A stretch of 63,984 nt of DNA, counting the filler, from Intoshia linei (lineage: Eukaryota; Animalia; Orthonectida): NCBI GenBank assembly GCA_001642005.1. It is 7 parts of 7 records of this genome, joined end to end, with 100 filler letters (N's around TTAATTAATTAA, not from the genome) between each part and the next. Parts side by side here need not be neighbours in the genome. Positions count along the whole stretch, not along the records: positions 14,911 to 40,438 come from LWCA01000496.1; 6 more parts are not named here. One strand, 5' to 3'. The notes beneath the pieces were generated by a model that saw only the letters and a program-made list of their open reading frames with translations, did not search any database and was not told where the DNA came from. The stretch's first letter is position 1, and every line of letters starts with the position of its first letter. The position numbers were made by a program, and so were the translations under genes. Below, one piece after another: positions 1 through 63,984 of this stretch.

Positions 1-365
1 ATTTTATTTTGAATTGTATACTTGTTTTTTTACACCTTAGTACCTAAGTTATTTCATAAATTATAATTATCAGCATATACAAATCTAGTGATTGTTCGTT
101 AAGCGGAAGTTTTGACTCTGGAGTTCGTTCCATATAACTCGATAATAAATTGGTTTTATCTTACAAAGCAGCATGTGAAATGTAAGTTTCCTAATTCGAA
201 AGGAAGAATCAATTTTGACCAAATCTCAATGAAAAAAAAATACTTTTAAAGAAATTATGATAATGGATTTCCGAAATGTTAAATAAATTGATCAATGATC
301 ATTGATCATTCAATTTTTCACATAATTGTGACTCTCTAATACATAAGGTAGCATTGTAATAATAT

Positions 366-3300
366 TTATTTTTTTAAATTTGCAAAATCAAATGTAGAAA
401 AAGATGAAATTCGATTTGAATTCAATTTCGTATTTTTAACAATTAAACAAGAATTACAACTAATGGTAGAATTTCTTTTGCACAAAATATTCTTTTTATT
501 ATCATTTTTTGTAAATTTTCCATTTTTGATAATGTAACAGAATCCAAATGAACTCATGATATTAATAAAGATTACAGAAATAATAATATAGAGACTATAT
601 TTAGTTTTATAAGATGAAGAGGTATTGTTATGGTTTTTATAAATTGGTAAAATATTGTTTGCATTCACTAAATGGAGCGCAGTGATATCGTGTGGAATCA
701 TATCATTGTCGACGTTTTCACAAAATTTGCCAACATAATTTGGTTTACAAATGCACACTCCTTGTGTTTTTGTATATGTTTTAATTGTTTTGCATATTCC
801 CCCGTATAAACATATTACATTAAAGCACTTGTTTTGTTCTATAAATTAAATTAAATATTTTATATACATAAAGGATAAATAATTTCATTATTTTTCGACA
901 TATTAAGATTTAAGTGATTAATGTCATGCTTAAATTTGTCACAAATTAAATGCCAAAAAAATATGTAACGATATATAAGTTTAAAATTCCCAAATTAAAA
1001 TCTATAGTCTGTAATTAAAAGGTTTAATAAGATTTCATTAATTCATTTTTTATAATATGAGATCCTGTAAAAAATACGTTAAAATAATGAAGTATACTGT
1101 CGACCAGAGAAGGTAAAATTGCAACTAAGTGGTCAAATGTTTAAATAAGACAGGTTATGTCGCTCACGGGACTACTTAAATTAATATATTAATGTTATTA
1201 GCTGTAGCAATATAAATATCACCAAGTACCACCAAGATAAATATAGATAATTAATTAATACCTTGACATCGAATTCCAGTATATTCTTTTTTACATTCAC
1301 ATTTGTATTCATTTTCTAACCCAATGCATGTCCCATTATTCATACATGGACCATTATCACATATGTCTGAATAAAAATGTTATTTTAGTAAATATATCAA
1401 CATTATACCTCTTTGACAATTATACCCAAAATAGTTCGTTGGACAACGACAAATGTATCCTTTAGAAACATCGTCGATGCATACTCCTCCATATAAGCAA
1501 GGTTTTACAGTAGAACAATGAATACCTACAATACTATAATTAACACATTTATGATGTAAATCATTGACCAGAATTCATAATGGAGTTTAAATATAGATTC
1601 CATAAGTGGGGCTTAACAAAACATTGAGTGGTGCTTCATGAAAAATACCCATTTTTACTTTTTTTACATAACGTTTATCTTCAGTCGCATATATATTTTA
1701 TGTAGTTATAATTCATTTCAAACTGTTAAATGCCTTTTTTACAGTGAAAGTGTCAGTTCAGAGATTATTCCATTTCTATTTCAGACTATTTCAGAAATCT
1801 TCCTCATTAGAAACATTAATATAATAATAAATAATATTTAAATGTGTATTTGTACAATTTTACTATTACAATTACTATGATTAGTATACATGTATTACTA
1901 TATGTATGATTAATATATGTATTGCCTTACAATCTGATTATCAAAGAAACGATACACTAATGCAAATAACTAGTCCATTCACTCATCTTCCATTAAAAAT
2001 TCTGTTTATTTATGGTATTATTAGTGATTGGCTTTGCAAAATTAAAAAAGTGTGTAATTAACAAAACATTAAAAATGCACATATCAATCGCGGTTCTTTA
2101 AAATTAACTACTAGAAAACTTCTAACTATTCTCGATTCGGAGGAATCGAAATATCACTTATCCAAACAGTATTTGCCAAATACACATTAAATTAGAATGA
2201 TTATAATTTATAACAAATGAATTTGTGTTTTTGTTCATAATAATGTTAAAAATGACAGTAATTAAAATATGAATATTAAGTAATTTTTAAAATCAACTGT
2301 AATAGGATACATTCAAATCTCTGAAATAGACATTCTCAGCGTCAAAAACACAATTTACGATTATAACATTAATTAACAATGGATAAAACACGACGTAGAT
2401 GCGCAATATCAATGTTGTAACCAATATTCATTATAGACAACCATCATTTTAAATACAATTTGTAGTTGGCAAAATCGAATACAGCTCAGTAAAATTGATG
2501 ATTTTGTCGTGGTAACCACTATCATAATGGATAGCTTATTCAATATTGTTCATCTATTTGAAATATTGGTTGTCTGTAAAGAATATTGGTCACAACATTG
2601 ATATCGCGCATCCACGTCGTGTTTTATCCAATGTATGTTTTCAATGCAACTTTATTAATATCAATGGTTACATTAAATTAATTTGAATAATTCAAGTTGA
2701 ATTTATTGAAAGTAAAAATTAAAAAATAAAGTTAATAAAGTTAAAAAATAAAGTTAATAAAGTTAAAAAATACTATAAAAATGTACTTTATTGAAATATT
2801 GAAAAGTAAAAACAGAGACAATAATAACTATTTACATGTAGTGCATAATTTTCACTTTACAATACTAATTTGGAATTATTGTACATTCTAAATTAGGGAA
2901 TGGTTTTAACAATAAAACTTAATGCAACACTCCTGATCATTACATCGCTGTGAAAAACACTCTCGGGTTCGGTCACTAAGTAACAAAATTAACCAATGGT
3001 GGGTATGACATTACTTTCAATATGATAATAACTCCAGATAATGCGATATTATCATTTTGGATTTAAGCTGTTAATATTATAATTTTAGCTGTTATCACGT
3101 CGATTGCAACATGCTGAATTTGAAATTGTTAGGATTTGTTTAGTTTATACGTAATTTGTTCGGTAAATATTTTCAGATATTTTACCCGACAATGAACGGA
3201 GGTTGCCCACGCATCTAGTATGGCATCTAATATTTTATACGTAGAAAAACGTATTTTATGTTACCTAGAAACGAAACTTCTCATTTAAAAATGTATTGAG

Positions 3301-6300
3301 TTATAAAACAAAGTTATGTCATTTCTACGTATTTGGCAGTTTGCCAAAATAAAAATACGTATTTATGGTCACACTATTTACGCACCATATATAAATTATA
3401 AACTACATACAAATGTATAAAATATTACTATTTACAGTGTAAAAATCCTTTTTCTTATACCAAAAACAGGTATCTACCGTATAACCTGTACATTGTAAGC
3501 AATTTGTGATATGCATATTTTTGTTTTTATTAGGATCAACATATGTAGTATAATGTACAATAATAGTCTGTGAATTTGTAACAAACATATTCTAAAACAA
3601 CAAATTAGTATATCAATTCTAATTTTACGTCAATTATAAATTAAACTATCTATAATATCAGAGTAAAACAGTGCTCATCAACCTTATTACTTCGCAGAAC
3701 ACATATCAAGATCGACGCCCAGAAAATGAAAAATAGACCGGAACCCTAAATAATTTTTCTCAATTGATACGTAGTGTCATATAGTCGCTAGTCAGTTAGT
3801 ATACAAGAGTCATGATTTGATATTTTAACTTTAATTCAGAAAATAGTTATGATATTCAATAACTAAATTTTTGAAATGATCAATTTGGAGAAAGCAATTA
3901 TTAATTTTACAAAACTTTAATCGAGGCCCAAAGAGAGATTTCAGATTACGGTAGGTTCGGCTCAGCACATAATCTATAATATTATTACGTTGTACGATTA
4001 TTCTAATAATTATCAAAATCTTCGCAGAGAACACCGGTTGGTTAGCACAGAAGAAAATGGAATAAAACATACCGCACAGACATAAAAGAAATCATTATAT
4101 TTTGATTTTAAATTTGATTTTAATATCATATAGATACGTTCGTTGAGAGTAATTGTTTGATAAATTTGATAATTGTTGATGAGAGGATTAGAAGAGATAA
4201 TGTAATTATTGTTTGTTATATTAAAATAATCAATTTTGTTTTTATATTCATATCTATATGATATATTTGGAGACATGTATTTGTGTTCAATTAGATTTTG
4301 AAAAATTTGTATTTTTGAATTGTTTACTAAAATATTAAATTTATATACGCATCAATCACTAATTAATTAATTAAAATTATCTTCCCATATTTAAATTATA
4401 TTTTTAGCGGCGGTACCCATCTCATGGCATTACCCGTACCGTTACAGTTCCTAGCTTCAACATTTTTACTTGTTACAAATTAAATGACAGAGTGTATTTG
4501 TCAACAAATCATCCGAAAAATAAGCTCTTTCAATAAACAAAACAATCATTAGACAGTTTTTTTCTGTATAAGTTTTAATCTAATTTGTTATGTGTGAAAT
4601 TAAAATCTTCAATGTTAGAAATCATTAAAATTTAAAAAAATGAATATAATAAAGACTCATCATGCCTTGGAAATTACATTTAAAATTTAAACATAAATCG
4701 TATACAAATCAAATTTAGCCGGTATTATTAATTATTAAATTATAATTATATTAATATTTAATTAAATCAGTGGTTCTCAAGGGGGTCCATGTGGATCCTT
4801 TAGTTGTCCACAGGAGAAATTACATATCTAGGGGGTCCACAAGAAAAATTTGGGGCACGAAAAAAATCCATCATTCGTGTATTTTACAAAACTACGTGAC
4901 AATTTTAAATCGATTAAAATGAACAATATCTTCAATAATGAAGTTATCAAGAAGGATAAAGGTTTAACAGCTTCTTATGAAATTTCAAAAATTATAGCAA
5001 AAGCTTGTAAACCTCACACATTGGGAGAAACTGTAATTTTACCAGCTAATAAAAATCCAACTTAATTTACTCGTAAAATCCCTCTGAGTAACTCATGAGT
5101 GTCAAGACCAGGGGTGTCAATTATGCGTGAAAATTTTATAAAACAATACAAGCATCGATTTATAAGGTAGCGTACGACTAAGATTTTTTTTATAATAGGG
5201 GTCCACGAATAATATAAAATAGCTAAAGAGGCCATGTACTGAAAAAGGTTGAAAACCACTGAATTAAATCATTTATTTGTAAACACTGTAATAAACACTT
5301 AATTTAATGTTAAAATATATACCTTCGAATTTGAACAACACTGTTAATGACGATACTAAACATTAAAAAAATTTAAAATTATTTCAAAAATAATAGTATA
5401 CAGGTATAATCTTGAATAACCATAATATTTCCATATAATTGTATTGTTTTAACAGCATTAGTAAAAGTATATTGAATTAAATCTGACTTTTCATATTCTT
5501 CAAAGTTTAGACATTCCAATTGATATAGACGTTCATCAACACCTAAAATATAAAATTAACATCATATTCTTTACTTACTGTATATAAAGTTAATATTCCC
5601 AGAATTTTTAAAATAATCACATTTAATACAGCATTGTCCAGTTAACACTGTAGTGATGAGATATGTATAATAATTTATTAGTAATAAGAAATGCTATTTC
5701 AACTTCTCAGAATCTATTTATAAAGTGACTTTGAGGGAGAAGATTATTTTAAGAAGATATGATTGTTTTAATAGTAACATCTGTATTAATATGTAAATTA
5801 TGGTGTTTCAAAAAAGACGTTTAAAAATCAAAATAATTAAGCTACAGCGTAATTTAAAAATAATAATTTCAAATATATAGTGGGAGCAGACTAATCAATA
5901 TGATAGCACGATTAACATTAGTTACAAAGACATTCCAGTGATTTAGTGAATAAAGTTCAGTTTTAATTGTAATCGAACATTTTTGTATGAGGTTATAAAA
6001 ATAACCTGTGACACTTCAAAACGAATTTTTATTGAAAATTTTTTTCGGCATAGTGGTTTCTATACCAAATTAAACCTAATTTGACCTAAAGTTTTATATA
6101 GTTTGATTTAGTGAAACACCCTAATGTACATTGTACATGTAAAGGTTATATAACAGATAAGGTTATAGCAACGCTACAAATACACATAAAAAATTTAATA
6201 CTAACAAAATAAATCCTTCACGTCAAAAAATCAATTTATATTTACTCTTTTTTTTTTAATTATTTTAAAAATAAAAAAAATTTTAAATTTAAAAAAATAT

Positions 6301-6788
6301 TATTCTGATACAACTTATTCCAGTTTATATAGACACAATTTTTTAACCCCAGAAACCTACGCATTCCCGGTTAAAAATAACTTTGAATATGTTATCAACC
6401 AATCTTTTTTAAAATTTTTAAAACAATATTATAATTAACTTAAAAAACAAGAATTGTACAATTTTATTAATAAAACATCGGTAGGTACTTTTGTACTGAC
6501 AATTAAAGAGTCTGAATGTCAGTCCAATAAATGAATCGTGTCCATTGGACACGTTAGAAAATTCCGTAATATTAAAAATGAAAAAATACCGTCATGATGT
6601 GAATAGATTTGAATAAAATGTGGAGTAAAAACATAATATTCGTAGATATTCTCATTATACGCGATACCACTTAACCATTTTCCATTCGTACCTTCTCCAA
6701 AACATGGCAGAGTGCTGTTAACTTGTAATATCAACAAAAAGATGAAAAAATTGACGAACAACATTTCAAATACAAGGTTCATTTGCAT
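366..6788 (-). CDS. Type-I membrane protein with signal peptide, unrecognised Cys-containing ectodomain, three EGF-like repeats, one TM helix and short tail (about 523 aa, 9 exons)
   Basis: Hand-spliced GT-AG exons 6788-6590, 5647-5579, 5542-5402, 5355-5323, 4326-4073, 3591-3411, 1525-1409, 1366-1262 and 838-366 are all phase-compatible and stop-free (1572 nt). N-terminus is hydrophobic (LFVNFFIFLLILQVNS). EGF repeats: CSTVKPCLYGGVCIDDVSKGYICRCPTNYFGYNC, CDNGPCMNNGTCIGLENEYKCECKKEYTGIRC, CFNVICLYGGICKT...GVCICKPNYVGKFC. TM is YSLYIIISVIFINIMSSFGFCYII followed by lysines. The three EGF exons are secure; linkage to the upstream six exons is inferred from phase. Confidence 0.7.
2377..2633. mobile_element. 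MITE with about 80-bp imperfect terminal inverted repeats
   Basis: GGATAAAACACGACGTAGATGCGCAATATCAATGTTGTAACCAATATTC near 2381 is mirrored by GAATATTGGTCACAACATTGATATCGCGCATCCACGTCGTGTTTTATCC ending near 2629; non-coding interior. Confidence 0.7.
4768..5261 (+). mobile_element. Internally deleted hAT (Buster-type) DNA transposon
   Basis: TIRs CAGTGGTTCTCAA / TTGAAAACCACTG with a perfect 8-bp TSD AATTAAAT on both sides. Internal peptide GLTASYEISKIIAKACKPHTLGETVILPA is typical of Buster/SCAND3 transposases. Confidence 0.85.
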
Positions 6789-8675
6789 AGTCTAATTTAC
6801 ATATAATTATGACATTAATTTTATTTTTAAGTGATTAATATAAATACATTTCATCAAGTGTACATTAATCTACTAATTAGGTAAATTAATGTCTTGGATT
6901 TACTATTAATACCTTATAAACGAAACTAATCGCGTTAATCAAAAAATGAAAAGGTAAAATTATTGAACCATAATAAAATAAAAAAATTACCATAATTGAA
7001 AATATTATAATTTTAATTAAATTCCACCAAGCATAAAATTAACAAGTTAAATCGCTGAAATGTACATTGTACAATAAACAAGAATATAATTAAAAATTGT
7101 TAATGTAATTGAAATAATGGAAACTAACCGTATTAATTGAAATATAACTGAAATTTTAAAAGTTTGCATGAGCAACGAGTTAATATAAATTGAAAAAATT
7201 AGGCCAATATATTGATAATATTTTCATTACGTCGATTATTATACGGCATATCCTATATATGTTTATCTCAATTTACAAACGTCTATTGTTTATCAAATAA
7301 AATATTGAATGCATATCATATTTTTACAGCACTTGTGTGTTTCACAATATTGATTTTCCACACGTTTACTGTTATTCTACTGTCAATTATATACCAAATA
7401 TAATTAAAAAATCAAATTGACAGTCGTAATTAATTACACCATCAACCGTTAAAATATTTACGATTTGCGTGATTAAATCATACAAACATAAAATATTCTA
7501 CTGCGCTAATTACTCATCCGTTCCATATCATTAATTTACTCTAAATAACTTTCATACTGTTCCAATTGATGTAATCTGCATATCTACATGTAGGACATTG
7601 CAGATTACATATTTTTTTTGATATAAATTTAGAAAGTTACTTTTATTCGTTTATCTCAGATTGACAAGAATTCATTAGATTTGATTAAAATTTGCAAATT
7701 TAATAATTTTAGACGTACATTAAATCGGATGTTACAGTTGAGATTCTCAAAATTGTAACAACTGTAGAATTTGCTAATATTTATGAGGTAATCTCATATC
7801 ATTCAACATTTATTTACAATTGATTAATAGGATTACATCAAAATTATAAGACACAAGAGTGGATAGTGGTATATAGTAAAAGAGATGTATTATCTATTAG
7901 CCGATAATCCAGGATTAAACATTAATTCTTAAATAAATAATTTCACGTGTCTACAAGTTCTAATGTTAAACTAATGTGTAAATAAAAATGGAAAATTAAT
8001 TTTTCAATCAGAAAAATCTGTACATGTACAAATTAATTTCAGTTTTAATTAACGGATTGACAGCACGAGTATTATCTCGAGTGTTATTCATATTAACAAA
8101 ATTAAATTTATGACATTTTCGCGCTACTTATTCACAATGGAAATGATAAGATATTGATTATTTTAATCAATTTTAAGGATTAGAAAATTTTAACATTTTT
8201 CAATTTCATTTACTATTTCAATGTTATTATTTCAATAACATTACTAGAAATGAACGTTGATAATTTCATCCTTTACTTATACAAAATTAATGACGATATG
8301 TGTTACCGTTTAATTAAAAAACTAAGCTATATACAGTGGTTCAAAAACACAATTTCTCACACAGTTTTTTGAGAGTGATGTTTTATCGTAAATTTCATTT
8401 TTAAAAATTAATTGTTTAAGGGTCAAAAACGAAATTAACTTAAGAACTAAAAAAACATAAATCGTGGGACAGTTTTTTAAATTATTAACATTATCATAAA
8501 TATCAACCTCAGAAAATAACATCTTCATTGTCAAAGCCACAAATTACACTTTTTTTTAAATGAAAAAAGTCGCAGATTTATACAAAACATACATTTTGGG
8601 ATAATTTTCTAAATCATGAGCATTATCATCAATCGCAACATCAAAAACTTTTATTTTTATAATCGAAACCACATA

Positions 8676-9070
8676 CAGTATTCTCTCTATAACCTGCCAT
8701 TTATGGGATTTAAAAAAAGTTGGCGAGATAGATAATTTAAAACTATAGATAAGTTAGATAAAACCTTTAAATTAAAGTGGCCACAAAATACGTACTATCA
8801 CTTTTAGTTTATTTGGAATAAATTTTAAGCCGAAAATTTTTATTCGTTATCATAGATAAGTAGTTTTTGCTTTACATTTATCACCAAATAAACTAAAATT
8901 GATAGTAAGTATTTTTCTGGTCACTTTATTTAAATCAAAGGTTAAATTGCAATAAAAAGTAAATTGTAAAGTTTAATACAAAATAACTTAACTTATTTTG
9001 AAAAATGGTTTTAAAACTTTTAGTTTATATTTTAAATTAATGGCGAGTTAGAGAATTGGCGAGAATACTG
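8676..9070. mobile_element. MITE (CAGTATTCTC termini) containing an internal inverted repeat at about 8773-8928
   Basis: CAGTATTCTC at 8676 pairs with GAGAATACTG ending 9070. Internal arms AAAGTGGCCACAAAATACGTACTATCACTTTTAGTTTATTTGG and CCAAATAAACTAAAATTGATAGTAAGTATTTTTCTGGTCACTTT. Confidence 0.55.
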
Positions 9071-9879
9071 CATTACCATTTTTGAAAAGTATATTACCAA
9101 AAATGACAGCTAATGGTTATTTAAAGTTAAAATACCAAAAAATGTTCAATCTCATAAATTAACCCCTTCACTGTCAAAAGAACAGTTGAGTCTTGATTTT
9201 TTTTGGGGTAACTTTTTAAATTTTTCAGAATTTATAGAAAAAAATTTATCAACAATCTTTCAAATTTATGAATTAAAATTAAAAATTCACCCTTCAATTT
9301 CAAAAAAAGTTAGAATTGACCGTAAACATATTTTAAATACATAAATATTAGTTTCCATCTCCAAAATTCATTCCTTCTGTTTTTGTCATTACTCATTTCA
9401 AAAATTTAAAATTATCATTAATATAACTTTATTAGTAGATTTATTTCATTTTTGCTAACATTGTTACATTCTAAAATTTAGGATGCATTATAAAAGAAAA
9501 AATTATGGAAACATTCGCACTCGACAAAGCTAGTTACTGTTTGTACAAAGTACAATAGTCAAACTAGCATATCAATAAAATTACATATGGAAACCTACGC
9601 TGTCTTCAAATTAAGTTGACATCTATACACTTTTTACAATGAATAATGAACCTAGTGAATATATAAATATGAATTACCGTTATATTATAAATTGTAAAAT
9701 TAAAGTCACATAATTTGAAAAAACTCGAATGTTAGTTTATTATTTTTTATTTACAAATGTCATCAAAAGGAGTAAAAAAGTAAATAAATGTATTTGCACA
9801 ATGATAAACTAGAGTGAAAAATCTAGTGTTGAGAAGATGTAATCATAGACAGATAAATATTTATTAAAATGTACACAAT

Positions 9880-11133
9880 TTACAAGTGAAAGTTTTTTCT
9901 GAATTGATCATTATCAAAATTATCGGTAAATGGATAATCTGGAACAAGAATCATACTATTTACAAAAGTATATGGAAGGATTCTAATGTAAAATGATGAA
10001 AATACTAAATCAGCTTAATAAATGAAACCTTTCTTCAATGATACTACGATAGTCGAAATTTTGAGCATAGAATTCTCTAAAATGATCATTGGAAAGAACG
10101 AGACCCATAGTGCGCTTGGCATATTCGAGAATAAAGCTACAATATGGTTAATAAGATGGATAAAATTAAAAAATACCGATCATCATACGACTTTACAAGA
10201 GTCATACCAACACGCCGACTAGGAGTTAGAATAAGAAAACCTAACCGTTCCAACTCTTTAATGAGTATAATACTTTCCTTATTAATCTCCATTTTATCGT
10301 TTTCATTTTCTAATCCATTCAATCGAGATTGCGGGACAAATGATTTAATATTAACATGCCCACAATTATAAAAATAACGTGTCGCTTCAAGGATGCCACG
10401 TGCATCAAAATAACGTTGGTTTGAATAGCTAGAAATGTAAAATTAAGACAATCATTACTATTATAAAAATTCAAATAAATACACAATTTCAAAGTCTGGG
10501 ATAGCATTTAAGTCCGACGGAAAAATCCGTCAACTAAACACTTTAACCATGAAACAAGTCCCATTTATCACATTGAAATAAACTATTACAAGTATGCGAC
10601 ATTAGATCCGTCGATGCTAATGTGTATCGATTTTGGATATTTTTCTTTGATAAAGATTGATTGAAATTCTGGTTTTTGAAATTTAGGTTTCTGTATTTGG
10701 TCTCGTGTTTCCATCTGCTTGACATTTTTTTTTATATTTTTACAGGAAAACGGTATTTTTTGTATACATTTACGTATTATAGGAATACAGTGGAATGTAG
10801 TTTTTTTTCTTTTCCTTATTAGATGAGTTCTTTTATGGTTATCGACAAAACTGCGCAGTGCTTTTAAACTTCTATTATTAAATTTAGGCGAAAATATGCT
10901 TCCCTGGTTGACACTAATTGCTTGTTTTTCATTGTAGGAAACAACAATAGACTTTCTGAGAGAATAACCTTTATAATAATAATAATAATAACCTAATAAT
11001 AATTACCTTTTTTTACAATATTACAATTATTGTCTTCTTTTCCAAGACTCAGAGGTATAAAACTCTTTTCCAAGTGCTTCATGTATTCTTCTTCTTCGTC
11101 AGACGATATTATAGTTACATTTTGATTTTCCAT
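9880..11133 (-). CDS. NYN/PIN-domain endoribonuclease of the Regnase (ZC3H12A/MCPIP)-N4BP1-KHNYN family, about 322 aa, 5 exons
   Basis: Exons 11133-11007, 10968-10590, 10428-10177, 10136-10029 and 9982-9880 splice in frame (969 nt). Translation gives ISIDGSNVAY...FDARGILEATRYFYNCGH...FVPQSR...KELERLGFLILTPSRRVG...SYDDRFILEYA...GLVLSNDHFREF...IIEERILPYTFVN...PDYP, colinear with the Regnase motifs IDGSNVA, TPSRRVG, YDDRFI, VSNDxYRDL and IEERLLMYSFVN. Confidence 0.92.
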
Positions 11134-11752
11134 TTTCTTTCAAGATCTTAAATGTCTCTTTGGCATAAGATGCGCCAATTTTAAAATGTGCGTTTAATTA
11201 AATCAAAATATTAAGTTTCCATAGATTATGTATAAATGACACCTTTTGTTGTTTTTATATTTTGGAAATTCCAAATTGAAATCTTTTTAATAAAATGTAC
11301 AAATGTAAAATGTATTACTTTTTGTTGAATTAATATGTAGTTGTTATAGTTGTAGCATAAAGTAAACAGTAAGTTCACTTTATCATTTATCTAAATAAAT
11401 ATTGTAGAATTATCTTGAAATTTAAGAGTCTTCAATTTCGCTAAAATGAAGACCTGCAAGAAAACACTGCATAATAGTCAACTAATTGTACCTATTATGA
11501 CAGCCATATCAAACTCAAATACGTGGCCGGGCCGCATCATAAAATTTTTTAAATAAAACCATTATTCTATAAATCGAGTACTTTGTCAAATACAGTGTGT
11601 ACTAGGGTGTCACAGCAAATATTTTTTTAAAAAAATTCAAAAACATACCCAGTAGATTAGATGTAATTTTAAAAAATAATGTACCCTTGTAAAAACGTCA
11701 AATAAATGATTTAAGTTTAAATTTAAAATACTATCAATGATAGTCTATCATA

Positions 11753-13578
11753 TTCTAACTTATATAATATGCTACGCGATTTTTGATTAATGTTATAGCC
11801 AAGAGTTTAATCATTCAGGAATCTTATAAAAAATATAATTATGATAATTTACCACCAAAGAGTCATTTTTCCGTAAAAAATATTATTCTGAGATTTGCTG
11901 CTGACAAAAAACAACAATTATAAAAATATTTTAAAGTACAAATTGAATTATGCACTAGGTATTCCCTAGCCCTAAATGAGTACACTTCCATTAAAATAAA
12001 ATGCTACATACAATAACCATGTAACGAATGTAAACATTAATGTTCATGATAAAGCAAAACATTGGTTATTGGGTCTTATGAAATTAAATGTATCAATTTG
12101 TAGTGCTAAACTAATTTAAATACTTTCCAAAAAATTAAAAGACCAAATTAAAAAGGCCAAAACCCCAAATTACTTTTCTTTTTTTAATGAAAACAGCCCT
12201 AGAATTTAAAAAAATTTACAGGTGGTACAGTTGTATCCTGTTAAAACATAAGTGACGATTACACGGTTAAAAAAGCATTTTAGTATTCATATATTTTTTT
12301 TCAAAGTATTTTATTAAAACAAAAAATGTCAAATAATTAAGAATCCGAAAATTAAAAAAAAAATTATTCTGATAGAGCTTATTCTAGTTGATCTAAATAC
12401 AAAATTTCAACACTAGAAATCTACGCATTCCCGGTGAAAAATAATTTTTAATATATTATCAACCAAATTTTTCAAATAATTCGATTAAAATAAAAATGAA
12501 AATGCAAATTGATCCTACAATTTTAAAATAAATTGCATTGAACGTCTACGCCAGGGGTTCCCAAAGTGGGCGATTAATTCAGTTTGAAGGGCGATTATAC
12601 AAACACTGTATACCCAAAAAACGATTTTAGATTGATATAGTGGAGCGTTGATGAATTTTTTGGTTGTAAGGGGATATTTTTATAGTAAGTTTGGGATCCA
12701 CTGATATAAAGAGTGACAGTAATAAATATATATTTTTTTTAATTAACACAATTTTTTAATTATTAAATATATATACGACGTAGTCAAAAATTTTTTTAAA
12801 AGAGCGTTGAAAAAATATATTGCTAAAAAAAATGGGCGGTAGGCAAAATGAGTTTGGGAACACATGGTCTACACATTTCCAATGAATAAATATGGGTGAA
12901 AATCTATATAATTTATTCCTTCGCAATTTTTTTCATTGATACGCAATTTTTAAATTTCAAATTTTTATTTTCAAAACATTTTGTATAAAATTTAAATTAG
13001 AACTACAACAACGATTACTAAAAGTAATACAACTTTTTTATTATTATTTTTATTACAATCCTTTGCAATAATGGTAAAATACGACTGAAATGTTTATGAA
13101 GTGAAGATAAAATTAATTATTGATACACAATTGGTATTTTTAAGTATTTATTAAATTGGTACTGAATATATATAATCACATTGAAAATAACAAAATAGTT
13201 TTTTATAATTTTATTTTTTCTGGAATTTATGCTCTTTATGACAATTTTTAGGATTGGACTGTTTTTACTTTATTTTTATATTATACACACATTTTGTCTA
13301 ATAATTTAAAAAAAATGGGATAACAATTGATTTTAAAATTCTTTACGCAAATGTTAACACACCAAAAATTAATATGGAATAATTCACTTTAAAGTAATAT
13401 GATATGATGGTTACAGCTGAAAAAAGTTTGGGAACCACTCCTTTAAAGGATTGATAATAGTAAATAGTAGAATTTTTAAGTTAGATTTTCAACATGAATT
13501 TATTTTTTTGGTATAATAAAAATGTGCCTTCAGCAGAGCTAGGTGCTGTTTGTACGTAGTACATAACAGTCAAGCTAG
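11753..13578 (+). mobile_element. Non-autonomous Helitron-like element (most complete copy of a dispersed family)
   Basis: 5' end TC..ACTTATATAATATGCTACGCGATTTTTG is also seen at 26414. 3' end is a hairpin CTGTTTGTAC-GTA-GTACATAACAG followed by AAGCTAG then T. The same 3' block recurs at about 9520-9567, 32620-32667, 41469-41490, 47408-47455, 51053-51100 and 61519-61570. Confidence 0.65.
12552..12866. mobile_element. hAT-derived MITE nested in the Helitron-like element
   Basis: TIRs CAGGGGTTCCCAAA / TTTGGGAACACATG; 8-bp TSD GTCTACGC / GTCTACAC. Confidence 0.7.
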
Positions 13579-14326
13579 TTGTTTGATAATCATATTATAA
13601 TGAGATCTTCAGAATTAAATGATTATATAAAGTATTTCATAAGATTAACAGTAGTCCAGTGGAACATGCACCAACCCAATTTTTCTGAAGCAATATTTAT
13701 GCAATCATTTGAAGTATATTACAGTCCCACCAGCAGCCAAGTAAGGAAAAATTGGTACGAAAAGATCAAGAGGACGACCAAAAAAAGCTACTAAAGCTCT
13801 TTTGATAGATTAATTCTAGTGCAGATACATATGTATTGAACTATCACAAATTAAATTTATTTGTATCCATATCGGTTATCATTACTTAACTGTTAATTAA
13901 TAGTAAATTTATTATCGTAAAATTGTCGTATATTATTAAATGCATATAATTGAATTTTTATTTTTTTGATAAAATTTAAAAATCGCCCTAGACAATAAAT
14001 CTTTCCCATTGGGAATCACTGCATTAGGGTGTAGCGCTAATTAGAAGACAGAAAAGTATTTTTCATAATTTTTTGTGTTTTTCAATTTGTGGGTGGTAAG
14101 TTACCACTAGTTATACTACTAGTAGTGATGACACTATTTTTATGATTAACCTCAACCTATATTAATCCACATTCTAATTGTACCATTGAATCACCCATCG
14201 TTTCAAAATAAATTTCGAAATTTTGCCTTAATTACAGTTGACATTTATACAAATATTTATTCAGATGTATGAGAAAATTTAGGTTCTTTTCACAAAATAA
14301 TTGTTTAAATCTGAATATTTTGGATA

Positions 14327-14699
14327 ATGTCTGATGAATTTTCATTAAATGTAGATTTGGTAACGTTTGTTTGCATTTAAATTATTTAAACCAGGAAAGT
14401 GAAATTAATGAGGGATACAAAAACAAATATGGAAGTAATAGAGAGGATCGTGTTAAAGAACTACGAAAGTTAGGTTTAACTATTAATGAGGTAAAGTTTT
14501 GAAAAATATATTAATACCATACTATAATAGCATATTATTCACCACTTTAAAAATTAAAATATACATAAATAATGTACATAAATTATATAGGATGACGCTA
14601 ATTCAAATAAAAAAAGTATCGATACTTCACGAATGTACCAAATATCAAAAGATATTGATAATTGTAACGATGAACTTAATAAGTGTGAATTTTATAAAG
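14327..14699 (+). CDS. 5' exons of an unidentified protein, truncated by the contig end
   Basis: ATG at 14327, then three in-phase exons separated by GT-AG introns: MSDEFSLNVDL / ESEINEGYKNKYGSNREDRVKELRKLGLTINE / DDANSNKKSIDTSRMYQISKDIDNCNDELNKCEFYK. No family motif recognised. Confidence 0.5.
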
Positions 14700-14810
14700 G
14701 TACCAAAAATAAATACCATATAAGCGTTATATATTTGAATATACGTATTATAATTTTATATATTAAAAATTTATCAATATAATTTAATAATTTAACTTGA
14801 ATAATTAATA

Positions 14811-14910
14811 NNNNNNNNNNNNNNNNNNNNNNNNNNNNNNNNNNNNNNNNNNNNTTAATTAATTAANNNNNNNNNNNNNNNNNNNNNNNNNNNNNNNNNN
14901 NNNNNNNNNN
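14811..14910. other. Artificial contig-joining spacer (44 N + TTAATTAATTAA + 44 N)
   Basis: Identical 100-bp spacers at 14811, 40439, 51715, 54156, 58407 and 62704; the 12-mer puts stop codons in all six frames. Confidence 0.97.
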
Positions 14911-16564
14911 TGCTTAATATCTATCCATTTGTGACTGAAATTGCTCTTGAAGTAATTATTACTTATGTTACAACATAGTTTTGTGATTCTGCATTTTCTA
15001 TTCTAACAAATTGATTAAAAAAAGAAAAAGGAATAAATTAGATGTCCGTGCCGGTATGCGAATGAGCCTATCAAAAACAATGCAAAGATTTAGCTCACTT
15101 CTCATTTTAAAGCAACAGTAACGATTCCATTAAAATTGGGGAGTAATTAATTTATCAGTATTTTAATTATATACTGACATTTTTAATAATAAATTTTCTG
15201 TATTTTCAACATAAAATTGTCAGTATACACACTAAAATATCAGTAATAAAAAGTATTTTGTCAGTATTCAATTACGTATTTGTCTGTTTTTAATTGCTTT
15301 CTTGTCAGTAAATATATTAACTAGATCAGTATTCATCGAAAATTGTAAGTAACTCAACAAAAAAGTATATAGAAATAAACACATTTTATAAAATAATATT
15401 TTGTCAGTAAAATAATTGAATTGTAAATTTAGTGATTTTGGATTGTCAGTATAAACATTAAAAATCTAGTTTTTAAAATAATATATCATCCACCACAGAC
15501 CCAAGTTAAAACTGAATTATTAAGATACCATATTATACCTACAAACCATATTACAAAAAAATTAGAAATATTCTATGGTGTTCACACCAGAAAATATTTT
15601 TTTATGAAATAAAATTTTTTGTCAGTTTCATTTTATACAGAACATTCAATTTAAATACTGACAGTATATGTAAAGTACTGACAAAATAATTTTTTTTACT
15701 GCCCTTCTAATTTAAATACTGACAATTAATTATTTATACTGACACCTTGTCAATTGGCACTTAAAATACTGAAAAACCATCTACAATACTGAAAAGTCAA
15801 TGTTTCTACTGACAAACCATCACCAATACTGACAAATCAATAATAAAAATACTGACGCGATAAATGCACGCCATTAAAATTTATCTAAATAATTTTGTTT
15901 AATTGTTATGTAAAAGTTTTCCGCTACTACTTAATTCATCTATTTTCTGAGTCTTTAACATTATATTTGAATAGTCTATTTTTGATTAATGAATTTGGTG
16001 GTATGACCAGGGCTACTACATTTGCCGATATTTTTCAATGGAAAATAGATAGTATATCTACTGGATATTGCAGTAGTACTTACAAAGCTTTTAGTGCGTA
16101 TGATAGTTGACACGTTTTCATCTTTATAAAGGTTTGAAGTAAGTACTGACAGGGTTATATGTCCCGTGTTTACAATTATGAGGCTTACTTTTTTAATTTA
16201 TTAATAGGTATTGATGACAAAATTTATTAAGTATATCATAATTTCGATAATCAATGCGATTCCCAATGGTTATTTTTAATTTTTAGATAATGAACGTTCG
16301 ATTAATTAATGTATAGAGGTCCATTTTTAAAAAATTTTTAAAGGGCCTATACTTTCCATGGCGCTCGGGCCTACTGCTGGCTCTCCTCGACCATTATTAT
16401 GACCAAATCAGCTTTAATTCTTAAATTTTATCCGTTTAATTTAAGTAACTAGTTAACACTTCATTTATAATTAATATTGTATTAATTGATTTTTAATCAG
16501 GGGTGCACAGTTATTAAGATCAATATTTAGGGGTGCATAGGTCAAAAAAGGTTAAGAACCACTG
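14911..16564 (+). mobile_element. 3' end of a degenerate Buster-type hAT transposon, interrupted by other repeats
   Basis: 14911-15133 gives a broken C-terminal peptide (YPFVTEIALEVI...CDSAFS...RNKLDVRAGMRMSLS...FH*). Right TIR AAAAAGGTTAAGAACCACTG ends at 16564. Confidence 0.55.
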
Positions 16565-17723
16565 CCCTAGACAATTTAAAATTTAAAAAAATTATATTTA
16601 ATAAATAACATAATTTTTATAATTTAAGTTCGATATTACATCATAGTTCATATTCGATATTCATATAAAATGCCAATAATAAATTATCTGTTAAAATCTA
16701 TCCTTAAAAAACATCAGTACAAAATTTTAAACTCATAATAAATTTCAATTAGAATAATAATTTGTACATCGTAAAAATTGGATAAATATTTTCTATAGAG
16801 ATGTAAAGTTTAAAATTATACTCAAGGTGTCTTGAAAATGTAGCGAACACAATTTCATAATATCTAATGATAAATTTATGCTAACATTTATAATATGGAA
16901 ATATTTTTTATAGATTTACATTGTCAAATTTTACTCAAGGTGTGTTGAAAATAAAATGAACAACTTACACTTAGATATAAATTTAAATACAGTATTCTAT
17001 TTCTAATTGGTCAAAAATTTTATTTACAAGAATGAAACAAATTAAATTCATATCAAATACAAGTTATCTTTCAAGCATTTATTATTATATTATTATTAAT
17101 GTTTTTTATAATTAAATGCATATATATGTTAATTTAATGTTAATTAACATATTATATTAATTAAATTTCAAAAAAATATTTGCAAAAACGTTTAATTATA
17201 TAGTAAATATTTAATTTTTATATTTAAATTCTAAAACTTTCTCATTTTTATGTTTAATTGTATATTTAAACAGTTTTAAATTTTATTTTCTCAGTCGTTT
17301 TCTCTTTTTCAAGCTTAACCGACCATCTTATTACATTTTCAACATTAAGCAAAATATTCTATCTTTATTTCATTGGAGCTTAAAATAGAAAGTATGAAAT
17401 ATTCAATGAAGCAAGCATTCCAAGATTTAAATCAGTTGACCTTTGGTAAAGATGTATGTAAGATAAAAACATATTTACAAAAAAGAATGATTTCAAACGC
17501 TCTTAATGATATTATGAATCCTGTAGGAAATATGCAAGTTTTACACGGCTGTTGTATGTTATCTTGCAAAGTTAAATTTGAAATTGAAACTTTAAATGTG
17601 TTAAAATTTGACGTTACAAATTTTATAATCTTAATTTTTTATAAAAAACGCAGGGAGTTAGCTATGATTTAAAGCTATTTAGAATTAATCGTATCGGTAC
17701 ACCTTATTGATGATCTTTTATAC

Positions 17724-18056
17724 CAGTGGTCTGCAACCTTTTACATCTCGTGGGTCACTTTTTTATATCAAAAAATTATATGGGCTCCGTTTTTGAAAAT
17801 TTACACATGATAAATTTTAATATTAACTGAAGAGAAACGTTTCTAAAATATTATTATATTCTAAATTTAGTATATTACACAAAATAAAATCCGGGACGTC
17901 TGAAAATTAAGTATTAACATAATTATAATGAGCCAATTATAGTAGAAAATGTTTAAAACGATGTTTTAAAGTAAAAAAATTTAAAAATAAATATATTAAA
18001 TATTTACTCAAAGGGGCACCAAAATTATTTATTCGGCCATTGGTTACCGACCCTTG
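17724..18056. mobile_element. hAT-derived MITE (second, degraded copy at about 21230-21499 in a dynein intron)
   Basis: Termini CAGTGGTCTGCAACC / GGTTACCGACCCTTG; perfect 8-bp TSD TTTTATAC; interior aligns by eye with 21230-21499. Confidence 0.8.
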
Positions 18057-18260
18057 TTTTATACATTTTAATTACATTTTTTTATTACGGCAATTATGTT
18101 GGATCATATATAAATTATTTAAATTCAAAGAGAAAATGAGTCAGCTTAGTTACAAGTTGTAGCTTACAACTTCAAACTTAGAAGTGCGCAAATTTTTAAT
18201 TTTTAATTAACGTTTGATATGGTTACATATAAACTCTAGTTTATTTTAAAATACAAAATT

Positions 18261-18677
18261 ATGAGTGCGGATAAGAGTAATATAAAAGTAAATGATAAGA
18301 AAAAGAGTGAACCAGATAATTCCAAAGACACTGAAAAAATGAATCAAGTATCTAAAACCAAAACAAATAATCAAAAATCAAACTTAGAATCTCAATTTAA
18401 CTCCTTATCAGATATGGTTAAACGTAAAGAAGAATTAACTGGTCAACTGATTGCTTTAGAAAAGCAAATTTATGCATTTGAAGGAAATTACCTACAAGAA
18501 ACACAAATTTATGGCAACGTAGTACGTGGTTGGGATAAATACCTATGTTCAACGAAAAACTTTTATAATGGTATAAACGACCCTCGTAACAAGAAAATTA
18601 AAGATTCAGATAGAATTTTTTCTAAATCTTCTGCTACTCTCTCCAATTATTTAAATGAAAATGAAAATTTAAAATAA
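18261..18677 (+). CDS. MEAF6: Chromatin modification-related protein EAF6/MEAF6 (NuA4/MYST HAT complex subunit), single exon
   Basis: LSDMVKRKEELTGQLIALEKQIYAFEGNYLQETQIYGNVVRGWDKYL and RNKKIKDSDRIFSKSSAT match the EAF6 signatures LERQIYAFEGSYLEDT..YGNIIRGWDRYL and ERLFSKSS. Confidence 0.95.
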   Translation: MSADKSNIKVNDKKKSEPDNSKDTEKMNQVSKTKTNNQKSNLESQFNSLSDMVKRKEELTGQLIALEKQIYAFEGNYLQETQIYGNVVRGWDKYLCSTKNFYNGINDPRNKKIKDSDRIFSKSSATLSNYLNENENLK

Positions 18678-18914
18678 ATTGATAGTTATAATTTCTGTTA
18701 TCTCTGTAAATGTACAAATTAAATTTTCACTATTAAGAGTGTTATACACGTGATTATTCTTGTATTACTGAATGTCGCGACTGAATTTTCGAAACTAGTT
18801 GGAAACATTAATTAAAAAACAAAAGATTTCATATACACTCAATTTTCAACGCATTCTTTTGTTTACATTAGTTATACTGATAAAATCAAACATTTGCCTT
18901 CGTAAAATCATTCC

Positions 18915-21900
18915 ATGGAGCGCATCAAGGTTTATTGTCGATTTTTAATTTGATTGTTTTATAGAGTTGGAAAAATGTAATTTTTCGAGGTATCGAAGAT
19001 TCTTCGAATAGTAATGTTCAACAGTCACTCCGAAGAGAGTTTACTCATGTAAAAAAAATTAAAAATTCTTTATAATTTAATAGATTGGTTTCATTAAATC
19101 TCCCGAAATAAAACCTATACCTGGTTTAATAAGAGAGGACACATGGACTTTAAACCCCTCCATTCATGATAATGTAATTTATCGATCTCCAAGTAATACA
19201 ATAGGAAACAATTATAGTCCAAAAGCTAAAGATTTATTTTGCACAGCGAGAACAATAAAATCTAGTAAGAAAAGATCAAAATATGAATCTTACTGTGATT
19301 ATGAAACTACCGGATTATTGTTTATTTTTAAAAGATAAAATTGTATTATTTTTTAGAATTCAAACAGATAGTTGCATAGATGATAACAGGCCAGGTTCTC
19401 CCTTGCAACAAATAAATTTAATTCGCAACACACTAAAAAAAGTTAATGATTCAAATGTCAGAATGTGTGACATGCAAGTATACATATTTTTTCAATATAA
19501 TTAAAAAACCCATGTTTTGTTACATCTTTGTATATTTAAATGACAAAAAGTCATCGTATCAATTTGAAAATATAGATAAAATTGGCAGTTGGTTAACTAA
19601 AAATAATTGATTTACATGAGTTTATTAGGTTTATATTTTAGCGTTATCACAATTACATAAATGATTCAATTGATTCAAAAATTATATTACAACAATGTTC
19701 TGGAGAGTTAGAAAAATTATGGGGCAGTCTCTTACTTCGATTCTCAGAGACTGATCTATATAATAACAAGAGTTTGTTAGAGAACATACACGGCGATATT
19801 AATGAGAGTTATGCATATAGCCTAAAAAAATGCATAGGTTTTTATTAATTGTAGTTCATTAATTTTCCTTTAGTCAACTACATTTTACGAAGTGAAGAAG
19901 CACAAACACGTTTAAATTTAAAAAGCATGTCTGACATTCACAGTAACTGGTAATATATCAACAAAATTCAATTATTATTAAATTAAAACACGTATTCTAT
20001 AAAACTAATCCAAGATTTAAGCATAATTCGAGCACCTGTACCTTGGAGTAGTTACATTCACAATTACAAAGCATCATTGGAGAAAATATTATTTACAACT
20101 AATGAAATTATGTTAGAAATTCACAAAAGTTGGACAATAATGTATTTCAATATAATTAAAATATATATTTTTTTCAGGATGGAAAACAAAGTATTTATAG
20201 ATATAGATAGTGATCAGAACAAAATTCCAATTAGCCCAACTCAATTTTACAGTTTAATAGATTCTAAATGTACTGAGACCAGAAAGTTTCTGATTGACGA
20301 GTAATTTTATTAATATGAAATATCATTTAACCATACAAATACAGATGGATGAAAACTATTTTGAATATTTTACTAAAGAAGAAACATTTTTGGGAAAATT
20401 ATTTGCCGTCTAAAAAGAAAAAAAAAAATAAAGAGTCCAATATAAATGATCAAAAAAATACTAATATATCACAAATTACTGGATTTTTTAAAACTATATC
20501 TAGTTTACTGTCGATACAATTGCGTTATATGACGAATAAAATGATTAGTGAATTTATAGAAATGTTTGAAGCTTATTATGTTTACCTTAATAAAATATCA
20601 TACTAAAAAAAATTTAGATCCACAGTTCAAATTTTTTAAATAACAAATGCTCACTTTTGCTTTTGAATATAATAATTAAAAATAAAAAAGTAACATTAAG
20701 TCCAAATTACAAAGATTGTCACCTAATTTTAATAAAATGTTTTCATACGATAATCAAAACAGGTAAATACATTTTTATCGTTAAACATGTAGGTTAAATA
20801 CATTCTTTTTAGTTAAGAATATACCAAATGTGGAGAATATGCTTTTTAAAAGTTTCAAGAATCTGACCAAAACTGATGCTTCAAATCAAAAAAAATCTTT
20901 GTTTGATAGTAGAAACAATATTATTCAATTGAAGGATTTGTACGAAAATATAATTTTTGAGTCTAGTGTCTGTGTTCGTTCAATTCAATTTGATGATAAT
21001 TGCGTTACTTCTCGCATTAATTATGCAACCGAAATACTTAAATTAAACTTTGAAAACCCTAAATTATATCTTCAAAATTACTCTGTTTTCTATCATCTTT
21101 CCAATAACAAATCTCATCAGGAAATTACCGAATTTTTGGAACATTCTCATTCGCTAGAAGGCTTAGTTTTGGTAATTCATATTTAAATTCTAATTTTTCG
21201 GCGCCAGTCCATCGTTGTATTAATTGTTGACTTTTTTATTCATATTATTTTCAAAAAATTATATGGGCCCGTTTTGGAAAATTTAAACATGATAAATTTC
21301 AATTTTAAACGAAGAAAAAGTTCTAGTATATTCAACAAAATAAAATCGGGGACGATCTGAAAATTCAATATTAAAATTATTGTAATGATTTAATTATAGT
21401 AGACAATGTTTAAAACGGTGTTTTAAAGTTGAAAAATTTAAAAATAAATAATTTACATATTTACTGAAAGGGTCACCAAAAGTATTCTGCCGACCCTTGT
21501 TATACATTGCATAATTATAAACAAATAATAATATAATATTTACAGAAAATTGAAGAAATTCGACAAGTTTGTATGGAAATTTTGTCTTTTCAGATAAATA
21601 TACAATTCAACATGATTTGTCTTAATTCTGAATCTATAAACAATGAATTGTATGGCCGAGGAAACGATTTGATAAAATTAATTGTGAAATTTCAAAATAA
21701 TCAAAACCGAGAAGCGAATAAAGCGTATATATTACAATAAAAAAATTAAATTAATTCTTTGCTTTAGAATCATACGTGAATTTGAAGTTATTTCTGAAAA
21801 TTTGAATAATAAAATTACTAAAACAGAAGAACTCATTAACCAACAAAAATATTTAGTTAAAGTAATCAATATTATAAGATTACAAAAAATTGACATTTAA

Positions 21901-24900
21901 AAATAGATTTCAGAAGTAGAAATTCACAGATTAATTGAATATATACGGTCTGCCGCAAAAAGATTTGAATTTCTAGCAGAATATTCAAACATGTCGAGTA
22001 ATGTACATTGTATTTTTGTAATGTAAATAATGTTCTAGCTGATGATATAAAATTAAACACTTCTGTTATTCATTGGCCAGATCATTTAAAAAACTTGTTG
22101 GGAATGTGTAAAAATAATTTGGAACACAGTCGAGACACAATACAAAACGAATTGGTGAATAAAATTAAAGAAACTAAAACTGAGATTGACAGTTATTATG
22201 ATGAACTTTATACATATAAGAAAAAGGAGGTATTTTTATTTTTTAAATGTTTTTAGTATGTGTTAGTTAATTACCCAAGATGAGTTGAAACATAATGCTA
22301 CCGAATTGGAAGAAATTTCAAACAAGGTGGAAAGATTATACGCCAATTGCAAACAAATAAACTACGAAGAAAATCTCCTGGATAGAGAAGTTACCGTTTT
22401 TGAAAATTTAGAACAACTTATGCACGTGAAAAACAATTATTATGATTTGTGGAAAATATCGTATGATTTTTATTTGAAAAACGATACGTGGTGCAATGGT
22501 AAAAAAAAATAAATATTATATTACCCGTTAGGTTACCTGAAAGACTTAGACTACGAAGAATTCAATACTACCATTAATAATATGTTAAATAGAATGAACG
22601 AGCTTATGGTGGAATTTTCAGATTTAGTTTCTCCCAGAACTATAGCAGAGAAAATGAAACATAAAATTCAGAAATTGATGCAAAATTCACCAATTATTAA
22701 AAATTTGTGCAGCAAAGCTTTAAGAGAAAGACATTGGATTGAAGTAATTATACATGAGATCAAAACTGTCGTATATAACCAGAATCATCTGAGTCCACGA
22801 TAAAATTGACCCATTTAATTCTCTGTGGACCCAGTTTTCTAAATTTCGGAATATTCATTTATAATTTAGATTTCCAAGTTGATGGACATTTACTCAATCA
22901 ACGAAGAAAAAGTCTGCTTTAATTTAATGTTGGAATATGATGTTCAAAATTTCAGTGAAGGGTAATGTGAATAAGAAAAGAGTACAGATTTATTTAGAAT
23001 CGATAAAATTACTCAACGAGCGGAACAAGAGTGGAAAATAGAAAAATCACTACAAGAAATACAAGGCATATGGAATGTGTTGAAATTAAACATTAAAGAA
23101 TACTCCGAATATCCGGTTTTTTGGTTATTTTTAACTCATCATTTTCATTTAGTCGTACTATATGCTGGGAGAAATTGAAGATATAGTGTCCATGATTGAT
23201 AATCATTCTATACGTATCAAATTTTTAAAAGTTTCAAACCACGTAGAACCATTTCTTAAAAATTTAAACGAAATAAATGAAAATCTGCAGAACATGAGCA
23301 AAATATTTTCATTATGGCCACAGGTTCAATCCTTTTGGGTTTACTTGAAACCAATGTTTGGAATAAGCGATATACTATCACAAATCCCGGATGAATATAA
23401 TGAGTTCATTATGGCAGACAGTGATTGGAAAGACATAATGATTAATGCACATAATAAGAAGGTTTGCATTGACGTACTCACAATTAATCAGCTGTACATG
23501 CGATTGGATCAAATTTATAAAAGAACAGAGAATATAATAAAAACAATGCGATCATATTTGGCTAAGAAGCGTAACGGTTTTGCTCGGTAAATTTAATTTA
23601 AGAAAAATATAATTTTTCAAATTTAGTTTTTGGTTTATTAGTGATGAAAGCCTAATGAAAATTTTGGCAAATTCTCAAAATTTTTTAGAACTACAAGAAA
23701 AAATTTCCACTTTATTCCCTTGTATTGACAGGCTTGATATTGATGAAAATAATGGAGAAGTAGTAGTAATTTCAAACAAAAATGATGTGACGGTTTTAGT
23801 AGATAAAGTGAATGTAAACAAATACGAGGTTAAAAGCTTTAATAACATTTCAATATTTTCTAGGCAAGTGTGGAAAATCTTTTAACAAATTTTCAAAATA
23901 ATTTAAAAATAACGATAAAGTCAAATATAAACACTTGTGTCGAGCATTATGAAAAATATACGTTTGAAAGTTTGATTACGGCTTTTCCTATTCAAACCGT
24001 TCTAGTATCGGAATATATTATTTGGACTAAATTGATTAGCAAGGCGATAAGAAATGCAGACATAAGGGTACATTTTACATTTGATTGCATAGTTTAATCA
24101 GCATTTAGAAATTTGTACATTTGTACACTGAAAAATTAGAAAAAATTTTCCAACAACTCAAAACAAAATGGACTTGCAATGTTTACAATTGTGCTATAAT
24201 GATTTTAAATTGTTTTTAATAATAATAATTTTTTAATTAATGTTTAGTAAGAGACATTATTTCCTCATTGGTCGAGGATAATAATAACAATCTTCTTAAT
24301 TGTGAATCATTTGAATGGCTCAAACAAATGAGATATGATTTGCATGACGGTAACATTAATGTTCATATGATGGATTATAATCACGAATATAAATGTGATT
24401 ATTTGGGAGATGTTGTATGTATGGTTTCAACTTCTAAAACCGATAGATGTACAAGGTAAACTACTGGACTATTTAGGTCATTTTCGTGTATTTAGATCGT
24501 TATTTTTATCATTTTGTGAACACCGAATGTGCACTTTAACGAACGACGTTTGCAATGGAGCCTCTCAATATGTTTTTGAAAATTTATCTGCATGTTTAGG
24601 AATTGAAGTAACTATTATAAATCAGATGATTTAGTATTATAATTTAGAATATTAATTATGTATGCTTTTCTTCAGACTATCGAAAATCTATGTGTAACAT
24701 TTTCAAAGGTGTTGTACAATGTGGAATGTGGTGTTGTATGGTCAACATAAACGATATGCATGTAAATTATTAAATTGAAATATAAATAAAAATTTACGTT
24801 TAGAGAGAAAATTTAGATTTTACACTAGATTGCATGAATCTTGTGAAATTTTCATTTAACCATCAAAAAAATATGATAAATATTGACTCATGTCAATTTG

Positions 24901-27900
24901 TGTTTGAAGGGAATTGCAATTTTTTATTTCTACTCAATATGGAACCAAATAATATTGGTAGAAAAAGTAATGTTAAAATCCCCGACAGCATATTAGACAA
25001 GTTTAGAACTTTTCATTTCATCATTCCGAACCTTGAGAAAATAAGTAAGAATCTCATGATATGCCATACTACTACAGAATTAAATCAGATGGGAAAAGCA
25101 TTGATCAAATATTTAAATATCGTCTATGCCATTTGTGGTTTTCAACCAAATGTAGTTTTAATTTTACAAGTGTATAAAGAATTGAATATTTCTAATCCAC
25201 AAAATGAAAATAATTTTAAAAAACTGCTTTTGGGACCGGCAATATCCAAAATTTTTTACCCTAAAATATCTCTACTACACTACCATTTAATAACAGATGT
25301 TTTTAAAATAATTTTTCAAGATTTATCAAACGTAAATGAAATTTTATTGGAACCCATGAAGCTCAGTACAAGTAAAATAAGCAGTAAAGAATTGGTGGAT
25401 AACATGGACCAATTCTTAATGGCTTTTGATGAATTGATATCTATTAGAAACTTGTCAAATTCATCTTATTTCATGTCGCAAGTGGCATCCATATATAATC
25501 AATTATGTACTAATGATTCCATATTCGTTTATGGACCCATCTTTACTGGTAAATCGACTTGCATAAATATTGCATTGGGAATATTTGAAAAACTTAATCT
25601 ACATGATAAAAATTACAATTCTATTCATCAGAATAGTATTGATTTCAATGCTCTCAGTTTCGATCAAATTTTTGGAAGTTATAACAAATATGGAGATTGG
25701 TCAGATGGCTATTTAGAAAGACAAATGAAACAGTGTAGTTTAAATTCCCTTAAACTATATGTACTTCACATTGAATCGGTTTTAGATCAGCACATGTGGT
25801 TTGATATCATAATGTATTTTATGAAAAATAACCACTTTTATTTAAATTCTGGGGACATAATCGGTATGCCGTATAACCTCAAAATTATAATAGAAACTAA
25901 TAGTATTACCAATTCATCACCACTTGTAATAATGTTACACCCCATACCATCAATTTATATATCGAATGTTGTCAATTCAGAATGCAATTTCTACAGAAAT
26001 AATAATATTCAAGTTATTTTCCCACATGATCACATGTTTAATCTTTTGCTAGAAAGATTTATAGTTGAAACATCAAGGTATTTACAAAACGATGAAGAAA
26101 TATCATGTCTTACAGAATTGTGCAATTGGCTCTTTAAACCAGTTATTGAATTTTGTATAGAAAAATGTCAAACCATTATTGGAAATTTTATTAATCCCGC
26201 TCTCTATCTTCAAAATTTTATCAAATATTTTTCAACCTTATTTTCCATTGAAAAAATAGATCAATTAAACAATTCAATGCTTCGATTACTGGCTATGCAA
26301 TCGTTATTTCAGGTATTTTAATTGATATTAAAAAATATAATATATATTTTAATGTAAATGCGAGAAAATGTTATATTTTTATTAACTTTATAATTTTTCA
26401 ATTACATTGTCCTTCCTTACTTATATAATATGCTACGCGATTTTTGTTTGTGTGTGTGTTCCAATTTATTGAAATAACTATTAGTCTTAGAATTTTATAA
26501 AGTCCACATTTCAATTACAGTTTTTTCCGGGACGTATAATAAGTGTGTTTACTTTATTAAGTGTGTATACTGAGTGTGTTTGTGTGTGTAACCATTTATT
26601 GAAAAAATTGACAATCATAGGATTTAAAAAAACCCAATTTCTAATGCAGTTTTTCCCAGAACGTATTTTTATTTATTTTTCAGTTTCAGAATTTTAGTCC
26701 TTCAGGGTCAAAAACCTGATTTTCTCTTTTGTTTAAAAAAAATCAGTTCAAAAATTTAATAAAACATACATTCTGGACGCGTTTTAAAATCATTAACTTG
26801 TCGTTAATTTTATCTTCAGAAACGCATACCTTAATGGTCAAAACCACAAATTACGCTTTGTTTTAAAAATGAAACATTTCCTAAAATTTTATAAAATATA
26901 AATTCTGGGATAGTTTTTAAAATCATAAGCATTATCATAAATGGCAACCTCAATCTGAGCTCAGTCGCTGATCTTTGTTGTCGGAAGTTACTATTCTGAA
27001 TACAAAATTAGTTATAAGGGTTTATTTTTTAATTTATATAATTGGTTATAATTAAATCATACTTAATTAACTTAATCTGGGATTATTTTAATATTATTTT
27101 TTGATAATTTCTCGTAAAGGGCTTTGTTAAAAAAATCTTAAATGACTTTCCCCTTTAAGGTTTGGTAAAAAAATAAAATTTGAAATTCCCTTCTACTTTC
27201 CCTTCAAGGGCTTGGTACATAAAAATCTTAAAAAAACCTCCTGTTGAAGGTTTCGTCAAAAAAATAATCTGAAAGTTACCGATTGACAGTTTGGTAAATA
27301 TATAATTTTTATATTATGAAAATGAGACTTATTTACCGTTTCCCATAATTGAACGATAAGTTGAACTGATCTATAAATGAAACTGTAACTTATGACTTGC
27401 GAAAAAATATATTTTAATATTAATTCCCTTAACATTTCTCAAGTCCGTAAAAGTAGTGCCCGTGTCGTGGCGTTTCACCATAAATTCAAACTTGCTAATT
27501 CAGTGAATTATAATTATATCCTAAATTTCTGAATAATATAACCAAATAGAATAATTTTTATAAATTTTTCCCGTAGACTATTCGTGGGTACATGGCACTT
27601 ATTGGGACCCCTGTAATATGCAATAATATAGTAATGTATGCACTAGTATCTAAAATATCTACAAAATTTTAAAATTTTATATTTCTATAAACTTTAGTTT
27701 TCTATCGTTTGGTCAATTGGAGCCTTGATAATTCAAAACGATCAAAAAGAATTTGAATTATTTTATAGAAACTTGACAACTAGTCAAATAACCAAACACC
27801 GTGCTCCAAATATTTTAAGACTAAATAAGGTAAATTATTTTTAATTTATTGTAAGTTTTTTTAGAACTCTTTAATTCCACAAAAAAATTCCATATATGAT

Positions 27901-30900
27901 TACTATTATGAAATTGGCTATACCTGGAAATCATGGAGTGATTTAAAATTCGAAAAATTCCCTTTGACGGAAGAAATGGATTATAATAGTGATTTGACAT
28001 CTTGTGTAGCACAAATGTATTTTAGCTATAAATTTTTTGAAAACAAACAAAATGTTGTTGTTTTGGGAGATAAACAGAGTGGCAAATCTTTCAATTTTAA
28101 ACAGTTATTGAATCAGTACAATCTGCATACATATTTAACTATTTGTATTCCATCAGAATCATCACATAATGAAATGGCGTCAGAGATTATATCTAAATTG
28201 GAGAGAAAATCTAAAAATCTATATGCTCCAGCATTTGATAATAATTTTATAATTTATGTGGATGATGTTACTTTACCGAATTTATCGATAGAACGACAAG
28301 ACCTTGACTATCCTATTATGGGTACGATTAGTAATTATTCAAAACAAGGAACTATATATAACGAATCGGAATTTGAATTTCTGCATGTTGATAAATGTAC
28401 TATGGGTGTTTCATTGAAAGGTGATATCGAAGATGTTCAATTTAATTGCAATTTTTATCGTTACTTTATTAAATTCGTTCCAATTATTAAAAAACCTTTA
28501 GATAAATCTGAAATATTATCCATTTTATGTAATTTTTTTGATATAGTGTATACTAAAAACTCACCGATATTCATGGTAAAAATTTGCGAGGCTACCGTTA
28601 ACTTATACGAGTGGGTATTTGATCTGTTGCACGACCAAAGAAATATTCCTCATAGAAACATATTATTGTCTTTGACCGACGTATTTTTAGTGATTAAAAA
28701 TATTCATAAATTTGGTTCTTCTATTGGTGTTTCCAATAAGCAACCTTACATCATAGAACCAATTTTATTAAGATGGATCAACGAATTATTCAACAACATA
28801 TTTATGAGAATTTTTCATTTTGTTCAAGATATTGAACAATTTTACACACGTATTGCCATTCAATTGAAACAATATTTCAAAGTCAATTGGGAAGATTTAA
28901 AAATGTCTACATTTGAAGATATTTCCTTGTTTGGGATTTTACCCGAAAAGTACAACAAATCCAGTAAAGTAAACAATAAAGATCCAAAATTGGAACAATA
29001 TGGATTATTCTCGAGCATGGCATATGTAAAACAGAGAATTAATGAATATTTGATTGAATATCAAAATGATAATAATACTGAATTTAACGAATTATGCTGC
29101 ACGACACAGATGGCTAAAATCATTTTAGGCATAAGTAGAAGTTTATACGACAATGAAAATGACTATAATTGTACGTATTACCTTAATGGCAAAATTGGAA
29201 CAGGGAAAATAAAAATTTTAAAATTAGCGGCGAAATTACTCAATGTAGGTTTTTTAGATTTAAATTTTACAAAAAACCCTATCGATACACTTAAAGAATA
29301 CATATCAATTTATAAAAGTGATATTGCTGAAAATTGTTCAAAAGCAATATTTATTGCAATAAGTAATGCTAATATATTGTATGACAATGAATTTGTAAAT
29401 TTAATTATACGGTACAACAAAAATAGCAATTTTGAAATATACCTAGATGAATCCCAAAAAGAAACTGAAAATGAAATGTGGTTAAAAAAAATTTCTACTA
29501 TCATTAGATGTAAATTCTTCATTACTGTTGATTGTATTAATATAATCGAAAAAAGCCATCTAAAAAAGGATATAATGACTCTAAAACCCTTTCATTTTTC
29601 ACGGTTATCTGAAAAACAAATTTTACATGAAAAGTATATAAGAAAATTATTAGAATCTTGTAAAATATATAATGTTAAATCGTGGACTGAAAGTACACTT
29701 CAAGAAATTATAAATTATTATATTAATCCAAGCGTACCTCCAGAATATCGAGATAGTATCCAGCCTCTTGTTATTGGAATGTACTCAATCTACATTCATT
29801 ATTTTAAAAAGTGATTTTTAATATTTTAAAATGTTTATTTATTTTAGATTCGCTAATATACACAAAATTGACTATGCTAAATTCACACACCACACAAAAT
29901 TTATCAACTATTGTAAAAATGTGAAAAAATTTCTACTTCAACATTCAAATCATTTGAACCATTTGCTAGAACAGATTGAAAAATATCATCAAATACTATC
30001 AAAATCGGAATCAGAGTTAAAAAATATGAAAATACATTTAAAAAAAGTTGAAGAAAAATTGAAAATAACTGTGAATCAAACAAACGTATTAGTGGACCAA
30101 CGAGAATGTGAAACCTTTGAAATTGAAGAAAAAAAGGAAGCACTAGCTGCTGAAGAAGCAATGGTATAATGAAAAATTATTTTTATATTTTGAAAATTTA
30201 GTCAAACGAAATTGTGGCACGTGCTACACAAATACGAAACGAATGTGAGAATGATGTAACATTGGCTAAACCACTATTGGAGGAAGCATGTACGGCGCTC
30301 AACGACATTAATTTGAACGATATAGCCGACGTAAAAGCAATGCGAAACCCTCACGTAATAATAAAACTCGTCATGGAATCAGTATGCGTTTTATTAGAAA
30401 TTAAACCGGAAAGAAAAAAAGACAGAAATACGGGGAAACCATACGATGATTACTGGTCTTCAACTCAAAAACTTCTCAGTGACATTAAAATGATAGATCG
30501 TTTAAAATTATATGATAAAGATAACATACCTCAAGCCATTATTCAAAAATTGAGAGAGAAATATATCAGTAATCCAATATTTGACCCTAAAGTAGTCAGA
30601 AAAGCATCAATCGCAGTTGAAGGTTTGTGCAAATGGGTAATTGCGATTGATAAATACGATAGAATTTCCAAAGAAATTGCACCAAAGCGTGATAAATTAT
30701 TAATGGCTGATAAGGAAGTCATTACAAAAAAATTAGAAGTCCAAGCCAAATCTAATGAAATTTTGGAAATGGAACAACGAATTGAGGAATTAAAAGATGA
30801 ACATGAAAATATGCAAATTAAAAAAAATAACCTGATGGCTAATGTAACGGAATCTAAATCCCGATTGAAAAATGCTCAAGATATTTATAACACTTTAGAA

Positions 30901-33900
30901 GACGAATCTGAAATGTGGCAAGCAAAGAAAGAAAACCATACAAAACTTCAAAATACTCTAATGGCTGATGTTTGTCTTTTTTCAGCATTCATTACATATA
31001 TGGGTGTTTTTCAAGAAACAGATAGAAATTTAATGGTAGTGGAATGGTATGACTTGATTGAAGAAACTATTGAACAAAAACCAGGATTTGTGGATGGTGA
31101 TTATGACTATATTTTAGAAATGTGCAATCTAAGAAAATTTTGTAAACCCATTACTAGTAAAATTAATAGTAAATCCAAAATAATGTTGCAAAATGTTTCC
31201 ATTATTATAAAATCAAATTTATTCTTGATCCTATACGACCCAGACGGTATATTTTATTTAATGTGACAGAAATTTTTAATTTCACTAAACACTAAACTTT
31301 ACATAAAAATCCCGACTTTACATAAATTTCCCTTCAAGAAATGAACATTTAGGTGTATAGAATAGAAAAATTAAAATTTCACAAGAATATTTCATTTTTA
31401 TTTAAGTTAATTTTCTTATCTATGACAGAGGTCGTGATATACCAGTGTTCTACCCTTTCGATGGGGACGCGTTACATATTGATAAAAATGCAAAAATTTT
31501 ATATCGGTCGTGTTTTTTTAAAAATCTTACTGGTCTATTAGATTTTCGAAGGTAAACAGCAGATCTTATGCATAAATAGTTTCTAGTAGAACCCTGCGTA
31601 GGTAAACATGTTCCAATTCTACCCGCTCTAAGTTTTTTTATTACGATCTGTACATCATGATTAGTATCCTATTGTATTTTTGATATATTAACTTCAACGG
31701 TGAAAAATTGAGTACCAATACAAACATCAATTTTAAGTAAACCATTACAAATTTTTTTACAAAACGTACCTAACCGGCGCGTATACCCATAGCCACGACC
31801 GTAAAAATCAAGAAATAGGCCCATATAAATAAATATAAAATATTGTTTTAAAAATGGGAGGTCTATACATTGTTTAATCCAGTGTTTCCCAACCTTTTTT
31901 GTACTAGGGCCCACTTCAAACAATGACCGTTAGGTCAAAACAAGTTAGGTTAAAAGTTAAATCAAAAAAGAATTATTATTAATTCAGTGACTATTTTTTA
32001 CTAAAAACAATAATTATTTTAATAAATTACAAATCAACAGCTTTTATTAGCCAATTGTATACGTAATCGAAAGTCGAGTTAACATAACAATACATTATAA
32101 CATTTATTTTATATAATTAATTATATTACTGAACCTGACATTACTATTCTTACAGATTATCTTAATAGTATTAAATAGGTATGACACATGAAAATCATTT
32201 ATGATTTTTATTTAATTTCAGTGTTTATTACCGTTTAATTACAAAATTAAGTCCTAGAATTAAAAAAACACCAATTTCTAATAGTTTTTCGAGAGTAATA
32301 TTAACGAAAATTTTAATTTCAGAAATTGAGTCCCTCAGGATAAAAAATAGAAATTATGTTTTTTTTAATAAATAATAAAATCAGTAATAGAATTTTAAAG
32401 AATATATATTCTGGGATGCGTTTTAACATCATTACTATTGTCGTCAATCTCAAAATCAAAAAAACTTACATCTTATGGCCAAAATCCCAAATTACACGTT
32501 TTTTGAAAAGTGTAATAGTAAATGTTGCAGTATTTTATAAAACATAAATTCTGTATATTTTTTTAAATCATGAGCATTATCATAAATCACAACCTTAAAA
32601 CCAATTAAAAAGTCGGTCTCGGCAGAGCTAGCTGCTGTTTGTACGAAGTACATAAGATTCAAGCTGGTATTGTACAAAAATAACTTTAAATGAATCTTAA
32701 GTTTTCATAATTCTGATAAATTCGCGAAATTTCCCAGGTTCCACCAAACTGACCACTAGTGGTGCCTACGGTTAGTAAACACTGAAATTAAAATCGTAAC
32801 GACCATTGAACATTTTTGTTCATTGAATCATGTATAATTGTTTAATTAATTGTCTTTAGATATTGCTGAAAAATATATTCGTTTTTATGAAAAAGAGAAC
32901 AACATTCAAACAATATTGGCTTCAGTATCAGAGGACAGATGGCTGAATAATTTTAACGATTGCCTCTACCTTGATAATCCTATTTTAGTTATTTATCATT
33001 TTGATTACATACATGATAAAGTATTACAAATAATAAACAGCTTAAATGCCCAATCTCACCTGTACAATTTAACTAATCTGGACAATAAAAATGTAATTAG
33101 GCATAAACAGATTTATTTTTGCATCAAATATATTAAACCATGTAATTTATCAGATGTATTATACCAAACATGTGTCATTGATTTTTCTGCAGATTTAAAT
33201 TGTGCACAAAAAAAAATTGTTGAAACTATTGCAGAATCATTTGGCATCATCAGTGAGCTGGAATATATAGACTATCAAAATAAAATCTATGAAAAACAAT
33301 TAATTATAAATAAATATAATGAAGATATTATTGATTTTTCGATTTCCTTGGAAGACGATATGGTTAATAATGCAGAAAAGATTTCAGATATTATAATGTT
33401 AAAGGGTAAACAAGTTGAAGTTTATGAGTCGTTAAAAGAAGAAACTGTGGAGAAAACAAGCAGTGTTGTAGTTGACACTATAATTAGATTTTATCAAGCT
33501 TTCAGGTTTACGAACCGCGTTGATCCATTTTATAAGATTTATAATACCTTTGAAAGTATCAATGATGTTATTGAAAACTGCAAATCGGCAAAACTTTCTG
33601 TAGATATGTCTGAAAATGAAATTGAGTGTGTATTAATACAAGATGTGTGGCCCATATTGTCGGTGCGATATTCTTCTGGTCACAAGGGAATTTTTGAAAA
33701 ATTGTTTGCTCATAAAAACCTTAACCGTATGGAAACATGGGATTCACTGCAAATTACATTGCAAGAAATGATAATGCAACACAATAGCAAAAACAATCAA
33801 ATATCTAAACGATTGAATTTACCAAATCCTTTGAGTTTGTGTGAATTGGTAAAAAAAACTAATTTTTCAAGTATATCTAGTTATCCTTTGTACGTTATAA

Positions 33901-35792
33901 AAACAGATTCAATTCAATATTCTCTAAACAAAATTTATGAATGTGATGAAATTTTAAACAAGTCGAATATAATTCATTTACCAGAAATATCAGACTTGTC
34001 TTCAAACTCTGCCAATTATGAAAGCATCGTAAAATGTATCAAAAAAGGTTGTTGGTTAATTATTTCAAAATTAACATTATCATGCCAAGATTATGTTTTA
34101 ATTGATAAATTCATCAATCATTATTTAATATACAAAACTAAATTTTCCATGTGGTTAATAGCATCAAATTTAAATTGGGATTGTATACCTTTAAATATTT
34201 TAAATAAATCTGTTCGGATTACACTCGAATCCAAAATTTCTCAAAGCCACTCAAAAATAAAAAATTTCATATTGCCTCAAGTAAAATATCTTTCGACAAA
34301 TGTAAACATGGTAGAGGAGAAATTGAATTTTTTAAACAATTCAAATCACAATAATAAAAAATATTTCGAGTATCACAAGAGTCTACAAAATTTAATTAAT
34401 CAAATTCAAAAATCAATTTATTTTTTCCAAGAAAGTTTAGCAGAAAATAGTTCATTTATTGTTGATAATGTTTCTCCAAATTCAATTAGTTCTGCCTCTT
34501 CTGTAGTATCAGGGGATAAAGATAAACCTGCCATCCCTAAAAAATGTAATAGTGTCATCAACAATTATCTGCTTGCCGAAATAAAAAACTTGGTTCTTAT
34601 TTGCAGAAATGTAAATAGCTCAATTTACAGTTATCTGAATTGTATACATAACACACTTAACCATTCCTATGTCAAATGTAACAGTGTGAATTGTTTAGAC
34701 ATAACATCAGATATAGTTCCCTCATGGTGCATTAAAGATACTCACATTTCAAAACCGTATGACGGAAACGTTTCGATTCAGTATATTATAGATCAAATGC
34801 ACGAGAGGTATTATTTAAATTTAGTATAATCATTATTTTTAGGTTTTTACACATGACGGATTTGTTTGATAAAAAAACGTTTACGTTCAATGCAAATTAT
34901 TTTACTCACATGTCCAAATTATTTAGTGGTAAGTTTTATATACAAGTTAATAGTTACACAATTATTTATACTTTGAATAATATTATACTTTATTATCATG
35001 AATACAGAATAATTCATGGGTGCGCGGAACGGGCTATTTACTTTTCTGAAATACAAAAAGTCCATTAATTTAATTTTTCTAATATTTAAATAAATACTGA
35101 CTGTGCTTGTCAAATTATTTCCTAAATTGATCAAAAATAAAAATATTTCCTTTTTAAGAATTTAGTATGTACGAGTAACCAATTTAAAAGTATATATAAA
35201 GAAATCATATAATTTGTCATTATTCTTAAAAAAAGTTTATTCTTTATTTGAGGAATTAGCTTGTATTGTCTTTTTTTAAGTACATTTTTTATATATTTTA
35301 GTTGTTCAACTGCATTATTCGATGATTACCAATTGCCAATTTCAGCTAGTTATTTTGGTAACACAATTACTGGATAATGAATCTGAAGTGTCCAGTATAA
35401 CGGAGACAATCTCTTCTATTCAAGATATTGCTAAATCCAATTCTACATATAATATCGAAGTATTCATTAAAAATTGATCATTATTAAAAATGAATCATAT
35501 AAAAATATAAAAATTTTAGAACTTTGTAGTCGAAATTGACGATTTTACATCACATGTTTCCATTTATCCAAGCATGCTCAATATGGGAATAAAAGTAAAA
35601 TACCTTGATACTCAATTAATGTTGTTGGATGAAAAAGAGGAACTACTTCCTAGAGATGTTTTAAATTTCAATACAGTACAAACATCATTTACTTTTGATG
35701 ACGATCTCATTTCAATCATTCAAAAATACGGATACAACCGAGTATTTATACGTCGACGTCAAACAAAAATGGAAACAAACACGGATAATTAA
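18915..35792 (+). CDS. DNAH3: Axonemal dynein heavy chain, DNAH3/DNAH7-like inner-arm type, highly divergent with degenerate AAA1; multi-exon, roughly 4000 aa
   Basis: Colinear dynein landmarks across many GT-AG exons. DNAH3-type N-terminus TWTLNPSIHDNVIYRSPSNTIGNNYSPKAKDL and IIRAPVPW; linker ALRERHW and QVQSFWVYLKPMF; FEWLKQMRY and TDRCTR before AAA1; AAA2 GPIFTGKS; AAA3 GDKQSGKS and YVDDVTLP; AAA4 GKIGTGK; stalk/MTBD MRNPHVIIKLVMESVC...YDKDNIP...EGLCKWV...APKR; AAA5 ILYDPD.IAEKYIRFYEKENN; AAA6 KKGCWLII and FSMWLI. Start and last exons are inferred from splice phase. Orthology to DNAH3 specifically is tentative. Confidence 0.92.
26414..27000 (+). mobile_element. Helitron-like element 5' portion inside dynein intron 26313-27697
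   Basis: Starts TCCTTACTTATATAATATGCTACGCGATTTTTGTTTGTGTGTGTG, the same 5' end as 11753; similar sequence at about 58140-58390. Right boundary approximate. Confidence 0.55.
31880..32784. mobile_element. hAT-like MITE shell with a nested Helitron-like 3' fragment, inside dynein intron 31247-32859
   Basis: CAGTGTTTCCCAACC at 31880 and GGTTAGTAAACACTG ending 32784; Helitron-like hairpin plus CTGG end at 32620-32667. TSD not recognisable. Confidence 0.5.
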
Positions 35793-35808
35793 TTTATATA
35801 TTAAACAT

Positions 35809-37267
35809 TTAATTACATATTTTCATTCTTGGTACTGTTTTCATGTTGTCTTCACATGTGGTTTTGTAATCGTTTATCAGACTTTGTAAGGAATATATTG
35901 AATTGTTGAAATAGGATTCATCCATGCCATCCACGTTTAAATAGTGATGGAGGTGAGCTTTGCGTTTATATAATTTTTTAAAAGAAACGCTCATATTTTG
36001 AAACATATTTACAATATCGCCAGAATTTCTTAAAGCTAAAATAGCATAATCATGGCTTAACGGCTTTGCAGAACAAATACTAATCTTCCAAAAATTGGAA
36101 CAGGTCTTAGTGAATATTTGCCTTTTACTAATAATGGCATCTAAATTAGACCGTATATCATATATATTTAAATTTCCCCTAGTGCAAATACAACATGATA
36201 ATGTGGTACCAACAGGAACATGCATTAAATCTTTAGCCGGTTTTGGAGTATTTATGCTGATTCCAGTGGCTAAAAAATCTATAAATGTATTTCTTAGAGA
36301 AAAAATTCCATTGAAAGAATCAGTTATAGACCTCGGTGAATCAAATATTGGGCTTTGAGAAGATATAACGTAGTTTAATCTAGGTAATGGTACCAAATTT
36401 ACTGGAAGCTCACCAAGATCCATATTCAGTATACCATCGAGTCTAGATGAACTTGTTAAATTTAGTAGCAGTGATGCAATTAGACTATTGATGCTATCAA
36501 AGTTGTTTTTTGATTTTTTTTTGATAAAACTAGAATTAACCATTCTAAATAACTGTTTGTTTTCTATAGGAATTACTAAGTCTGAAAATTCTGATACTAT
36601 ATTTGTAGCCAAAACAGAATTGTATGGAGAAGTAATCACATCGTCTGGGTCTTGAGAAGATGGGTAAATGGGAAGAGATATTCTTTGAATCTTTTCATAT
36701 TCGTCCGATAGAATATGCATTATTTTAGAACCTAAACCTGATCCCGTTCCTAAATGTAATGATATATTGCATTATAATTATTACCTCCGCCCATTGAATG
36801 AGTTATAAAAAAACAAGACATTGAATCACAATATTCAACAGATTTTCGAATAGTCTCTATAATCTTATTTGAATAATCGTTTCCATAAAAATGGTATCCC
36901 ACTGCCCAATTATTACCAGAGCCAGAGACACTACTTAAAATTTGTGTGTTGTCAAATAGTTCCGATAATCTCCCACGCTTTATTTCATTTAAAACTCCCT
37001 CCTCCATATCTATTAATATTGCTCTTGCTCTCAGTGACTGTATTGTAGAACCTACTTGTTGAGTTTTATTTTTTTGGTTGCAATTTTGGAAAAATGACGA
37101 CATGGAATTGTCAAAAATTCCATCCTTGTTGAAGATACTATGCTCTTTCAAAGCTAGATCCCAGAATTTTTGCGCAATTTGATTTCCACATTGACCAACA
37201 CTATATTTTCAATGTTTACAAATGTTTTATTTAGATAATCATACTGAATAAATATGGACTGTGACAT
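35809..37267 (-). CDS. TUBE1: Epsilon-tubulin, about 459 aa, 3 exons
   Basis: Exons 37267-37245, 37200-36785 and 36749-35809 splice to MSQSIFIHVGQCGNQIAQKFWDLALKEH...LRARAILIDMEEGV...SGSGNNWAVG...HSMGGGTGSGLGS...DDVITSPYNSVLA...KLYKRKAHLHHY, the epsilon-tubulin-specific motifs. Confidence 0.96.
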
Positions 37268-37439
37268 TTCACTTTTTTATTTAAATTTTATATTTTATTT
37301 TATAGCAATAAATTTCATTTGATGCTAGATTTTACGCACAAATTATGTTATCCAGAAAATTTATTCGTGATATTTTATATATCCTCTTATTATATATATA
37401 TTCATACAGCATACAATTAATTGGAGTTGATCTTCAAGT

Positions 37440-39600
37440 TGTGTTAATGCTTAACACCTCTTAAATTTCGAGAGCTCGTTTGGCAGCATTATTGACTACT
37501 AGTGCAATTCCTATGCTTGAAACATCCCGTCCTAAGTAATACTTGTGATTATCGTGTTTTTTAAAGGCAATATCTACTAATACTTTCAACGATAATGATA
37601 GTATAGTTAAATCATGCCAACATTTCCTCATTTTTACATCATTTATATATGCGTTTATAGCATTATCGGCTACCATCCAAAATGATATGTAACCATATGC
37701 AGTAAAATTCAAAAAAGATGATTGATTCAGTTCTGTCGATATTTAAAATGTATGCTTTAAGCGCATATATTATACGGGACATCCTCCGGGCCTTAGAAAT
37801 TGCACCCGGTTTCAGTAATTTCACTTTACAGCATTCTTTATAGTCGTCACGCTTCTAACTTCTAATTTTAGAGAAGGATGAAATTACATTTTCAAAATTT
37901 ATTCCATTAATTTCTAATTTTGGAGGGAGATGAAATTTATTGTATTCATTAATATCGCTGATAAATAATTTATCAATTTTCCTTACAAAACATTCGTTTA
38001 TTTCGGGTTGATTAGTGTCTCCAAATAATGTTATGTAGACAGCCGAAATAATTATTTCTAGGATATGATGTCGGCAGGGCAGTTCAAGTATTTCATGGTT
38101 TAATTCATCTTTAATATATTTGACGCTACCATTTCTATATCCAGTGTTTGCTGCAGTTGTGTCAAAACACAGACCAACAACTTTCTTATACAAATTCCAT
38201 TTACGTAGTATCTGAAAAATTGTACTAGCTGTTGTGATCCCCTTTGCACCTATTTTCTTTAATAAACCGAGAATGATTTCTTGTTTGGCTTTGGTGTCAA
38301 TTGCGACTATAGCAATTCTTTCATCTTTTCAGAATTTTTTCCATCATAATATATGACACATTTTTGAATTTTGTCAACTAATAACCTAATCATTTCAGTA
38401 TCCTTATTTCTGAAAGCAACTCTGTGTCGTCTATTGGTTTCATGAGAGGTACCCTAAAATAAATTAATTATTATGAATACATGTACCATTAGTATTGCTG
38501 CACCTCGCAAAGATATATTTCGAATCGCAAGCGCGTAATTTTGAAATATCAGTTTTTACAATAGATTCAGTATTATCAGTTTGGTTATAAATGAAAGATA
38601 ATTTTCCATATCTGCCACTTTGTCGAGACATTCTATCACATTTTTTTTTATTAAATAATTTCTGGTCTTTTTACAATTACCATTTTTATTTAAGATTTCA
38701 TTTTTATATGGATTATCGTTGACTTATCGTTGATGTCATATAGCCATTTCCATATTTTTGACATTGTAGAAAATCGATATCTTCTTGTAGGGATCTACTT
38801 TGATCCGATTTCGCAACCTTAACATATATAAAACGGATAGTTATAATTATATACAGGAAACAAAGTAGTCAATTAATTTTTAAAATCTATCGCCGTGTTT
38901 GAGTTAAGGCGTCTCATTACTGTTCGATATTTTTTGAATGTATCCTTTAACTTAACAATTATACGTTCCACAGATACGATATTTAATCCCGTTTTGTTGT
39001 ATATACCGAATATTTCATATGCAATTTTACGATAATTACATGTATTACGTTCAAATTGGAACGCCAATATACGGCATATGACATTGTTTATAGTAGGTAA
39101 TTTATGTTCATTAAAAGTAAAGTCAATAAATGTTCCAACAAATAAATCACCAATTCTTGTCATTTTAAAATTTATAAAAATTTAGATAAAATAAATTAAA
39201 ATTTTCGTGATATGTCGCAATTGATTGCAAATATACTACTATTGATGCAAAAATGGTATTATAGATTGAAAACGTCTATAAACATTATTGCATACTTGAA
39301 CACCGATAAAAACCACAAAAATCGAGCTAGAATCAAATTTTAAAAATTGAAATGTATGGTAAAGCGTGGATGTTGACACCATAAAACATAAACCATGACA
39401 ACATACCGCAATGTTGTTTTTGGAAAAAATAAAGTTAAATTTAAATTTTTTTATACGATTTTCAAAAGAATATTTAAAATGATGAGCGCAACTCGAATGG
39501 GCATCTTTGCAACACCCCATTTTAGATTATTTTATATATCATGATAATACACCATTTCCGCACTAATCGCCCTTAATTCTTTGATGGGTGTGACACCCTA
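37440..39600 (-). mobile_element. Degenerate hAT-superfamily (hATm-like) transposon with fragmented transposase
   Basis: Fragments LPTINNVICRI, GLCFDTTAANTGYRNGSV...LELPCRHHILEII and VVNNAAKRAL in separate frames with stops. Terminal TAGGGTGTCA on the minus strand at 39600; related TAGGGTG ends near 6120, 11603, 14025, 40038, 49550 and 60180. Confidence 0.7.
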
Positions 39601-40538
39601 GTGTACAGTGTACATACAAAATGTACATGTAATTTCTTAACAAAGAAATATAACTACAACTGTAATATAGAATACAACAATGATTAATTGATTGATTTGT
39701 ATCCATATAAATTTAAATATCAATTTTGTAAACAAACAACCGAATTTTGATTAATTTTAATTTCTAATGAAATAAATCAACTATGAGTTTGATTAAATCA
39801 GTAAATTCAAAAAATTTATCAAAAATACAAATAAATATGGAAAAAAAAATGAAAAATGAAATTTCAATAATGCGTGATATACATTTAAAAGTTTTTTTTG
39901 AAAACAATTATAATAATATTTGATTAGCATAGAAGAAAGCAATTGATAAAACTACTGCAAAAGGATGAAGAGCATTATAATAAACGTTTGAATTGTAGAG
40001 GAAGAGAAATTTACTACAATTAAACTTTTACTACTATTAGGGTGTTAACTTTTTCACAAAACAAAAAATACAGGGTCATACATGATGAGAAATGTAAGTA
40101 TATTTATGATTGTTATGTTGTTAAAGTATAATTTTTCAGAAAGTCAGGCCCACGTCGACAAAATAGTTTCCTAAAATATATATAATATATTTTTTGTAAC
40201 CTTGTCATTTAGTTTATTTTTATTGTACAGGCTAATTCCTCGTTAATAAAATTCCTTTATAACTGAATTCCTCATTAACGGAAAAAAATTCCTGATGAAC
40301 GGACTGTGAATTTTTCACAAGTACAAAAATTTCGTTAAATTTTAATTTAAAATTATATCATAATTTTTAAAAACATCAGACTACTCGACGGAAACAGTTT
40401 TCATAAATCTCAATTTATTATTAATTCAACTTATATATNNNNNNNNNNNNNNNNNNNNNNNNNNNNNNNNNNNNNNNNNNNNTTAATTAATTAANNNNNN
40501 NNNNNNNNNNNNNNNNNNNNNNNNNNNNNNNNNNNNNN

Positions 40539-41270
40539 GAAGTTTTAAAGGGTATGATCCACCTGTATATTATACTTCATCTAAATCGAGTTAGGTTTGT
40601 AGAGATATCGTCATTGATTGGTTTTATAATCACTTTGTACCTGGACTCTAGGGCTCATTGTACATCCATGAAACTAAATACAATAAATTGTGAAATTCTA
40701 TTTTTGATGGACCGATGCCATGAACATCCACCGGTTCAATTTCTAATGTCGGATAATGTTGCAGTATTGTATACGCCTCCTAATACAACTTTAGGACCAA
40801 GGCATTATTAGATCATTTAAATGTCGCTATAACCAAAATTTTAACAAAACTATGGTATCTTGGCGTGTGATTGGATCTCTTAATAATTACACGCTTCGAA
40901 TGTGCATAGACAATGCATTCAAATCATGGCATGAAGTACATCATAATGTATTCACACAAGCCTGGGTAAATATTCAAGGTTTAAAAAAACCATCCAAATG
41001 TCAAATATTACAAATGATACAATCAATAATGAAGATATTTTAGCCAGTTTAACAAAATTGGATATTAACATTTACAAAAATGATCTACACCGTTATATAC
41101 TGATATAACTCATAACATTGAAATATCTGATGAATTTTCCGACATTGAATCAAAGGAGGATACATTAATACATGAATCAATACAATATCTAATAAACAAA
41201 TTAAAAATATCAGCTGCGTCCTGCAGCAAATATAAAAAAATTATTAGAAATTCGAAAAAACTTGTATAAT
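40539..41270 (+). mobile_element. pogo/Tigger (DDE_1) transposase remnant
   Basis: ILFLMDRCHEHP...VAVLYTPPNTT followed by frameshifted GIIRSFKCRYN. Confidence 0.65.
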
Positions 41271-41779
41271 AATTAAATTGATTTAGTTTGTGGTTTTAAT
41301 TTCGATTTCATAAATCTTTCACTTTTCTCATATCATTTTCGTTGGAATTAATGTTCAAACTCTTAAAGCCATCTCATTTCTTATTTATGGGTTATTAAAA
41401 CTTTCGCTTTAAATGTTTTTTTAAAAAATATTTCAATGACTTATCAAATAGAAAAAACTTATATACTTTGTACAAACCGCACCTAGCTCTAAATTAATCA
41501 ATTTCCGAAAACAATTTTCATAAGACTACATTCTATCTTAAAAATATGATCTACTTTTTAACAATAATATTTATATTAAATAATCAAAGCAAATGATTCT
41601 ATCATAAAATATTGAAACAACAATCACTATGCAGATATTATGTTTCGTTAGTAGATAATTACTATTTTATTTTTATTATCTACTAACGAAACATGACTGT
41701 AATTTAATTAAATTTGAAAGTAATTTTATACCTATTTATAGTATGTTAAACCAATTTATACTATATTAATGCTAAAAAA

Positions 41780-42900
41780 AAAAAATGGAAAAACGATTAT
41801 AGTCAGTTCAGTTTTACACTGAGAGTGATAGATAAAGCTGATAGGCCACAATGTATTTTATGCAATACTTTATTTGCAAATTTATGTTTAAAACCAAAAT
41901 TAAATGAACGTTTTAATCGTAAACATGGTGGAATTGGTATATCAGATAACTTAAAATTAAAAAGAAGTCTTTGATAACTGAGGGCGCCTTTCTAAATTTG
42001 GTTTTGTTTCAATCAAAAATGATCACATTTTGGCTCTTACAAGGTTGATTTTAGACTGACCAAATCAAAAAAACCTCACACTCTTGCAGAAGAGCTTATT
42101 AAACCGTGTGACTAGAAATGGCTGAAATTGTTTTGGGTAATAACGCCGTAGATAAGCTTAAACAAATATCATTATCAAATGATACAATAAGTAGCAGAAT
42201 TTGTCATACTAGTAGAGACATACTGGATCAACTTATTGATGATATCAAGTCTTCTCCTCTAACAATATCCATTCAATTGGATGAGTCTACGGATGTGGCC
42301 AATTGTACTCAACTTATTTCATTTTTGAGATATGTAAAAGAAAAAAATGTTGTTAAAGATTTTTTATTTTATGAACCCCTCAAATAAACATGTACAGCAA
42401 AAAATATATTTGATTTAGTAAAAATTTTTTTTATAAGCAATAATATCAATTTAATCAAAATTGGTTCAATTTTTACGGATGGAGCTCCTGTTATGTTGAG
42501 TGCTCATTCTGGATTTGCTGCATTACTTGAAAATAAATTAAAAATGAATATAAAGGTTACACACTGTCTTATACACCAATAAGTTCTAGTATCAAAAACA
42601 TTAATCATGAATTTAAAGATAGTTTTACAATTCTGTCAATTGTAAACTTTATACGATCCCTAGCCTTAAATCATCAATTATTTCAGTTAATATGTGATGA
42701 TTATAATAGCGAACATTCAATTCTTCTTTTTCATACTGAAATAAGAAGGCTATCAAAGGGTAGAGTATTGAATATATTTTATGAACTCAGAGAATAGATA
42801 AATTACTTTCGACGAAATCGTAAATCTGACCTATCAATACCATTTGAATCTGTGGAATTCTTACAGATGGTGGCTTATATAGCAGATATTTTCGAAATTA
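41780..42900 (+). mobile_element. Buster/ZBED-type hAT transposase pseudogene
   Basis: RPQCILCN, KKPHTLAEELIKPC, LKQISLSNDTISSRI, IQLDESTDVAN, TDGAPVML, THCLIHQ and LLFHTEIRRLSKGRVL, with stops and frameshifts. Confidence 0.85.
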
Positions 42901-43079
42901 TATATTATTACATATCGAGATATCACTGTATTTGATTCATAACTTTTTTCAAAAATAATTTTTGAGGGTTGCAACATCAACCACAAATGTTGTAAAAATT
43001 ACAAAATTGGTGTAAAAAAATTACATGTTACGATTCCATTATGTGGATTAATAAATCTTGGATTAATGTAACAATAAAA

Positions 43080-43519
43080 TAATATAATAACAATATAATG
43101 GATGACGAGTCATTTTTTGTAAGTGGGTGTTATACCTAGAACAAAAGATAGTTTCTCAAAAAAGAAAAATCTTATTGTTCATAGATAACTGCCCAGCCCA
43201 CTGCAGTGATTATGTTAATAAAACATTGGTATGCTTGGAAAATGTGAAAATTGAGTTTCTGCCTAAAAACACTACCAGTATTACTCAACCATTGGATGCC
43301 GAAGTAATTAAATGTGTTAAACAGTCATACAGAAAGAGCTTAGTGCAATTAATTATCACGGAAATAGACGAAAACAATGTACCCGGAATCAGAGATATAA
43401 GTTTAATTGAAGCAATACGCATTATATCCTGTTGGTATTCACTCGATAATCAAACCATACAAAATTGTTTTAGAAAATGTAATTTTTTTAAAACACCTTC
43501 AAATAAAAATAATATGTAA
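43080..43519 (+). mobile_element. pogo/Tigger (DDE_1) transposase remnant
   Basis: KRKILLFIDNCPAH...KIEFLPKNTTSITQPLDAEVIKCVKQSYRK...TIQNCFRKC. Confidence 0.85.
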
Positions 43520-44446
43520 TATTTTGTTTTACCATATAAAAATATTTTATATATAAAATCTTTAGATTCAAATTCAACGTATGTAATGCTAACGTAAATT
43601 ATATGTACAATAGTTTTAAAGCAAAAACGCAATGCTATTTAAAATTGAAAAATTATCTGAATTTAGATCAAGTTTTGCAAACAATGTTCTTGAACGAATA
43701 TTTTGTATATTTACTAAAGAAAACGAAGATGATAAAGGTATAATTGTTTCTTTTATATATTTTACTTTTTATTATTCTAGCTGCAAAGGAGAATAATGTT
43801 ATAACCTATAATTTATCTGAAATAGATCAAGACATTGAAATTTGTGATAAATTTTACAGGAGATTATTATAAAACAAATGTGTCGCAAGACATATTTCAA
43901 AATTTGCGGATACTCAAAATTTTATGTTGAATAATCACAATAATTAAATATTATTTTGTGTACATAAAGACTGGTTATGTATTATTTTTAAAATATAATA
44001 ATAAAGATCATAATATTAACGTTTAATTTTTCTATTACAACACTAAAAAAATGTTATGAATAGCATCTACTGTAATTTATTTCCTATTTCCATCAAAAAT
44101 AAAAAACATTAATTTTATATTTTATGTATTGAGATAATATCTAGATCTGGCCTTTGTGATAACGACCTAAATTATGAATTACGTATTTGTAAACAAAAAA
44201 TAGAGAAAGAAGTGTTTGAAATCTAGAAACGAATATAAAAATGATAAAGTTAAATTACTTCTAGTAATTCATTGTTGTAGTTTTAATTTAAATTTTAGAC
44301 AAAATGTTGAAAATGACAAATTGAGATTAAAAAATTGTGTAGCGATGAAAAAAAATCGAAAGGAATGAATTATATAGATTTTCACCCATATTGATTTATT
44401 GGAAATGTGTAGACGTTCAATACACATTTTTTTTGAAGTTCTAGGA

Positions 44447-45014
44447 CAGTGATGAGCAAAGTGTCCTACTCAGTAAGACTAGACACTTCAAACTAACTTT
44501 GTCCCACCGAGAACTTTCACTTATTGTTTCAAATTTATTTTTACAAGTTGTAGAAAATTTTTATCGCTCAAAATTATTTTGTTTTCTTTTTCAAATTTTC
44601 AAAACAGTTTTTTCATTTTCAAAATTGAAATTCATAGAGAAAAGAACGTTTTTCAACGACGAATGGACAAAAAAATACGGGGTGGTTAATCAAAACGACA
44701 AAGCTTTATGCATAATAGATTATTGTATGCAAACTCTCGTACGAGACTCGTACGTCATTAAAAGACACTTTCAAAATTCACATCACATTACAGAATCTGA
44801 TGAGGTGATTGATCGATAAGTCAAAATTTATTTTGACGAACTCAACTCTACCATTAATTTACAAGTAGAAGAAGAAAAAAATTGGAAACGTATCTGCACC
44901 TTTCTCTTCCCATTGCCCAAAACCTCAGGCCGTTTTAGGACGGAATTTATTTATTTCAAATTGTAAATATATAAAATTTCAACTTTTCAAAGATAAAAAG
45001 TTTGCTCATCACTG
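44447..45014 (+). mobile_element. Internally deleted hAT element (SPIN/GTF2IRD2-like N-terminus) nested in a Helitron-like copy
   Basis: Perfect 14-bp TIRs CAGTGATGAGCAAA / TTTGCTCATCACTG; TSD TTCTAGGA / TTCTAGAA; peptide KRTFFNDEWTKKY...KALCII..C...IKRHFQNSH is BED-finger-like. Confidence 0.8.
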
Positions 45015-45824
45015 TTCTAGAATCAATATTTACATTTTCAATTTTTATTTTAATCGAAATATTTGAAAAATATTGGTTGATAATACATTACAAATTATTT
45101 TTCACCGGGAATGCGTAGATTTGTGGTGTTGAAATTGATTTATATGATTGATATATTAATTTTTGATAAACTGTTTTAAAATATTAATTTCTTTTTATTT
45201 AGAGGAACTTGGAGGTCAAAAACCACACAGTAAGTTTTATAAAATCTTTATTTATTAACTATTTCATTTTAAAATAATATCATTAAGTAAAAAATTTCAA
45301 CTTAAATTTTATAACTCTTTATAATCATATTTTATATGGGTGTTTATAGGGAGTTTGCACTGTATTTAATTTACTTAAAGTTTTATTTAGATATGAGACC
45401 GAATATGGTCACGAGTAATTTTGAAATTACTGTTAATATATAACTTAATATTATGAATTTTATATTATAAATATTTATGAATTTAGTTTAATTGTTATTT
45501 TATTAATTACGTATTTATTATCATACTATATTAACATTTTAACATTAATTAATGTAATGTTTAGACGAAGGGAACGAGCTAAGTAATTATTATTTGAATT
45601 GTGAATAATTCATTTTGATTTATATAAAATTATTTCAAAATTTATTAACACTCAAACACTCAGACATTTTTATTTTAAATTTATTTTTATGATGTCATAA
45701 TTTTCACACTAATCTGAAATAATGTATAAGAAAATTCATTTAAGTAATTAGCGTCAATTTGAAGTGTATATTTAGTTCATGAATGTGAGTGTTAAAAAAT
45801 TTACAACACTCAACTCTTATAATA

Positions 45825-47145
45825 CACTCCGTCATATAATTATAACACTATCATTTTGTTAATAACAATTATATTTGTAAATCAAAATTTATGAAAATTG
45901 GCATGTTGGACATGCACAATGTAAGGTTTGTCATATTAAAAAAAATAATTGAAAAAAAACAAAATTAACTAAAGTTTTTTAATAAAAACGTTAAAAATAC
46001 AAAAACACGAGTGTCCATAAATTATAACAACATTTTGAAAAATCCGATTTTTAATTGTATTAATTAATAATAATTTTATAACAATTTAATTAGAACATGG
46101 GTAGAAGTTGCAAATTAAGTGATAATGAAAAAAATTCATTTTAGGTGCTCTAAAAGAATAAATATATCAAAATCTTCCGTTTACAATGTTATAAAGTCAA
46201 ACCAAAATATCATCCTTGTTAAAATTAAACCAAAGCCCAAATTACTAGCAAGACACAAGGACTCTAGAGTAAAGTGGGCGAAAAATTATCTGAAGAGTAA
46301 TATAGATTCTGAAAATATCATTTGGACTGATAAAAAAAAGTTAAATCTAGATGGTCCCCGATTACTACAATTATTACTGGCATAACTTACGCCAGAAAAG
46401 GTCAGTAGAAGATTTGGTGGAGGTGGTGTTATAATATGGGGAGCTTTCTGAAGTGGTGGTATAAAATGTGTTGTCAAAGTAGATGGTAATATAAACTCTA
46501 TCAAGTACCAAACAGTTATAGAGCATAACCACATACCTCTCCTTCATCACAACGAAAATTTAAAAAAAAATTTGATCTATCAACCAGATAATGCGAGTTG
46601 TCACAAATCTAGGTCGACAAAATTATTTTTAAATGATCATTTTTTTAATATTATGAACTGGCCTGCTATGTCTCCAGATCTCAACTCTATAGAAAATATT
46701 TGGAATATAATGGTTTGATGTCTCTATGGTGGAAATCAACAATATAACAATATTAATGAACTAAAAAAAGCCGTAATGGATTCATGAGAGGACATTTTGG
46801 ATGAAACGTTTTTAAAACTATCAGATTCTGTAAAAAATCGTGCAATCGAAGTATTAAAGGTTGAAATAAAGTCAATTAATTATTGAAAGAAATATTCATG
46901 TAGCATATATGGTCATTATAATTAATAAACAGCTGTGTTGTTATAATTTATGGACACTCGTGTTTTTGTATTTTTAACATTTTTATTAAAAAACTTTAGT
47001 TAATTTTGTTTTTTTTCAATTATTTTTTTTAATATGACAACCTTACATTGTGCATGTCCAGCATACCAATTTTTATAAATTTTGATCTACAAATATAATT
47101 GTTATTAACAAAATGATAGTGTTGTTATAATTATTGGACGGAGTG
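45825..47145 (+). mobile_element. Tc1/Tc3-like DD34E transposon, full length but with inactivated transposase
   Basis: About 210-bp TIRs starting CACTCCGTC and ending GACGGAGTG, flanked by TA, with an inner and outer AATTATAACA repeat (IR/DR type). Peptides IIWTDKKKLNLDGP, GGGGVIIWGAF, YQPDNASCH and WPAMSPDLNSIENIW contain stops and frameshifts. Confidence 0.92.
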
Positions 47146-47709
47146 TACATTAATTTAGATTTAAAAGGCTTCAAAAGAAATTCCTTAACAAGTAAATTAA
47201 ATTAAATGTAAATAAATATTGATAGTATATTATTTGACATGTTTTTAAATAGTTAAGTTAATTATTATCATCACCTGGAAAAAAATAAATAACAATTATA
47301 CAATGTACGGTAATACATTTTTGGTAGTCTTATTTTAATGGATTCGTAAAAGTGATTAGAACCATAATAAATTTAATTTTTAATGTTAAAATTAAAATGT
47401 CCACTCTCGGCAGAGCTAAGTGCTGTTTGTACATAGTACAAACCAGCCAAGCTAGTATAAATATAAAATATACCGAAGTGAATTTGTTATTCAAATAGGA
47501 TGACATCTCTATCTAAAGAAATTTATTTATTATTTGTTAATACATAGATGTGGTCTATAAATAAAGACATAGCGAATCGCTATGATTCTAACAAGGTGCA
47601 ATAAATGTTTAAATATTACCGTTCAAATGTGTTTCAATTTTGCTGATATCAATAAATATACATCATAAAGTTAACTTGATATTTATTTTTTTTGATTAAT
47701 CCACAGTAA

Positions 47710-50131
47710 CAGAGTTGCCAGAAAATAAAGCTGAACGGTTGTGCGTTTTAAGAATACGTTTAAATGTACTTCACCTTTTGTAAGAATGCTGCCATAAATT
47801 ATGCAAATATATTATTTATTTTTACATAAATGTTAATCTGTTAAACTAATGCTACCAGAACGTACGTTTTAGGTAGCACTGATAAAAACGTACTAAAAAT
47901 TTAAGTTTATTATAAACTCTAATAATTTTAAAATGTAATACGCTATGGTATTTTCAATTAATAAATTTATAAAATTTTGATTATACTGTCATTTTGCATA
48001 TTTATTTTTATTTATAAAATGCCAAAAAATAGTTATAGTTTTCAAAAAGCTTGGATTACTGAATATAAATTTATGAATTGGACAATGAACGTGCAAAATG
48101 TCAACTCTGCAATAAATCCATTAAATTTACACAGAATAGAACTTCTGTAATCAGGAATCATTTTATAAAAGGTCATATTTACTATAAAATTTTCTGGGTA
48201 GAATGAGAAATTGTAACAATACGATTCACGAATAAATAAATTGACTGTAACTTAAAAAGGATATGAAAAAGTGAAAACATCAAGTGGAAACTAAACAAAA
48301 TATATTTAACATTATTTACAAAAACTAAAAATTACAAATGGAAATTTAGTCACTGTCTGAATAAGCTCCAATGAGAGATTGTTTTGTTAAAATTTCATTT
48401 ATTGAACTGTCAGTTTTTCCTTTTTTAATGATACCTTGAAAATACGAAGGAACTTTTTTTTGATCTTAACTTAGCTTTTTGTATAGGTTCATCACAATTA
48501 CTATCCTTACTACTCTCACTAATTGATCTTAATCTAACATTATTTCTTATTTCACCTAATTCTTTTATCAATTCTGTTTCCTCATCGATTTGAGTATTTT
48601 GAGTTTCAGGGATTTCAATCATCAGCAGTCAAATTAGAATTTTGGCAACTTCGTTCCATTAAATTCTTCAATGTTTAACCATAATTTCCATTTCTTGTTT
48701 AGATTGTTTCATTCTATTTTCCATTATAGCCATTGGGTTATTTTCGTTTTCTAAAGCCTCTTTCTCCAATTGATCTTTTTCTGCAATCCAAGCTAATCGA
48801 CTTGCTTCATAGCATCGTTTTGCCCCAGCTTCCATTTCATAATCGCCATGTTCCAAGTCTGTTCTAAACACAATCTCGCTTAGGCATTGTGGACATCGTA
48901 TGTAGAATCGAAACAATAAGAGTCTCAAATAGGTTTTGTCTTCAACCTTTGTTTTTTTTCGCCTTTGGAATGATTGTTCCGCATGTATGTAATGTTTAGA
49001 TAAGAAATATTCTGAAATATAAATTCTATATACAATTTTAAGTCGATAATATAATAAAATGATATACGGTTACTAAAGTTACATTTATTGTAACTAAATA
49101 AACATTTACAATGAATATTACAGTGTCTTCTATCATTAGAGTCAAATTTTCAACACGTTACAAAAAGTGTCTACATTTATTAACCCCATAAAATATTGTT
49201 TAAACACCAAAACAAAATAATAATAACTACAATTTTTAAAGTTTTTTTTTGATGTTATAGAATATAGTTGTACATGATTTAGCTCAACACGATATATTAA
49301 CATATCCAAATTTTTTTAATTGTTCTTCGCAAACGAAGCAGGAATTTAAGTTTTTGTATGATAAAATTAAGAAAAACATGGAAATAAAATTAAATTTAGC
49401 TATTTTTTGTTAATTAGTTAATTGAGCAATGCAACGTCGTTACTGATTTTTTTGAAAAACTGTTTTTAACATCGTAATCTGCATTCAAAAATACACCCCA
49501 CCTAGCTACTTAGTCTTTCAAATTATCAAAATTTAAAAACGATGTGACACCCTACGGTACATTTTTTTTTGCTGAAATACTGGAATGAATTAATCATTAA
49601 TTTAGTTTCAATAGTTGAAAATTTTGTGTTATATATTTGTTGAAATTTAAATTTAATTTGAATTTTTACATATACATTATGTTAGCGGAAATTCCATTTT
49701 AACGGAATTTTGAATTATTTATTTTTTCTTAACCAATTTATATAAACCAAAAATTCCGATAATTTTAAAAATTTTATTTCTAAAGCTCTAGAATCCATTT
49801 TTAATGACTATCATAAATATAAACCAATTTTTTTACTAATTAGAAGTCATATTTTAAGATACATTATAACATTTTCTGATGAAAATATTGAGAAACATTA
49901 AAAAAATTGAGGTGATAAAGCGTTAAAATCACAAAATAAATAAAAATTGTTAACGTAAAACTGAAAAGTTAATTTAATTTTTAATTTAATTGATCAAAAT
50001 ATAAATGTTTCCATGATTAAATTATTCACTTGCATCATGAAAGTTATGGAATGTCTAATTCAAATGTACACTTGTAAAATTCGTTCGTAACCATTAGAAA
50101 TACGCGAATATCGCACTTTCTGGCAACTCTG
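47710..50131 (+). mobile_element. Putative hAT-type element delimited by 15-bp TIRs, with a BED-finger remnant at about 48019-48180
   Basis: Perfect CAGAGTTGCCAGAAA / TTTCTGGCAACTCTG; peptides MPKNSYSFQKAWITEY and frameshifted ERAKCQLCNKSIKF...IRNHF..GH. No clear TSD. Confidence 0.5.
48346..48990 (-). pseudogene. YJU2: Splicing factor YJU2/CCDC94 (CWC16), 5'-truncated and frameshifted
   Basis: TCGTIIPKAKK, YLRLLLFRFYIRCPQCLSEIVFRTDLEHGDYEMEAGAKR, NNPMAIMENRMKQSKQEME and C-terminal LIGAYSDSD* match YJU2. These lie in different frames, with shifts near 48950, 48670-48620 and 48455. The conserved MSERK..NKYYPPDF start was not found. Confidence 0.8.
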
Positions 50132-50239
50132 CCACCGGGTGCAATACACATATTTAAAATAATGCTATAAAAAATGCCTCTGAAATAATGCCTGTCGACT
50201 TGAAAAAAATTATTATACAGATTTATTTATATTTTTATA

Positions 50240-51050
50240 GCTACACTTCCAGAACCACCACATTAAAAAAAATATGCACTGACATGGAATAGAAAACAAA
50301 TTATTATTGGGATATAGTTCAACGAGATGGCTAGCGCTAGATCCTTCTATTGATCGTATATTATACATGTTTAAAGTTTTAAAAAATATTTTGATGTAAA
50401 TAATACTTCCACAAAACTGAAAAATTTTTTTAACAATAAATATTTATTGTTTTGGATGATATTTTTAAGCAACACTGCGGATGTAATACAGAAATCACTT
50501 ATGAAAGTTGAGGGAGATGAGGTTTTGTATTTATTTGTACATATTATATAGTATGTAGAATTCGGATTTAAGTCATTATGTTATTTAAGGAAATTGATTT
50601 TTTTATTCATAATGCCAAATGTAGATTTTATTACATCTCATTGTATTATAATATTATCCGGATTTAATGACAATGAGGAAATATTTGTAAGATCAAAAAT
50701 TTGTTTTTTCTACCATAAATTGGTAACTTATCTAATAAAATGGACACTACAAACACAAACATTGTCTCCTTTATATTAGGTCATAGATAGATCACGTTTT
50801 ACATGAATAAATATAGAAAAATGTGTTCAAATCTATAATAATATAAAAAAATTTAACCAAATTAACCGGGACAATCTTTTCAACGAATTTTCTATAATAG
50901 ATTTATCTATAAAAAATGCTACCAATACTATAGCTTGGAAGGTGTTTTGTAATATGTTAGAGGGTATTGAATTTAAAAAAGTAATACCATTTTACTATTC
51001 ATTGAATCCTTCCAATCCGTACGTATAACGAATATTCAGTATTATAAACA
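50240..51050 (+). mobile_element. hAT transposase C-terminal remnant
   Basis: YSSTRWLALDPSIDRILYMF, FWMIFLSN...KVEGD, DNLFNEF and LLSLNPSNPYV*RIFS; cut at 51053 by a Helitron-like 3' end. Confidence 0.7.
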
Positions 51051-51052
51051 AA

Positions 51053-51714
51053 CTAGGTTGACTGTTATGTACTACGTACAAACAGGACCTAGCTCTGCCG
51101 AGGGCAAATTTTTATTATACTGAAAAAATAAATTTACGTTGAAAATTTAACTTAAAAATCATACTATTCACTATTATCAATCCTTTAAATGAGTGGTTCC
51201 CAAATTAGTTTCAGTTGGAACCATCATATCACATTACTTTTTACTTTAATGTGAATTATTCCATCTTAATTTTTTGTTTGTTAACATTTGGTTAAAGAAT
51301 TTTAAAAAAGATTTTATCGCATTTTTTTAATTTATTAGAGAGAATGTGTGTATAAATTAAAAATAAACTAAAAACAGTCTAATCTTAAAAATTGTGATAA
51401 ATAGCATAAATTCCAGAAAAAATAAAATTATAAAAATCTATTTTATCATTTTCAATGTGATGATATATATTCATTACCAATTTAATAAATACTTAAAAAT
51501 ACCCATTATGTATCAATAATTAACCGAATCTTCACTTTATAAATATGTTTTAGTTTTTTTTAATAAAATATTTGGAAAAAAAAATATAAATACTATAATG
51601 CTTTTTTGACCGTAAAGTCGTCACTTATTTTGATTGAAATTTTCTGTGTGTGGTAACAGTATACAACTGTACAACCTGTAAATTTTTTGAAATTCTAGGG
51701 CTGTTTTCATTAAA
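51053..51714 (-). mobile_element. Helitron-like element 3' part
   Basis: Reverse complement of parts of 12185-13578; begins with CTAG and the terminal hairpin block GTACTACGTACAAACAGGACCTAGCTCTGCCGAG. Confidence 0.7.
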
Positions 51715-52406
51715 NNNNNNNNNNNNNNNNNNNNNNNNNNNNNNNNNNNNNNNNNNNNTTAATTAATTAANNNNNNNNNNNNNNNNNNNNNNNNNNNNNN
51801 NNNNNNNNNNNNNNAATTTAAAAATATTAAAATTAAAAATATTGTGAAATTATTAAATTTATCAACTCTCAAAATGTCTACTGTGCTGAGCACGAGTGGT
51901 ACGAGGTGGAGAGTCGCCACTGTTATTTATACATATTTATTTATGAATTATATTATTCCATGACCACATAGAGGTTCTTCATCACTGCTCTACATATAAG
52001 TACTTTAATAATTTATTTTTATAGGAGTTAACAACTAATTAGATATATATAAGAAATAGTTCGTATAACTTAATAATAATAATAAATAATAGATAAATTT
52101 ATTAATTCATAGGATTTTTATTTCCGCCTTGTTTAAATAATGGACTAGCAATCTAAAATATAAACTGTTAATAAAGTATTAAAACGAAATTTTTTAAATG
52201 TTCATTCGGAAAAATGAGGCTACCATTTTAAAAAAATTTCGACGAGACCCAAAGATAATAATATCAGCTAAGGTAGGTTTCGCTTTGTCATTGATTATTT
52301 ATGGTTATGGGTTAAATTATTGAATCCACTCTATTTGAAAAATCTGCATATTTATATTATATTATGTATTATAATAATAAAATTAATCAAAATTTAAATA
52401 TTTTAC

Positions 52407-52576
52407 CAAATTGACTCTTCCATCGTTATTTGTAAGTTTTGCTTTATTTCGTCTAATTTTGAGTTTGCGTACCAAGACAATAATTACAATTATAACTACT
52501 ACCAAAGCCAGTAAAACTCCAAAGATTATTCCAATTAAATAACGCTTGTCACCGCTTTTATCAATTATAATTTTTT
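52407..52576 (-). CDS. Exon encoding the TM helix and juxtamembrane region of an unidentified single-pass membrane protein (partial)
   Basis: AG/GT-bounded exon translating KIIIDKSGDKRYLIGIIFGVLLALVVVIIVIIVLVRKLKIRRNKAKLTNNDGRVNL: a long hydrophobic run then a basic cluster. I could not resolve the flanking exons. Confidence 0.45.
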
Positions 52577-54575
52577 CTATAATTAAAATTGTTCATAATA
52601 TGTAAGTATACTTATGTAAGTCCATAACAATGATTAATAAACTATGAAACAAACGAAACATCCCAAAAAAATATTGCGCGGAGTTTCTGAAAATATTTCT
52701 ATTTATGTAAATTATATTACTCAAGATCATTATATTACATACCAACAATCAAACACCTATTTTAAATTGAAAAATCGACCTATTTTTTCCAAACTTATAA
52801 GTTGAAATAAATAAAATGTATTTTATTGAATTATTCTTTATCTGTCAAAAGGTGTATTTTTTTAAATTGATCTGTCATCAATGAAAGTTTTTTAGTAATT
52901 TTTCTGCAATTCTCGAGACTAGAACTCCATTTGGGAAACACTGATGTACAATTTATCATCCATTTATAAATTAAATAAATTTTCTAGAATTACCAACATC
53001 TAAAAAGTATATAAATTGTAAATAAATATAATAATTTAGACTTTTAGAGGTATACATCAAGTACTGCGTGCGATTGGTATATTTTCAAACGGTCGATGAG
53101 CATTATGATAATAATACTGATTGCAATTTTAGATTAATTATATATAATAATTATTTGGTGTTATCCGTTAATCTAACGAACCTAGTATGGAGCATTACAA
53201 ACAATCTATTTCCTCTATACAAGTTAGTATCCGTAGGACAACCAAAAAGTTTCAATCAATTTTTATCAAACCACAAATAGTGACAATAGAAAAAATCATT
53301 TTAGAAAATGACTTTTTGAATTTTATACATTTAGAAACGAATTGTGAATAACTGGAATTATTGTTACAAGAAAAATCTCTACTATAAAAGTCCAATATTT
53401 ATCCAAATAATAACTATAAAATATTTAAAATCATATCAAATGAATTTCAAGTTGAATACGGAATTATACACTTACTCAGCATGTGGGTTAATACTTTTTG
53501 AAGAAAATTAGTGTAAATTATTCAAAATATTTTTAATCAAGTGACAGACTGTGACTGACAGTACATGTTTTGTTTTTTCAATATTACAAACTTGAACTTT
53601 TAGCTTAAATTGGTTACCATTTTCATCAGTGACTAAATTAAAAATTATAGTAGTGTCTGAATAAAAATATATTATATTTATAATTAATAAAATATCACTA
53701 TATTTATGTTTATTAAAATATTGATAGCATTACTGATATTTACTGATATGATAAAATAATGCAAAATTACTTTTTTCTATACAATTTATAATTTACTACG
53801 GTATAACAGTCGACGATATCAAATGTGACCAGTTTGTTGAATAGCTTGGAAAAAAATTACATTTTGATAACTTTTAAAATGTTTGAATGACACTAAAAAA
53901 GTTTAAAATCTCGAAAAAATCATCACTTTTGAGATATTAAATATATTAATAATCATTATTATTTAGTATATTTTTATTTATTAATATTTTTTATTATTAT
54001 ATGTTAATTAATAAGATTGTCTCACATGACTTAACTTGACATACTTATATATATATATACTATACATACATAATGTACAGTGCGCGCAATAAACATAGGT
54101 CCAACTGATTTATATTATTTTTTGGTCTATTAACATTAATTTTCATGAATATTTCNNNNNNNNNNNNNNNNNNNNNNNNNNNNNNNNNNNNNNNNNNNNT
54201 TAATTAATTAANNNNNNNNNNNNNNNNNNNNNNNNNNNNNNNNNNNNNNNNNNNNTATTATGAGTTGTTACGAACTGGAACGCTATCATCAAGATTGTTA
54301 AAATTAAAGAAAGTTCTTATGACCGTTCAACCTACGTCAACACAAAATGAAAGAAATTTCTCTACTGCNCAAAAATCCGATTTTACGAAATCTTATGAAA
54401 AAAACCACTTCATCAAACCACAAATAAAAAATCTAATTTTCCAGCCCTTAATGGAAAAATATCATTTTTCTATTTTTTTTTTTATTTTAATATTTTTTTA
54501 AAAACCTCTTATTCTAATCACAAATTACTAACGCTTAAGAGAATTATCATCTTTTTCCAATATTATTTTGAAAAA

Positions 54576-54962
54576 TATTATGAGTTGTTACGAACTGGAA
54601 CGCTATCATCAAGATTGTTAAAATTAAAGAAAGTTCTTATGACCGTTCAACCTACGTCAACACAAAATGAAAGAAATTTCTCTACTGCTTCTAATTTCGT
54701 TACAAAACGTAGAACACGTTTCAAAGACGAATCTATCAATATTATGTGTGTTTTGAAACACTTTTTCAACAATCTAAGATAAATAAATTTGTTTCTAATT
54801 AAATTTCTTTTTGTTTGTAAAATTAATTAAGGTCTCTAAAATTTTTAATGCTTCTATATTATATATGAATAAAAAATTTTTATTGTTTCCGGGACCGGGA
54901 AATTTAATTTTTAATATCATGGTTCGTGACTTTTGTCATCTACTCGGAAATCACAATCACTA
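54576..54962 (+). mobile_element. hAT transposase C-terminal dimerisation-domain fragment and right end
   Basis: LMTVQPTSTQNERNFSTASNFVTKRRTRFKDESINIMCVLKHFF; subterminal TTTCCGGGACCGGGAAAT and terminal CACAATCACTA. First 113 bp duplicated at 54256-54368. Confidence 0.75.
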
Positions 54963-55058
54963 ATCGGCCATATTGCGCCATCTCTTGATTTAAACTTAAA
55001 ATGTCTTTCTGATACTTTTGATGATTGAAATTTTTATTTTTATCATTTTATAATTTAG

Positions 55059-56922
55059 ATAATTTTATTTGCTAAATATGTTTCAAGATCGAAAATATTG
55101 TATCAAGATATAACAAACGAATATACCAATAAAATATTAAAAATTATCGGATTAGGAGAAGAAACTAGCTGGAAATGGGATTTATTATTATTAATTTGCG
55201 TATTTATTCATAGAATATATTTAATGGATTTTGGCTTATGGAAATCTGCAACAAATAAAAATTATATAAAACAAATTGTTGACTCGCCATCAAATAGTTC
55301 TGAAAAGAAAAAGTCGAAATCAAGTAGTAACAACCTTGCTTGTTGGAAAGTAAACAAGGAAGATGAATGTCAAAATGAAAACGCCCATATTGCTTATATA
55401 CCTGAAGAAGGAAATGTACCAATCGTGCCAAAAGTAGAAAATGAAACAAGCTCCTTAAAAATTGGCAATGAGGAGAAATCTGATTGTGCCCGAAAATCTA
55501 GTATTCCATCTAAAATTTTTGCAGTCAGATTGTCTATAGTTTCGTCCTACAAATACTGGATACATTCTGAATATGCTCTACCCAGGTCATATTATGTGTC
55601 AATGTTTTTTTTTGAATTTATATGTTTTCTCATAATTGCATTTGGCTATAAATCGTTTCAACCAAAAGAAGACGATTTTACAGATGTAAAATCCATTTTC
55701 ACTAAAAATCGTATACCTTGGATTTTTACGTTCATGTTATTGACCCAATTTTTATTCATGATTATTGACCGTATAATTTACTTGAAAAAGAGTGTTCAAT
55801 CTAAATTAGTTTTCCATGTTATAGTAGTTTCCATAATTCACTTTTGGTTGTTTTTTTATATGGAAAAGATTACTGGTCAATACTTTTGGCATAATTCTGC
55901 GGCCAAAATGTTTTACTTTTTTAAATGTATATATTTTTACATATCCTGTTGTCAAATCAGATCAAAATACCCTATTCGTGTTATCGGTCATTTTTTGACA
56001 AAAAATTACAATTATGTCACTTTATATTTGTACGTAATTTATCGAGCCATACCATTTTTGACGGAAATTCGAAATGTTATGGACTGGATTTGTACTGACA
56101 CAACTTTGACAATCTCGCATTGGTTTATTTTGGAAGATGTACATTCTTTACTTTTTAAAACAAAATGTTGGAGACGTTATGAACTGGAATATTGTGAACT
56201 TCGTGGTATAGCTAAAGGAAAGTTTACCAAGTGGGGTCAAGGTTTGTTTTTTTTATTGGGAATGATTATCATTATTTGGCTACCTTTAATTATATTTTCA
56301 CTTCCGAATAATGTTTATCAACCTAATCCGCCTATAAAATGCAAAATTGATATTCGAATTGGAGAAATACAGTCAATATATACAATGGAATCTTTATCAA
56401 ATGATGTGATTAATAGTCGCAATATTAATTATAATGAAATCAAATCCAATAAAATTTCCAAATTCAGGTCCAGTGACATAACATATATGCGTATGAATCC
56501 TTTCTCTCTTTCATATTGTGATGTGACTCCTCCTATGTTGAAATATCTTACCGATATCTTTAATAGCCGAAATGATACAAATATTAATGTTATTATGCAT
56601 TTTTATAGGTATATTTTACATTTTATATTCTTGTTTTACTTTTCATTTTATGTCTCTGATTTAGAAAGTCTGGTCCAATTTTATCAGATGAAATTATATC
56701 TAATGTTTTTAATACTACATTGAAATATGACAGCAAAGAAAGGAAATTATTTCAAAGTATGCTTCAATTTATATCAAATTCAAATTCTATGTCCAATTCT
56801 ACTATTGAACCGTAATTTAAAATTTATTGTAATTATTTGTATATTTAGAGTTACATTGATAAATTTAATACCAAATCGATTAATTTTGCCATCCAAGCTT
56901 AACCCGATAGATTTAAAATTGG
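55059..56922 (+). CDS. PIEZO: Piezo-type mechanosensitive ion channel, internal/C-terminal portion (last blade repeats, anchor, outer helix, part of cap); partial
   Basis: DLLLLICVFIHRIYLMDFGLW, QFLFMIIDRIIYLKKS..KLVF, KCIYFYISCCQIRSKYP..GHFLTKNY, YRAIPFLTEIRNVMDWICTDTTLTISHWFILEDV (Piezo PFxxE/W signature) and IIWLPLIIFSL..VYQPNPP. Large exon 55059-56608 plus two small downstream exons. Confidence 0.93.
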
Positions 56923-58506
56923 GTAATTTTTCATTTCAATGATTTATCCTTTTAAAAAATATATCGTAGTTTTGACTATAACTTGTGACACGTAAGTTCT
57001 TTTGGTAAATTGGTCAAACGCCATATTAATCTTCTTAGGTTTATTTGATTTTGAAAGGTAAGAGTAATTGTAGAGTATAAATAACTATTGCAATACATTG
57101 AAACTTTTTCGTTTTATTTGCAACTTTTAAAAAAAAAAGGAAAAAGCAATTACTCAGTGCTGAACCTACCAAGATCGAGTTCGATGAAAAATGGGAAAAA
57201 TTTTTTATAGTTAACGTTATATTTTCAATTTGTAAAGTCGTTTTTTCAAACTAAAGTCAGTTTTATTTATATGGTTATTGATAAATATTTATAATAACGC
57301 AATAGTAACTTATTAAACGTCATCTGTGAAGATGCCAAAGACTAGGAAGATTATTGATGTGAGCCAAAAGAAAAACAATTATTTCCTTTTCTGAATCACA
57401 TTGAAAGCGTTTTTACTGTATGGAAGAATAATGTGATAAGGACTTTCGCAATGCGCATAGAATGAATTGCAGCTTAAAGACAAAAGTTCAGTTTATTTGT
57501 AGGAATATTTTACCCTATTTGGTAAAATGTGAAAGACTAGAAATTATATTCGAATAATTATTACTTAATACTACAAATTAAAAGTAATAATAATGAAATT
57601 AATTAAAAATTGATTGTACAAACAGACAAACTACGTGGCGGGCCGCATCATAAATTTTTTATATTTTATAGTTTCACCTTTGGAAACCATTATACTATGA
57701 ATCGAGATCATTGTCAAATACAGTGTATATTGAAAGTGATGTCAAATCAGATAATCGAAATCGAATATGTTTTTAGTTCGAGCGGCCATGGTTTTTTATA
57801 ATTTTTGAAAAATTTGATGGGTCAGTTGTGGTAATATTATTCAAAGGATAGTCCAGAGTATCATCGTCGATTACGGAGTAAACTTGGCTATTTCTTTCTT
57901 CGTTGTTTTGTGCTAATTCTATCTTTGAAATTAGAAGTGAAATATTTTTTTGTGTCGTTTTGTATTCTTTGTATTTTTTGTGCAAGATTGATTTTTTAAA
58001 TTAATGTTCTAATGATAAAACTAGAATTTTAATTTGATATGACTGGCATGTATTTTTAAAAATTTAGAATTATGATTAATTAATAAGCATAATTTTAAGC
58101 GTATCATTGACATCATTAAATATGATTTTCTCGTAGCTTACAAGTGATTTTTGTTTGTGTATGTGTTCCACTTTTTTGAAATAATTACCAGTCTTACAAT
58201 TTTATAAAGTTCACATTTCAATTACAGTTTTCTCCGGGATATTTAATAAGATAAATTCCAATTTCCCAATTTCACATCTTATGGGTCAAAAACTCCAGTT
58301 GTCCCTCTTTTTGAAAATTAAACGAGTTAAAGAATTTAAAAAAATATATACTCTGATACGGATTTTAAAATCATAAACATTATTATAAATTTAAATTTAA
58401 AAAAATNNNNNNNNNNNNNNNNNNNNNNNNNNNNNNNNNNNNNNNNNNNNTTAATTAATTAANNNNNNNNNNNNNNNNNNNNNNNNNNNNNNNNNNNNNN
58501 NNNNNN

Positions 58507-59990
58507 ACCTTGTTGAATTTATTACTTAAAATCGAACATTTTGATTATGAGATTGAATATTGACCTGGTCCATTAAATTTTACGGCGGATTGGTTATCCA
58601 GAGATTTAACCATCACAGCTTGTCAAAGAATTGAATTTTTTAATTTAAGTTCTCTTAAATTACAGGATGATAATAAAAATATTGTAGTTATTAGATAAGG
58701 AAACATTACTAATGATAATCAGTTCTTTGCAATTAAATCTAAATTATCAGTTAATGAAAATAATGTATATTATAATCATGAATCAAAAAAATTTATATTA
58801 ATCTTTGATAATTCAATTCAGACTATTTTATCTTATTACCACAAATCGTTGGCATTTGCGCATCCGGGTATATTTAAGACGTGGTATAATATACGACAAA
58901 AATATTATTGGCCATCAATGTATCGTGATATTAAGGAGTTTGTAACAAAATGGGATATATGCAGTACTTCTAAATACCGTAATCATAGTAGACATTCTTC
59001 TTTAAAACCAGTTATTACGAATCGATTTAATGAAACCATAAATGGAAAAAAATATATATTGGTTATGTGTNTCTTATTACCACAAATCGTTGGCATTTGC
59101 GCATCCGGGTATATTTAAGACGTGGTATAATATACGACAAAAATATTATTGGCCTTTAATGTAAGGTGATATTAAGGAGTTAGTAACAAAATATGATATA
59201 TGCAGTACTTCTATATACCGTAATCATAGTAGAAATTCTTCTTTAAAACCAGTTATTACGAATCGATTTAATAAATTATGGCAAATCGATATTCTTGATC
59301 CATTTAATGAAACCATAAATCGAAAAAAATATATATTGGTTATGTGTGACCATGTTTCGGGTTGGTGTCAGGCCGAATCACTCGATATGATTACAACTGA
59401 AAATGTATTCACGTCTATATTAAAAAATATTGTATCTCGATATGGTCCACCATTGAGTCTGCATTTTGATTATGGACGGCAATTTGAAGCACAAATAATT
59501 CAGCAACTATGTAATATGTTTAACATTCAAAAAATACATTCACGGCATTATAAGCATAATTAAAATGTCACTGTGGAGCGTTTCAATTGTACGATTCGGG
59601 AACGATTAAGAATACTAACGAAGGATAACAACTGGAATAATATGTTAATTTATGTTTTGATAAGTTTGCGTTCTACAGTATATAAATAAATATATAACAG
59701 TATATAAAAATGGAGTAACGCCATCAGATGTTGTTTTTGGTTCAAATATGTACGACAGTTCTTGTAAAAACCAAATTGAATTATTAAAATGTATTAAAAC
59801 CACACGTGATAAACAGGTGGTGCGTATAAAGCGAAATTATGATAAATTGAGACAGAAAGATTTTTCATTTCATCATAAAAATTATAGTTGCATTATTCCT
59901 CGAGCAAATAAACAAGATAAACTTTATACAAAGTCAAAACGGACCAAAAAATTTCCTGAAAGATTCAAAGACTATTCATTAATTTAATGT
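58507..59990 (+). mobile_element. Ty3/Gypsy retrotransposon pol remnant (RNase H end and integrase)
   Basis: FDYEIEY*PGPLNFTADWLSR; zinc-binding YHKSLAFAHPGIFKTWYNIRQKYYWPSMYRDIKEFV; core LWQIDILDPF..KYILVMCDHVSGW..RYGPPLSLHFDYGRQFE..VERFN. Confidence 0.88.
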
Positions 59991-60239
59991 TTAATTTAAT
60001 TAAATAGGTGTAATGAAGTACTCTTCATTGTTATAGATATATTTATTATCGATATACTTAAAATTGTTTTATTATTAAATCTCAAAACTTTAATACCGTT
60101 TGACATTAAATCATTACATCTATGTTTAGTTTATCGACTTATTAGATGGTTTAAAAGATTTTGAGATGAAAACTACACCCTAATGGATTTCCAACGTTTC
60201 GGTAGACCTTTAACTGTTGATATTAATTAAATAAAGAGT

Positions 60240-61110
60240 GAATTGAAGAAGTCTTCAATTCAAACATGTCAATCGCTTTCCATTGTTGCCAGTTGTTCAA
60301 AAACCAGTGCCTATAATTGTTTGAAACGTTTTACAAAAGTGAATATGTCTGGAATATGGGTACCCCACTTATTAACGATTCAACATAAATTAAATAAAAA
60401 AACGTATGCCCATTATTACTAGCCAGACTAAAAAATGAACTGTTTTTAGAAAATATTGTGACTGGTGATGAAAAATAGATACATTGTGATAATACTAAAT
60501 TGAAAAAACAATGGCTATTTTCTTAGGAATCACCAATATTGACTCAAAAACCAAAACTGCATGGTGTATATGTAGTGAGTATTTGGTGGAATATAAAAGG
60601 CATACTTTATTATGAATATCTTAAAAACAAAGAAACCATTAATGCGGAAAAGTATTGCGAACAATTGGATAAATTGAACAATGAAATTTAATTTAAAAGA
60701 CCTCGAATGTTTTCTAAAGGTAATATTATTTTGTTACACGACAATGCTAGACCTCATACTGCTATAAAGACTAGAAAACATTTAATGGACCTTAATTATG
60801 AGGTATTAGATCACCCACCATATTCTCCAAACATTGCTCCTTCTGACTATAACCTTTTTAGGTCGATGAATAACCATTACCATGGAAAAAATACGATTCA
60901 ATTAAGCATTTAAAATCTGACATTGATAACTTTTTTACAAATAAAAGCTAGAGTTTTTTTCAAAATGGAATTAAGAAACTACAGGAACGTTAAACGAGAA
61001 TTGTTAAATGCATTGAAGAATATTTTGTAGAAAAAAGGTTAATAAAATTGTTATTATAGAAGTTTTAATTATAGTTATTAAAACGAGATTACTTTGTGAA
61101 TGGTTTAATA
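60240..61110 (+). mobile_element. mariner (DD34D) transposase pseudogene with right TIR
   Basis: WVPHLL, FLENIVTGDEK, IWWNIKGILYYEYL, LLHDNARPH and HPPYSPNIAPSDYNLF; terminal AAACGAGATTACTTTGTGAATGGTTTAATA. Confidence 0.9.
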
Positions 61111-61129
61111 TAATATTGAACAAAAAAAA

Positions 61130-61851
61130 TGTGGATTGTACGTCTACATATTTACAATATCAACATAGGAATAAAAATCTATATAATTCATTCCTTCGGA
61201 ATTTTTTTCTACTGCTACCCAATTTTTAAATTTCAAATTTTCATTTTCAAAACATTTTTTATAATCTTCAAATTTTAAAACTACAGCAACGAATTTATAA
61301 AATTAAATTTATATTAACTGAAACGGGATATTTTTTTATTGATAATTGTTACAAATTTAACATAAAATGGTAAAAAGAAAAGTAACATTCACAAGAAAAA
61401 AAGACAAAAGTATAAACACATTTTCAACATCAATCATTTTTATATTACAATTCTTTGCAATAATGGTAAAATTCGACTGAAATATTTATAAAGTTCAATT
61501 CAATTAATTATTTATACACTAGCTTGGCAGTTTTGTACTACGTACAAACAGCACTAGCTCTGCCGAGGGCATTCTTATTATACCAAAAAAATAAATTCAC
61601 AAATAATCAATAAAAATCATACTATTAACTATTATCAATCCTTTAAAGCAGTGGTTCCCAAATTTGTTTCAGGTGGAACCGTCATATCACATTACTTTTT
61701 ACTTTAAAGTGAATTAATCTTAATTTTTTTTTGTTAACATTTGTGTAAAGAATTTTAAAAACAATTATTATCCCATTTTTTTAATTTATTAGACAGAATT
61801 TATGTATAATATTAAAAATAAAGTAAAAACAATCCAAATCTAAAAATTGTC
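61130..61851. mobile_element. Two abutting Helitron-like fragments in opposite orientation
   Basis: 61141-61517 resembles 12867-13127 (+); 61519-61851 is the reverse complement of about 13238-13578. Confidence 0.65.
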
Positions 61852-62049
61852 AACTCTATCTCTAAAAATACAATTATGAATCATATGATTTAAGTCAATT
61901 TTAAGACTTTTAATTAAATCTAAACCCATAATTTGTTTACTATTATAAACAATTTTAAATCTTTATTTTAATCTTCTGTTTCCAAATTTACATTCTGCAG
62001 TCCACCATCCTATTGGTTGTATTAAATGGCCGCTAAAATAACGTAATGT

Positions 62050-62600
62050 ATTACTTTTAATCAAATTGCTCTATAAAGTTTTTCTAGATAACCAACTCGA
62101 TTCATAGAAGCTTCAAACATTTTCATTTCTCAATTAACTATTATTTCAATATTATCACCTTCACTATCAACTCTTTTATCTATGTTACATTGTGTGTTAA
62201 TTTCCAAATCTAATTGTTCTGAGGTAGATAATAGTCGATATTCAAACTTTTTTTATTAATAATAGTTTCAATGACATCCTCTGAAATAATTTTACAATTG
62301 TTGAATAGCCTTGATATTAATGACACTTCCAGATTTCGAATTATACCCCTATCTACCATTTCAAATAGAGAATCGACTTCTAACTTGTTTAGTGATTCAA
62401 GATCATTTAGATAACGCATGAGAAAAATCAAATTTTTATTTTTCGCTTATCATATCTATTTCGCAGTGATTTATACATTTTACAATGTAGGATACTTTTT
62501 TTCCCAGAACATTTTTTAAGAGAAATTTAAAAATTTTATTTGCAAATAGTATAGTTGCATCCTCATGACATAAAGCTTTAATTTCCACCTGAATTAATTC
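62050..62600 (-). mobile_element. Probable hAT transposase remnant
   Basis: Broken peptides IKALCHEDATILFANKI and EMKMFEASMNRVGILEKLYRAI resemble the C-terminal half of the hAT family seen at 54576. Confidence 0.4.
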
Positions 62601-63406
62601 CAGAATGTCATAAATTGAAGTAAGTCAACATCACCGTGATTAAATTAAATTTACTTTGTTTAATATATTTAGTTTTGTGTAATAATTCCATACAAATAAC
62701 GGCNNNNNNNNNNNNNNNNNNNNNNNNNNNNNNNNNNNNNNNNNNNNTTAATTAATTAANNNNNNNNNNNNNNNNNNNNNNNNNNNNNNNNNNNNNNNNN
62801 NNNAGTTTTATATATCACTGAATGATCACTGTATTCAGAGCCGAACCTACCAAGCTCGAGACCACTCACAAATGAAAGTTAGGTTCTAAATAAATTTTAG
62901 CAAACTATGCGTAGTTTCATAGGCCCTACCACAGTAGCAGGTTTAGGGAGCGGACGACCACCCCTTTTCCTGACAAATGTGCCCTAAAATATTTTAATTA
63001 ATTAAATTTACTTTAGTGACCCTTAAAACATACATTACTATTATTGATAGAAATATACTATTAATTAATAAAACATAATACATGTATATAAAATTTAAAT
63101 GCTCAATTTTGAAAATAAGGCCCCTAATTTATAAAAATTTCACGACCACGATAACAGTATCGGAGTAGATTCAGCTTGACTTGTATTAAATAAATTTGTA
63201 AAAAGTAACCTTTACAGAATTTAGGATAATTTTTTTAACTAAATTAAAAAATGCGTTTTTTTTGTATGAAAACAATTGACGTGCATGAAACTAATTTCTA
63301 TGAATTAAATTATAATTACAATGGATCATCATGTAGATACAAGATTAAAATATATATTATAAATGGAATAGATATACTGTTATTGAACTGAAATGAGAAT
63401 AAAATT

Positions 63407-63984
63407 TCATTGGTAATTAATGATGTCGTTTAAGTTTGCAGATTTCTTAAATGTATATTTTAAATTTGAGGTTTTGTAAGCAAAAGCGACTGAATAATGA
63501 TAAAATAATTGATTCAAACCCTCCATTTCATCTAATACTTCTAAAGCATTAATTCAATCCAATTCTGGTTTTTTTATTTCATTATAAATTTCATTTAAAG
63601 TTAAAATATTAACCTTTTGAAAATTATTATTTATATATCTAAAAAACTGATAATAAGTAATATTTAAAGAAATCACCTGGAGATTTGAGATTCCCTATTT
63701 GTGCAGTATTGAAATCCACTCATATGATAACCATCATTCTGTAAATTGTTGTACATTACTTTTCCAAAATTGTCGTGTAGATTTATGGGTTCATAATGAA
63801 GAAAAGCAACATTATCAAAACATGCACTAATATGACTTAATAAAGTGTCTCCATATTTTGGAGCAATATAGAAAAATACACATTCACTTATGAATAGGGT
63901 TGGTAAAGAAAAATCAATTTTTGAAACTTTCATAGCATTATCAAATTGTTCTATATTCTTCACGTTACAGGATATCGCTACATA
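63407..63984 (-). CDS. LCMT1: Leucine carboxyl methyltransferase 1 (PP2A methyltransferase, PPM1/LCMT1), 3' part; contains one in-frame TGA
   Basis: LPTLFISECVFFYI...FLHYEPINLHDNFGKVMYNNL...ESQISR, then a 38-nt intron (63676-63639), then ...ELD*INALEVLDEMEGLNQLFYHYSVAFA. These match LCMT1 LPTLLIAECVLVY, YEQ....DRFG and [20 protein letters not shown]. Gene runs off the window end. Confidence 0.85.

Follow-up and report, generated by a model that had tools for sequence, protein, structure and literature searches.

ATP hydrolysis at AAA1 drives the dynein power stroke and is required for motility, with AAA3 merely gating the cycle, and a dead AAA1 normally leaves the microtubule-binding domain (MTBD) tight-binding. 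To the best of our knowledge, two non-motile heavy chains have been described so far: DNHD1, an orphan, and DNAHX, an outer-arm derivative. DNAHX, a heavy chain of sea-urchin sperm studied by cryo-EM, is a real protein with non-conserved AAA1 motifs and has been proposed to be non-motile (PMC11785096). DNHD1 has a degenerate AAA1 that lacks the Walker-B catalytic residues (PMC11785096). It has been the subject of a debate over whether it is a ghost gene, its frame kept open because truncated products are harmful, an idea cited in a dynein nomenclature review (PMC8754002); the protein is now tied to ciliogenesis.

The window analyzed here, a 63,984-nucleotide stretch of DNA from the orthonectid Intoshia linei, reads as written in the original prediction. 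Its dynein gene, in contig C3117, matches the public I. linei protein OAF68192.1 (P0001 in our protein set; 3,819 aa), which is annotated as "hypothetical protein".

18915..35792, plus strand: whole dynein heavy chain coding sequence of OAF68192.1, located by threading P0001 exactly onto the window

The gene has 34 exons, and 33 of 33 introns are GT-AG. Two exons proposed earlier, 24496-24607 and 24648-24761, prove to be exact P0001 exons with GT-AG introns on either side. The joined exons translate to P0001, and the whole-protein searches below used the public P0001 as query. The prediction of an open gene holds for the entire 11.4-kb spliced coding sequence, which contains the terminal stop only; across 3,819 codons and 33 introns we found no internal stop, no frameshift, and no broken splice site. 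Most introns are 33-50 nt long, the large ones being 26303-27768 and 31247-32859. These two contain only weak local repeats, and a loss of exons within them was rejected, as only ∼9 and ∼42 residues are lacking near the junctions. Rfam and tRNA scans of contig C3117 returned no matches. The encoded protein follows the same colinear plan as human DNAH3, DNAH7, and DNAH12 (tail, linker, AAA1-4, stalk/MTBD, AAA5-6), but unlike these it has an erased AAA1 site, a degenerate ring, and a degenerate C-terminal domain. The AAA1 site is encoded as follows.

24496..24607, plus strand: AAA1 exon with erased Walker A (window sequence, alignment)
24648..24761, plus strand: AAA1 exon with erased Walker B (window sequence, alignment, AAA1 HMM)
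24418..24737, plus strand: Cys-rich AAA1 core, with 11 Cys in 80 residues (1289-1368)

As predicted, OAF68192.1 aligns with canonical heavy chains colinearly, and it does so without indels over Walker A and Walker B. All five AAA1 catalytic elements are lost. NDVCNGAS takes the place of the Walker A GPAGTGKT, with the Lys and Thr gone; the remnant had been read correctly, but it spans 24542-24565, 3 nt shorter than the earlier end at 24568. CMVNIND (24735-24755) replaces CFDEFNR, the Walker B Asp having become Val and the Glu Asn, and the MVNIND of the original prediction falls at 24738-24755. Sensor I survives as the remnant NMEP at 24936-24962, and the sensor-I Asn is lost. Alignment with the canonical chains also agrees with the two remaining claims: the sensor-II HYDYGMR block is missing at ∼25134-25157, and the AAA2 Arg finger ASPATVSRCG has become SSPLVIMLHP, without an Arg, at 25914-25943. 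Pfam AAA_6 scores 36 bits on the genomic sequence and 71 bits on the spliced sequence, compared with 353 for a control dynein. The protein as a whole is 2.4% Cys, and residues 1289-1368 form its most Cys-rich window (binomial tail 3e-5, uncorrected for ∼47 windows). Taken together, the alignments confirm AAA1 of OAF68192.1 as catalytically erased.

A normal AAA1 might instead be concealed by mis-spliced exons, as the assembly is a draft with automatic gene models. We consider such an annotation or assembly artefact extremely unlikely, because the exons align colinearly to canonical dyneins, the P-loop is ungapped, and every junction is GT-AG. Further, no GxxxxGK[ST] able to supply AAA1 occurs in the six frames of contig C3117, and a canonical AAA1 HMM run over the whole contig matches the degenerate Walker-B exon only. 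The same two scans answer the question, raised with the original prediction, of an exon supplying GPAGTGKT: there is none in the contig, and an alternative P-loop exon was rejected.

The remainder of the linker, ring, and stalk is distributed along the gene as follows.

22411..23938, plus strand: linker (Pfam DHC_N2, residues 748-1154), at a normal level of conservation
24804..26302, plus strand: exon encoding the AAA1 remainder, the AAA1 lid, and AAA2, 500 codons (alignment, AF2/Foldseek)
27865..29810, plus strand: exon encoding AAA3 and AAA4, 649 codons (Pfam AAA_7 51 bits, alignment)
29996..31035, plus strand: stalk coiled coil and MTBD (Pfam MT, residues 2595-2928), the best-conserved region
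32860..34807, plus strand: exon colinear with AAA5-AAA6, 650 codons (ESM-Atlas features)

The linker lies N-terminal of the ring, as in a dynein heavy chain, and matches DHC_N2 over its full length (2-403 of 403) at 278.9 bits; the control dynein scores 285.1 and paralogues from the same genome 280-445. The stalk with its MTBD sits between AAA4 and AAA5, scores 109 bits to Pfam MT against 150 for the control, and is 38-40% identical to its best homologues; residues 2701-2800 reach 47% identity and retain 87% of reference-invariant positions. Within the ring, AAA2 retains a Walker A, GPIFTGKS, at 25533-25556, in an exon with 0 in-frame stops versus 29-53 in the other five frames. An AF2 model of the AAA1 lid and AAA2 has pLDDT 70-91 and matches dynein motors in Foldseek at E ∼1e-13, although the alignment that guided the model (mean pLDDT 62.6) consisted of canonical dyneins and the fold is therefore no independent evidence. 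AAA3 retains Walker A GDKQSGKS (28066-28089) and Walker B IIYVDD (28249-28266); AAA4 has a loop GKIGTGKI at 29188-29211 and AISNANI at the Walker-B position. The exon encoding these two modules scores 51 bits to AAA_7, versus 196 for the control, and its top PDB match is 49 bits. The last large ring exon (32860..34807) has no match at E<=1 among PDB dyneins and just 12.9 bits to Pfam Dynein_heavy, while in ESM-Atlas all of its feature matches are to AAA_9/Dynein_heavy clusters (score 0.89, 195 of 256 features common). In sum, of the six AAA+ modules, AAA1 (71 bits) and AAA3 (51 bits) exceed the Pfam cut-offs and AAA2 is identified by alignment and AF2/Foldseek; AAA4-6 are colinear in the multiple alignment but under Pfam thresholds, with AAA5-6 backed by the ESM-Atlas features only. 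The ring shows 14-18% identity, with divergence almost saturated, ∼200 residues are deleted in AAA6 and the C-terminus, and part of the tail can still be aligned to DNAH3. The loss of AAA1 claimed in the original prediction stands, but the decay extends well beyond that module: Pfam AAA_8, AAA_9, AAA_lid_11, and Dynein_C were not found in OAF68192.1.

The retained AAA3 motifs (GDKQSGKS and VDD) and the normally conserved linker, which is the mechanical element, would suit a motor that still works, either through a non-canonical AAA1 nucleotide pocket or driven by AAA3. We judge this very unlikely: all five AAA1 catalytic elements are lost, the P-loop Lys included, AAA1 hydrolysis is needed for motility while AAA3 merely gates, and the AAA5, AAA6, and C-terminal regions that carry linker docking are unrecognizable.

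Constraint on the protein is uneven, with the linker, the stalk/MTBD, and the AAA2 and AAA3 P-loops kept and the ring from AAA1 to the C-terminus strongly degenerate. Given the base composition, each large exon had a chance of 1e-13 to 1e-26 of being stop-free, and codon bias in the degenerate exons is 0.16-0.20 bits/codon in frame versus 0.01-0.07 off-frame and in introns (0.18 versus 0.01 off-frame for the AAA5-AAA6 exon). Three features, the open frame, the codon bias, and the uneven constraint, speak for a coding gene that is being maintained, and from them we infer that OAF68192.1 is under selection. Counting against this reading, shorter, transcript-derived fragments of the 505-aa exon were not found among proteins of 278-884 aa. 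When the databases were searched for close relatives with the same degenerate AAA1-AAA2 region, only OAF68192.1 itself and canonical dyneins at ∼20% identity were returned.

Two other accounts of the open frame were weighed. The gene could be dying or unexpressed, a very young pseudogene or a promoter-silenced locus still free of disabling mutations, and its annotation as a hypothetical protein only would fit. However, the ring is near saturation while 3,819 codons and 33 pairs of splice sites remain intact, so the divergence must have arisen under coding constraint; the other frames hit a stop every 8-30 codons, and in-frame codon bias persists. We therefore hold this account to be quite unlikely. 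Alternatively, as proposed for DNHD1 (PMC8754002), the gene may have lost its own function, the frame being preserved solely to avoid truncated products, which would do harm, for instance by taking up docking sites or partners. That most of the ring is past HMM recognition and yet open speaks for this, but even drift would then be expected, whereas the linker scores normally, the MTBD keeps most of its reference-invariant positions, and the AAA2 P-loop and the AAA3 P-loop and Walker B are retained. The I. linei genome is also small (41.6 Mb), so that such a gene could easily have been lost by deletion, and this account too seems unlikely to us. We favor the reading that OAF68192.1 is probably a maintained coding gene for a DNAH3-type heavy chain turned non-motile pseudo-motor.

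The affinity to DNAH3 was likewise part of the original prediction and is borne out. In phmmer searches of the PDB, OAF68192.1 scores 743/725 bits to DNAH3, 590/585 to DNAH7, 488 to DNAH12, and 233-302 to outer-arm chains, so that DNAH3 beats DNAH7, DNAH12, and the other classes. The stalk alone gives the same order, with DNAH3 at 212/207, DNAH7 at 187, and DNAH12 at 184 bits. Trees place the protein inside the IAD-3 clade (SH-aLRT 100) and, also when other long branches are removed, next to scorpion DNAH3 (P0194, whose best match is DNAH3; SH-aLRT 94); we note that these trees come from quick searches, have no vertebrate DNAH3 among their rows, and involve very long branches, that of OAF68192.1 being 4.3-5.3. 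The terminal branch is ∼7-8x the median in AAA1-AAA3 and ∼3.6x in the linker plus stalk. Neither an outer-arm-like chain (P0156) nor the rows named DNAH2, DNAH6, and DNAH10 belong to the IAD-3 clade of OAF68192.1. A word-based search with the linker as query yielded no DNAH3 orthologue and added little.

The placement within DNAH3/7/12 argues for the predicted independence from DNHD1, and likewise for independence from dyneins of the DNAHX type. DNHD1 is described as an orphan outside the canonical classes, in contrast to OAF68192.1. DNAHX is a derivative of the outer-arm alpha chain that retains Walker B and holds ATP at AAA1, and its insertions disrupt the MTBD and lock the pre-power-stroke state, whereas OAF68192.1 is IAD-3-derived, has a well conserved MTBD, and has lost the P-loop Lys, which makes ATP binding at AAA1 unlikely. 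An origin from DNAHX or an outer-arm chain was rejected on the phmmer scores (233-302 bits for outer-arm chains versus 743 for DNAH3) and on the tree placement. These comparisons support OAF68192.1 as a DNAH3-type heavy chain of the IAD-3 group, single-headed and of the inner arm, rather than a DNHD1- or DNAHX-like protein.

The loss goes beyond chance or drift across the lineage. Five I. linei paralogues retain GPAGTGKT and DEFNR, a sixth has the functional variants GPTGTGKT and DEINR, and these genes score 216-521 bits to Pfam AAA_6. The DNAH12-like (C2540), DNAH7-like (C2238), and DNAH1-like (C490) genes are canonical and highly conserved, their exons scoring 1.25-1.36 bits/residue to the human orthologues, compared with 0.19 bits/residue for OAF68192.1 against human DNAH3. 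Fast evolution across the lineage is therefore no explanation of the decay and was rejected as its sole cause. A second, canonical DNAH3 had also been suggested as something to look for. A second divergent DNAH3-like gene was found on contig C241, with scorpion DNAH3 as its best match and clustering with OAF68192.1, but its AAA1 is non-canonical.

Degenerate AAA1 sites are seen as well in many arthropod IAD-3 dyneins, with Walker B remnants such as CLEQFDK in scorpion DNAH3, FVKNFTK in a wasp, and CIKKINL in a beetle; another IAD-3 chain, P0025, has TLDGSCSS/CLENLQL at AAA1. These chains share the clade of OAF68192.1 and a comparable loss of Walker B and sensor I. They differ in scoring ∼0.6-0.8 bits/residue to the human orthologues, in having all Pfam ring domains, and, for most of the degenerate ones, in retaining Walker A, so that OAF68192.1 is the extreme case.

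If OAF68192.1 is a pseudo-motor, it would neither bind nor hydrolyze ATP at AAA1 and so could not cycle. Its tail probably docks at an inner-arm site on the A-tubule, within the 96-nm repeat in cilia of the free-swimming orthonectid stage, and its MTBD probably reaches the adjacent B-tubule. The chain could then serve as a passive or AAA3-nucleotide-modulated cross-bridge, a drag element, or a placeholder that generates no force; a role as tether, brake, or scaffold is speculative. Because a dead AAA1 would leave the MTBD tight-binding, a permanent rigor cross-link would be mechanically awkward in a beating cilium, and the real role may differ; for DNAHX, for instance, one in assembly or transport has been proposed.

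Dynein motility is held to depend absolutely on AAA1. New here is a DNAH3-type chain of the inner arm whose nucleotide pocket is erased, not locked, and which keeps its lever arm and its microtubule-binding tip. OAF68192.1 can be viewed as a natural separation-of-function mutant that points to the parts of an axonemal dynein worth keeping without force generation. We tentatively suggest, while regarding it as doubtful, that loss of AAA1 catalysis recurs among protostomes at the inner-arm position of DNAH3/DNAH12 (IAD-3), affecting orthonectids and, to varying degree, many arthropods. If true, one or more inner-arm sites of the 96-nm repeat would routinely hold a non-motile, microtubule-binding strut dynein, and the linker and MTBD would be selected for a mechanical or regulatory role free of a power stroke, maybe tuned by the nucleotide at AAA3. 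Together with the arthropod cases, OAF68192.1 raises the possibility that certain axonemes regularly contain structural dyneins.

The gene lies on contig C3117 (window 14911-40438, 25,528 nt, GC 23-31%) of the I. linei assembly (41.6 Mb in 3,520 contigs). Its translation matches the public protein P0001 (OAF68192.1, 3,819 aa) at every residue; P0001 is titled "hypothetical protein A3Q56_04070 [Intoshia linei]" in the database and served as the query in whole-protein searches. When P0001 is threaded on the DNA, the gene resolves into 34 exons, with GT-AG boundaries in 33/33 introns, most of them 33-50 nt long. The two exons originally predicted at 24496-24607 and 24648-24761 match annotated exons exactly, and the spliced coding sequence carries one stop, at its terminus, in agreement with the original statement that the exons spliced there show no stop or frameshift. 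Against a typical 35-45 nt, two introns are outsize, at 26303-27768 (1.47 kb) and 31247-32859 (1.61 kb); no missing exon was detected in either, and weak local direct repeats are present.

Features of the locus
18240-18674, plus strand: small gene encoding a histone-acetyltransferase subunit of the NuA4/EAF6 type (Pfam NuA4, 85 bits); the dynein start codon follows after ~240 nt
18915-35792, plus strand: dynein heavy-chain gene
24418-24737 (residues 1289-1368): erased AAA1 core, richer in cysteine than any other 80-residue window of the protein: 11 Cys, compared with 2.4% overall and ~4 over the corresponding stretch of canonical dyneins
24542-24565, plus strand: AAA1 Walker A, GPAGTGKT replaced by NDVCNGAS
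24735-24755, plus strand: AAA1 Walker B, CFDEFNR replaced by CMVNIND
25914-25943, plus strand: AAA2 arginine finger, SPATVSRCG replaced by SSPLVIMLHP, without the arginine
35812-37208, minus strand: divergent tubulin-family gene of two exons, convergent with the dynein gene, whose stop is ~20 nt away (Pfam Tubulin 107 and 51 bits; Tubulin_C 34 bits)
37464-39526, minus strand: multiple open stretches, 90-157 codons long, that match nothing in Pfam

The original prediction held that Walker A, Walker B, sensor II and the AAA2 arginine finger had been lost from an otherwise colinear sequence, and the alignment bears this out. The AAA1 region is colinear with canonical heavy chains with zero indels, the sensor I loop reads NMEPNNIGR in place of TMNPGYAGR, and the HYDYGMR block of sensor II is missing. 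An alternative catalytic AAA1 exon can be ruled out because scanning the whole contig in all six frames turns up P-loop-like motifs at just three places, AAA2, AAA3 and AAA4, and the sole match of a canonical AAA1 HMM is the degenerate Walker-B exon.

At the local base composition, the stop probability is ~0.085 per codon. The four large exons contain 0 in-frame stops each, and the other five frames contain 11-85 each. Ring identity to relatives is 14-18%; because the frame was kept open at so low an identity, the sequence must have been constrained as coding while it diverged. The in-frame codon-usage bias of the degenerate exons is 0.16-0.20 bits per codon, compared with 0.01-0.07 off-frame and in introns. 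A search among proteins of 278-884 aa found no transcript-derived fragments of the 505-aa exon, and no close relative was found in the protein collections searched.

Decay is uneven across the domains, as assessed with dynein P0006 as the Pfam control.

Domain and exon scores
DHC_N2 (linker): 279 bits; control 285
MT (stalk/MTBD): 109 bits; control 150
AAA_6 (AAA1): 71 bits; control 353
AAA_7 (AAA3): 51 bits; control 196
AAA_8, AAA_9, AAA_lid_11, Dynein_C: absent; present in control
Stalk/MTBD exon, 354 aa: best PDB score 212 bits
AAA1 lid-AAA2 exon, 505 aa: best PDB score 40 bits
AAA3-4 exon, 649 aa: best PDB score 49 bits
AAA5-6 exon, 650 aa: no dynein match in PDB

Every language-model feature match of the AAA5-6 exon falls in AAA_9/Dynein_heavy clusters. 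Reference-invariant positions are kept at 87% in an MTBD window (residues 2701-2800) and at 40% in AAA1. AAA2 keeps its Walker A (GPIFTGKS), and AAA3 keeps both Walker A (GDKQSGKS) and Walker B (VDD). An AF2 model of exon 24804-26300, with pLDDT 70-91 over the AAA1 lid and AAA2, matches dynein motors; having been built with a homologue alignment, it is supportive rather than independent. Judged from its sequence, the gene encodes a tail-linker-ring-stalk-MTBD protein in which the AAA1 pocket is erased and the linker and MTBD are conserved.

The genome holds ~14 heavy-chain loci. Of the paralogues examined, five keep both GPAGTGKT and DEFNR, a sixth has the functional variant GPTGTGKT and DEINR, and their AAA_6 scores are 216-521 bits, compared with 36 bits (genomic search) or 71 bits (spliced) for the window gene. 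Against human orthologues, the DNAH12-like exon scores 1327 bits over 1015 aa, the DNAH1-like exon 925 bits over 680 aa and the DNAH7-like exon 370 bits over 297 aa; the window gene scores 743 bits against DNAH3 over 3,819 aa. These canonical motifs and high scores argue against fast evolution of the lineage as the only cause of the decay. A separate uninterrupted frame of 3,968 codons (G000:C2443:47898-48506, minus strand), with only a weak AAA_6 match of 30 bits, may encode a midasin-like or another dynein-related AAA protein.

Whole-protein PDB scores are 743/725 bits for DNAH3, 590/585 for DNAH7, 488 for DNAH12 and <=302 for outer-arm and cytoplasmic chains, and the stalk exon by itself keeps this ranking, DNAH3 > DNAH7 > DNAH12. 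The linker-plus-stalk tree places the gene inside the DNAH3/7/12 clade (SH-aLRT 100), and in AAA1-AAA3 trees it adjoins the scorpion protein P0194, itself DNAH3-best in PDB; all of these trees come from quick searches and contain long branches, and subfamily labels come from PDB similarity scores. These results agree with the DNAH3-derived origin originally claimed and make the gene a likely DNAH3 orthologue, short of proof because the branches are very long. Outer-arm derivation of the DNAHX type is rejected by the outer-arm scores and the clade placement, and the placement argues against an orphan lineage such as DNHD1, compared here by its description.

Non-motile dynein heavy chains are already known in DNHD1 and DNAHX, the latter outer-arm-derived, with a disrupted MTBD and a proposed role in transport or assembly (PMC11785096). 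By analogy, such a role is an alternative for the window protein, which, unlike DNAHX, keeps its MTBD. The window protein comes from a different subfamily, the single-headed inner-arm group IAD-3/DNAH3. DNHD1, described as an orphan outside the classes, has been put forward as a ghost gene (PMC8754002); that idea fits in part, with a ring that is open yet drifting, but the linker and MTBD are conserved at a normal level, unlike the expectation for a ghost gene. What appears new relative to both is the subfamily and the pattern of an erased pocket, a kept MTBD and an unrecognisable C-terminal third. Literature searches found no published description of this gene or of arthropod degenerate-AAA1 cases.

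Of 58 long dyneins recovered through the stalk, 19 depart from the canonical AAA1 Walker motifs. Every one of the 19 falls in the IAD-3 clade of the tree, and those with a name come from arthropods. In these DNAH3/DNAH12-like proteins, Walker B and sensor I are degenerate in many and Walker A in some.

Degenerate-AAA1 proteins
P0006, P0012, P0020, P0021, P0025, P0027, P0028, P0040, P0048, P0059, P0061, P0063, P0065, P0073, P0080, P0194, P0212
Examples: scorpion DNAH3 CLEQFDK; Tribolium VLEEFEK; wasp FVKNFTK; beetle CIKKINL; P0025 TLDGSCSS/CLENLQL

A second divergent I. linei heavy-chain gene (G000:C241, locus L006 3975-6944, plus strand, and L013) is also non-canonical in AAA1, with Walker A GPTATGKK, Walker B LLSELDR and 216 bits for AAA_6. 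Its best labelled match is a scorpion DNAH3-like protein (28-32% identity), and it clusters with the window gene in the AAA1-AAA3 tree, a grouping tempered by long branches; it could represent a DNAH3 duplicate specific to the lineage. The 19 non-canonical dyneins and the C241 gene raise the possibility of recurrent loss of AAA1 catalysis in this inner-arm lineage.

Hydrolysis at AAA1 drives linker remodelling and MTBD release. With the P-loop lysine and Walker-B acids gone, this established mechanism predicts a chain that would be unable to cycle. We infer that the window protein would dock at an inner-arm site and bind the neighbouring doublet, where it may serve as a passive or AAA3-nucleotide-tuned cross-bridge, a drag element or a placeholder.
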